Shown in pieces: positions 1 to 64,000 of a DNA stretch of 64,000 nucleotides. A model generated the notes under the pieces. That model was not told the DNA's origin. It did not search any database and was given only the letters and a program-made list of their open reading frames with translations. A program made the translations under genes and the position numbers. Within the stretch, counting starts at the first letter, position 1, and the number at the start of each line of letters is the position of its first letter. The stretch comes from Mobula hypostoma (lineage: Eukaryota), in contig NC_086108.1 in the NCBI RefSeq assembly GCF_963921235.1, positions 92,444,001 through 92,508,000 of the forward strand. Direction: 5' to 3'.

Positions 1-2249
1 TTATTTCTGTTTTGTACTATTTTAATCTAACTATTTAATATACATATATACTTACTGTTAATGATTTCCTTATTTTTTCCCCTTCTATATTATCACGTAT
101 TGCATTGTTCTACTGCTGCTAAGTTAGCAAATTTCATGACACATGTCAGTGATAATATCTGGACAATACTCCACTAGTCAAGTGGGAAACAGCAGGTTAA
201 GGAGAACACATTTATTCCTAAATACTTAAGAATAGTCCAACTGCAGTATTTGGTTAAATGTCAAATATTTTACCATTCCATTCTTCTCACAAACCTTCAA
301 GTCACTTCCCCCTCCATCCCTCTTAAGTTGAAAATTCCTCCTCTACACCGTGCCTCTTATCCCCAAATCATCGTATCTGGTTCTTAACAACCACCTGTAT
401 TTAAACAGAAGGGAATTAATTTGCCGTGATCTATCCCTTTTCTCCATCACCCAAAATGCCGGGGCACAGTGCCAACCTTGTGATCACCACTATTAACAAC
501 AGAAATTAGATTTAATTTTGTTTCAGTATAGTTTGTGCCACATTAAATAAGCATGCAGTCCATCTGCAGCTACACAGATGAACTGCATGGAGCTCTTAGC
601 TTTACGTTAAGAAGGATTGACATACGAATAAATACCCCATTCATCTGAATTAATCACTAACCTGGGGGAAAAGGCAAGGGTTGACCTCTTACTTGTTTAA
701 CTTTAATGCTTTGAATTATATGCTAGTATTCTATCATTTAATTTTTATTTCTAATATTTAAATTATTTAAATCATTGAGTAATTTTCAAATGCCTCTAAG
801 ACATTTAAAATCAATTTAAATGCCTTTGATAAGTTTTCTATCTGCTTGGAGCATGACTATAGGGAACTCAGCATAACTCAACATTCCTATGTCCATCATT
901 TCAAAAGAGTGGATAGTTTCATACTGAAGTTACAATCTACAGATAACGATGTGTCACAATAGCTGAAGGCAAACCTATTGTGCCTGATTCTGGCAGTTAT
1001 ATCTTTAAAGCTTTGAAAGTAATTCATATTTTTTAAGTAAAAATCATATTGATCCTTTGTTGAGCCTCAATCCAAGAGTCCAGTTCAAAGATATTCATTC
1101 ATACTATACCCTCATGCTTCTGAAGCTAAAGGAGGATTACCTGAAATATTAATATCTGCTACACAGCCTCAAGCCAATGAATTCCCAGATGCCTTTCATC
1201 AGGGAGCCTGGGGCAGGATTTCAGTTTTCACTGGCAAATATTGAATGTCCCAGATCATTTGAATAAAACCAGAGGACAGGTTTAAGGTAAGAGGCAGACC
1301 ATCTGAAATCTTGAAGACAAAACTGAGGGAGTGGTGGCGATAGAACAAGTCACAACATTTGATTAGAACCTAGGCAAACATTTGAATTTCCAACATATGG
1401 AACAAGTATTTAACTAAATGGAACAAGTATAACTAGATGCTTGACACTCAGAGCAATGATTCTAGGACCTTATACAGTGGCACAGAACAGGTTTCAATTC
1501 ACATACAGCTTTATCTTCATCATACTGTAACAGAGAGGGCGAAGGCAACAGTATAGGATTAAATTATGAGAAGCACATTTCAACACCCATGAGCTAGAAG
1601 TTGTGCAGAAGGATGACTTGAAACAAAATAATGACAAAATGAGTAAGATGCACACTTATGCAATTTGCAGTACCTGACACACTTTTTTTGATTCCTGCCA
1701 CTCCTTACACCCTAGCAAATATAAAATAAACATAATTGTTTACAACAAATGCACTTTTACACCTTTGAGGAAAGTAGTAATCTTGCGGATGCCTATTATG
1801 TATAATTAAAAGTTTACTTACTGTGTTATAGGTGCAAGTACTCATAAATAAAATCAAAGAAAAAGATTCACAACCAAGGTTGAAGCATTGTATACTAGTA
1901 CCATTATATTCTGGTAAGTCCATTTTAGTATTAGACAATATAATTGTTCTATAAACAGCAATAGTATCTAAATGCAGGCAAGGAAGTACAGAAGCTCACT
2001 AGGTCAATTGACTTCATCATTTTGTAATTTTGCATTTTCAGTTTGGTAAGGATAGTCAGAATAAAGTTAAGATGTATTAGAGGGAAAGTATTAGAGATAC
2101 ATCAGCTAGCAGAAAAGCAATACACTCGTGCACCTAAAGTCAAAGTTGAGAATGTTATGTGCACACTACATATTTAAACAGACAATAAAGGAAAACAGAA
2201 ACCTTTTCTGGTAACCTAGAATCAGTGACAGTACAGGTGAACACAAAAT

Positions 2250-2742
2250 ACAAAAAGTAGTGGATATAGCCCAGTCCATCACGGGTAAAGCCCTCCTCAC
2301 CATTGAGCACATCTACATGGAGCATCATCCATTATCAGAAACCCCCCCAACATGCTCTCTTCTCGCTGCTGTCATCAGGAAGGTGGTACAGGAGCTTCAG
2401 GACTCACACCACCTGGTTCAGGAAGTTATTACCCCTCAACCATCAGGCTCTTGGAGCAGAGGGGATAACTTCACTTGCCCCATCACTGAACTATTCCCAC
2501 AACCTGTGGACTATCTCTTGTTCTCAAAATTCATTGCTTGTCTATTTATTTATTATTTCTTTCTTAATATATTTGTACAATTTGTTGTTTTTTGTACACT
2601 GGTTGTCCGCCATATTGATGAGGTCTTTCAATAATTCTATCATGGTTATTAGATTTATTAGATTTATGCCTGCAAGAAAATTATTCACAGGGTTGTATAT
2701 GGTGACACACATGCTTTGATAATATATTTACTTTGAACTTTA
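2250..2742 (+). mobile_element. Rex1/Babar-type LINE, 3' fragment
   Basis: MDIAQSITGKAL…HALFSLLSSGRWYRSFRTHTTWFR; typical C-terminus and 3' UTR ending tttactttgaacttt. Same family at 8170, 47730 and 52450. Confidence 0.8.
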
Positions 2743-3857
2743 AAGTTTCACTTATGACCACTTTTGCCTCTACCCATTCACACTAGCAACATATAGGAAG
2801 GGGAGCATGCTTTCAAGATGTTACAGAAAAGCATTTACCAATCTCCATTGTAAATACAAAAGTAACAGTAAATCCCATTAGATCATTTAGAACATAATAA
2901 GTGGTGTCATTTTAGTCAAAAAACAAACTCAAATAATTTTGTGCAAATTGGCCATTCTTCTAGTGGAATCATTAATAGCTTGTAAAATAAAAAAAAAGAA
3001 GCAAAATTGTCGGGATTTCTTATCCAAGTAGCATGTGCTCAAAAAGAATTAATTTAAAACTCATGTTGTTGCTCCTTCATGTTGATTACATAAAACGACA
3101 CACTTTTATTATAAAAGACTGTTTTCAGTTCATTTAGGATTTTCAGCACTCAGTGTTGCTTTACGAACTACTATTAGAAATATTTTAAATAAAAAGAAAC
3201 ATATACTTTGCACATTGTTTCAAATGTTTTGAGTTTACTAACAGCAGGAAAATCATCTGTAAGGGCACTTTTGAATATCAGTACATACAGTTAAAATATG
3301 CTGCATCACAAGTCAAATTGAACAGTGGATAATTTTCTTTAATAACAACATGAATGACTTTTTTCTTTAAAAAAAAAGCAAATTTGGCCTCAGTCTTATC
3401 ATGATGTCAAAGGTAAAATATACGGATTCATGTCAGCAGGTCTAATTGCAATATACCTGTCAGCAAACTGCACTGCTGTTGCCAACAAGAACTGTAAAAT
3501 CATATTTATCTTTTTATTTGTTGCAGAAATCCTTTCAGCATCTGTGTAGCCACATTTTTCCCCACAGTTATGGGTTCATAATTTAAAATGCAGATGCCTG
3601 AGATACAATGGGTTTGCAAACACCGATGGCAACAAGCTTAAGAGTAGCAGTATTTAGAACTTTCAATTAGACAACAATAATGCCAAAATTAGGACAGCAA
3701 TTTATTGATGAGTTTTTATTCACACTATAATGTGGTACTGAGGTATTACTAGTTTGCTAGTGTGGGTTCCATTCAAGGCAGTACTTCGGTTATGCATAAG
3801 TGATAAAGTATGCATAAGTATTTGTGCATCAAAAATGTCAGCTTTGGAAAATATCGT

Positions 3858-4092
3858 TTTATTTATTTAGAGACACAGCACTGAACAGGCCCTTAACAAC
3901 CCACCTATTTAACCATAGCCTAATCACAGGACAATTTACAATGACCAATTAACAGTAGATCTTTGGACTGTGAGAGGAAACCCACACACTCATGGGGAGA
4001 ATGTACAAACTCCATTAAAGAGGGTGTTGAATTGAACTCTGAACTATGGAACAACCCAAGCTGTACAGTGATGCACTAACTGCGATGCTACT
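3858..4092 (-). mobile_element. tRNA-derived V-SINE/HE1-like SINE remnant
   Basis: Core ctttggactgtgagaggaaaccc…ggggagaatgtacaaactcc shared with copies at about 7800-8050, 11170-11355 and 30440-30690. Confidence 0.6.
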
Positions 4093-4181
4093 TCAATCAA
4101 TTCTCTGTGCTAATATTCTCATTTAAAGGTGTCAAACCATTACGACAAAAAATCTCAAAAAAAAGACCCTCTTTGACTTAT

Positions 4182-4350
4182 TAGTCATAGTCATACTTTA
4201 TTGATCCCGGGGGAAATTGTTTTTTGTTACAGTTGCACCATAAATAATAAATAGTAATAGAACCATAAATAGTTAAATAGTAATATGTAAATTATGCCAG
4301 TAAATTACGAAATAAATCCAGGACCAGCCTATCAACTCAGGGTGTCTCAG
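4182..4350 (-). mobile_element. LINE 3' end fragment
   Basis: Reverse strand ends …atcaataaagtatgactatgact (poly(A) signal followed by a short tandem tail). Confidence 0.55.
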
Positions 4351-5704
4351 GGTACCTCCATCAGTGTGGGACTTTGCCAAGTAAACACAATATTAGCATT
4401 CAAGGCTCCAGTTGAGAGGATAAAATGACACTGGAAATACGGTCCTTGGAAAAATGCAGATGAACCCCTACTGAATAACGCTTTCGATTATAGCTTTAAC
4501 AAAAAAATACACCTAGTCCTGGCCTACTCATGGAACCACATCCTGACATGAGACAAATTTCAAGGAATAGCACAACAAAAAACAAAATTATGACAACACA
4601 ACTCAGGGATAACAGTAGGAAGCGTGTTTTATTAAAGATGATAGTACAAGCAAAGTTAAATACTTAGAAGCAAGAAGAGAAGTGTACGAGTAAGAATTGT
4701 TACAATAGTTAAAGATGGAAGAAGAATGTCCCTATTACAAACAAATACTGCATGCAAAAATACAGTAGAGAAATCATCTAACCCAGTATGCAAATCCCCT
4801 GAATCTTTGGACCATGAGTGTACAGCCAGAGGCAGGCCTGAGGCCAAAGTGACTTCGCCCATTTCTAATACGGCATGACATTTTAAAAGATGAATCTGCC
4901 ATTCCTCAGCTATTTAAAACATTTCAGTACAACTACTTAAACTTCAGCATACCAAGTTTTAAAATCAGTGCATTTGGGCAGTTTCAAGGCAATATGAGAA
5001 CTTCTGTATAATCAGACTGTCCTAATTTCTGACCTTTGCTGGGAGGAAAGGGAAAAAGTTAAAAGGCTGTTGGCACCTTGATCACTGTGCTAAGGAAGGT
5101 TTGCAGCTTCTAAGAATTACACTCCAATACAAGGGCAGGCATTTCCCCTTAACCTCAGGAATTCTGCTCTCACCTATGCTTGGGCCAAAGCTGTCTAATG
5201 CAACTTTTGAAACTGAACTTTACTGGCATATATTTGTCAAGTTGGCACACTACAGTATGTAACAAAACTGCTGCTAGTCATTGGTTCAGTTTTGCTCTCT
5301 CTCTGTCCAATTTGCTGACATGTCCCACAAGTCCTGTTATTAGCAACACCTAACACAGACAAAGTATACTTATCCATTACCTGCAAACATTAACTGATTT
5401 TATCTGGCCATATCCTATCAGACAGACTTGCTTTATCCTATTCACCGCATCTCCACTTTCTCTACAACTTAAAACCTTTGTCCCTCACTGTTAACTCCTT
5501 CCCTCTCCCCCTCCCCACCCACAAATGCTGGCTGACACGCTGAATTCCTCCAGCAGATTATGTGTTGCTCCAGACTCTAGCATCTGCAGCCTCTTGTGTT
5601 TTCATTGTATTTAACAGTTACGCACAAGTGATTTAACAGTCTGTGAAATGAAGGTTGTATGAACTACCCTGTTCTTATTGTACACAAATCACAATAGTTT
5701 AAAG

Positions 5705-5782
5705 CAGGGGTTCCCAGACTGGTGTCCAGACCCCTTGCTTAATGGCTTTGGTCCACGGCAAAAAAAATGTTGGGAACCCCTG
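5705..5782. mobile_element. hAT-type MITE (78 bp)
   Basis: TIRs caggggttccca / tgggaacccctg; 8-bp TSD gtttaaag / gtgtaaag. Confidence 0.85.
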
Positions 5783-6363
5783 GTGTAAAGTATGCTCACC
5801 TGTTAATGTTTATGATGTAATTTTAGAAGTCTAATAGAGACTCAGAGAACTGTCACACTAAATGTAATTTTATGTTGAACATTAAGTTATTATTTCATTT
5901 ATTACTTACTCAATTACTTATTTTCTTAATATTATCCTATAGAGTTACAAAATACACGTGGACTAAGATGTTAACTGTCCTGTGCTATCACCAGTGGGAT
6001 CATCAGTTGATCTGCCACCTGTCTTCAGGAGTTTCGGCCCGCTTATGATCAAGACTCCCTCGAGGTGGTGGGCCAGCAGTGCTAAAGCACCACCTCCCAC
6101 TGGTGAGCTTAAAAGCTTGGTATCTGCCTCTATCAGAGTTGTTGGTCACTTCCATCCAACAGATAATCTGCTCTTCAGGTGTCTATGCAACTACTGAAGG
6201 GTTTGCAAGATATGTATACACTGTCTGACTATCTGCCCCTTTAATATTATCCTATAAATTTACCTGCTAACAACATCCACCTGGCTAAAGGACAAGCCTA
6301 TTGCTGTTTCCCCTTGGTCCATTCTTGCCTACAGATACTGCTATTGTCTAATACAGCACTCAC

Positions 6364-6458
6364 CAGTACATAATAGCAGGCATACAGCCCGATCAAGTGG
6401 TGGATTATAAAGTAAACGTCTCCAATTGCTTTCCAGTACCACAAAATAAGGAGGAGAT
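6364..6458 (-). CDS. TLCD4: TLCD4 fourth coding exon (95 nt)
   Basis: (D)LLLILWYWKAIGDVYFIIHHLIGLYACYYVL, with the TLC-domain HH motif; acceptor tgttgctttttctag, donor CTG|gtgagt; ends in phase 0. Confidence 0.95.
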
Positions 6459-6609
6459 CTAGAAAAAGCAACACAGAACATAACATTAGAAACAGGTGTG
6501 AGGTGGGAGTTTATTCAGTTACTCACATTTAGCTACAACAAATGTTACATGAACCATAAATGTAACCTTCATTTGAAATGCACACTTGAAATCTGTTTTT
6601 AGTGAAGCC

Positions 6610-6770
6610 ACCTATCACCTTCCAGCTTGTCCTCCTTCCTCTTCCCCCACCATTTTATTCTGGTGTCTGCCCCCTTTCTTTCCAGCCCTGACAAAGTGTC
6701 TCGGCCCAAAAACTTGACTGTGTATTAATTTTCATAGATGCTGTGTGACCTGCTGAGTTCCTCCTGCACT
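6610..6770 (+). mobile_element. Penelope pseudo-LTR fragment with a decayed hammerhead
   Basis: ccctgacaaagtgtctcggcccaaaaacttgactg…catagatgctg…acctgctgagttcctcc. Confidence 0.7.
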
Positions 6771-7189
6771 TAGTAAAGTACAGAGAATGTTTAATCACAC
6801 AGGACCTTCAGAAAAAGAGACCCAAGGGTTCACTAGTTTTGGCTTTTTAAACTTGGACAAACCAGAAAATCCATTCACAAAACAGTAATAAGTAATCAGG
6901 GTTACTTTGAATGTATTCAAATTTGAATGTATTTGGAGATTTCTATTACAAAAAGAACTCTTGGAATGTAGCAAAGTTCTCTTCCAAAGTTGCATAAATG
7001 TCTATTCAAAAATTGAAAAATAAAGCACAATTATGGATATAAAATATCTAATCAAAACAGAATTATTAACTATAAAAAAAGACTAATTTTCTGAAGCATA
7101 TGTGTTCTTAAGAAGAAAACGGAAGATAGACACTGAAAATGTCTAGCAGATCCAATAAATCTGAAATAGGAGAGGCCAATTCATATCCT

Positions 7190-7590
7190 AGGATGCAATG
7201 GTCAGTCTTTCTCCCAAGATATGGAACTCTAAAATCTAGGGGCATAGATTTAAGATGAGAAAGAAAAGATTTAAAAGGAGCTCAACAAATTTTTACCAAA
7301 AGAAGTGATGGTTATGCAGAATGAGAAAATAGTAGAGGCAGGTACAATTAGATTTAAAATACATTTAGACTGTTATATTGAAAGGAAAGGATTAGATCAG
7401 GGGTTCCCAACCAGGAGTCCACAGACCCCTCAGTTAATGGTAAGGGTCCATGGCATAAAAAAGGTTGGGGAACCTCTGGATTAGAGGAATATGGTCTAAA
7501 CACATGCACATGAAACTAACTCAGATTGGCAACTTGGTCGGCATGGATGAGTTGGGGTGAAGGGCCTGTTCTGCTGTTGTATAACCCTTC
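7190..7590 (+). mobile_element. CR1 LINE 3' fragment, interrupted by a hAT MITE
   Basis: ggggcatagatttaag…gaagggcctgttctgctgttgtat; decayed CR1 3' end. Confidence 0.7.
7398..7478. mobile_element. hAT-type MITE (81 bp), same family as 5705
   Basis: TIRs caggggttcccaa / ggggaacctctg; TSD gattagat / gattagag. Confidence 0.85.
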
Positions 7591-8169
7591 AGACTCCAGG
7601 TCCTTTGTTAGACACCAAGACAGAAAGGTGATTCTGTTCTTCCCTCCCTTCACCTCTACAAGCATGATGGATCAGTGCAAATTTAAAGTGGCATTTGTAT
7701 GTTCTTAGATTAGTCTCCAAGTAGCAGCCTCACTCAAACAAAATTCTGGTTTGTTTCTCAGGATACATTCCCTAAAGGCTCTCTATCTCCAGTGGACCTT
7801 TATTTATGTACACAGAAACATGATTTACTGAGAGATAAAACACAGTAACAGACATACCTGGCTCAATAATGAGCCCACATTACCCAATTACACCCATGTG
7901 ACCAATTAACCTATTAACCTGTACGTCCTCGGAAAGTGAGAGGAAACTTTCACAGGCAAGACATACAAACTCCATATAGATAGCAGCAGAATTGAACTTG
8001 TATCATTGGTGCTGTAATATTGTTATGCTAACTGCTACTCTATAATGCCGCCTATGATGAAACCAGCATTCCCACATCAAACAATTTCAACATTTACGCA
8101 TGTCTGCTTCAAATCTGTGCGATAAGATATTTCTCAGCTTGTTCCTAGTTTTACTCTAGTTAACATGAA

Positions 8170-9123
8170 TCTGAAAGAGAAATCAGCATATAGGACGAAG
8201 ATTGAAAATCTGGCTGAGAGGTGCCACAACAACAGCCTCTCACTCAATATCAGCAAGACCAAGGAACTTCAGGGGAATGAAACCAGAGGTCCATGAGCCA
8301 ATTCTCACCAGAGGGTCAGAGGTGGAGAGGGTCAGCAACTTTAAATTCCTCAATGTTAGATATCGCTTGAGAGGATGTGTTCTGGGCCCAGCACACAAGT
8401 GCAATTACAAAGAAAGCACAGCAGTGCCTCTGCTTTTCTCAAAGCTTGTGAAGAATCAGTATGATATCTAATACTTTGACAAACCTCTATAGATGTGCGG
8501 TGGAAGTATACTGACTGGCTGCATTACAGCGGGGTATGGAAACATTAATTCCTTCTGAATGGTAAAATCCCACAAATAGTAGTGGATAGAGCCCAGTCCA
8601 TCACAGGTAAAGCCTTTTCCACCATTGAGGACATCCACAGGGAGTGCTGTTGCAGGAAAATGGCATCTATCATCAGCGATCCCCACCACCCAGGTCATAC
8701 TCTCTTCTTGCTGCTACGACCAGAAAGGTGGTACAAGAGCCATAGGACATACACTACCAGGTTCAGGAACAGTTATTACCCCTCAACCATCAGGCTCTTG
8801 AACCAGTGGGGAAAACTTCATTCAACTTCACTTGTCCCATCATTGAACTGTTCCCACAAGCTATGGATTCACTTTCAAGGACTGTTCATCTCATGTTCAC
8901 GATATTTACTGTAGATTTATTTATTATTTTTGTTTTGTTCTCTTTTGTATTTGCAGTTTGCAGTTTTTTGCACATTGGTTGTTTGTACTGTTGTGTGTGG
9001 TCTTTCACTGATTCTATTACGGTTTTGGATTTACTGAGTATGCCCACAAGAAAACAATTCTCAGGGTTGTATATGGTGATATACATGTAGTAGTATTTTG
9101 ATAAGAAATTTACTTTGAACTTT
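8170..9123 (+). mobile_element. Rex1/Babar-type LINE, 3' fragment ending 19 bp from a TLCD4 donor
   Basis: VERVSNFKFL…, AQSITGKAFSTIEDI…TTRFRNSYYPSTIRLLN; tail tttactttgaacttt. Confidence 0.85.
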
Positions 9124-9141
9124 ACTAAAACGGATACTCAC

Positions 9142-9200
9142 CAGAAATTAGGTAGCCTGTGGCAATACCCAAATTTAATTTTACTAGTGTAGGGTCTCCC
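9142..9200 (-). CDS. TLCD4: TLCD4 third coding exon (59 nt)
   Basis: (W)GDPTLVKLNLGIATGYLIS(D); acceptor ttgatatttacag, donor TG|gtgagt; matches the TMEM56 …IASGYLISD segment. Confidence 0.95.
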
Positions 9201-10039
9201 CTGTAAATATCAAGAAGCAGAAATTTAACAAAAATAATAATTACTGCTTGCAGCATGAAATCTTTGTAATACTGAGTCAAAATAGTAAAAACAGTCTGCG
9301 GTTTGTTCAGTAATCAAAGCAGACTCACTAACCAGGAAACCCATCCTAGATACTATAGGTGCACCGATACTGAGACCAACTGTGATGGCTTTGCAGATGC
9401 ATAGCTTGCCAAAAACATCAAATATCAGAGATCAGCAATTTCAATTACAAACTGTATTCCTATAAGGGGACAGTAACTGGGAAAAAGGAGGAGACAGGAG
9501 AATTGAATAGGAGAATACAGGTAAGAGTAGCACATGACAAATGTAATGGAACTTTTACATCAATTTCATATGCAAGTTAACTCCATATTATAATTTTGAG
9601 ACAAAAGACATGGACCATTTGGCCTGTCTAGAATACTCTACATTTCATCATCGTTGATTTACTATCTCTCAACGTCATTCTCTTGTCTTTCTCCAGTAAC
9701 ATTTGACTCCCTCACTAATCAAGAATTTATCAATCTCTGCTTTAAATATCCCAATAACTTGGCTTCCACAGCCATCTGTGGCAATAACTTCCACAGATCC
9801 ACCACCCTCTGGCTGTAGAAATTCCTCCTCATCTGTTCTAAACTTCCTCGATAATTTTGTGCTTAATCAACGTCCTTTGCCATTATTAAAATCTTATATT
9901 TCCTCAGCAAAAACTAATTATTTCTAATTTTTGTTTGAAGTTGAAAGACTTGGAAGAATAAAGTGGTCCTTAACATTTGTTCTAATTATTAAAAGTCAAC
10001 GTGAATAAGCCTCATGCTGAAATTAAACAAAAACTGCAC

Positions 10040-10810
10040 CTGTAATGAACTGTGAAGAGATTAGTAATAAACTTCAGGAGATTATAGGCAGGCTGCTGAA
10101 GATTTTAATTATTACATTTCAGGCAGAACAAGGAAAAGCTACATAAATTAGATAGCACTATTCCAAAAGGATTCGGGAACAATAATCAAAGGACATATGT
10201 GCATAGTTCACTAAAAGTGCCTTGGTAGGTTGTTAAACAGCTGAGAAAAGCAGACAGGATTTAAGGCTTTATAAGAGTGGCAGTGAGTACAACAGCATGA
10301 TGAACCTTTATGAAATACAGGCTTGACAACAAGTGGACCAATATTAGCAGTTCTGAGCACACTTTAGGAAAATGAAGGTCATATTGCATGCAAAAAGAAA
10401 TTTATAAAAATATCTCTTGGGATCAGGGACTTATTTAGAAGTGTGTAGAAAATAGTATAGTTCTCTTTGAAAGAGAGCAAGTAGGTGATCTAACAGAAGC
10501 ATTTGAAATCAGGAAGGAATGGCAAAGAATCTAAACAGAACAGAAAGAAAGACATTGACAGAGATCGAGAGATAATTGGTCATGGAATGAACGTGGCAAA
10601 AGGACCAAGCGACATAAGAAGATTTTTGTCTGCCTTAACTAGCAAATACTGAGGATCTGGAATGCAATGCCAGTGTGGTGTAGTGGACACCGATTCAACT
10701 ATGGTGTCAAAAATAGCTGTAGGGTTTAGAACAGAGTGTAGAGAAGTAGTTAGGTTGCTGCTGCGGAAAAACGTTGCAAACTCAAACAGGCTGAATGACC
10801 TCATATTATT
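10040..10810 (+). mobile_element. Old, decayed CR1 LINE fragment
   Basis: Remnants of the RT C-terminal region (…cagttctgagcacactttaggaa…, …ggctgaatgacctc). Confidence 0.55.
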
Positions 10811-11535
10811 CAGCAGCCTGTAAATTATCTGTTTGAAGTTTTTGCAAATATAGGGTAAGTTCTATGTTAGAAAAGAAATCTCAGAATACTTAATCCGTTT
10901 GCTATTCCATAGAACAATAATAAATAAGCAGCATATTGCATAGAAAATTACCTTCCCAGTCATACAAACAATTTGGCTACTGTGCTGAAGCCAGACAACC
11001 TCCAATAAGGTTTTGTAACCAAGAGTAATGAAACATGCTTCTTTTCCCATCTCACACAGACACTACTCATTGCTTCCAACTATCTCTGGCTACTGTCAAT
11101 GTTAAATTATAGATTTGTTTTCTCACTTGGGAGAATCTTAACATGAAGTCCCTTGGGACAATCCACATTTATTTAATTTATAGATACAACATGGTTACAG
11201 ACCCCTCTGGCGCAACAGGCCCGGGCCACACAATTACACCCAAAACCAATTAACCTACTAACCCGTATGCCTTTGGAATGTGGGAGGAAACCAAAGCATC
11301 CAGAGGAAACCCTTGCGGTCATGGGTAGAATGTAGAAACTCCTTACAGACAGTGGTTTAACAGGTATACAACTGATCTGTATCTGTTTTCTATCTATCTG
11401 CCTCGGTTTAACCCCCTTAGGAACAATCTTAGCTAGCAACGGACAGTCATTCTCAGATTTACAGTTACTGAATTGCCTTGACACCAAATTTATTGTTACG
11501 TCACTTTGGTTCAGATTCTTCCACCAGCTGACATA

Positions 11536-12085
11536 CCACTTTATTAGGAACACCTGTACATCTGCTTATTAATGCAAATATCTAATCAGACAATCATGTG
11601 ACAGCAACTCAATCATAAAGACATGCAGATATGGTCAAGAGGTTCAGTTGTTATTTAGACCAAGCATCAGAATGAGGGAAGAAACGTGATTGAAGTGACT
11701 TTGACCTTGGAATGATTGTTGGTACCAGATGAGGTGGTTTGGGTATCTGATAAACTGCTGATCACCGGGGGGGGGGGTTTACACACACACATTTCTAGAG
11801 TTTACAGAGAATGGTGTGAAAAACCAAAATCATCTAGTGAACTGCAGTTCTGTAGGCAAAAGTGTCTTGATAATAAGAGGGGTCAGTGGAGAATGGCCAA
11901 ACTGATTCAAGCTGACAGGAAGGTGACAGTAAATCAAATAACCTTGCAGTACAACAGTGGTGGGCAGAACAGCAACTCTGAACGTACAACACGTTGAATG
12001 TTGAACTGGATGGACTACAGCAGCAGAAGACAATTAACATACACTCAGAGGCCAGTTCTTTTGGGTACAGGAGGTACCTAATAAA
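11536..12085 (+). mobile_element. Tc1/mariner non-autonomous derivative
   Basis: ccactttattaggaacacctg start and ggtacctaataaa end; decayed transposase N-terminus (…RGQWRMAKLIQADRKVTVNQITLQYN…SERT). Confidence 0.7.
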
Positions 12086-12416
12086 TGTAACCTCACCTCA
12101 GTGGCCAGTGGTGTAGTTATACAATCAACTTAAAAAGCTGTACGCAGTCGACCAAAATTATTTTAAATAGGGGCTTGTATTGCTGAGGAAACACTTCTGC
12201 CCTTTATATTCTAGTAAAGGCCAATACCTTTTTTGTGATTAGAGAACATAAGGGATCATGATGTTTATATGCTGATGACTAGATCAGAATAAGTTAATGT
12301 TTTCCTTTAAAGTATAATTATCATATAGAATACATTTTCAACACAAGTTTCTGATCAGTGAAAGTTATAGACTCAAGCAGAGAGGCTTAACATGATAACT
12401 CAGGTAGATTTCTTAC

Positions 12417-12506
12417 CAGATAGGATCTGCATTAGTGGCATCATCAAACCACAGAAGGTACAGACATAAAGATCCAACCAGCAAGGCATGAAATGTGGAC
12501 GCTACC
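12417..12506 (-). CDS. TLCD4: TLCD4 second coding exon (90 nt)
   Basis: (R)[29 protein letters not shown](W); acceptor ttggtttttttag, donor TG|gtaaga; phase fits both neighbours. Not in the ORF track. Confidence 0.95.
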
Positions 12507-13463
12507 CTAAAAAAACCAAGAAGTGAAAAGTCAGACGAGGCAACATTGATTGCACATTGATGGGCCTTTTTGGTTTATAGAAAATTTGATACTTTTGGCA
12601 CCAAAATTTCATAACCCTCCCTCTCATTTTAATCCTTACCTCAAAAAATATTATGTAGTGTCCCAAAGCTAAAAACCCATTTACTGCTCTTTCCAAGCTC
12701 AACTCATCTACTGGATTCATTTCCTGCTCTCTCTTCCTTAATATAAATAAATAGTTGATTGCTCTTCTTAGGTCAATGTTAGATGATATTGTTAAGTGGT
12801 GCTCATCTTAAAGCATTATTCCACTCATCACAACACCCAAATGCTTCATTTTGTTTGAGGAACTACGATTGCCAAAGTTGTTGCTACAGATTTCAGTAAT
12901 ACCAAATAGCAACCCTCTCCCTTAATCCCATAATTAAGTTATTTTCAACTGAAGTAGTGATTACTCCTTAAAGTTATGTAAAACTATGTGTAGCATACCT
13001 TGTGGGTCATTTGGTCTTTTTATTCCATGCAAAGAATTTCTTCTTCAAATTATGCCTTCCCACATTGTAACATAGCTCCCTTCTTCTTGATATGTACATC
13101 CAGCTACTCTATAATTAATCCTCTATGATCATTCCATAGCTGCATGTTCATTCTTGGCCATTAAAGGCAACTAGAACAAATATCTTTGGTCTGCTGGTGG
13201 TTATTCTTTAGCTCTCTTCCCTTGTTCTAGACTTGTTTACAAAATTACACTCGCTCTACCAAAATTTGAAAATATTCCATCAGATCTAACTTAACTCTGT
13301 TCTCCAATGAAAAGAATCCCAGTCTATTCAATTCTACTCACATACAGATTAAAACCGCTTTAACCCTACAAATGTTACACAACAAAAGGAGTTTGATTTA
13401 AGTCACTTAATTGTCTCAGTAAGGGATAATAAATCTGTAGGATAAACTGAATATTTATAAGCA

Positions 13464-13855
13464 CAGTACTGTGCAAAAGTCACAGGCACCCTATTTTTTT
13501 TTCATGTTTTCAGATGGTAAGGCCTCTACAGAGTCCTGATCACATTTCCAGGCTGTCTGGGATTACCTCGAGAAACAGAAGCAAGCGTGACAGCTAAACT
13601 GTGGCAGGTTCTCCAAGATGCTTGGAACAAACTACCAACCGATTTTCTTATAAAACTGCAGGACAGTCTACTTAAGAGAACTGATGCAATTTTAAAGGCA
13701 AAGGATGGTCACACCAAATATTGATTTGATTTAGTTTTTTACTGTTTACTGCTTTTAATAGTATTGTTTAATATTTAGAAACTTTGTTATTTTTGAAAGC
13801 TTCTTCACTTTACAGAATTTTTTAAAAATGTGCCTAAGACTATTGCACTGAACTG
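13464..13855 (+). mobile_element. Tc1-like internally deleted element
   Basis: TIRs cagtactgtgcaaaagtc / gactattgcactgaactg; internal LWQVLQDAWNKLPTDFLIKLQDSL…ILKAKDGHTKY, a Tc1 transposase C-terminus. Confidence 0.8.
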
Positions 13856-14092
13856 TGGAACAATTGATGACAAATGCAATAATTTCAGGCAGAAACAAAT
13901 ACCCATTACAGGTTGACACTTCCTTTTCCCAATCAAAGAACAAGATACAAAACAAATGATATCTTGTTTTGTGCTATTTCCCGTTCTTATCGCACATCAA
14001 ACAGCATATTCTAATTAAAAACTGCACATGAACTTTAGTACCCTACTTTTTCCATTTTCCTTCTGCTGAAGTAGAGACCTTTGCCAATTTAA

Positions 14093-14166
14093 GGATTAGA
14101 TTAGATTAGGTTCAACTTGATTGTCATCGTGCCGGGTACAGATACAAAGCCAATGAAATGCAGTTA
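14093..14166 (-). mobile_element. Roughly 70-bp 3' tip of the Rex1/Babar family seen at 54604
   Basis: attagattagattaggttcaacttgattgtcatcgtgccg…caaagccaatgaaatgcagtta, nearly identical to 54611-54682. Confidence 0.8.
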
Positions 14167-15074
14167 TGGAATTAACTACACTGATTCCATAAAACTTACT
14201 CATTTTATTTTAAAATATTTCCCAATAATAGCTTTTCTTAAAAACAAATTTGCTGATTAATGAGCACAATAGTGTACTAAGTTTGCAACTTATGGAAATT
14301 TAAAAGATGTGAACTTAGATATCCACCCCTCTTACTGAGTCAGTAAATCTGATCAATTGTGCATTATGACCAAAAAATGCTGTAAGCAACATTAGCTTTC
14401 AACTCCTCTGGGTGAGAATGATAAGGAGTCGTAAAGGCTCCTTTGGAAATGGAAATCTGTCCCTCACGTGTAGATCCTGCCTACGTAGTTCCAATATATA
14501 CTACATGGTCAATTCCAGATGTTGAGTTAAGTGAAAGAGAACAAGACCATATTTTGGCATAGACAATAAATGCCAAAATATGCAGCTGTCTACCAAGACT
14601 GACATCCTAAAAATAATAATGCTGAAAGCAAAGCAAGCTTACTTTGCAATCTTTAATCATTAATCAAAAAGGATTTTATAGAGAAAATATATACTCTATA
14701 TGTAGTGCAGTTCTTAAATGAAGTTTGATTTTCAAAGAAACTGCACCTGAAAAGTACAATTTTTCAGCTCTACCTTATAATTTTGTCAATGAAACTACTC
14801 TGGAAAAGTTGTCTGAGAAGATATTGCACCTTAGAAAGACTGTCTTGATCTAATACCTTCTTATATTTCAAGATTAGTTAATGTAGGCATCAGGAGTGGG
14901 GAAAAAATAGCATTTTCATCAGGGAATTCTGAAGCAAAAAACAAAGATCAGAGGAAGAAAATCCTAACTGAGAGTAGGTGTAAACAGAACTGTAGTTATG
15001 AAGTGAGTGCAAAACATTTCATAATTGGCATTGTTTGAATTTGCCTTTTCACATAAAATCACCCGACTACATAC

Positions 15075-15220
15075 CTGGAGTTCCATTCAATCCTCTTAGT
15101 GTCAGTCAGTGTTTGATAACCATTGCAGAAACAAACTGATATTTTCGCACTTAAATAATGGAACAGAATTTGAAATATCGTGAAACTAGTTACTGTAACC
15201 AACCAGTCAAGTGAAGCCAT
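15075..15220 (-). CDS. TLCD4: TLC domain-containing protein 4 (TMEM56), first coding exon (exon spans 15075-15233 including 13 nt of 5'UTR)
   Basis: Translates MASLDWLVTVTSFTIFQILFHYLSAKISVCFCNGYQTLTDTKRIEWNS(R), matching the TMEM56 N-terminus (…KKIEWNSR). Acceptor cttttgttttcttacag, donor AG|gtatgt; 146 coding nt, ends in phase 2. Confidence 0.95.
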
Positions 15221-15849
15221 TACAACTCGACTTCTGTAAGAAAACAAAAGTGATAATGTTCCAAGTAAATTTAAGACTACTAAATTAATCCAACAAACAT
15301 TGGTTGAAGTTGACATTTCAGACCTCTCCAAACACAGCTTTTGGCAGCACAGAAGTTAAGTTCCAAGACTAGCATCTATAGGCTTGGGCTTTTTACATGA
15401 ATAAAAAGTTGAAATCCACCATGGCACCTGGGGAGTATAAATTTAATTAATAAATCTGGAATTTCAAATATAAGTTTGCAATCAGTAATAGAAATCAAAA
15501 GCTCCTCAGCTTCAGAAATGCCTTATCATGAAAGGAAATCCTCCAAGCTCAGTCTCTGGTAGATCATATGATGTGGTTGATGTGGTTCTATGAAGTGAAC
15601 CGGGAGCCACGCAGTTTCAGGGATAATTAAGAACTGATAGTAGATATTAGACAGCGCACATACAGAATGAACAATAAAAACAATCCCTTTATTAATAAGA
15701 ACCAAGGAAAATAAAATTAATTTTCTAAGAAAAGTTTGAATCTAAAAAGATCAGTAGATCCCTAGTTTTGACTCCCAAGGACTAAACTAAAAGAAATTCA
15801 AGAAAACAAAAACAAAAGCTGGGAATATTCTCAAGATTCTCCTGCACCC

Positions 15850-16300
15850 ATTTTCTCTTCCCTTCAGCAGTCTCTCGGAATTCAGCGTGATTTCCCACCA
15901 CTGTGAGTTCAAAGTTTGAAATTCTCATCAAAGTCTTGATGGAGTCAATGAGGAGCCCACACTCTTCCACAGATGGGAGAGGTCGGGGGTGCGCAGAGGT
16001 TCTCAGTTATCCGGAATTCTCCTTTGAACAGTCATACGCTAAGGATTCTCACTACTTTGTGGAGATGTTGCATATTTCCCCTCAGACGTAAGAGACGAAG
16101 TTGTTGATTTGTGAATGAAGTTCAACATCATCTGTTAAAGCTTCAGTAGTGATATCATCTGTGCCAGGGAACTTATTTCTCGACAAATGACCTTAGACTT
16201 TATCAATGACTGGTGGTAGGAAGGCTGAATGCGTAGGTTGCTGTGGGATGGGACCCTTCAACAATAATTTGTTAGCAGCAGCATTCCTGTTGCTGCCATT
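15850..16300 (-). mobile_element. Decayed RTE-clade LINE pieces
   Basis: Minus strand: KFPGTDDITTEAL (KAPGxD motif) and the terminal zinc-finger remnant PICGRV; resembles the RTE end at about 62110. Confidence 0.55.
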
Positions 16301-16819
16301 GGTTTAGGGTAGGATATTAGAAATAAAGAGTAGACCATGGTTAGTGGAAGTATCAATGGTATCTAACATGGTGCAGAAGATGCACGCATATTTGCAGCCA
16401 CTTACATGCAGAATTTTATAACCTAACACATACCAGTGCCTGGGTCAGAGACCTGTTGAATTCACTTTCCTTATTCCTGTCTTGCTGATCGCACCCCTTA
16501 AAAAGATTACAATGTTTCCAACTCTGGCATTGAATTCTTCCAGGAGAATTTAGTCTCCCTTTACGAAAAAAGGCAACATTTTTCTCTATAGTTCCAGGGT
16601 TGGGGTGTATGTGATGATCATTACATTGTGGTTCTATATTACAGCAAGCAGAAAGAGATTTTGTGGCGCAGTGTGGACAGATTGGTGGGTGCCAGCATGT
16701 TGGTATCCAGTCAACAGAGATAAATTTATCCTGCTGGAACTTTTCACATCTACAGTCTTTCTGATGAGAGGTTGTGCATTAGTTATACAAAGCACCAGTG
16801 AGAACATGTGCAGGAATAC

Positions 16820-17300
16820 TAGGTACAGTATTCATCTTTTTAAGTTTTTGGAAGCAGTTCAAAGAAGGTCGACTAGACTAACACTAGGAATGGAGGGGTT
16901 TGTCTTATGAGAAAAGATTCAATAAAAACTCAGTTGGAGTTCGGAAAAATGAGACAAAAGTTGACAGAAACATAAGATTAAAGAATGTTGTCAAGGTGAA
17001 TGTGATGCGACGTTTCTTCTTATGGGAGACTCAAACTGCAGGACATTGATTAAAAACAGGGAGTTTCTCATTTAAGACAGAAGAGGCACTTTTTTCTCAA
17101 TTGTGAGTTATAGGAACTCCCTTCCACAGAAGGAGGAAGACAACAGAGTTTTCAAATAACACAGAGGTATACGGATACTTAATAGGCAAGGAGGTGGTAA
17201 CAGGAACGTGGAACTGAGTTTACAATCAACTCAGCTCAGATCTTATTCAGTGACAAAGCAAGCATGAGGGCAAAGGGTTCTGCTCCTATCCCTTATTCAT
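16820..17300 (+). mobile_element. Old CR1 LINE 3' fragment
   Basis: LEAVQRRSTRLTLGMEG… followed by a decayed CR1 3' UTR. Confidence 0.65.
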
Positions 17301-17947
17301 TTGTATGTATGCACAATAAAATGATCGTGAAAGATATTTATCCTGATTATCCGCCAGGGCATTCACATTACCCCTTTCAAGCCAAGAGATATTTACTCTC
17401 TGGAGCATTTGACAGTAACATTTGTTTGCACAAGATAAAATATAATTGGTTTACAATCCGTATTTATATTTGTCTCATTATCCAACAACACAAGATCGCA
17501 GAGTCAGACTTTTAACCTTGAATCAAGGAATTAGAGTTGTCCTCACAATTGCCGTCAGCCGAGCAAACAACGCGACAGTAAAAAAGCACAGATTACCCTT
17601 CTTCTGATTCCTTTGCCTCAATCCTCACCAAAAGCCTGAATGTTTTTGAAGAAAAATCAAAACTGTGTATTCAAAGCTAATCTGAACAGCGTAACTACGG
17701 CAGAGGCAACAATTTAAAATGCTTCCAGGATGCTGACTGACCTGCTGAGTTCCTCCAAAATTTTTTGTTTTTCTGCATTTCTGTGTCTGCGGAATCCACA
17801 CATAAGAGATTCTGCAAAATCTTGTGCTTATGCTTCCAGGTAACACGGTTTAAATCCTAACCCTTAGTTTGAACCAAAATGCTATCCTGTAAGTTCTAAC
17901 CTTTAAAAAAATTTAAACACCACTGAGCTGATCATCACATAAAATAT

Positions 17948-17967
17948 ACACACACACACACACACAC
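17948..17967. repeat. (CA)n microsatellite
   Basis: acacacacacacacacacac. Confidence 0.9.
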
Positions 17968-18276
17968 CCAGAGTTCTACTAAATTCAGTTTGCTAATTGA
18001 GGATTGACATGCAACCATTATAAGTCAGTACTGGTTTTTGAAATTCTGGGATTTAGCAATTAGGGTGATGTCCTATAACAGGATACGAAGAGGCAACACC
18101 CAGCTTGAGCCATTTCTCAAATCACAGATAGCCCAGAAACTTGCAATATTACACACGCAACAGATTTCCTGACTCCAAAGATAGGTTTTGCAAATTCAAT
18201 TTCTCAGAATTCAAGCAACACACAGAAAATGCTGGTGGAACACAGCAGGCCAGGCAGCATCTATTGGAAGAGGTAC

Positions 18277-18312
18277 AGTCAATGTTTCGGGTCGAGACCC
18301 TTCATCAGGACT
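18277..18312 (-). ncRNA. Minimal type I hammerhead ribozyme in a Penelope pseudo-LTR (cleavage region decayed)
   Basis: AGTC-CTGATGA-a-GGGTC tc GACCC-GAAAC-ATT-GACT. Stem I AGTC/GACT, conserved core and stem II are intact; GTC has become ATT by CpG decay. Confidence 0.8.
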
Positions 18313-18620
18313 AACTGAAAGAAGAGATAGTAAGAGAATTGAAAGTGGGAGGGGGAAGGGGAGATCCAAAATGATAGGAGAAGACAGGAAAGGGAGGGAT
18401 GGAACCAAGAGCTGGAAAGTTGATTGGCAAAAGGGATACAAGGCTGGAGAAGGGAGAGGATCATGGGACGGGAGGCCTAGGGAGAAAGAAAGGGGGAGGG
18501 GAGCCCAGAGGAAGATAGAGAGCAGGCAAGAAGTTATAGTGGGAGGGACAGAGGGAGAAAAAAAGGGGGGGGGGAATTAATAAATAAATAAGGGATGGTG
18601 TAAGAAGGGTAGGAGGGTCA

Positions 18621-21600
18621 TTAACGGAAGTTAGAGAAGTCAATGTTCATGCCATCAGGTTGGAGCCTACCCAGACGGAATATAAAGTGTTATTCCTCCA
18701 ACCTGAGTGCGGCTTCATCTTGACAATAGAGGAGGCCGTGGATAGACATATCAGAATGGGAATGGGATGTGGAATTAAAATGTGTGGCCACTGGGAGATC
18801 TTGCTTTCTCTGGCGGACAGAGCGTAGGTGTTCAGCGAACCAGTCTCCCAGCCTGCGTTGGGTCTCGCCAATATATAGAAGGCCGCACCGGGAGCACCGG
18901 ACGCAATATATCACCCTGGCCGACTCACGGGTGAAGTGCTGCCTCACCTGGAAGGACTGTCTGGGGCCCTGAATGGTGGTGAGGGAGGAAATGTAAGGGC
19001 ATGTGTAGCACTTGTTCCGCTTACAAGGATAAGTGCCAGGGAACTGTGGGATCAGTGGGAAGGGATCGGGGGGGTGGGGGGAACAAATGGACAAGGGAGT
19101 CGCGTAGGGAGCAATCCCTGCGGAAAGCGGAAGGGGGGGAGGGAAAGATGTGCTTGGTGGTGGGATCCCGTTGGAGGTGGCGGAAGTTACGAAGAATTAC
19201 ATGTTGGACCTGGAGGCTGGTGGGGTGGCGGGAGGATGGGGTGAGAGCAGATGTGCGTGCAATGGGAGAGATGCGTTTGAGAGCAGAGTTCATGGTGGAG
19301 GAAGGGAAGCCCCTTTCTTTAAAAAAAGGAAGACATCTCCTTCGTCCTGGAATGAAAAGCCTCATCCTGAGAGTAGATGCGGCAGAGACGGAGGAATTAC
19401 GAAAGGAGATGGCGTTTTTACAAGAGACAAGGTGGGAAGAGGAACAGTCTAGGTAGCTGTCAGAGTCAGTAGGCTTATAGTAGACATCAGTAGATAAGTA
19501 GTCTCCAGAGATACAGACAGAAAGATCAAGAAAGGGGAGGGAGGTGTCGGAAATGGACCAGGTAAACTTGAGGGCAGGGTGAAAGTTGGAGGCAAAGATA
19601 ATGAAGTCAACGAGCTCAGCATGCGTGCAGGAAGCAGCGCGAATGCAGTCGTCGACGTAGCGAAGGAAAAGTGGGGGACAGATACCAGTGTAGGCTTGAA
19701 ACATGGATTGTTCCACAAAGCTAACAAAAGGGCAGGCATAGCTGGAACCCATATGGGTGCCCATGGCTACACCTTTAGTTTGGAGGAAGTGGGAGGAGCC
19801 AAAGGAGAAATTATTAAGAGTAAGGATTAATTCCGCTAGATGGAGGAGAGTGGTGATAGAGGGGAACTGGTTAGGTCTGGAATCCAAAAAAAAGTGAAGA
19901 GCTTTGAGACCTTCCTGGTGGGGGATGGAGGTATAGAGGGACAGGGCATCCATGGTGAAAATAAAGCGGTAGGGGCCAGGGAACTTAAAATCATTGGGAA
20001 AATTCAGAGCGTGAGAAGTGTCACGAACATAGGTGGGAAGATATTGAACGAGGGGGGACAAAACAGTGTCGAGGTATGCAGAAATGAGTTCGGTGGGGCA
20101 GGAGCAAGCTGGACAGGCAGGTTTGTGGATCTTAGGTAGGAGGTAGAAACTGGAAGTGCGGGGTGTGGGAACTATAAGGTTGGTAGCAGTGGATGGGAGA
20201 TCCCCTGAGCTGATAAGGTTGGTGATGGTTTGGGAGACAGTGGCCTGGTGCTCCTTAGCGGGTACATGATCGAGGGGTAAATAAGAGGAGGTATCCGCGA
20301 GTTGTCACTGTGCCTCGGCAAGGTAGAGGTCAGTATGCCAGACTACAACAGTGCCCCCCTTATCGGTGGATTTTATAGTAAGGTTAGGATTAGTGTGGAG
20401 GGAGTGGAGAGCAGAGCGTTCGGAAGGAGTGAGGTTGGAATTGGAACAAGGTGCGGTGAAGTCGAGATGGTTGATGTCCCGTTGGCAGTTAGCAATAAAG
20501 AGATCCAGAGCAGGCAGAAGACCAGAGCGGGGTGACCATGAAGAGGAGGAGGGCTGAAGACGGGAGAAGGGGTCATCGGTGGGGTAGGAGAGTCCTTGCC
20601 GAAGAAGTAGGCTCGAAGACGGAGCTGGCGGAAGAAGAGTTCAGCGTTATGGCACACGCCATATTCACTGAGGTGTGGGCAAAGGGGGACAAAGGTAAGG
20701 CCCTTACTGAGGAAAGAGCGCTCTGCCTCGAGAGTTGAAGGTCGGAGGAGATGGTAAAGACCTGGCACGGATGAGAGCTGGGATCCGAGGGGGGACGGGG
20801 AGGGAGGCTGGTAGTGTCAGTGGAGAAGGGAGGGTTGGGCTGAGAAGAAGATGGAGCCTCTGAGGGCTCAGGAGCTGACGGTGGGATCTGAGGGAGACGG
20901 GGTTGCAGAGTGGTGGTAGGGTAAGGGGAGACGGGAGTCACAATAGCAGCACGTGAAGACCCAGCCTGCAGTTCAAGGCTGGAGTCGCAGTTGGAGGTTG
21001 CGCAATTGCTTTGAAGGTGTCCATGGTCATTGGAATCCGCATCGATGGTGCTGGAGTCTGGGTTTTGAATATGCCCTGGGTTGGTGGAGCCGCCGAGATC
21101 AATGGCGGGGGCCACAACCCAAAGTTCATGCCTGCCAGCATCGGAGCCAGCAGGCTCTGGGGTCTGCAGATGGAAGATCTTGCGAAGCTTGCCTAACATG
21201 ACAAAGTCAAAGAAATGGCGATTGCATGCATGGATCCGATGGAGGATGAAATAACGGGGAGGTCCATTATAAACGGCAAAGGAGGTGTCCCGGAGGTGTG
21301 GAAGGGTCTGGGATAGCGACGCCAAGTACCTCTTCATGGCGGAGAGGGTCGCCTTCAGAGCTTGACGGGAGAACCGAAGGGAGGCAGAGTCAATAAAATG
21401 TGAGTATCTGGGATCCTCAGAAGGTCCCAATTGAGAGGCTCGAAAACGAATCCTAAAGCCAAATGGAGTAAGTTCGCGGCAGAGACACATTCCAAGGAAG
21501 GATATATGGCTGTAGTAGCGAGTCTGAGTCAAAATGTGGTCGAAAAGTTGAAGGGCCAAAGAAATTATAGATGGGGAGCAGTGAGAGAGGGTTTCACTAA

Positions 21601-21643
21601 ACTCCCGAAGAGAAGATTTAAACTTCTTCAGTGTAGGCACCAC
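18621..21643 (-). pseudogene. Penelope-like ORF: N-terminal domain, P/S-rich linker, RT, Cys linker, GIY-YIG endonuclease (frameshifted)
   Basis: RT motifs MDALSLYTSIPH, QTKGVAMG and LRYVDD; linker PCKRNKCYTC; GIY-YIG VIYCVRCSRCGLLYIGETQRRL…EH; ends GMNIDFSNFR*. Split across several frames. Confidence 0.92.
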
Positions 21644-21964
21644 TGGAAGAGGCTTCGCAGTAGTGAATTTAAAAATGCAAACATGAGGAAATCTGCAGAT
21701 GCTGGAAATTCAAGCAACACACACACACAATGCTGGTGTAACGCAGGCCAGGCAGCATCTACTGGAAGTTCAAGTCATCATGAAGCAATTGATTTTTTTA
21801 CAGTAATCCTAAAAGAATTCTAACAGAAACAAATGCTGAAGAAAATTCATAGATGCATGTGAGCCCCCTATCTATTCATTTAGAATATCACTGCCTATAA
21901 AGTTCAGCAAGTTAAGGAAAATGAACAAAAGTCAAAACATCATCTAAAGCCATGCAAGTCCTTC

Positions 21965-22320
21965 TGGAAATACAAGAATCTGCAGATGCTGGAACCCTGA
22001 AGCAACAAACAATCTGCAGGTAGAACTCAAATAACAGAAAATCTGCAGATGTTGGAAATCCAATACACACAAAATGCTGGAGGAACTCAGCAGACCAGGC
22101 AGCATCTATGGAAAAGAGCAAACAGCTCATGTTTTGAGCCGAGACCCTTCATGATTTTGTGTCCGTATTGTTGGTAGAACTCAGTGCGTTGATCAAGATC
22201 CATATGGAGAAAGAATTTGTCAACTCTCTTGATGCAGGGTATTGACTCAACATTGTTAACAATTTCTTTCCACCTACAGATGCTGCTTGACTTGCTGAGG
22301 TCTTCCACTGGATTGTTTGA
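21965..22320. mobile_element. Nested Penelope pseudo-LTR fragments
   Basis: Two aatctgcagatg(c/t)tggaa starts; inner copy flanked by duplicated ggtagaactca (22019-22029 and 22173-22183). Confidence 0.7.
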
Positions 22321-22693
22321 TGTAAAAAGTCCTTTGGATCTTTAACACAAATTTTAGCAAGGCAAGTTCAATACCCCTTTAAACCTTCAAAAAACTCATG
22401 GACAATCCAAACATAACAGATACAAATACAAAAATGGCAATTTAAAAACCCTCCAATGTGCAACTGTTGCTGCTCTGAACAGACTATGGAGCAAGTAACA
22501 ACTTAATGCTTTCTAAACACATGACATACCTCTCCTTGCACAATTGAAATTGTACACACAGTGCATATGGCTACAGAGTTGTATGTGCTAATTGTGCGCA
22601 GCACAACCTGATCTCCAAAAATCCTCAATCTCCTTACCATGGATTCATCAAGACCAGGATTTTGCTTAGTCAGGACCGTTATGTTAACTAGTG

Positions 22694-22899
22694 CAGGGGT
22701 TCACAACCTTTTGCACACCGTGGACCAGTTTAATATTGACAATATTCTTGCGGACCTCGTGTGTGTTTAAGTTCAACGGTGGGCATGACAGGGAATGAGG
22801 AACTGTGCACCTGACTCATATCGTTTCATACAGCCAAATCGTATCATTTCCTAGCGGCCCAGTAGCACATGCTCGCGGCCCGGTGATTGGGGACCACTG
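22694..22899. mobile_element. hAT (Charlie-like) MITE, 206 bp
   Basis: Ends caggggttcacaacc / gattggggaccactg; perfect 8-bp TSD aactagtg at 22686-22693 and 22900-22907. Confidence 0.9.
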
Positions 22900-23559
22900 A
22901 ACTAGTGCACAATGAACACTATGCTTTATAAAGATTCAAAAATCGCACATTGACTTCTCTTCAGAAATTAAATTGAAATGAGTAATCCTCAACCCCAATG
23001 GATCTCACGAAGAGAACATCTGCATTGGCATGCAGAAATTTAACTCATACTTACTGCTTTATATCTATACACATCATGGGAAAATTCTTCATAGGCTAAA
23101 AGTCTTATCACTTATGATATGAACATTCTAGGTAGGGATCAGCAAGTTGAATTACGCAAACAAGAGTACAACCATTTATTTTAATGGGGGGGGGCGGGGT
23201 GGGAAAGGAAAGAGCAAGGGCTTCCAATAAAAAGACCAAAATATTGACTTACTTTGCATCTGATTTAACTTTCTCTAAAGCATAATACTAGGAAATAATT
23301 ATATTACCTGAGAACTGATTAGAAGTTAGGCAGTTGTTCAGATCAACTAAACCAAGATTTAGATTGTTGTCAGTATCTCAGCAGTTCTGGTTCCTGTCAG
23401 TCTAAACAGCTTCCTCAGTACACACGTCAAGCTAAAATAAGCAGAATTGAGGGTAAGGTGCACACATCTTAGCATTTCCAATTCCTATACCAGATGTCAG
23501 ACTTCATTAAGGGCACAAATCTACAAATATCAAAAGCTCATTCTAAATCTCTAATTTTA

Positions 23560-25660
23560 AAATATTCTTTAATCATTCAGAAGAGGATCTCATTATATAC
23601 CAGAACTACAAGAGTTAGTAGTAAATAAAATCAGAAACCAGCAAAAGAGGACATAAAAGAAATCAAAGAGGAGAAAATAAACTGTGAGTGTAAGCTATTA
23701 AGATATATAAACGTCAACAATAAAAGTAACTAGTATGCATTAAAAAGACAAGGTCATAGTAAAAACAAGTCCCTTAGAAAACAAGACTAGGTAGAGCAAA
23801 CTTGATATTTTGTATTAATTTTTTATGGAAGACATAATGAACAATGCATAAATTTTACAATAAAGAAACTAAATACCATTATAATCACGAGAATTAATCA
23901 TAGAGTTATACAACACTGAAACAGACCCTTTGGCCCAACTGGTTCATGCTGACCAAGATTTCAATCTAAACTATTCTCAATTCTCTCTAAACCCTTCCTA
24001 TCAATGTACCTCTCCAAGTGTCATTTAAATGTTGTTAACATACCTGCCTTAACTACTTCCTCTAGTTTATTCAACTTGGATGCAACTCTTAGTGTAAAAA
24101 AGTTGCCTCTCAAGTTCCTATTAAATATCTCCCATCTCAACCTAAACCTATGTCCTTTAGTTCACAATTCACCAACCTTGGGAAAAAGGCATTCTGTCTA
24201 TGCTTCTCATGATTTTAAGATCACCACTCAAGACTCCTTTGCTCCCAGGAAACAAGACTGTCCAACCTCTTCCTACAACTCAGTCTCTCAGCATCCTTGC
24301 AAATCTTTTCTGCACTCTCTCCAGTTTAATAACATCTTTCCTGCAAGTAGTGTCATCAGTACTCCAAGAACCGTCTGACCAGCCTCATTTTAACTTTCCG
24401 GTATCTATGCATAACATCCTGAATGATAAAGGCCAGGATGCCAAAAGCTTTTGTCACCACATTGTCTACCTGCGGCACCACTTTCAGGCTAGTGTTTGAC
24501 AAAGTGATGGAATTAAGGCCAAGCAAGTCTCCTGGACTTCATGATTTGCATCTAAGGAATCTAAAAAGTGTGTTTACAGAAGGGGTGGATTCTGGAGTAG
24601 TATAAAAGGATTACCGATATGATCATTTTTTATCAAAGGGTAAGAAAAATAAGTAGATATCGACAAGCTGGTTTACCCAACATTTACAGTATTATTGGAA
24701 GAGCATTATGATTATTTAATAGTGTAAAATTTGGAAAGTCATAATCTGATCAAGCAGAGTCAGTGTGATTTCATGAAAAGAAAATTCTGTCTGACAAGTT
24801 TATTACAGTTCTTTGAGAAAGTGTCAGCCAAAGTTCATGGCAGGCACCCACTTTGGATTTTTCAAGTGCTATACTACAAAACGCTGCACGAAAGCTTACT
24901 TTGCATAGTAAAAGCTTGGTATTGGAAGTATAATATTAGCATGGATTGAAAAATGACTAACTAGCTGGAAACAATGACTAGGCATAAGGGGTAACTTCCA
25001 GGATGACGAACTACAACAAGTAGGGTGCACAGAGATCAGTGAGGGACCACAGCCATTTACAAATATATACTTACTGATTTAAAGGAAGGAAAAAAGCAAG
25101 TGTACTATTACCAAATTTGTAGATGAGTAAGTAGGGTGAAGGCAAACTGTGAGAAAAATGCAAATACCTTAACAGAGAGACACTGTAGTTTAACAAGCAA
25201 AAAGATAACAAAGAATATTATATGGGAAAATGTAAAGTAGTTCAGTTTGGAAGGAACAACGATGGAACAGATAACAACTTCCCTCTTTTTCGCAGTTCTG
25301 ATGAAGACTCATCGGCCCAAAACTTTAACTGTTTCTCTTTCCATACATGCTGCCAAATGGGGTTTTAGTATTAAAGCAGAAAGTGCTACTGAACTCAGAA
25401 TCAGATTCAAGATTATTAACACCGGCGTGTGACGTGGAATTGAACTATACAAGGTACGAATGAGATTACATCCACAGTTATGATACACTCACTGTGGAAA
25501 GATATCTCATTGGAGGCAGTTTAGAGAAGGTTTATTGAGATGATCCAAGTTATGGTGAGACCATCTTTTTTTTAGGGAAAATGCTGGATTTGCCATAATC
25601 TTAGTGAAAGGCAGGGCAGACTCAAGGGGCCAAAGGACCTATTCTTCTCCCCATTTCTTC
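23560..25660. mobile_element. Patchwork of old CR1 fragments (plus-strand RT region interrupted by a minus-strand 3' fragment at about 23895-24485)
   Basis: LRPSKSPGLHDLHLRNLK, LIKQSQCDFMKRKFCLTSLLQFFE, TKFVD; minus-strand CR1 tail starting atcatagagttata. Confidence 0.7.
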
Positions 25661-26569
25661 TTGTGTAAAATCTGAACATTGGGTGTTTGACTATCTTCTT
25701 TTCCATGGATTCTTTTGATTTCTTGGTTTTGTGGCTGCCTGTTAGGAGATGGATCTCCAGGTTGTATAATGAATACATATTTTGATAATAAAATGTACTT
25801 TGAACCAAAAAAAACGTATCTATAGGTGTTGATCTATCATTGAACTGAAACCAAAACCAAAAGAAAAACACACCAAATCTGGAAATTGAAATAAAACATC
25901 AGTGTTCCAACGAATAGCCTACAATCTGAACTATTAACTGTTTCTCTTTCAAAAGGTGGTGGAAGAGTTGCTAACTGCTTCTGGCATTTTGTGTTTTTTT
26001 TTTATTCTGAATTGCACAAAAATCCTCAAATTCAAATCATGAAGTTGTTTAACTGGGTGGAATATCTTTCATCCCTTGTTTAGCAAAGAGCATCAACAGC
26101 ATGCCTCCACCTTATGCTACCCTCTCCCCACTGTAAAATCATACTGTACTGTATCAATATGATCACTAAACAAACATGAAAAGGCATAAATCTGTCGTTG
26201 AAATAGCAGTGCAAACTGGATCTAACTCCAAGTCCCCCATAACCACAAAAGGTTATATCCAGTTATAAGCCTGAATTATATCAACTAGGCAGACATTTTT
26301 TCCCTCAATGTTGTTCTAGGATCATCACCATGAATAGCAAAACAAATTTGAGCAGCTGTATGTGCTAAACCAAGACAAGAGACAAGTTAGCCCTGCAAGG
26401 GTACAACTATTGAAATGAAGCACTGTAATATGCATCACACAAGTATTCCAATAACAGTTTCATTCCTTTCAGAAACAAACAGGGAACAGAGAGTAAAAGA
26501 TCTTCAGAAACATATCAAATGATTAGTGAGTTCATTTGAATAGAGTTTTATATTTATTTTTCGTAATCT

Positions 26570-26855
26570 TTTTCCCATGGCTGAAATGGCTAACAAGAGA
26601 GGGTACAGTTTTAAGGTGCTTGGAAGTAGGTACAGAGGGGTAAGTTTTTTTTTTACGCAGAGAGTGGTGAGTGTGTGGAATAGGCTGCCGGCAACGGTTG
26701 TGGAGGCAGATACGATAGGGTCTTTTAAGAGACTTCTGGAGCTTAGAAAAATAGGGGGCTATGGGTGACCCTAGGTTATTTCTAAAGTAAGTACATGTTT
26801 GGCACAGCATTGTGGGCCGAAGAGCCTGTACTGTGCTGTAGGTTTTCTATGTTTC
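26570..26855 (+). mobile_element. CR1 LINE 3' end
   Basis: RGYSFKVLG…FFTQRVVSVWNRLPATVVEADTIGSFKRLL; tail ttttctatgtttc. Confidence 0.85.
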
Positions 26856-27639
26856 ATTCTCAGTGAAGTTTGAAAATTACCACAGTTATTATATGAGCAC
26901 AAAGTCATAGTCTAATACTATGTATAGTTTTAACAGTATGTAGTCAGCATACAAACACTTAAAAGTATTTAGCCTGCAAGAGTTGTATTTAAAAATAAAA
27001 ATGAATCACACATTAGGAAAGTGCTGCAAAAGCTAATGGTTTTACTCCACATTAACACAACCAACTGTACTGCCTTGTACAGATTTTCCACATATTACAA
27101 AGAGTACAACTGAAAGAATTAACGGGCATTCTACATCAAATAGTTTCTCCTTAATCAGAAAAAACAATTAAATAATTAATTCCAGTCTTGAATCAACACT
27201 TAAATTCATCATCTGGTTAATACTTTCAAAGCGCCTACAGTGCAGCTTTAACCACACTTTGCTCTTTTCTTCCATCAACCATTTCAGGCTTTTAAGAATC
27301 CAAGTTTGGTGAAACACAAGTGACTTCCTGTCGAACCAACTTCCTTTTCAACACAAAAGCCTAAGGGCACTGCAATACAATTGTTAAAATTTCAATAAAT
27401 CAAATAACTAAAATAAATCAAATATCTTCTCTCCCATGCAGTAAAAAGTGCTTCAGGCACAGAGAGCTTTCTTGTTCAGGGAATGCTCACCCTCTCCCCC
27501 ATTCGGTCTGTTTTATCTTCAGCACTTCTGCAATCTGTTTGAACTACTTTCAAATTTACTTTTCTCATCTGCCTCGCTAGTATAACCGTTTCTGCAGCAC
27601 TCCATTCAACCCGCTCCATACCTCTCACAACCATTTTCA

Positions 27640-27985
27640 CTTTCTTTCCTTCCTGAACCCTCGCATCCCTCCTTACCCCTCCCCAACTATCTCCCTAATC
27701 ATCTCATCTCTCTGTAACACCATCCCCCACTTCCCTTACATCTTTCCCTACCCCAGGCCCTTCCTACCTCCCCAGTTATCTCATCTCTCCCTCATACCCT
27801 CCCCTCTTGGCTTCCCTCTGGCCCGCACACCTCTCATCCCTCCCTAACCCCATCTCATCGCTCCTTAAACCCTATCTCATCTCTCCCTTCTTTACCTCCC
27901 CTCACATCCCTCACTAAACCCCATCTTCTCTACCTTCGTCCCCTCTCTATCCCTAGGACCTCTCTCACCGCCCCCTCCCCTCTCC
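27640..27985. repeat. Pyrimidine-rich low-complexity tract with a recurring ATCTCATCTCTCCC-like unit
   Basis: About five degenerate copies near 27700, 27778, 27832, 27852 and 27874; almost no G on the + strand. Confidence 0.75.
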
Positions 27986-28300
27986 CGGGTGGCGCGGCCT
28001 TTACCTGGGGGCCGGGTACCGAGGCGGTGGCCGATGCAGCCGGGCCGGGTGCTCGCGACCCTCACCTCAGCGCCTGATCCTTCAAAGGTCACCGCGGCCC
28101 TCACCCCGTCCGGCGAGAGGGGAGACCCTTTCCTGGTTCCCCGCTTAGAGACGCCGTCTCGGTCTCCCGCCTGCCATCCTCTCGGTCACGCTGCCAGAGA
28201 GAGCGAGAGGCTCTCGGAAGCCAGTGAAAGCTGGTAGACTCTCCCCTTTCAGCCAGCCCTTTATCCTCACCCTCTCTTACACGCTGAGCTCCTTCTCCCT
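27985..28300 (-). promoter_or_regulatory. TLCD4: CpG island; probable TLCD4 promoter and non-coding exon 1
   Basis: The only clear GC- and CpG-dense stretch outside recognisable transposons, 13 kb upstream of the first coding exon. Minus-strand donors CCAG|gtaaag (exon end 28005) and GAG|gtgagg (exon end 28066). The first coding exon has a splice acceptor, so an upstream exon is required. Confidence 0.7.
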
Positions 28301-29031
28301 GCTGCACTCCACCACCACGATCTCTGTCGTCTCAACAGGAAGCTCCACTTGTTAAACGCATCCCTTCCCTGTCTCACCACCCTCAAGAGCTCATTGGAGC
28401 TCTTCGGCGACTTAACATTCAGCCAAAAAGAAGGTCTGTTTACTTGTCTTGAAAGGGCAGGGAGTTTTAAAAACACTATTTATTTATACTGCACAGTCAA
28501 TTAGATAGGGTAGACTGTCTCTTTTTTCCAGAATCTTCTTTTCTCTCAGCGTAGAAATGGCAAGTATTAGAGGACATGCGTAAGGGTGAGAGGGGATAAA
28601 GTTTAAAGGAATGGTAGGTGCCTGGAGCAATGCACAGTATACTGGAAGCAGGTTGAGCAGCATCTGTGGAAGAACAGGAATTGTCAGCATTTTGGTTAGA
28701 AACATTGCACCAGGACAGATTTTCTCCAGATTGCAACATCTGCAGTCCTTTATGTCCCACATGAGGGAGTGGAAAAGGTGGGCATGCATTAAGGCTGATT
28801 TATACTTCTGCGTAGTAGCCTACGCCGTAGCCTATGCAAGTGGCCTATGCCATTGTGAGCATTTACACTTGTGCGTTCGTGTGTCTGTGTCGCTCTGCAA
28901 TTCACTGCCAAAACACTAGTTGGCGGTGGGGTTTCTGTGCCACTGTGTTGGGTTTCTTCGTGTTGAAACTCAACACGAAGAAACTCAAACTTCAAACAAT
29001 GGCGACTGAAACTGAAGGAGGGTGAATTTTC

Positions 29032-29234
29032 AAAACGCAAGCAACAGGAATACTGCAGATGCTGGAAATTCAAGCAACACACATCAAAGTTGCTGGTGAA
29101 CACAGCAGGCCAGGCAGCATCTCTAGGAAGAGGTACAGTCGACGTTTCAGGCCGAGACCTTTCGACAGTCCTGGCGAAGGATCTCGGCCTGAAACGTCGA
29201 CTGTACCTCTTCCTAGAGATGCTGCCTGGCCCGG
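29032..29234. mobile_element. Fold-back Penelope pseudo-LTR insertion inside the Harbinger
   Basis: 15-bp duplication ggagggtgaattttc at 29017-29031 and 29235-29249; perfect 50-bp inverted repeat 29108-29157 / 29182-29231. Confidence 0.9.
29167..29202 (+). ncRNA. Minimal hammerhead motif with intact GTC site but altered core
   Basis: AGTC-CTGGCGA-aggatctcggcct-GAAAC-GTC-GACT; the canonical core is CTGANGA. Confidence 0.7.
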
Positions 29235-29734
29235 GGAGGGTGAATTTTCTGTGCTTGTCCAGCCACTGAGAGACATGGACGAGGAAATGCATTTCAAATA
29301 TTTTCGGATGTCGGCAGGTAGATTTGTCGATTTGGTTCATCGTCTCCAACCATTTATTTTGCATCAGTGTACGCACAGTATACTCAGAGACTGGCAATCA
29401 CCTTTCGAGTTTTAGCTTCAGGTGGAAGTCAACAGGCTGTAGCAGCCAGCTACATACTGGCATCAAGCACAGGGTCCTCCATAATTTCGGAGCTCTGTAA
29501 AGCTTCATGGAAAGCATTGCAGCCAGAGTTCCTTCCCTGCCCTTCAGTCGCCCAATGGGAAGCTATTGCGGCGTAGGAGGAAATGTGATGCTACCAAGTG
29601 GACCAATCACAGTTGTTGCGGTCTGTGTCGCCACGACGCGTAGTTACATTTTTGGGGAGGCGTGCGTCAGGCTACAGCGTGGGGTACGCAGCTACCACGT
29701 CGATTTGACGCAGAAGTATAAATTGGCCTTAAGG

Positions 29735-30410
29735 CTTTTGGTGAGGTATACTGAACTCTGACAATTCCCAGAGGGTCAGGGAGCAGCTGTGGGGGGAAGA
29801 GCACATTGGAAGAACAGAACTTTGTGTCCTCACTAGCAACAGGTGAGGTCTAGAGAGCAGCAAATGTTGTCCCTTCATTCAAGGAGTATTGCATACAGCT
29901 CTGGTCACCTCATTATAAGAAGGATGTCAAGACTTTGGAGAGAGTGCAGAAGAGGTTTACCAGGATGCTGCCTAGATTAGAGGGCACAACGAGAGGCTAG
30001 ACAAACTTGGGTTATTTTCTCTGAAGTGGCAGAGGCTAGGGTGTGTCTGATAGAGGTCTATAAGTTTATGAGAGGCATAGATAGAGTAGACAGACAGTAC
30101 CCAGGGTTAAAATGTCTAAACCTAGAGGACATGCATTTAAGGTGAGAGAAGGTAATTTCAAAGGAGACACAAGGAGCAGTTTTTTTACACAGAGAGTGCT
30201 GGGTGCCTGGAATGGTGTTAAAGAAAGAAACAGGAAATTTTAAGAGGCGTTCAGATTGGCACATGAATGTGAGGAAAGTGGAAAGATGTGCATATTGTGT
30301 AGGCATAAGGGATTAGTTTAGTTGGCCATTTGATTACCAATTTATTTGGTTGGGCACAACATTATGGGCTGAAGGACCTGTCCCTGTGCTGTAATGTTCG
30401 ATGATCTATG
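29735..30410 (+). mobile_element. CR1 LINE fragment(s)
   Basis: EYCIQLWSPHYKKDVKTLERVQKRFTRMLPRL; 3' UTR gaaggacctgtccctgtgctgtaatgttc. Confidence 0.8.
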
Positions 30411-30846
30411 AAGGGAAGTAAGGATAACGCAGTTATGCCACAATAGTGTAGCAGCACAACACTATTACATCTCAGGGAATCAGTTCTGGCATTCTCTACA
30501 AGAAGTTTGTATGTCCTCCCCATGGATTGTGTGGGTTTATTCCAGGTGCTCCAGTTTCCTCCCAGGCTCCAAAGATGTATTGGTTAGTAGTTTAACTGGG
30601 CATTGAAAATTGTCCCATGATCAGTCTAGGGTTAAGTCAGGAGTTGCAGCTGGAAGGGCCTATTCTGTGTTATATCTCTAAATAAAATTAATATAGAAGC
30701 CTGGACCAGGTTGGTCGGGACAGTGGCGGAAGCAGATACAATAGTGGTATTTAAGTGGCTGTGATAGATACATGACTATACAGGCAAAGGAGGAATATGG
30801 TTCAGGCAGAAGAGATTTAGTTTAATTTAGCTTTATGCTCATTGCA

Positions 30847-31075
30847 TGAAGCACCTTCAATAACTCCAAAAGACTGAAGTTGGGTAAAATACTGAAAGGC
30901 TTTTATTCGCTGTACAATACGACCTCCATGCTGAGAGTCTGCCCCCGGCCTGAGGGGGAGGGGCAAGGCAAAATCACCTTTATTCAGGGGGCTGAGGGAG
31001 GAGCCACAGGGGCAGTCAGCAGAGGGGCGTGTCCAGACAGTTAACCCCGTTACAACATATATATGGTTTACCACA
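30847..31075 (-). repeat. 3' LTR of Gypsy element 1
   Basis: Direct repeat of 35002-35230, about 16 substitutions by manual count, preceded by the PPT on the minus strand. Confidence 0.95.
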
Positions 31076-31144
31076 TTCACCCCTCCTCTTTTTTAAAAGA
31101 GTCCTGCGGGGTGAAGTGACTGACAATATTTAACACAAGTATAT

Positions 31145-34100
31145 TTACAGGTCAAGTCTATCAGGCGGTCGAGTCCGTCGCTGTGATCTACGTAGCACTG
31201 GTGGTGATTGCATCGGTGACGACGGTTGTGCTGGCTCCGGCCTGACTTGAGGTGCCAGCACATTAGGTGTTGTTAATCCTTCGTGCGTGTGCGTCGCGCC
31301 CGGTCTGGGAGTGTCATGCGGTGTCTGTGGAGGGCTTGGAGTGAGCAGTGTCTCGTGGGTACATACATCGGTGGGTACAGGGTTAATAGTCACCATGGAG
31401 TGTTCAGAGTAGGGGCCCGGTGCTCCTGCGGGCACCAGGTCGCGGATGGAGACCGTGTCCTCCCGCCCATCAGGTAAAACCACATAGGCATACTGGGGGT
31501 TCACATGAAGTAAGTGAACCCTCTCGACCATCGGGGAGTATTTATTGCTCTCGCATGTTTCCGGAGCAGCACGGGGACGTCAGCCAAGTTGGTAGGGTGG
31601 TCCCAGTGGTCGACTTTCTGGGAAAAGAAAAGAGCCACTCATGAGGGGTGGTATTGGTGGCCGTGCATAACGGAGCGGATGGAGTGGAGTGCCTCGGGAA
31701 GGACCTCCTGCCAGCGGGAGACCGGCAGTCCCTTTGATCTGAGGGCTAAGAGTGTGGCTTTCCACACCGTGCCATTCTCCTTTTCCACCTGTCCATTCCC
31801 CCGGGGATTATAGCTCGTGGTCCTACTAGTTGCAATTCCCCTAGCCAGTAAGTACTGGCGCAGCTCGTCACTCATAAACGAGGACCCTGTCACTGTGGAT
31901 ATAGCATGGGTATCCAAACAGAGTGAAGAGCTTGCGCAGGGCTTTTATAACTGACGTGGTAGTGGTGTCAGGGCAGGGGATGGCAAAGGGGAACCGCGAG
32001 TACTCGTCAATAACGTTAAGAAAGTACACATTGTGGTCGGTGGAGGGAAGGGGGCCCTTAAAGTCAACACTCAGTCGCTCAAAGGGGCGGATGTCCTTGA
32101 TGAGTTGTGCCTTTTCGGGTCGGTAGAAGTGCGGTTTGCACTCTGCACAGACTTGGCAGTCGCTGGTCATTGTCCTGATCTCCCCAAGGGAGTAAAGCAG
32201 GTTCCGGGCTTTCACGAAGTGGAAAAGCCAGGTGACCCCCGTGTGGCAAAGATCTACATGTAGGGCATATAGCCAGTCGATCTGGGCGCTGGCGCACGTT
32301 CCCCGGGATATGGCATCAGAGGGCTCGTTGAGCTTCCCAGGCCTGTACATGATGTCATAGTTGTAGGTTGAGAGTTCGATTCTCCACCTCAGAATTTTAT
32401 CATTTTTGATTTTGCCCTGCTGTTGGTTATTAAACATGAATGCGACTGAGCGCTGGTCAGTTAGCAGGGTGAACCTTTTGCCGGCAAGATAGTGCCTCCA
32501 GTGCCTAATAGCTTCCACTATGGCCTGGGCCTCTTTCTCCACTGCGGAGAGCCGAATGTCAGGGCCTTGAAGAGTATGGGAGAAGAACGCCACTGGTCTT
32601 CCCGCCTGGTTAAGGGTAGCAGCCAGTGCAAAGTCGGAGGTGTCGCTCTCTACTTGGAAGGGAATGGCCTCATCCACCGCATGCATTGCTGCTTTGGCAA
32701 TGTCCCCTTTTATGCGGCTGAAGGCCGCAAGGCCTTGGCTCAGAGGGGGACTGTGGTGGACTTGACCGGGGGCGGGCCTTGTCTGCGTAGTTAGAGACCC
32801 ATTGGGCTTAATATGAAAAGAAGCCCAGGCACCTTTTGAGGGTTCTGAGGGTGTTGGGAAGAGGGAGTTCCAACAGGGGACGCATACGGTCGGAGTCAGG
32901 GCCAATGACTCCGTTCTCCACGACACACCCAAGGATAGCAAGTCGAGTGGTCCCGAATACACACTTGTCCTTGTTATAGGTGAGATTGAAAACTTTGGCC
33001 GCTTGGAGGAATTTTTGGAGGTTGTTGTCTTGATCCTACCGGTCGTGACCGCAGATGGTGATGTTATCCAGCTATGGGAACGTGGCCTTCAGTTGGCACT
33101 GGTCCACCATACCTCTGGAAGACAAATACACCATTCGTGACACCGAAGGGGACGTGCAGGAATTGATAAAGCCTCCCGTCTGCCTCGAAGGCGGTGTAAG
33201 GGCGGTCCTCTCGGCGGATGGGAGCAGATGGTAAGTGGATTTTAGATCTATGGTCGAGTACACCTTGTACTGTGCTATCTGATTGACCATATCCGCGATG
33301 CGGGGTAGAGGGTACGCGTCGAGCTGCGTGAACCTATTGATGGTCTGGCTATAGTCCATGACCAACCTATTCTTCTCTCCGTTCTGAACTTGCCTCAATG
33401 ACCCCCTCCCTGAGCAGCCGCTGCACCTCCGACTTAATGAAAGCTCTGTCCCCCGCGCTGTACCTACTGCATTTAGTTGTCACAGGTTTATACTCGGGGG
33501 TCAGGTTGGCAAACAGCGGTGGGGGAGGGATCTTGAGGGTGGAGAGGCCGCAAGTGGTGTTGGTAGTGCGGCAGTTGGCATGGTGTTGGGTGGGATGTGC
33601 GGGTCAGTGTGTGTGTGTGGTCAGTAGTGGGGTATGTGAAGTATCCCTACAAAACTGGGGATTTACAACAGTAATTGGTGGGAGGGGCCCATCATACTTC
33701 ATTGTCACGCTTTTCAGGTGGCTCTGGAAGTCAAGCCCCAATAGCACAGGGGCACACAGTTGAGGCATGACCAGTAACATAAAGACTCGATATTCTGTGT
33801 CCTGCACCACTAGCGTCGCTACACAAACTCCCCGGATGTCTGTTGTATGCGACCCAGAAACCATGGTGACCCTCTGACTTACCGGCCGTATCTCGAGTCT
33901 GCAATGCTGCAGCGTGTCCGGGTGGATAAAACTCTCCGTGCTGCCTGTGTCAAACAGGCAGCTTGTTCTGCGCCCCTCCACCAGGATGTCCATCATTGAC
34001 CTTGCGAGCTGGTGGGGAGTGCTTTGGTCGAGGGTCACGGAGGCCAGGGTGAGTTGCTGTCTTGGTCCGGCGCGGTGGGGTGCCCCATGAGCACCCGTTG

Positions 34101-34975
34101 GTTGTAGGCGGTGGGAGGGGGTGCTGACCAAGATGGCGATCCCCATGTCTCGCATGTGGTGGCGGCGTGCAGGGAAGATGGCGGCAAGCAAGATGGCGAC
34201 CCCCATGTCTCGCACACGGCACTGTTCGATCCTGCTCGTGATTTGGACTTACAGACCTTGGCGAAGTGGCCCTTCTTTCCGCAGCTGGAGCAGGTAGCTT
34301 GTCGAGCCGGGCAGCGTTTCCGGGGGTGCTTCTCGAGTCCGCAGAAGTAGCACTTCGTGGACTCGTGACTGGCGGCAGCCGAGGTCGATTCGCCGGTGGG
34401 TTGTGGGGTCTGCGGCACCCACCAGGCCGTCAGCGGATCGCGTGCCTGGAGAGCCTCGGAGTTATGCAGAGCAGCCTCCAGCGTGTCGGTCAGCTCGATC
34501 GCCGAACTTAAGGTAAGATCGGCTTTCTCCAACAGCCACTGGCGCACATACACTGACCTGGTCCCCGTGACAAAGGCGTCTCTCACTAGGAGTTCTGTAT
34601 GCTGCGCCGCCGTCAGCTCCTGGCAATTGTAGGCTCGCATGAGTGTCCATAGGGCCTGGACGAACTCAGCACTTGATTCCCCGGGCCATTGTTGCCATGT
34701 CACTAAGCGATGCCGAGCATAGACGCTGTTTATCGGCCGCAGGTATTGTCCTTTGAGGGCGCTCATCGCGCCGTCGTAGCTCGGCTGGTCTCTGATCAGC
34801 GAATAGACCCGTGGACTGACCCTGGAGAGTAGAACTCTGCGCTTCGCTACAGGGTCTTCACTTTAATCTCCTCTAGGTACGCTTCGAAGCAGGCCAGCCA
34901 GAGTTCGAAAGCGTTTCCAGCTTCAGGCGTTTGCGGATCAAGGTCTAACTTGTCGGATCTCAGAGAGTGTTCCAT
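31145..34975 (-). pseudogene. gag-pol of Gypsy element 1 (gag, PR, RT, RNase H, integrase)
   Basis: Gag double knuckle CYFCGLEKHPRKRC…CSSCGKKGHFAKVC; PR LFDTGS; RT DAYPLPRI…IDLKSTYH; RNase H VESDTSDFALAA…EKEAQAI; integrase H…H…CQVC, SVDFKGP, HSD, GNGQVEKEN. Contains stops and frameshifts. Confidence 0.93.
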
Positions 34976-35001
34976 GCTTTAAAATTTACAGCGAATAAAA
35001 T

Positions 35002-35230
35002 TGAAGCACCTTCAATAACTCCAAAAGACTGAGGTTTGGTAAAATACTGAAAGGCTTTTATTCGCTGTACAATACGACCTCCATGGTGAGTGTCTGCCCC
35101 CGGTCTGAGGGGGCGGGGCAAGGCGAAATCACCTTTGTACAGGAATCTGAAGGAGGAGCCACAGGGGCAGTCAGCAGAGGGGCATCTCCAGACAGTTAAC
35201 CCAGTTACAACATATATATGGTTTACCACA
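35002..35230 (-). repeat. 5' LTR of Gypsy element 1
   Basis: Upstream of the gag ATG (34975); contains AATAAA on the minus strand. Confidence 0.95.
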
Positions 35231-35964
35231 GTGCAACCATTGTGGGCTGAAGGGCTTGCTCCTGTTCTGTATTGTTCCATGTTGGAATTATCCAGTTTGC
35301 AATACAGTTCATCAACATCAGTGAATAATCCTAGTTGACAGTTTATTTTATATTATGAAATGATAAGGTTTTATTGATAAACAATTTCAAATGCAAGTTA
35401 TTGCTGAAAAATAAACCATATTGAAGTCCTGAAAATTGAAGTAAACTGCACAGGCTGTACGTGCTTAATCCAAGGTGGTTGATAATTTGGACGTGACAAG
35501 CTAAAAATGAAAATCTATTTTAAAAGCATTCGGCCATCAATGTAATTATTTTGATGCATTTTTTCAACATATCTCACAAAATTGCAAAATTTTAAGGGTT
35601 TATTGTTTCCAGAATTTATTTTATACTTCAGATTATCAATGACTGCAGTTTCATTAATCTGAAATGGAATTTCTGCCGTCTTGCACTGACTTGACATAAC
35701 ATTGATCTGTTTGAGCAGAAAAAAAACCAAAATTGATCAAGAGCAGACGATACATGTGTTAACATGTCCTGGCCTAGATACAGTACAAAACTGGGCAGGG
35801 AAAGCATGATTCTAACTCATCAAAACCTGATAGTATTATTAAAGTTTTCACCTGACCAAAACAAACTCAATGTAGGGCCCTTTGGGCTTGGAATGGGTCA
35901 CCTGCTCTGCTTTGCATCAATCAACTTTGCTGTGTTATTTTGTACCTTGTTTTCCACATTTCCA

Positions 35965-37135
35965 TAAGACCATAAGATAGAGGAACAGAATTAGGTCATT
36001 TGGCCAATCGAGTCTGCTCCATCATTTCATCATTGCTGATCTATTTTCTCTCTGAGCCCCAGTCTCCTTCCTTCTCCCTGTGTCCCTTCATGCCCTGACT
36101 AATCAAGAATCTAACAACCTCTGCCTTAAATTTATCCAATGATTGGCCTCCATAGCTGCCTGTGGCAACGAATTCCACAGATTCACCATTCTCTGGCTAA
36201 GGAACTTCCTCCTCATCTCTGTTCTAAAAGGATGCCTCTCTCTTCTGAGGCTGTGTCCTCTGGTCTTACACTCCCCCACCAAAGGAAACTTCCCTCCACC
36301 TCCACTCTACCTCAGCCTTTCAACAATCAATAAGTTTCATTGAGGTCACCCCTCATTCTTCTGAATTCCAGTGAGTACAGCCCAGCGCAATCAAACACTC
36401 TTCATATGACAAGCCTTTTAATCCCGGAATCATTTTTGTGAATTTCCTTTGAACCCTCTCCAATGTCAGTACATCCTTTCTTAGATAAGGGGCCCAAAAA
36501 TGTTCCTAATATTCCAAGTGAGGCCTCACCAGTGCTTCATAAAAGCCTCAACATTACATCCTTGCTTTTGTATTCCAGTCCTCTTGAAATGAATGCTAAC
36601 ATTACATTTGCCTTCTTCACCACCAACTCAACCTGCAAATTAACCTTTAGGGAGTCCTGCACAAGGGCTCCCAAGTTGCTTTGCACCTCAGATTTTTGAA
36701 TTTTCTGTCCATTTAGAAAATAGTCTTATTTTTTCTACCAAAGTGCATGACCATTCACTTCCCAACACTGTATTTCATCGCCCACTTCTTTGCCCATTCT
36801 CTTAGTCCCTCCGTAGCCTCTCTACTTTCTCAAAACTATCTGTCCCCTACGTATTTTCATATTATCTGCAGACTTTGCCACAATTCCGTGATCTAAGTCA
36901 TTGACGTAAAAAGAATCAGTCCCAACAGAGACCCCTGTAGAACACCGCTAATCACCGGCAGCCATCCAGAAAAGACTCCCTTTATTCCCACTCTTTGCCT
37001 CCTGCCAATCGGCCACTGCTTTATCCATGCTAGAATCTTTCCGTAATACCATGGGCTAGTAGTTTGTTAGGCAACCTCAAGTGTGGCACCTTGTCAAAGG
37101 CCTTCTGAAAATCCAAGTACACAACGTCAACCAAT
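35965..37135 (-). mobile_element. CR1 LINE 3' portion (RT and 3' UTR, with internal deletions)
   Basis: Minus strand DVVYLDFQKAFDKVPH…; tail tcttatggtcttatg. Confidence 0.88.
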
Positions 37136-39058
37136 ATAGAGAGCGAAATACCCACTACAAGTATCAAACTTTCTTGCAACAGACACAGATCAATTTAGCT
37201 TAAGGACTTAATCTGTTGGTTGGGAAATTCCTTCAGCTGTCTAACAGAAGGCTGCAAGTGAAATCTGAGCCATTTGCTTTTATCACTTGCCTAAATTAGA
37301 TCGCTAGTCCTTAATTAAATTTGTGTCAGACATGGATAGAACTGTAGTTTGTTTGACGTTATGTTTAGAAACACAGTTGTACCGAGGAGGTACAAGAGCC
37401 TGAAAACCCACAATCAATGATTCAGAAACCGCTTCTTTCCATCTGCCATCAGATTCCTGAACAGTCCATGAGCTCTTCCTCATTATTCTCTCTGTTTTGC
37501 ATATTTATTTATTTTGTAATCTATAGTAACTTTATGTCTTTGCATTCTACTGCTGCCACATAACAAGAAATTTCATGTCATCTGAGGCAGTGATAATGAA
37601 TCTGATTCTGATTCAACTTTCCGCGAAGAACCCTTTTGAAGACTTAGTTATTTAAGATTCAAGATAAAAAGATTTAAGATTGTTTAACATCATTTCCTGT
37701 ACACAAGTGTAAAAGAGAACAAAATAATTATTATTTTTAAAACAATGAAACAATCATAAGATATAGAGCACAATAAATATAAATATTTAAGAGAGTTTAT
37801 AGACATCCTAGATTAACTGTATGTCCATAAAGAGATACGAGGCACAGGGGTGTCTATGCATGACGTGACTCATGGGAAGTGATAAAGTGTTGGTGATTGG
37901 AGTGTGCAGGGTGGGTCTCTTCAAAATTCAAAATTGTTTAATGCCATTTCCAGTACTCAACTGTAAGCAGAATTAAATGATTTTACTCCAAATCTGATGC
38001 AGCAAAAAAAAACCACGAGTGACAAACATGAGAAAGTCTGCAGACGCTGGAAATCCAAAGCAACACACAAAAAATGCTTGAGGAACTCAGCTGGTCAGGC
38101 AGCATCTATGGAAATGAATAGATAGTCAACATTTCAGGCCGAGACCTTTCTTTAGGACCCAAAAAATAAAAAACACAGTGGTAATTTAAAAAAATACACA
38201 CACAATAAATACATAAGATAACTTATATAGATAGATTGATTGTATGTCCGTAAAGTGACACTAGCCTGTACAAAAGATGACTGATGGGAAATAATAAAGT
38301 GGTAGTGGAGTTAGGGGGTGAAGGTGTTGATCAGAGTTAATACTTGGAGAAAGTAACTGCTCTGAGTCTGGTGGTCCTGGCATGGATGCTACATTACTGC
38401 TCCCTGATGAGAGTGGGAGCAGGGTGTGTGGGATCCTTCATGATGCTATCAGTCCTCTTCTGGCAGCTTTCTGCATATACAGTTGTAACCCTCAGGCTCG
38501 CCCAGCTCATGTTCGTCTAGGGAAACAGCCTTCGGCCCCGCCAAACCGGGTAATCACGTTTGTGCGGATACTGTGTAATGTACTCCCAGTAATAAACCCA
38601 CAACGCAAAATATCAGACAGTACGCCATATGCAATTAAATGATTGAACTTCATGAATCTTAATCTGAATATAGGGTTAGAAATGAAAATAAACAAAAACA
38701 AAAAGGGCCCAAGTCAAGTCAAAGGCACGTTGGAGCTCACTCAGTAGTCACTCTTCCACCATCGGTCTCCTCCGAGCGTTGCCGACCTTCGGACCCTCAG
38801 ATCCCAGTCCACTCCGTCCAGTGGTCTACCAGCTCTCTCCACACGCGTCTTCCCTCTTCATCTCTCCTCGACAAAAGACCACAAAAACAACATGCTTCCA
38901 GATACACAAGACAAAACAATAATCTCCGATTGGCTAACATGCATACTACAGTCCTGTTGTCTCCAGCCATAACCCAAACATTGCTGCCACAGAGAAACCG
39001 TTACCTCAGCAGTGAACATTACAGCAAAGCCATTACATTCTCCCCCCACCAAATTTAG

Positions 39059-42000
39059 TTATGTCCTCATGACGTTGAGATAATTCGCCAACCCTTCCTG
39101 CAAAACACAAAGCCCAATCCAGGTGCAAAAGGCAGTGACAAAGCTCCCCAAAACAGTAGAGATCACGCCCTGTTCCCCAGGCGTGACATGGGCCAACCTA
39201 TCCGGTGGTCTCCTAATTCTCTGAGACCTCCGTACCTCCTCACCTAACACTTCAGGCTCAGACGCTACTGGGGTTACTTTGGGTCTACTTGGCGAATCCT
39301 CCCTCGATCTATCACTCATGCCCCCCTACAACTCATAACCCTCTGTCCCGTGTCCAGGCCCTGCTTCCTCTCCTTCAGGGTCCTGTTGTAACCCAGACTA
39401 CCCACAGATAGCCCCCCCCCCACTTCACCTGACTCAGTGGGAGAAGGGCCAGGACTCTCTTCCTTAATCAATGGGGAGTTAGTGAAAGGCAGCAGGTACC
39501 ACACATCCAGATCATCATCCTCCGAATCAGTATCCCTCTCATGGGCGGGCCCCAGCCCAGCCTCCCCTGCTGTGGGCCCCGCAGGTACCCCGCGTTTCCG
39601 CAGAGTCCTCTTACCAGGTGTAGGCTCCAAGTCCGGCTCTGGGTCTACCCGAACCTCTTGTCCCAGGGGCAACAGGTGGTTCCGTTGGAGAATCTTGACA
39701 GACCCATTCCCCTCCTCTGGTTTCACCCGGAAAACTGGTAGGTTTGGCATCTGACTCTCCACCACATAGGGTGCGGCCGCCCAGCGGTCAGCCAACTTAT
39801 GCTTTCCAGGTAACCCCAAATTCCTTATGAGGACTCTGTCTCCCAGCGGGAGTTGGGAAAACCTCACTTTCTGACCATACCTCCTCTTATTTCCTCGATT
39901 CTGCTTGGCGGCCGTGACCCCAGCAAATTCATAAGCCCTTTTCAGCTCTCTCCTCATATCAGACACATACTTCAGATAAGGCTTCCGTAGTAAGTCACTC
40001 TCGTCAGTCCCAAAGCAAAGGTCAGTGGGCAACCTCGCCTCTTGCCCAACCATCAGATAATATGGTGAGTATCCAGTAGCTTCATTTCATGTACAGTTGT
40101 AGCAGTGATTCAGATGCCCTATATGATGACTCCACCTGCTCTTCTTGCTGATCTCCAGGATCACGGGCATGTCTAGCAAGGTCCGATTAAAGCTCTCAGG
40201 CTGGGGATCGCCCTGCGGGTGATAGGGCGTGGTCCTCGACTTCTCAACTCCAAGCATGCCCAGTAACTCATAGATGAGTCTGATCTCAAAGTCCCATCCC
40301 TGGTCACTATGTATCTGCCTGGGAAGGCCACAATAAAAGAAATACTTCTCCCATAACACTTTTGCCACCGTAGTCGCCCTCTGGTCCTTGGTAGGAAAAG
40401 CGTGAGCATATCTGGTGTAGTGGTCCGTGATGACTAAGACATTTGCCGTGTTGCTGGCATCGGGTTCTATGGACAGGAAATCCACACACTAGGTCCGGGG
40501 GCCCTGCACTCTGCAAGTGGGCAAAGGAGCTGCCTGCGTAGGCAGTGCCTTCCACCGTATGCAGCAAACACACGACTTGCAGTATTCTTCAAACCTCCGA
40601 CTTCATTCGGGGCCAGTAAAACCGGTCTCTGAGCAATCCATAGGTCTTTTCCACCCCCAAATGTCCAGAATCGTCATGAAGTGACTTCAACGCAATCCTC
40701 CGATACTTCTCAGGCAGAACAGCTGACAACGCCGGGGTCGGTCCAGGGGTGACGTGACCCGGTATAAGATCTGGTTCTTCAACTCCAACTGAGGTCATTC
40801 TTTCAGTAATGGAGGCACCGAAGCGTGTTTCGTCTTCTCTGCTTGAACCATGTCTCCCTTTTCGATCACGGACCAAATAGTGCCAATGTCTGGATCATCT
40901 CACTAAGCAGTTGCCACTTCCCCAGAACTCAATTCTGGCAGCCGATTGGTCTTCAGAGCAGTCAGGTTACAGAAAACTTGGGGTATGGCGTCATCAGAAG
41001 CTCCCAATTGATCCACTGCTCGATCCTGCCTCTCCTTTTCCTCTGCCTTCATGGTGATGGCAAACTGACACATGGCCTTCAACCCAGGGGCAGGAACGCT
41101 CTCCCACTCCTCGTCCCTGTCCAGTCCCTCACGCACCTGTTGGGCCAAAGCACCCGCATCAATATTCCCGCTCCTCAGCCGGTACTTCAGGCTGAAATCA
41201 TAGGCAGACAACGCTGCCAACCACCAATGGCCTGTGGCATCCAGTTTCGCTGAGGTCAGGATATAAGTCAGGGGGTTGTCGTCCGTCCTCACCTCAAACT
41301 TGACCCCATACAGGTAGTCACTCAGCTTATCCACCACCGCCCATTTCAACACCAGGAATTCCAACTTGTGTGTGAGATAGTTTCTCTCGGATGGCGACAA
41401 ACTCCAGCTGACAAACACCACAGACCTCAACCCGGTGCCCTGATCTTGATACAGGATGCCCCCTAAATCCTCTCAAATCCTCTGTGTGCAGTACGTACGG
41501 TAATTGGGGGTCCACAAAAGCCAGCACTGGCACCTGGGTCAGCAACTCCTTCAGCAACTGAAAAGTCTACTCACATTTTACATCACACCTCTGTCCAAAG
41601 GGCTCCAACGGGTATTCTCCACCCTCCTGTCCTTTTTTCCCCCTCTCTTTCTTCCCCAAGGGAGGGTAACCACACAGAAGCTGATTCAAGGGGTGACTCA
41701 CTTTGGCATAGCCCTTCACGAATCTCCGATAATAACCACAGAACCCAAGGAACGAGCGCAAAGGGCTTACAGTCTGGGGCCTTGGCCAAGTGGTCACCGC
41801 TTCTATCTTAGCCAGGTCTGTAGCTGCTCCCTTCCATGAGATTATGTGTCCAATATAGCTAACAGACATTTGGCAGAACTGGCACTTGTCCAGGGAAAGT
41901 TTTAAGCCTTCAGCTTTCAGGCAGCTGAGCACCTTCAGTAGCCTCGCTTCTTGTCCTTCCATATGAGGTCATCCAAATACACCAACACCTCAAGGAAGTT

Positions 42001-44280
42001 CATATCCCCCACTGTCTTCTCCATGACCCGCTGGAAGGTTGCCGGGGCTCCCGATATGCCCTGGGGCATCCTTTCGAACTGGAAGAACCCCAGGGGACAT
42101 ATAAATACCGTCTTCTCTTTGTCGGTCTCACTCATCGGGATCTGGTAATATCCACTCCTCAAATCCAGCACACTAAACCATTTTGCACCACTCACACAGG
42201 CCAGCGCGTCTTCGATCCTTGGGACCGTATACTGGTCAGAGATGGTGTGCCTGTTCAGAGTCTTTAGTCCACACACATGCGTACCTTCTCGTTCTTCTTC
42301 CAGGCCACTGTAATTGGGGACGATTAAGGGCTTTCGGGACTCAGTGATGATCCCAGCTTCCTTCAACTTACACAAGTGCTGCCGCACGTCTTCCATGTCT
42401 GCAGGGGCCAGTTGCCACAACCTCTCTGTAAGCAGGGTGTCCTCGGTCACCTGGATAGTGTGATGAGCGCTCTTGGAACAACCCACATCAAACTCGCCAG
42501 TGGAAAAGACACCTTCCAATCTATGTTCCCTCTAAGCTGTGCTCGTGTAAGCGCACGCACACGTTTTTCAACCAGCGCACAAGGGAAATTAATATGCACA
42601 CAAAAGGTTAGTTACCTAAAATAATGTAGTAATTAATAATTATACTTACTGAAAATAATCTTTTAGCTAATTGTTTCTGTTAACTAGTTAGTTGCTTTTT
42701 CAAATACCATTATGCACGTCACTAATTTACGTCACCTCACCTTTCCTTTTCCAGTTTGTACAGCTGCATCACGGCGGCAGCCATCTTTGGCGGATAGTGT
42801 TCATATCGTAAAGTTTACAAAGATCTGTTTCAAATCCTGTAGATAGCTTACTAAGTTTTTATTGAAAAGAATATTGATTCAGTATGTCGAATTCAAAAGA
42901 AGTGAAGGGCGTGAAGTGCAAAGGAACTGTAAATTTGTTTAAAGTTGAATGGCTTAACAAAATAGTAGAAACTGGTACACTGAAATAATGAATCAACTCA
43001 AAAACAAGTTGAGAAACCGTTTAGGTGAATGTCATTTGGATATGTTAATCAGAATCAAAAGCTATCAATTGGATGGAAGTTCTATTAATCTAGATAGAGT
43101 TTACAAAGAATGGGTAAATGTCAAAGACAGGAAAGAGAAAAAATAACTGAGTGACTTAAATATGTATGTTATTCTGTTGTTATTCTGTGCAGTTTTATGT
43201 CAAATATTTTGTAAACCTACATAAACTGTGCCACGTGTACATTCAGTGCGCACATACTTCTGTCACAGGAAAAAAATTTGCACAACATAAGATTTTTACG
43301 CACACTGACTACTAAAAATTAGAGGGACATTGCTACCAATTTCAACGTCTTCTTTACCAGCCTCCTTTTCCAACCCGGCGGCACTGGGGAGTCCCTGAAA
43401 TTGAATGACACAGCGGTCAACTTTCCCCCCTTTTCCAATAGTTTCTCTCCGGCGTGCCTCACGGGGGCACTAGACATTACCGTCACCGGGAACAAATGCG
43501 CCAGGGACATCCCCTGATTGAAGGTGGCCTCCCTCTTCGTAGTGTTCCTGACAATCACTGGCACCTGCTCACCTGTACAACCGAGGACTTCTGCAATTTG
43601 GGCCTCACCAGTACCCCCCAGCAGGAAATCCCGACTTCCCCTCATGGTCTTCCGGAGCGTCTGCTAAGACGGCTTTGCCCTCAGGCACTCCGGGAAATTT
43701 GGGGGTCCCCATCACTCTCGCTACTTTCCCGGGCCGTTCCACCATTGGCTTTGACTGGGTGAACCACACAGACCCTCGTTTAAATTCGGTATCCAGCCCA
43801 ATGCTGCCACGCACTTCCTCAAAAGCAGCTCGAAACACTGGGTGCACAGACAATGTCCCCAGAAAGCTCTCACCCGCATTCTCCTTGCAGGCCCCCATGA
43901 GCCTCCTCACAAGAGGGGTGTTGGTCCCCACCAGAATTGAAATGCCGCCTGTCTCAACAGGGTCCGGACAAACCAGCACCACTGTATCAAGAACCTCAGA
44001 CATTCCCACAGTGGCCTCCGAGAACTCCAGTTTCACTGACAAATAACCATCATATGGATAATCACCAGTACTAATACCCCAAATCTCCAGTGCACTGAAT
44101 GGTATTAAGGGTAAATGCTTCGGATACCGGTTGTAAAACGAATGGTACAGTAATGTGACCCCGACCCGGTGTCGAGTATGGCTTTAACGTATATTCCTTC
44201 TATCCGTAGCGACACACTGGAGCATAGTCCCACTAAGCCTTCAGGAATAGGGTCTTTTGTTTTCAGGAGTTCTTGGTACA
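39059..44280 (-). pseudogene. pol of Gypsy element 2 (PR, RT, RNase H, integrase), interrupted by a hAT insertion
   Basis: PR ILDTGS; RT SVLDLRSGYYQ…RMPQGISGAPATFQR…YLDD; RNase H KLEFLVLKWAV; integrase HDDSGHLG, DFL…HSDQG…PQGDPQPE. Confidence 0.92.
42521..43332 (+). mobile_element. Internally deleted hAT transposon inserted in Gypsy 2 pol
   Basis: TIRs ctatgttccctctaa / ttagagggacattg; 8-bp TSD cttccaat / ctaccaat. N-terminal stub MSNSKE…FKVEWL (42884) abuts the C-terminal dimerisation segment MNQLKNKLRNRLGECHLDMLIRI (42988-43146). Confidence 0.9.
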
Positions 44281-44335
44281 TTGCTGGGAATGTGTTCCCC
44301 CAGAGACATCAGGCCAATTCCTCACTGGGTCTCCC

Positions 44336-45765
44336 CTAAGTTTCCCGACACCTCTCCCTGCTTAGATACCTGGGGGCTTGCTCTCCGAGGGACCTCCTGC
44401 CGCTCACATTCCCACTGGAAGTGTCTCTCTTCCCCACAGTTATAGCACACGCTACCAGCTGCCCCTCTTCTCGTGGAACCCCGGCCACCTGCAGCCCTCT
44501 GCGTAGTCCGTCCCCTTGGGGGGGGGCCTCTCTACCAGTCCTATCATACGGAGGGTCCACACCTGCTGTTAACACCTGGGACATCTCAGTTCTCAGCTCT
44601 GCCACCATCTCCTTTACCATTTCCCGGGTTGGGCTGGCCCCGGTAACTTCACCACAAGGGGCTACTACCAAGGACTGTACCCTGCTGATGGAGTCCTCTC
44701 GCGGCCCCAACATGTTCTCCTCCTCCCGCACTTCTCTGATCAGCTGAACAAATTAGGGAGGGGGGGCACGTTTTACAGGACTGCTAGAGACCCCAAGCAA
44801 TCATGTCCTGGGGCTGGGTGCCCTTGGCTATCTGGTCCATCCTTAACTTAACCACCTCAGCCGCCTGAATGGCCCCCCAGTGCCGCAAACAATTTAGCTG
44901 TCTCTCTAACCGAGAGAGGTACACGGAAAGCTTCTCCCCCTTCTCCTGATGCATGTTTTGAAACCCCCCCCCCCAGTGCTCCAGTGGGCTCCCTGTCATA
45001 CCAAAAGCTCTCTCTAATGTGCCTAGATACTCAGCAAGAGGAACAGAGGGTTGATTAATTGTCACGCCTCTTACTACATCAGCCGCCAACCCCTTCAAAC
45101 TTTCAACCAATCTCTGTTGCTTTTCATCATCAGAGCACTGCCACTCATCTAACAACTGAGAGGTCTGCTCCACCCACATCTCATACTCCTGTTCCCCTCG
45201 GGGGTGGGCGCTATTCCAGAGAAAATTCTTACCTTCCGGCGGGGACCCGCTGCCTGTGCATTGGGCCAATTATTCGCCTGGGAGGTAAGGGCTTATGTCA
45301 ACTCAGAACCTTCACTCTTCACTGGGGGATGGGGACTAATTAAACTTTCCAAATCCGACCACTCTTTCCCCTCACCCCTCAGAAACGATAGAATCCTCTC
45401 TCTGAAATCTCCACCCCAACTGCAGGCAACTCAGCTTGTGACCCGTGACCCAGCTTGCTGGGCTCCCTTCTCCTCCTCCCTGACAGTGTGGACAGGCCAT
45501 GGCCCCACCTCACCTGGGGCACCGATAGATGCTGGCAGTCCCACAGCCGTTACGTCAGCGCAATTCTGAATTAAAACTGGTCTGAGCCCACCATTTTATC
45601 AAACCTTCGCGCTACGATTTCAACTTCGCCAACAGCTTTAACCATACTCAAAAATCGAATTAACAATCCATCCGGGGTATGAATATCCATCCCACTCAAC
45701 TCGCATGCATTAATTACTGGCAACCCCACAGAGGCACACTAGCGCTCCACCCCAGCAGTATCCAT
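44336..45765 (-). pseudogene. PNMA/Ma-like gag of Gypsy element 2
   Basis: PRGEQEYEMWVEQTSQLLDEWQCSDDEKQQRLVESLKGLAADVV, typical of PNMA-like capsids; CCHC knuckle CYNCGEERHFQWEC near 44400-44450; frameshifted. Confidence 0.85.
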
Positions 45766-45807
45766 ACTAGCACAAATAGGGCAATCACACATCATCCAAT
45801 GGAATCA

Positions 45808-45825
45808 ATCCCGGATGAGCCCCCA
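45808..45825 (-). promoter_or_regulatory. Primer-binding site complementary to the tRNA-Pro 3' end
   Basis: TGGGGGCTCATCCGGGAT, one mismatch to the canonical tRNA-Pro PBS TGGGGGCTCGTCCGGGAT, 4 nt inside the 5' LTR. Confidence 0.92.
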
Positions 45826-46879
45826 CAATTGTAACCCTTAAGCTCGCCCAGCTCATGTTCATCTAGGGGAAACAGCCTTTGGCCCCGCCAAACTGGGTAA
45901 CCATATTTGTATGGATACTGTGTAATGTACCCCCAGTTACAAACTCACAACGCAAAATATCAGACAGTACACCATATGCAATTAAATGATTGAGCTTTAT
46001 GAATCTTAATCTGAATATAGGGTTAGTAATGAAAATAAACAAAAAAAGGGCCCAAGTCAAGTCAAAGTCACGTTGGAGCTCACTCAGTAGTCATTCTTCC
46101 ACCATCGGTCTCCTCCGAGCATTGCTGACCTTCGGACCCTCAGATCCCAGTCCACTCCGTCCGATGGTCTACCAGCTCTCTCCACATGCGTCTTCCCTCT
46201 TCATCTCTCCTCGACAAAAGACCACGAAAACAACACCCTTCCAGGTACACAAGACAAAACAACAATCTCCGATTGGCTAAAATGCATACTACAGTTCTGT
46301 TATCTCCAGCCATAACCCAAACATTGCTGCTACAGAGAAACCGTTACCTCAGCAGTGAACATTACAGAGAAACCATTACATTAGCCTTAGCAGTGAAACA
46401 TTACAAAGAAGCCATTACACAGTATATCCTTGGTGGCGGGTAGATTGTAATGCACTGAATGTATTTTGTTTGACGTTGTTATGTTTAGAAACAGAGCTGT
46501 AGCGAGGAGGTACAGAGCCCTGAAGACCCACACTCAATGATTCAGAAACAGCTTCTTCCCGTATGACAGGTAATGCATTTGTTAAATATTTCTTCCTCTC
46601 AATGGCTCAACAGGGGATACATTTGCAAAGGATTCATACTCATTTTTGACTTGCTTGAAGTCAACTATGATGATATACATTGGCAGAATAAGCACAATAA
46701 GAATATAGCTTCTCTCACAAAATCAGTTTTGAATATAAGTCTTAATTAGCAAGGAGTAAGAAGGAACGGAGGTCAGGAAGTGGGATGCTCTCAACATAGA
46801 CGTCTTGTGTTTTACTTCTTTGATGTAACTGGAATTATTAATTTTTCTTTGTTCTGTTTCACATCTCTGTTCTGACACT

Positions 46880-47360
46880 GAATAGTGCCAATCACTTGAG
46901 TCGAGTATGATGTCTTCCTAAGACATTGTCTATTGGTGGGGCTTCAGGTGGCTGTGGAGGGTACAGTGGATGCCTGTCCGGGAGGTTAGAGTGGATTCCC
47001 GTAATGGAAAATGCCCATGCATGATTTTATTTAACAGGGGAGTCTGATGCACGGGCAGCCACTATGGCCTTTGACAGTTCGGGGTCAGGGTCAAGTGCCA
47101 TGGAACGCAAGAAGACTGAGGACCCTTTGCTGCTGCAGCCTTCCTCCACTCTGAATGCCTTTTTGATGTGTCATCATCTTCCGCCACCTCCTCAGCTGAG
47201 GTCATGTTGAATCACTCTTTGTCTGGATCCTTCCCTTGAGCTTACTGCCATGGATGACCCTACCAGGAACCAAGCACCAGGGCAGCTAAACTCCAGACAG
47301 CATCACTCTCAGGATCTCACAAGTCTCTCCAAAATGATATGGTGATGAACCTCGAAGAAG
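46880..47360. mobile_element. Old interspersed repeat, possibly RTE-related non-autonomous
   Basis: GC-richer block with motifs resembling RTE UTRs (…gaccctaccagg…); no ORF. Confidence 0.3.
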
Positions 47361-47729
47361 TGTCATTGAAAGAACCACACGGGGACTGGAACTGTCAATG
47401 TGAAAGTTCTTGGTTCAGCATGACAAGCAGACATTCAGGACAGCTGGTGAAAGGCTCTTTATTGGGAGAAGCTCTCAGATTCCTCTGAACTCAGAATAGA
47501 ATTTGTAATTGAATTATCACAATTGCAGTGTTTACTTCAATATTTCATGTGCATATCAAGTTCCATGGAATTTCACTTCTACAATGGGGACACATCATAA
47601 CAGAAAAGATTCTCTGAGTATTCGTATAACTTTGCTGGGACAAGGTAATTCACAGTTTATGGATGTTCTTAAAGTTTCTGAGGAGAGAAACCACAGACAC
47701 TCAAAAGTACAGCGTGAAGAGAGTCTCTC

Positions 47730-48222
47730 TGATTCTGTCCTGTCCTAGGTCCAGAAGCGGCTGTGCCTCTACTTTCTTAGAAGTTTTCAAAGGTTCAGCA
47801 TGTCTTCTAAAACTTTGACAGACTTCTAAAGGCGCACGATGGAGAGTATACTGACTGGTTGCATTGAATGCCCTTGAATGGAAAAGCCTACAAGAAATGC
47901 TGGATACAGCTGAATCCATTGCAGGTAATGCCCTCCCCACCATTGAGCATATCTACAAGGAGCCCTGTCGCAGAAAAGCAACATCCATCATCAAAGACTC
48001 CCACCATCCAGGCTGTGCTTTCTTCTCACCGTTGACATCAGGAAGGAAGTACAGGAGTCTTAGGTCCCATACCACCGGTAAAGGAACAGTTATTACCTTT
48101 AAACCATCAAGTTCTTGAACAGAATGGACAACTTCACTCACCCCAACTCTGAACTGATTGCACAACCAATGGACTCATTTCGAAGGGCTTTACAGCTCAT
48201 GTTCTCAATATTTAGGACCTGT

Positions 48223-48260
<38 letters not shown>

Positions 48261-48440
48261 TTCATTTTTTATTTGAACGATTTGTTGTCTTTTGCAGTTT
48301 CTCCGTTTCATCTTTATGCTCAGATTTTCACTGATTCTATTGTGTTTCTTTGTATGTACTGCAAATGTCCACAAGAAAATGAAACTCAGGGTAGCACATG
48401 GTGAAATACAAGTACTTATATAACAAATTTACTTTGTAAT
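47730..48440 (+). mobile_element. Rex1/Babar-type LINE 3' fragment containing (TTA)n at about 48224-48260
   Basis: DTAESIAGNALPTIEHIY…SGRKYRSLRSHT. Confidence 0.85.
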
Positions 48441-48857
48441 TTTTTTTTACAGAGAGAGGTGGGTACCTGGAATGTGCTGCCTCAGGTGTTGGTAGGCACA
48501 TGAATGAGAGGAAAATGAAAGGATATGAACATTGTGTAGGCAGAAGGAATTAGTTTAGTTGGCCATTTGATTACTAATTTAATTGGTTCAGCATGATATT
48601 GTGGGCCAAAGGATCTATATCTGTGCTACGCTATTCTAAGTTCTATGTACTTTGTAAATATCCCAATTATTGATCACTTAGCTGAGGATGTCCCAAGATC
48701 AGGGTCAGGTATATCTTGTCATGTATGACATGACATTTGTTGTTTTGTGGTAGCAGTACTGTGCAAAGATATAACATTATCATTATCATAAATAACAAAA
48801 TAAATATAGTGCAAAAAAAGGAGTAACTTCTTTTCCAGGACATCAGAGAAAATGCTA

Positions 48858-49597
48858 CATGTGCAAAAGGCTAGAGGAACTCAGCAGGCCAGGCAGCATC
48901 TATGGATAAGAATAAACAGTCAGTGTTTCAGGTCGAGACCCTTCATCAGGACTGGAAAGGAAGGAGTCAGATGTAGAAGGCTGGGGGTGGGGAGGAAGAA
49001 GTACAAGGTGGCAGGGGATAAGTGAAACTGGGAGAGTGGGAGGGGGTGAAGTAAAGAGCTGGGAAGTTGATTGGTGAAAGAGATAAAGGGCTGGAGAAGA
49101 GGGAATCTGATGGAGGACAGAATACCATGGAAGAAAGAAAAGGGGGAGGAGCACCAGAAGGAGGTGATGGGCAGGTGAGGAGATAAGGTGAGAGAGGGAA
49201 ACAGGAATGGGGAATGGGAGGGGAGGGGCGCAATTAATAGAAAGTCAAGAAATCGATGTTCATGCCATCAAGTTGGAGGCCATGCAGACAGGGTATAAGG
49301 TATTGCTCCTCCAACTTGAGTGTGGCCTCATTGTGACGGTAGAGGAGGTCATGGACTGACGTTTCACAATGAGAATGGGAAGTAGAATTGAAATGGGTGG
49401 CCACCAGGAAATCCTTTTTGTGACAGGTGCTCAAACAAGCAGTTTCCAGATCTACATTGGGTCTCACCGATATATGGGAGGCCACAACCGGGAGCACTGA
49501 GTATAGTAGATGACCCCAACAGACTCACAGGTGAATTGTCACCTCTCCTGAAAGACCGGATTTAGATTTCCAGCATCTGAAGATTTTCTCATGTTTG
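48858..49597 (-). mobile_element. Penelope 3' fragment (GIY-YIG and pseudo-LTR) with a short inverted tip
   Basis: VATHFNSTSHSH…LEEQYLI…DGMNIDF; flanked by aga(g/t)aaaatgcta at 48845 and 49598. Confidence 0.85.
48917..48954 (-). ncRNA. Minimal hammerhead motif (core intact, cleavage triplet mutated)
   Basis: CAGTC-CTGATGA-agggtctcgacct-GAAAC-ACT-GACTG. Confidence 0.75.
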
Positions 49598-49599
49598 AG

Positions 49600-50800
49600 A
49601 TAAAATGCTATTCCCTTTTCTCAGTTCCTTCATCTCTACCAAATCTGGTCCCAGGATGAGGCTTTCCTTTCCAGGACATTAGAGATGTCCTTCTTCAAAG
49701 AACATGGTTTTACTTCCTCCATCATTGATGCTGCCCTCACTTGCATCTCCTCCATTTCCTAGACATCCACGCTCATCCTATCTTCCCAACACCTTAACAG
49801 GGATAGAGTTCCTCTTACCCTCACCTACCACCCCATGATCTTCACGTCCAACACATCATTCTCTGCAACTTCTGCCATCTTCAACAGGATCCTACCACCA
49901 AACACACCTTCACCTACTTCCCACTACCCCGTAACACACAAAGGAATTGCTCCCCCTGTGATTCCCTTGTCCATTTGTTCCTCCCCACTGATCTCTCTCC
50001 CGGCACTTATTCCTGCAAGCAACAGAAATGCCACACCTACCCATTCTCCTCCTCCCTCACCTTCATTCAGGGCCACAAGCAGTCCTTCCTGCTGAGGCAA
50101 CACTTCACCTGTGAATCTATTGGAGTCATCTCTTATATCAGTACTTCCGATGCGGCCTCCCCCACATTGGTGAGACCTGATGCTTGATGAGCACCTCCGC
50201 TCTATCCGCAAAAAGTGCAATTTCCCAGTAGCCAATCATTTTAATATGACTCCTCATTCTTGTTCCGACATGTTGGTCCAGGGCCTCCTCTTCTTCCACG
50301 GTGAGGCTGCTCTCAGTGTGGAGGGGCAATTCCACATATTCCATCTATGCAGCCTCCAACCTGATGGCATGAACATCGATTTCTCCCTCAGGTAATTTTT
50401 TTCCCTCCCCCTTCCACTCTGCCCTCTTATTTCTTCTCCTCAACCTACCTATCACATCCCCCTATTGCCCCTCCTTCCTTTTCTCCCATGTTCCACCCTA
50501 CGTTCAGCTCCCAGAGACATGCATCCTTTAGCCAGGTCTCAGTGATGGCCACAATATCATACCTGCCAATCTGTAGCTGTACGACAAGATCATTTCTTCT
50601 TCTCCGGTTCTTTACCTTTCCAATCCACATGGTTTCACCTATCATCTTTTTCCTCTTTCCCCAAACCCCCACCTTTTTATTCTGGCATCTTCCCCCTTCA
50701 TTTCTAATCCTGATGAAGAGTCTCAGCCCAAACTGTCGACTGTTCATTAATTTCCATAGATGCTACCTGACCTGCTGAGTTCCTCCAGCATTTGTGCACG
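49600..50800 (+). mobile_element. Penelope 3' fragment (RT thumb, Cys linker, GIY-YIG, pseudo-LTR)
   Basis: PGTYSCKQQKCHTYP…LRQHFTCESIGVI…EHLRSI…PVANHFN…QPDGMNIDFS. Confidence 0.88.
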
Positions 50801-50825
50801 TTGCGGAAGGAAGCACCTTCACAAA

Positions 50826-51356
50826 ACATAGAACAGTACAGCACAGTACAGGCCCTTCGGCCCACAATGTTGTGCCAACCCTTAAACCCTGCCTCCCATA
50901 TAACCCCCCACCTTTAATTCCTCCATATACCTGTCTCGTAGTCTCTCAAACTTCGCTAGTGTATCTGCCTCCACCACTGACTCAGGCAGTGCATTCCACG
51001 CACCAACCACTCTCTGAGTAAAAAACCTTCCTCTAGTATCCCCCTTGAACTTCCCACCCCTTACCTTAAAGCAATGTCCTCTTGTATTGAGCAGTGGTGC
51101 CCTGGGAAAGAGGTGCTGGCTATCCACTCTATCTATTCCTCTTAATATCTTGTATACCTCTATCATGTCTCCTCTCATCCTCCTTCTCTCCAAAGAGTAA
51201 AGCCCAAGCTTCCTTAATCTCTGATCATAATGCATACTTTCTAAACCAGGCAGAATCCTGGTAAATCCCCTCTGTACTCTTTCCAATGCTTCCACATCCT
51301 TCCTATAGTGCGGCGACCAGAACTGGACACAGTACTCCAAGTGTGGCCTAACCACA
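50826..51356 (-). mobile_element. CR1 LINE 3' end, inserted in a Rex1 element
   Basis: VRPHLEYCVQFWSPHYRKDVEALERVQR…FFTQRVVGAWNALP; tail gtactgttctatgt. Confidence 0.92.
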
Positions 51357-53700
51357 AACTCCCACAACCCACGATGACCCTGTGATTACAGTCTCTGAGG
51401 CCAATGTGACAGCATCCTTCAGGAGGGTGAACTCATGTTAGGCATTCACCCCAGATGCGGTACCTGGCTGAGTACTAAAAACTTATACAGATCAACTGGC
51501 TGGAGTGTTTGTCAATATCTTTAGCCTCTTGCTTCGGCAGTCTGAGGTACCCACCAGCTTCAAGCAGGCTTTAATTTTACTAGTGCCTAATGTTACATGC
51601 TCAAGGAGATCTGTTTTTTTTGTGAGAATGATGTAATGGTCTTTTGGAGGTCACCTGGTGTGATTTTCCCGCCGATGTGAGGTCACGTGATGACATGTGC
51701 CCCGTGACTATATAAGGGTCGACTCAGGTGACACAATGGGTTTTTGAGTTTGTAGATTTCCAGGTAGAACGTGTTGTGCTTCTGTTGCATGTTTGTTTTT
51801 GTGACGCAGTTTCATTTTTAAAACGGAAGGTACGTTCTCTTACAAGATATTGTATTTGGACTGGGAATTTGTGGCTGGAAGTGCCAATTTACTCAATTCC
51901 AACAGTTTTGAAGGGAGAGTGAAGAATTCATCGAAGTGAAGGATCAAGAGAAGTCGGCATTGTTTGGCAGTTTAATAAAGAATCGACCTTATTGAGTCTT
52001 TGTCGGAGAGAACCTGCATCAAGATAACTCTTGTAAAAGGGCAATGAGTTCATGCAAAAAGGTGCTCTGTCTGAAAGGAATTTAAGGTCAGTCAATTTAA
52101 ACTGTTTAATTTCGGCATCAGGAATCCTGTGGACAGAACCAGCAGTAAAGGTGCGTCGGTGAAGAACTCGTTCTCCAGAGAAGTCTCTCCCAATTGAATG
52201 CATAAAACTGTTGGACTTTCGAAGTTATATATATATATCTGACTGTATCGCTTTAAGAACTGTTTCCACATTTAACGCTTTAAGAACCAGAGCCGAGTGG
52301 AGTTGATGAACGGCTGCGTACCTGTTAACCTCTGGTTAAAGTTTTCCTTTGTTTTTTTTCTTATCGTTTATACGTGTTTAATAAATGTTTGGCTGTTTTT
52401 ATGTAACCCGTCTCGATTAATATTCATTGTTGCCAGTTACGTAACACTAAGAAAGATGTGGTAACCAAAGACTATTGCCCAGTAGCACTTAAAATAATTG
52501 TGATGAAGTTTTTCGAGAGTTTGGTGACGAAACATATCAATTACTGTCTGAAAAACGACTTGGATCCACTCCAGTTTGGCTGCCATCACATCAGGTCAAC
52601 AGCAGATGCTATTTCATTGCCTCTTCACTCAACCCTGGAAAATCTGGACAGTGAAGATAGGATGCTCTTCATTGACTACAGCCCGGCATTGAATAGAGTC
52701 CCGGGCCTCAGTGCCTCCTTGTGCAAATGGATCTTTCGTCTTCTCACTTGCAGACCCCAGTCGGTTCGAATTGGCAACAACATGTCCTCCACAATCTGCA
52801 TCAGCACAGGTGCACCACCAGGCTGTAGGCTTAGCCCCATGCTCTACTCACTTTATACTTGTGACTATGTGGCTAAGCACAGCTCCAATGCCATATTTAA
52901 GTTCACAGACAACACCAAATTAAGAGTGGTGAGAAATCAGCATTTGGGAGGGAGATTGAAAATCTGGCTGAGTGGTGCCACAACAACCTCTCACTCAATG
53001 TCAGCAAGACCAAAGAGATGATTATTGACTTCAGGAGGGGGGAGCTGGAGGTTCATGAGCCAGTCTTCATCAGGGCATTAGAAGTGGAGAAGATAAGCAA
53101 TTTTAAATTCCTTAATGTTATCATTTTAGAGGATCTGTCCTGGGTCTAGCACATAAGTGCCATTATCAAGAAAGTATGGCAGCACCTCTCCTTTCTTCGA
53201 AGTTTGCGAAGATCTGGCATGTCATCTAAAACTTTGACAAACTTCTATAGATGTGTGGTGGAGAGTATATTGACTGATTGCATCATGGCCTGGTATGGAA
53301 ACACCAATGTCCTTGAATGGAAAATTTCACAAAAATTAATGGATATGGCCTGTCCATTGCAGGCAAAGCCCTTTCCACCACTGAGCACATCTACATGGAG
53401 CACTGTCGCAGCAAAACAGCATCCATCATCAAAGGCCCTCACCATCCTAGTGATGTTCTCTTCTCACTGCTGCCATCGGGAAGAAGGTACAGGAGCCTCA
53501 GGACCCGCACTGCCTGGTTCAGGAACAGTTATTACCCCTTAATCATCGGTCTCTTAAACCAGAGGAGCTACCTTCACTCAACTTCACTTGCCCCTTCACT
53601 GAACTGTTCCCACAACCTATGGACTCACTTTCAAGAATTTTTCATCTCATGTTCTCAGTGTTTATTGCTTACTTTTTATTATTATTATTTCTTTTTTTTC
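51357..53700 (+). mobile_element. Rex1/Babar LINE (RT region to 3' UTR), interrupted by a solo LTR
   Basis: DYCPVAL…LDPLQF…RSTADAI…LFIDYS…STGAPPGC.LSPMLYSLYT; FYRCVVESILT. Confidence 0.9.
51591..52446 (+). mobile_element. Solo LTR (856 bp)
   Basis: Termini tgttac…gtaaca; perfect 4-bp TSD ctaa; TATATAA near 51710 and AATAAA near 52380; splits the Rex1 RT at VPK|K. Confidence 0.9.
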
Positions 53701-53705
53701 TTTTT

Positions 53706-54345
53706 ATATCAGAATCAGGTTTATTATCACCGGCATGTGACGTGAAATTTGTTAACTTAGCAGCAGCAGTTCAATGCAATACATAATACAGAAGAAAATA
53801 TATATATATAATAATAAATTAATCAATCAATTACAGTATGCATATATTGAATTGATTAAAAGTTGTGCAAAAAACAGAAATACTGTATATTAAAAATGTG
53901 AGATTGTGTCCAAGAACTCAATGTCCATTTAGGAATCAGATGACAGAGGGGAAGAAGCTGTTCCTGAATCGCTGAGTGTGTGTCTTCAGGCTTCGGTACC
54001 TCCTACCTGATGGTAACAGTGAGAAAAGGACATGCCCTGGGTGCTGGAGGTCCTTAATAATGGACACTGCCTTTCTGAGACACGGCTCCCCAAAGATGTT
54101 CTGGGTACTTTGTAGGCTAGTACCCAAGATGGAGCTGACTACATTTACAACCCTCTGCAGCTTCCTGTGCAGTAGCCCCTCCATACCAGACAGTGATGCA
54201 ACCTGTCAGAATGCTCTCCACGGTAGAACTATAGAAATTTTTGAGTGTATTTGTTGACATGCCAAATTTCTTCAAACTTCTAGTGAAGTATAGCCGTTGT
54301 CTTGCCTTCTTTATAACTACATTGATATGTTGGGACCATGTTGGG
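53706..54345 (-). mobile_element. Rex1/Babar LINE 3' fragment
   Basis: KLQRVVN…HPGHVLFSLLPSGRRYRSLKTHTQRFRNSFFP; tail aataaacctgattctgat. Confidence 0.88.
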
Positions 54346-54603
54346 ATATGTTACATAGTTTGTTGTCTTTCGCACGTATATTGTTTATCTGTACTATTGG
54401 TGTTGGTCTTGCATTGATTCTATTGGCATTTAACCTTAATGCCCACAAGGGAATGAATCTCAGGATCGTGTATTTTGACAGACAATATATGTACTGTACT
54501 TTGATAATAAATTAACTTTGAATTTTGAATGATGAAAAAGTGTTCATGAACTCCTGGACTTTTCAGAAATCCAATGATGGGCGGTTGAAGCAGCATCTAG
54601 ATC

Positions 54604-55481
54604 ATTGAGTATTAGATTAGATTAGATTCAACTTTATTGTCATTGTGCCGAGTGCAGATACAAAGCCAATGAAATGCAGTTAGCATCTGACCAGAAATGC
54701 AAAGAATAGTGTTATTTACAAAATAACTGCGAATAAAAAAAGTGCTACAGCACACAAATATAAAAGTACTGAGACAGTACAATATGGATGCAATACTGCT
54801 TAGCGCTGTGATGAGAGGTTCAGCAGTGTCACAGCCTCAGGGAAGAAGCTCTTACTGTGCCTGCTGGTGCGGGAGCGGAGGCTCCTGTAGCGCCTATCAG
54901 ATGGGAGGAGAGTAAAAAGTCCATGGTTAGGGTGAGATGCATCCGTGATAATGCTTTTCGCCCTGCCCGGGCAGTGTTTATGGTAGATGTTCTCAATGGT
55001 GGGCAATTGGGTGCCAATAATCCGCTGGGCAGTTTTCACCACACGCTGGAGTGCTTTGCGGTCCGATACGGGACAATTGCCATACCACACTGAGATGCAG
55101 TTGGTGAGTATGCTCTCAATGGTACAGCGGTAAAAGTCCATCAGTATCCTGGGACAGAGGTAAGCTTTCTTCATGCTCCGCAGGAAATAAAGGTGCTGTT
55201 GTGCCTTTTTGATCAGGATGGAGGAGTTCAGAGACCAGGTGAGATCCTCGGAAATGTGGACACCAAGGAATTTGAAGCTTGATACACGCCCACTACAGTT
55301 CCCATGATGTAGATGGGGACGTGAGTGTGACTCCTGGCATGCCTGAAGTCCACAATGATCTCCTTGGTCTTCTGGGTGTTAAGGGCCAGGTGGTTGTCGG
55401 CACACCATGTGGTCAGGTGCTGGACCTCATCCCTGTAGGCCGTCTCGTCATCCCCTCTGATCAGACCAACCACCGTGGTGT
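54604..55481 (-). mobile_element. Younger Rex1/Babar LINE 3' portion with (AATCT)n tail
   Basis: TTVVGLIRGDDETAYRDEV…KTKEIIVDFR; FYRCTIESILTNCISVWYG…SFFPEAVTLLN. Confidence 0.92.
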
Positions 55482-55945
55482 TTTCAGGCTCCTGTACCTC
55501 TTTCCAGGTGGTAGTAATGAGGAAGAGGGCATGTCTCATATGGTGATGTTCCTGAGTGAAGAATACTGTTGTCCTGAGGCACTGCCTCCCGAAGATGTCC
55601 TTGTTTGTTGGGAGGACTGTGTCTGTGATGGATCTGGCTGAGTCTAAAAGCCTCTGGATTGGTATCTCCATACCAGGCTGTGATGCAGCCAGTCAGAAAG
55701 CTCTTTACCCTACATTTATAGAAATTTGCCTCGAAGTCCGGGTGAAGTAGGCGTGCCTTCTTCATGATTGCATCAATGCCTTGGGCCCAGGATAAATCCT
55801 CTGGGGTGTTGACACCCAGGAACAGCAAGCTGCTCACCCTTTCCCTGCCGACCCCTCATTCTTGACTAGTGTCTGTTCTCCCAACTTCCCCTTCTGAAGT
55901 CCACAATCAATTGCTTGGTCTTGCTAATGTTGAGTGTGAGGTTTA
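55482..55945 (-). mobile_element. Older Rex1/Babar fragment
   Basis: FLGVNTPEDLSWAQ…NFYKCRVKSFLTGCITAWYG. Confidence 0.8.
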
Positions 55946-56133
55946 GTGTGGGCCAATTAACATGACTCCATTGTCTGTATGTTTAGCTGGTGCATACAAA
56001 AATGTCTCATGCTCATCTTATTTCATCTCCTCTCAGCCACCTTCCCAGTCCCCTGGCTTCAGCTATCACCTGCCTGCTTGTACTTCTTCCCATCCCCTCA
56101 CCTTCTTATTCTGGATTCTACCACCCCCACCCC

Positions 56134-56169
56134 AGTCCTGAAGAAGGGTCTCGGCCCGAAACATTGACT
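56134..56169 (+). ncRNA. Minimal hammerhead motif in a Penelope pseudo-LTR fragment (about 56030-56235)
   Basis: AGTC-CTGAAGA-a-GGGTC tc GGCCC-GAAAC-ATT-GACT. Confidence 0.75.
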
Positions 56170-57740
56170 ATGTATTCTTGTCCGTAGATGCTGCCTGGCC
56201 TGCTGAGTTCCTCCAGCATTTTGTGTGTGTTGTCTCATGCTTATGTCAGATTACAAACCATAGCTCTTGAGTGGCTTCCTGTTGTGAGCTAGAAGTCAGC
56301 TCCTTAGCTGGTGCTTCAGATTCAGATTAGTTTACTGTGATATAGATCAGGGTGATTGAAATACCTCGCTTGCCTGAAGCTCACACTGTGAAGTGTATAC
56401 AGGATGGTGGGGTCTGCGCCAGAGTCCTGGTTAAGCAAGGTGTTAAAGTGCTCAGCCTACCTCAGCAGAATGGTATTCTGATTCTTCAGAAGTGTTAGAT
56501 CATCTGCTGTTTTCAGGGGAGTAACGCATCCATTTATTGGGCCATAGATGGTTTTGACAGCATTGTAAAAATTATGAATGTCATTATTATCGGCAAAGGA
56601 CTTGATTTAATGTGCCTTTTCAGTCCACCACTCATTTTGTATGGCCTGTATGGCCTTTTGCACTTTCCTCCAAGCTGCCTGATGCTGGTGGATGAAGGCT
56701 TGTCTAAAGTTGCCCGGTATGCTTTGTGCATGTCCTTAAGCAAGTTGTGGATGGTGTCTGAGTTATCGTCAAACCAGTCTTGGTGGTTCCTGCTCTTATG
56801 GCCGATGGATTGGGCTGCTGCCTCACAGAGCGCAGAGCTGATATAGGTCCACTGTTGTTCCATGGTATTTTCTGAGCTGAGACAAAGTTCCAGCTCCCTA
56901 GTTTCTCAGCTAGGATGTGTCAAAACTCACTTCTTGCTTCTGTGTTTCTCAGGCGGTTGCAATTTAGCCGCTTCTTATTGGGTTTTTGCAGCTGCAAGGG
57001 GGACACATGTAAGAGGAAATTCAGGCAGTTTGCCCAGAATGGTGGCACCAGTGCTCTTTAACATCTTCGTCTTGCATGTTACCAAGCTCCTCCACAACGA
57101 GATTGAAGACAGCAGTGGTGTGGCAGTGGACGTCAGATTAGATGGCAACCTCTTTGACTTCAGGAGGCTCCACGCAACCACCAAACTCCGTAGAGAGCAG
57201 GCCCTGGAGCTGCAGTATGCAGGCGACTGTGCTCTTGTGGCCCATACTCCGGAGGATCTTCAGACTGTCCTTCCTGTGGCAGTGAGAGCGTACAGCAGGA
57301 TGGGGCTGACTGTCAATACCACCAAGACAGAAGTGGTTTGCCAATGGAGTACCAGTGTCTCACCCACTCTACCTGCCTTCATTGTTGGTGATGAAAAGCT
57401 TTCAGAAGTGACATCTTTCAAATATCTGGGGAGCATTCTCTCTGAGGATAGCGGCATTGACGACAACATCCAGAGCCACATTAAACAGGCATCAGCTGCC
57501 TTTGGGAGACTTTGGCGTAGAGTCTTTCAGAACAGGAGCCTTCATCCTTCCACAAAGGTCGCCGTATACTAAGCAGTCTGTGTCACCACCCTCCTTTATA
57601 GCTGTGAAGCTTGGGTAACCTATAGCCATCACATCAATTCCATGGAGTGCTTCCACATAAGCTGCCTCCAGCGCATCCTGGGAATTACCTGGCGTGAGCG
57701 GGTGCCTCACACTGAAATACTTGTAAAGACCAGCTGCAGG

Positions 57741-60700
57741 GTTCCGGTGACGTCATCGTTCAGAATGGCAGCTTAGATCAACAGCTCCTCCGGAAAAACA
57801 CATATTTTGCCCCATTAATCCATCAAATGTAAAATCTTTCGAAAATATCTGAATTGATAAGGGGGGCAAGAATGGGGAGAAAGAATGATTTAAAAAAGCA
57901 TCACTGCGGAGCCTATGGAAGAGAGAGGTGCAGCGCGTGGCTTTCCTACACGTGTGCGTGGCGGCGAAGCTGACGTGGGACCTAGTGTAGGCGAAGCAAC
58001 AAATATGAGAATGATTTTGGAAGAGATAAGGGAAGTCCAAAAAGATATAAAACAGCAACTCAATGATATAAAGTCAGAGCTTGCCAAAGTCAATGAGAAA
58101 ATAGCGGTGGCAGAGACTCGAATTGAGAAGATGGAAGATTGCGTGCAAAACGTGGAACAGATACTAAATAAGACGATAAAAATATTAAATCAACAGGAAA
58201 GTAAATTGCTTGACCAGGAGGGAAGATCGCGATGGAAAAACATCAGGATTTATAATGTTCCCGAAGGAGCAGAGGGATTGTCGATGATGGACTTTGTAGA
58301 CAAGATGCTGCGAGAGACGCTGGAGATTCCACAGACTACGGAGATTGAAATTGAAGGAGTGCATCGTTCGCTTGTCCAGCGGCCTCAGGGAGACAGAGAA
58401 GGTAAATAGCGCTCCATAGTATTGAAATTCCGTCGATTCAAGGGTAAGGTGGAGATTCTACGAAGGGCCTGGGGTAAGAAGAGGGTGTTTTAGAACGGGA
58501 AGTTAATGTACTTTGATCATGATTACCCTCCGGCGGTCCTACAGAAATGGAAGGAATACTCCCAAGTGAAACGAATTAAGGGCTTAATTAGGAAGGGGAA
58601 AAATGATTATGAGAGAAAACTGGCAGGGAACATAAAAACTGACTGTAAAAGCTTTTATAGATATGTAAAAAGGAAAAGACTGGTAAAGACAAATGTAGTT
58701 CCCCTACAGACAGAAACAGGTGAATTGATTATGGGGAGCAAGGACATGGCAGATCAATTGAATAATTACTTTGGTTCTGTCTTCACTAAGGAGGACATAA
58801 ATAATCTTCCAGAAATAGTAAGGGACAGAGGGTCCAGTGAGATGGAGGAACTCAGCGAAATACATGTTAGTAGGGAAGTGGTGTTAGGTAAATTGAAGGG
58901 ATTGAAGGCAGATAAATCCCCAGGGCCAGATGGTCTGCATCCTAGAGTGCTTAAGGAAGTAGCCCAAGAAATAGTGGATGCATTAGTGATAATTTTTCAA
59001 AACTTGTTAGATTCTGGACTAGTTCCTGAGGATTGGAGGGTGGCTAATGTAACCCCACTTTTTAAAAAAGGAGGGAGAGAACTATAGACCGGTTAGCCTA
59101 ACGTCGGTGGTGGGGAAACTGCTGGAGTCAGTTATCGAAGATGTGATAACAGCACATTTGGAAAGCGGTGAAATGATCGGACAAAGTCAGCATGGATTTG
59201 TGAAAGGAAAATCATGTCTGACGAATCTCATAGAATTTTTTCAGGATGTAACTAGTAGAGTGGATAGGGGAGAACCAGTGGATGTGGTATATTTGGATTT
59301 TCAAAAGGCTTTTGACAAGGTCCCACTCAGGAGATTAGTGTGCAAACTTAAAGCACACGGTATTGGGGGTAAGGTATTGGTGTGGGTGGAGAATTGGTTA
59401 GCAGACAGGAAGCAAAGAGTGGGAATAAACGGGACCTTTTCAGAATGGCAGGCGGTGACTAGTGGGGTACCGCAAGGCTCAGTGCTGGGACCCCAGTTGT
59501 TTACAATATATATTAATGACTTAGATGAGGGAATTAAATGCAGCATCTCCAAGTTTGCGGATGACACGAAGCTGGGTGGCAGTGTTAGCAGTGAGGAGGA
59601 TGCTAAGAGGATGCAGGGTGACTTGGATAGGTTGGGTGAGCAGGCAAATTCATGGCAGATGCAATTTAATGTGGATAAATGTGAAGTTATCCACTTTGGT
59701 GGCAAAAATAGGAAAACAGATTATTATCTGAATGGTGGCCGATTAGGAAAAGGGGAGGTGCAACGAGACCTGGGTGTCATTATACACCAGTCATTGAAAG
59801 TGGGTATGCAGGTACAGCAGGCGGTGAAAAAGGTGAATGGTATGCTGGCATTTATAGCGAGAGGATTCGAGTACAGGAGCAGGGAGGTACTACTGCAGTT
59901 GTACAAGGCCTTGGTGAGACCACACCTGGAGTATTGTGTGCAGTTTTGGTCCCCTAATCTGAGGAAAGACATCTTTGCCATAGAGGGAGTACAAAGAAGG
60001 TTCACCAGATTGATTCCTGGGATGGCAGGACTTTCATATGAAGAAAGACTGGATGAATTGGGCTTGTACTCGTTGGAATTTAGAAGATTGAGGGGGGATC
60101 TGATTGAAACGTATAAGATCCTAAAGGGATTGGACAGGCTGGAAGATTGTTCCCGATGTTGGGGAAGTCCAGAACGAAGGGTCACAGTTTGAGGATAGAG
60201 GGGAAGCCTTTTAGGACCGAGATTAGGAAAAACTTCTTCACACAGAGAGTGGTGAATCTGTGGAATTCTCTGCCACAGGAAACTGTTGAGGCCAGTTCAT
60301 TGGCTATATTTAAGAGGGAGTTAGATATGGCCCTTGTGGCTACGGGGGTCAGGGGGTATGGAGGGAAGGCTGGGGCGGGGTTCTGAGTTGGATGATCAGC
60401 CATGATCATAATAAATGGCGGTGCAGGCTCGAAGGGCCGAATGGCCTACTCCTGCACCTATCTTCTATGTTTCTATGTTTCTATGAATATTAAAGCAAGA
60501 AAAGATTAAATTCCAAACCCCGTACCTTGCTAAACTGAGGGTATTTTACCAAGAAAGGATGCAACTGTACCAGACGGTGGAGGAGGCAACTACAGACACG
60601 AACAACAGAGGACTGTCCATTAGCGTGGTCAAACCAAGGGAAACTCTGGCTGAGCAGTTGCCCGAGCTGCTTGGGAAACAGTAAGAGAACTTGGAAAGCA

Positions 60701-61754
60701 GGGGATGGGAACAGGACAAGAGAAGGATATTAGGAAGAGACCGTAAGTTCTCCGAGGACAGCACTCACCTCCTCCAGAAGAGCCATAAGGTTTGGCTAAC
60801 TTTAAAAGTGCTGATAAACTAAACAGAAGCAAAAGTAGACGGTGATATACCTACCTTGAGAAATACGTGTTATAATGTGGATTTTACATTACTCCATTTT
60901 TTTAAAAGTTCATTTATTCATTCCTTTCTCCCCACCTAAATGAGAATATATACATGGGAGGGATACACAGGGAAACCATTTCTGTGTAATGAACATAGTT
61001 TTTTTTTACTTACTTTTATAGGTACTGCAACGGGGGCCCTCAACTCACAGGTAGGAGGGGCTATCCCCCACGGCTAGATTTTTCTTCTAGCCCAACCCAG
61101 GGTCATCTAGAGACCCCAGCCTTGGAACCACACCTTCAGTACCTTTTTTTTTATTATTCACTTTTCTTGGTTCTTATTTGTTCAGGGAGTAGATCGATTG
61201 TTATATTCTGCAAATTTCAATGATATACTAACAGATAAATACACTTAGAGAGTAAGACCGTATATTTTGGGTATATACCTCAAGAATGGTTAAAAAGAGA
61301 TAAATATAAATATTTAATGAATGTACTGCTGGTGGCTGGTAAAAAGACCCTAACTAGGAAATGGTCATCTCAGGAGAGCCCAACTTTAAATGTATGGATG
61401 GAAATTACAATTGACATTTACAAAATGGAGAAGATAACAACATCTGCTAATCATTAGTTGGAACAATTTTATTCATACTGGAAAAAATGGTTTAACTACA
61501 TAACACTTCATAGACCTGATTTTATTCTCACAAGTCAATGAATATGTTGTAAAAAAAAAATCACTCCCGACTCTGTACATAGTTTTCTTCTTTTGATTGT
61601 TCTTTCTTTCCTCTTCTTTCTATAAGTTTATACTTCAGATATGTGGAAATTTGTGACAAATATGATTATATGATATATATGTACAGTATCTGAAATACAT
61701 TTTATGGAAATGTTTGTTTGATGATGAAACTCAATAAAAAATAAATTACAAAAA
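57741..61754 (+). mobile_element. L1-clade element retaining ORF1 but lacking almost all of ORF2
   Basis: TSD aaagac(ca/ta)(g/a)ctgcagg; GC-rich 5' end; ORF1 coiled coil and LDQEGRSRWKNIRIYNVPEGAE…YFDHDYP…FQTPY.AKL; ORF2 C-terminal stub at about 61245-61520; AATAAA followed by poly(A). Confidence 0.9.
58577..60484 (+). mobile_element. Young 5'-truncated CR1 LINE inserted in L1 ORF1
   Basis: KSPGPDGLHPRVLKE…YLDFQKAFDKV…SGVPQGSVLGP…KFADDTKL; (TTTCTATG)n tail; gaat duplicated at both junctions; two small deletions break the frame. Confidence 0.95.
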
Positions 61755-63338
61755 AAAGACTAACTGCAGGAGTATTGAGGTCATGATCACCCAGCGTCAG
61801 CTGCAGTGGCTGGGGCACGTGATAAGGATGCCCCCATGTCGACTACCCTGCAGAGTGTTATACATCCAGCTACATCATGGTCGACACTCAGCTGGAGGGC
61901 CGAAGAAGCGCTATAAGGATCAGATGAATAATGCCTTAAGGAAGTGTGAGATCAGACCCAAGGACCTGGAGGATGTTGCTGCTGACCGTACCACTTAGCG
62001 ACAGCTGTGTAGGGACGGGGTTCGTATTCTGGAGATGGAAAGAACAACCAGAAGACAGCAGAAGAGAGCCAGGAGAAATGCAACCATGGTTACGACCACT
62101 ACCACATCTTCATGTCCCACTTGCAATAGAGCTTGTGGGTCCAGGATAGGACTGTATCCTCATCAAAGATGGACGTCGTCATCGGATTTTGATGGACAAC
62201 CGAAGATGAAGAAGAAGAGAAAGAGTGTACATGACAATAATAAATACAATAAGCACAGCAATGAAAACAAATGATGGAATGGAGCAAAGTACAATACAGT
62301 ACTGCAAACTGAAGCAGTGGAACAAGAAATGTTAAAGAGCTAGGTTGTTCTGACACCGCGGCACAAGGTTGGTCATCTTTCCTGTACTACATCTCATAAT
62401 TTTGTTGACCCAGCCTATAACATTCGTGTCATCAGAAAATAAAGTTGACGCTGTATTTGGCCGCACAGTCATGGGTATACAGATAGTAGAACAGGGGCCT
62501 GAGCATGCAACCCTGGAGAGCTCCAGTGTTAAAGTTAGGGCAGATGAAATGTTAATACCAATTCTTACTGGTCAGAAAGTCAAGAAGCTAGTTGCAGATG
62601 GGAGTCCCAAGACCAAGGTCCAAGAGGTTTACTCTGAGCTTCCAAATCAGAATCAGATGTCTTATCCCTGTTTTATGTGACATGTAATGTGTTGTTTTGC
62701 AGCAGCAGTACTGTGTGAAGACATAAAATGACCATGAATTACAGGATAAATAAACAGTGGGAAGGAAAAGAACAATGAGATAGTGTTCATGGGTTCATGA
62801 ACTGTTCCGATTATGGTATTTGTGCGGTTCTGTTTTTAATTTCAAAGCTGATTGCTGCTTGCTTAGTTTACATTTTGAAATAGTTGATGTAGACTGGTTT
62901 TTATTTGTATTAATGACTAGTATATCTTAAGCTTCATACTTTGACAATGATTGCATATCCCTAACAACCTTTTCTCAACATTCTCTCATTTTCTATTAGT
63001 CGACTATGGGCATCAAATAAGCACATTTGAACTGAAAGTATTTTACCTTGATTCAAAATTCATAGCTGGCAACCATTATAGATATCCAATTAGCAGATAT
63101 TTTTCTGATGCGACCTAAAGATCCATAAGAAATGTGAGCAGGATCAAAATCAGCATCAGGTTTATTAACACAGATATGTCATGAGATTTGCTGTTTTGTG
63201 GTAGTAGTACGGTACAAGACATAAAAATTAATATAAATTACAATAAACAGTGCAAAGGAGGAATAGTGAGGTATTGTTCTTGGGTTTATAAACCATTCAA
63301 AAATCTGATGGCAGAGAGGAAGAGGCTGTTCCTAAAAA

Positions 63339-63971
63339 GAGGGGAAGAGACTGTTCCCAGCGGGAGGGAGGAGAAGATGGCGGCGCGCCTGTGTGTGCGC
63401 AGTCCTCCGGTGAAAAATGATATCGTATCTGTTAAATAGGGGCTGTGGACGATTCTGATTTGACGGAGAGGGACGTGAAAGTACAGAGGAACATCTGGAG
63501 AAATTTCTGAATCACCCGTTTGCTGCTGTCGTTACTACGTGGTCAGGAATCTTTCGGAGGGTAGGCCTCAAAATCCCCGTCCTTGCCTGCTTTTGGCGAC
63601 CGAGAAGGAGGTCAAATCATTCGGACAGAGATGGCACTCAGTACTCGGTGTCAGAGAGCTGATCAGAACTCAAAGTTTTTGGATGACTCAGAGTCGGATT
63701 GTGGTTGGCATGGCAGGGAGAGATTTTCTTCCTTCTCCCGTCTGCATGAGATGTGGGACATTTGAGAGACTTTGAACTTTACTGTGCTCATGGACTTCTT
63801 CATCAAGTTATGGTATGGTTGCATTGTTGTAACTATATGTGGTTTTGTCAGTTTTTTCAGTCTTGGTCTGTCCTGTGTTTTGTGATATCACACCGGAGGA
63901 AATACTGTATCATTTCTTAATGCATGCATTACTAAATGACAATAAAGGAGGACTACGTGTCTTCATAATCT
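63339..63971 (+). mobile_element. Non-coding non-autonomous retroelement (about 630 bp) inserted in a Rex1 3' fragment
   Basis: Host sequence gctgttcctaaaa…ttgagtgtgggtcttcag is split by the insert. 5' gaagatggcggcgcg; 3' aatgacaataaa…taatct; taaaaa on both flanks. Confidence 0.7.
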
Positions 63972-64000
63972 TAAAAAAAAATTTGAGTGTGGGTCTTCAG

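Follow-up and report, generated by a model that had tools for sequence, protein, structure and literature searches.

A predicted tRNA-free self-priming stem in a chromodomain-less lineage of animal Ty3/Gypsy elements

The window, the whole 64,000-nt stretch of Mobula hypostoma DNA analyzed here, carries on its minus strand an element that is placed in Ty3/Gypsy based on its direct TG...CA LTRs, a polypurine tract (PPT), a target duplication and the order protease-RT-RNase H-integrase. Its features are listed below in window coordinates, together with a control site in a neighboring element.

35230 to 30847, minus strand: whole Ty3/Gypsy element, 4384 bp
35231..35235, minus strand: target-site duplication, upstream copy TGCAC, 4/5 match
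35002..35230, minus strand: 5' LTR, 229 nt, TG...CA, last bases GCTTCA
35133..35139, minus strand: predicted TATA-like box, TACAAAG in the window copy
35105..35106, minus strand: predicted transcription start at a TCAG that resembles an initiator, 31-33 nt below the TATA-like box
35056..35069, minus strand: LTR arm TACAGCGAATAAAA, LTR bases 162-175, predicted 3' end of a self-primer
35062-35057, minus strand: AATAAA within the LTR arm
between 35056 and 35055, minus strand: putative cut
35001..35055, minus strand: 55-nt loop (rest of R, U5 and a 1-nt spacer), predicted minus-strand strong-stop template
34987..35000, minus strand: PBS-position arm TTTTATTCGCTGTA
31145..34975, minus strand: gag-pol, one decayed frame with gag, protease, RT, RNase H and integrase
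34251..34352, minus strand: two CCHC zinc knuckles of gag, seen in translation
31076..31094, minus strand: PPT
30847..31075, minus strand: 3' LTR, containing the same arm at 30914-30901
30842..30846, minus strand: target-site duplication, downstream copy TGCAA
45808..45825, minus strand: control PBS for tRNA-Pro in the neighboring PNMA-gag Gypsy element, 17/18 against host tRNA-Pro 3' ends

The two LTRs are identical at 213 of 229 positions. The gag-pol of the window copy is interrupted by stops and frameshifts and contains neither a chromodomain nor env; another natural copy encodes gag, protease, RT (YLDN), RNase H and integrase in a single frame of 1341 aa, again without a chromodomain. The predicted transcription start corresponds to LTR base 125-126, and TATAAAG is the TATA-like box in 42 of 62 junction matches (60 loci, partly overlapping). 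Between the knuckles and the protease, at residues 255-340 of L031:902-4924, lies a ~15-aa repeat (CETWG...) of variable copy number. Elsewhere on the minus strand of the window, two long stop-free frames without a Pfam hit are found at 19021-21709; the 427-aa frame among them resembles, by eye, a Penelope-type RT (motifs GVAMG and YVDD). The neighboring Gypsy element (38520-46332, minus strand) has a PNMA-type gag, LTRs that are ~92% identical and a tRNA-Pro PBS beginning four bases past the LTR end.

An earlier note on this DNA had claimed that the 5' LTR lacks an ordinary primer site, and the minus strand bears this out: the LTR ends in GCTTCA, a single A (35001) follows, and then comes TTTTATTCGCTGTA (35000-34987) without a TGG. 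The further claim that this 14-mer is exactly complementary to the element's own LTR also holds, as TTTTATTCGCTGTA is the exact reverse complement of TACAGCGAATAAAA (35069-35056) with 55 nt between the two, and the LTR arm recurs unchanged in the 3' LTR at 30914-30901. Of 12 inverted-repeat pairs with arms at most 300 nt apart in 30700-35400, this pair ranks first and is the only one of 100% identity. Anchored complements did not exceed 8 nt when the LTR was shuffled 3000 times with dinucleotides preserved, and the expectation with independent letters is 3e-7. When the leader is folded from the predicted start the stem is included (-38.1 kcal/mol, z -3.1). Two features go beyond the earlier note: the LTR arm contains a poly(A)-like signal, AATAAA, ~45 nt after the predicted start, and the arm begins 37 nt downstream of that start and not at it. 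The 55-nt loop opens with GCC, and a second hairpin is predicted in it. No Rfam family, ribozymes included, matches in 34850-35300.

To be copied, an LTR element requires a primer with its 3' end adjoining the LTR end. A search of the site against host tRNAs, which had been proposed as a check, was made with 30 ARAGORN calls, a partial set of ten isoacceptor types, and the best complement among these was 5 nt. An Rfam tRNA search, with 30 of 60 matches examined, led to loci carrying tRNA-Lys only, and none of four T-loop pattern matches in the genome was called as a tRNA. The neighboring Gypsy element was likewise correctly proposed as a control, its PBS matching host tRNA-Pro at 17 of 18 positions.

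A first look at the Mobula genome gave 2911 candidates by DNA search and 9426 by protein search. The exact pattern of the inner 8 pairs occurs at 656 junctions, and the reversed control at none. Among the 30 best DNA matches, 14 have the perfect 14-nt stem and the others one or two decay changes; in these 30 the arm is conserved at 97%, equal to the LTR overall (97%), and such within-family conservation carries no information on pairing. Variation between subfamilies, counted here as copies and not events, is coupled: where the arm carries T at pair 11, the PBS carries the compensating A in 37 of 38 exact matches, and four loci show a third such variant, compensated at pair 8. Two further loci have a PBS change of pair 11 without an arm change. 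For covariation at the outer pairs, 30 copies were chosen by the inner 8 pairs alone; 26 copies have A-T and four have T-A at pair 11, and at pair 15 there are 19 with G-C and four with T-A, again as copies and not events. That the stem in the window copy arose by chance or local inversion is refuted. A/T-rich sequence does make short complements likelier, but the genome-wide count against its reversed control, the shuffles (8 nt at most) and the stems of relatives, which are built of other letters, all contradict it.

Relatives of the element are widespread, with 1073 proteins matching at E 1e-50. The named protein matches come from rays (82-94% identity), an electric ray, a catshark, Trichuris suis and Actinostola, and cluster members also from Porites, Acropora, Montipora and Pocillopora; the viral contigs searched held no relatives. 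Stems were scored in the Mobula genome and in 80 metagenome and 8 MAG contigs, the named hosts being protein matches. The MAG contigs (L115-L122), filed as bacterial, are probably animal DNA through host contamination. From 89 loci (88 and the window copy), 47 without a gag start and 5 with short upstream sequence were set aside, which left 37 for scoring. Perfect stems of 11-18 nt occur in 29 of the 37, with one further stem of 10 nt and one of 9 nt; 740 shuffles gave no stem of at least 11 nt and six of 10. The six scored loci without a stem include two with old LTR pairs (L084 and L098, 83% and 73%) and three in which no LTR pair was seen (L065, L081, L107); the RT of the sixth, L108, is the same as that of L107.

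By our own grouping the 31 stems fall into 19 families. Across these ~19 families the register is common (CA-N-TTT... and ...TAAA|RCC) while the arm letters differ. With CA-N as the anchor, Watson-Crick pairs make up 358 of 372, with 13 mismatches, nine of which fall in L101 and L047, and one G-U, a count that rests on 31 loci selected for possessing a stem; the predicted loop hairpins, taken for comparison, have 24 G-U among 168 pairs. The first three pairs are almost always A-T, GCC or ACC directly follows the arm in 14 of the 19 families, and a hairpin begins within 3 nt of the arm end in 16. Loop length ranges from 24 to 68 nt. Coupled changes of arm and PBS are also seen between near-identical copies (L042 against L041/43/52/53; L036 against L037/38). 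Compensatory changes, which the earlier note had suggested looking for, are therefore present between subfamilies (pairs 8, 11 and 15) as well as between families. Pair 10 is G-C in 17 of the 19 families while adjacent pairs vary. In six loci (L049, L072, L090, L101, L103, L121) a pyrimidine tract and then CAG, resembling a splice acceptor, lies 20-45 nt above the arm; these tracts may be due to chance in T-rich LTRs.

The same data bear on whether the primer is a tRNA fragment or some other small RNA of the host, with the LTR match being secondary. Internal tRNA fragments are described as priming some Copia elements (PMC6317226, PMC10886601), the arms are partly alike across families in their TAAA end and in the G at pair 10, and the tRNA sample comprised ten isoacceptor types only. 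However, the site varies by family and subfamily and always in step with the LTR, and neither the sampled tRNAs, at 5 nt, nor Rfam offers a partner, making such a primer very improbable.

A different alternative is that the stem only masks the 5' poly(A) signal and that something else primes. Retroviral poly(A) hairpins prevent premature polyadenylation, and here AATAAA or ATTAAA closes the arm in 12 of the 19 families, the signal lies ~45 nt after the predicted start, and the partner is outside the LTR, so that only the 5' copy would be masked. Under this scenario, however, the element would have no primer site at all, and the fixed 1-nt gap to the LTR end, the almost complete lack of G-U pairs and the families whose arms end in GTTAAA, GGTAAA or TTTAAA would be left unexplained; nor does masking predict the junctions described below, which run from the PBS into the complement of the LTR. 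We regard masking as the sole role as quite unlikely, but the stem may well mask the 5' poly(A) signal as a second function.

To place the lineage, RT trees of 94 rows (quick) and 59 rows (FastTree) were built, the latter after removal of 29 additional metagenome rows and of 6 rows that were near-duplicates or long. In both trees the lineage forms one side of a long branch with full support. The comparison rows outside it (5 sushi-type, 13-14 Mag-like, 5 Barthez-like and 4 Gmr1-like) carry group labels that we assigned by domain content, PBS, NCBI names and sequence motifs. The Mag-like set consists of 13 K02A2.6-like proteins that we take to be Mag-like from a motif and their NCBI names, with no reference Mag/SURL sequences among them. 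Mean RT identity to the lineage is 30% for the sushi-type, 27% for the Mag-like, 31% for the Barthez-like and 30% for the Gmr1-like rows, compared with 60% inside the lineage. PNMA-gag elements have been linked to Barthez (PMC3670739). AU tests on 25 rows reject no sister-group pairing (p 0.20-0.53), including that of the lineage with chromoviruses (p-AU 0.405), where the chromoviruses are represented by sushi-type RTs of this genome.

The RT placement that had been called for thus sets the lineage apart from the sushi-type and Mag-like RTs, and the AU tests single out no sister. The suggestion that the element is Mag/SURL-like stands for its gag, with two CCHC knuckles, and its short LTR and single ORF are also Mag-type traits; it does not stand for the RT, which is 27% identical to the Mag-like RTs and falls outside their clade, and there is no TGG for a tRNA-Leu/Ser PBS. 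Against the five sushi-type RTs the lineage is a clade of its own, but the proposal that it is independent is not borne out, as chromovirus sisterhood is not rejected. The stated lack of a visible chromodomain was borne out by Pfam: neither a chromodomain nor SH3_Tf2-1 gave a hit at E 0.05 in L031 (whole ORF) or L033, and none is listed for 120 relatives. Judged from RT and domain sequence, the lineage is a compact, chromodomain-less animal Ty3/Gypsy clade. Cigr-1 of Ciona intestinalis has ~245-bp LTRs, one ORF of ~1200 codons, a SURL-like gag and an unrelated RT. By these features it may be the named clade to which this lineage belongs. The Cigr-1 clade and the mollusc MolGy clades are named in PMC6238403. 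Mag elements (A, B and C clades; SURL), as described in PMC3286476, PMC6238403 and PMC2774666, resemble the lineage in short LTRs, a length of 4-5 kb, one ORF, a 5-bp target duplication, two CCHC knuckles and a wide range among marine animals. However, tRNA-Leu, -Ser or -Arg sites are described for Mag elements of Culex (PMC3286476), and the window copy has no TGG after its LTR.

Two of 30 sampled junctions in the Mobula genome lead into an inverted LTR copy instead of gag. Two patterns gave 57 and 14 such junctions, and all 71, examined by script, are made up of LTR, the A spacer, PBS and inverted LTR. In 25 of the 71, ~390-430 bp long where measured, the LTR and A are followed by inverted bases 175-1 with a perfect 5-bp target duplication; five further palindromes have a 4-of-5 target duplication and four have none. 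Another 14 junctions reach base 1 with the left end not resolved, two are 3' LTRs of longer elements carrying an inverted piece, in eight the inverted copy passes U3 into the PPT and pol, and 13 are without a recognizable base 1, five of these ending within 20 nt of it. At five loci (L258, L259, L261, L262, L266), direct LTRs with matching 5-bp duplications bound long insertions in which an inverted piece is followed by a switch back.

The short inverted copies number ten (20, 31, 31, 33, 35, 40, 50, 50, 50-52 and 55 nt), and none of them reaches farther into U3 than 55 nt from the arm end. Three of them (L229, L254, L273) end at the predicted transcription start: L254 stops there and continues with three extra bases and a 5-bp duplication, and L229 and L273 jump to internal sites with short shared homology (microhomology). 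The remaining seven stop elsewhere, at 20-40 nt or 55 nt. Most inverted copies extend to LTR base 1 or past the PPT; as such copies need a DNA or 3'-end template, they are silent on the origin of the primer. Template switching during chromosomal replication was rejected as a source of the palindromes, since TG...CA termini flanked by a 5-bp target duplication are not what it would produce. A simple inversion between the PBS and the 3' arm was rejected too: it would retain the internal region and fits at most L258 and L260.

Based on the covariation, the fixed register, the scarcity of G-U pairs, the lack of a match among the ten tRNA isoacceptor types sampled and the inverted junctions through the PBS, the self-priming put forward in the earlier note is well supported at the level of sequence, and tRNA-free priming by the element's own ~50-nt 5' RNA leader is the probable way in which reverse transcription starts. 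Under this scenario, transcription would start at about 35106 and the leader would fold so that the LTR arm pairs with the PBS arm, thereby hiding AAUAAA in the 5' copy only. The RNA would then be cleaved between ...UAAA and the conserved GCC hairpin, probably by the RNase H of the element itself as in Tf1, leaving the ~50-nt leader as primer. RT would copy the 55-nt loop (24-68 nt in relatives) and make its jump by way of a short R that lies between GCC and the poly(A) site. When the plus strand copies the primer end, the PBS would be rewritten from the arm in every cycle, which would explain the perfect Watson-Crick covariation and near-zero wobble.

The palindromic insertions are likely by-products of this self-priming step. 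Plus-strand DNA would pass the LTR end and spacer and end in the complement of the arm, and could pair with any plus-sense arm; at times its end would pair with an arm and not with the minus-strand PBS, yielding palindromic or partly inverted insertions. Pairing on strong-stop DNA would produce molecules that end at base 1 and are integrated by their two U3 ends, pairing on longer plus strands would be another route to inverted pieces, and pairing on the RNA leader would give an inverted copy ending at the transcription start. The path from a mispaired molecule to a repaired insertion is conjectural. For Tf1 cDNA, a single-stranded PBS end kept in about half of the molecules is described in PMC11042837. 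Logan contigs of four presumed-RNA runs showed no molecule ends.

The junctions also bear on which copy of the arm would act. It has to be considered that the arm acting as primer lies in the 3' R, either of the same RNA or of a second packaged one, and is cut after TAAA, as the arm occurs in both LTRs and the eight of 71 junctions that pass U3 into the PPT and pol are expected from a 3'-end template. However, the 5' arm is separated from the PBS by 55 nt and forms a fold with it (z -3.1), the predicted RNA 5' end is where three junctions stop, and the full inverted LTR at L259 needs a DNA template. Products of the L259 type, given that need, are explained by plus-strand mispairing. A 3'-R primer is thus unlikely, and priming by the 5' leader remains the preferred reading.

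Self-priming is itself known. It is described for Tf1/sushi and Tcn1 chromoviruses and predicted for the TAR/Houba Copia elements (PMC6317226), and Tf1/Tf2 of Schizosaccharomyces pombe and Tj1 of S. japonicus are described as using self-primed reverse transcription (PMC7175516, PMC4600332, PMC6317226). The lineage has in common with Tf1/sushi a PBS complementary to the element's own LTR, the lack of a tRNA site and the need for a cut to free the primer end. Whereas the Tf1 primer is given as the RNA's first 11 bases (PMC7175516, PMC4600332), that of the lineage would be a ~50-nt leader, and its arm, unlike that of Tf1, begins 37 nt downstream of the predicted start, measures 10-18 nt and covers a poly(A)-like hexamer. 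Sushi-type chromoviruses of the Mobula genome (L125-L130), located via PF24626, have 10-11 perfect pairs in two of the ten loci examined (L126, L127) and 8 pairs in two; their PBS partner lies 31 nt below a TATA-like box and, in three loci, ~174 nt above the LTR end. As read from these positions, the sushi-type elements show Tf1 geometry. The arm of the lineage, in contrast, is 24-68 nt from the PBS, and the lineage further differs from the sushi-type in having no chromodomain and an RT that is 30% identical and outside the five sushi-type RTs. For the plant Copia elements TAR/Houba/Osr-1, self-priming has been predicted from LTR-PBS complementarity, as in the lineage, but these belong to another superfamily and to plants (PMC6317226); being outside the chromoviruses, they mean that separate cases of self-priming are already on record. 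In the literature searched, which did not extend to Repbase Reports, GyDB and most subscription papers, no account was found of the stem or the palindromes in non-chromovirus animal Gypsy elements.

Self-priming has been demonstrated only in the fission-yeast element Tf1; for related elements and some plant Copia elements it has been inferred. More tentatively, the separate observations could be joined: a large animal Gypsy clade, in rays, sharks, corals, anemones and a nematode, might prime without tRNA separately from Tf1/sushi, with one helix both masking the poly(A) signal and setting the primer end, a capped leader of ~50 nt, strong-stop DNA down to 24 nt in length, and palindromes of ~400 bp bearing two U3 ends as fossils of priming and of the transcription start. 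We consider this combined picture possible, though doubtful as a whole. A widespread animal clade of differing geometry is relevant to whether tRNA priming descends from hairpin priming or the latter evolved repeatedly, a question raised in PMC3601003. If true, self-priming would presumably place these elements beyond the reach of control by 3' tRNA fragments, would explain why PBS-based annotation overlooks them, and would offer a source of RT/RNase H predicted to cut an RNA duplex at TAAA|GCC. The palindromic by-products would provide an in-genome record of where plus strands end and account for a class of TIR-like repeats that might pass for DNA transposons.

Two minor observations concern the inverted copies. 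At L307, L308 and L245 the left LTR and the inverted copy differ at subfamily-variable sites, which suggests that each drew on two different template molecules. At L295:968-5380, a complete element with a matching 5-bp duplication carries an inverted U3 piece between its PBS and leader.
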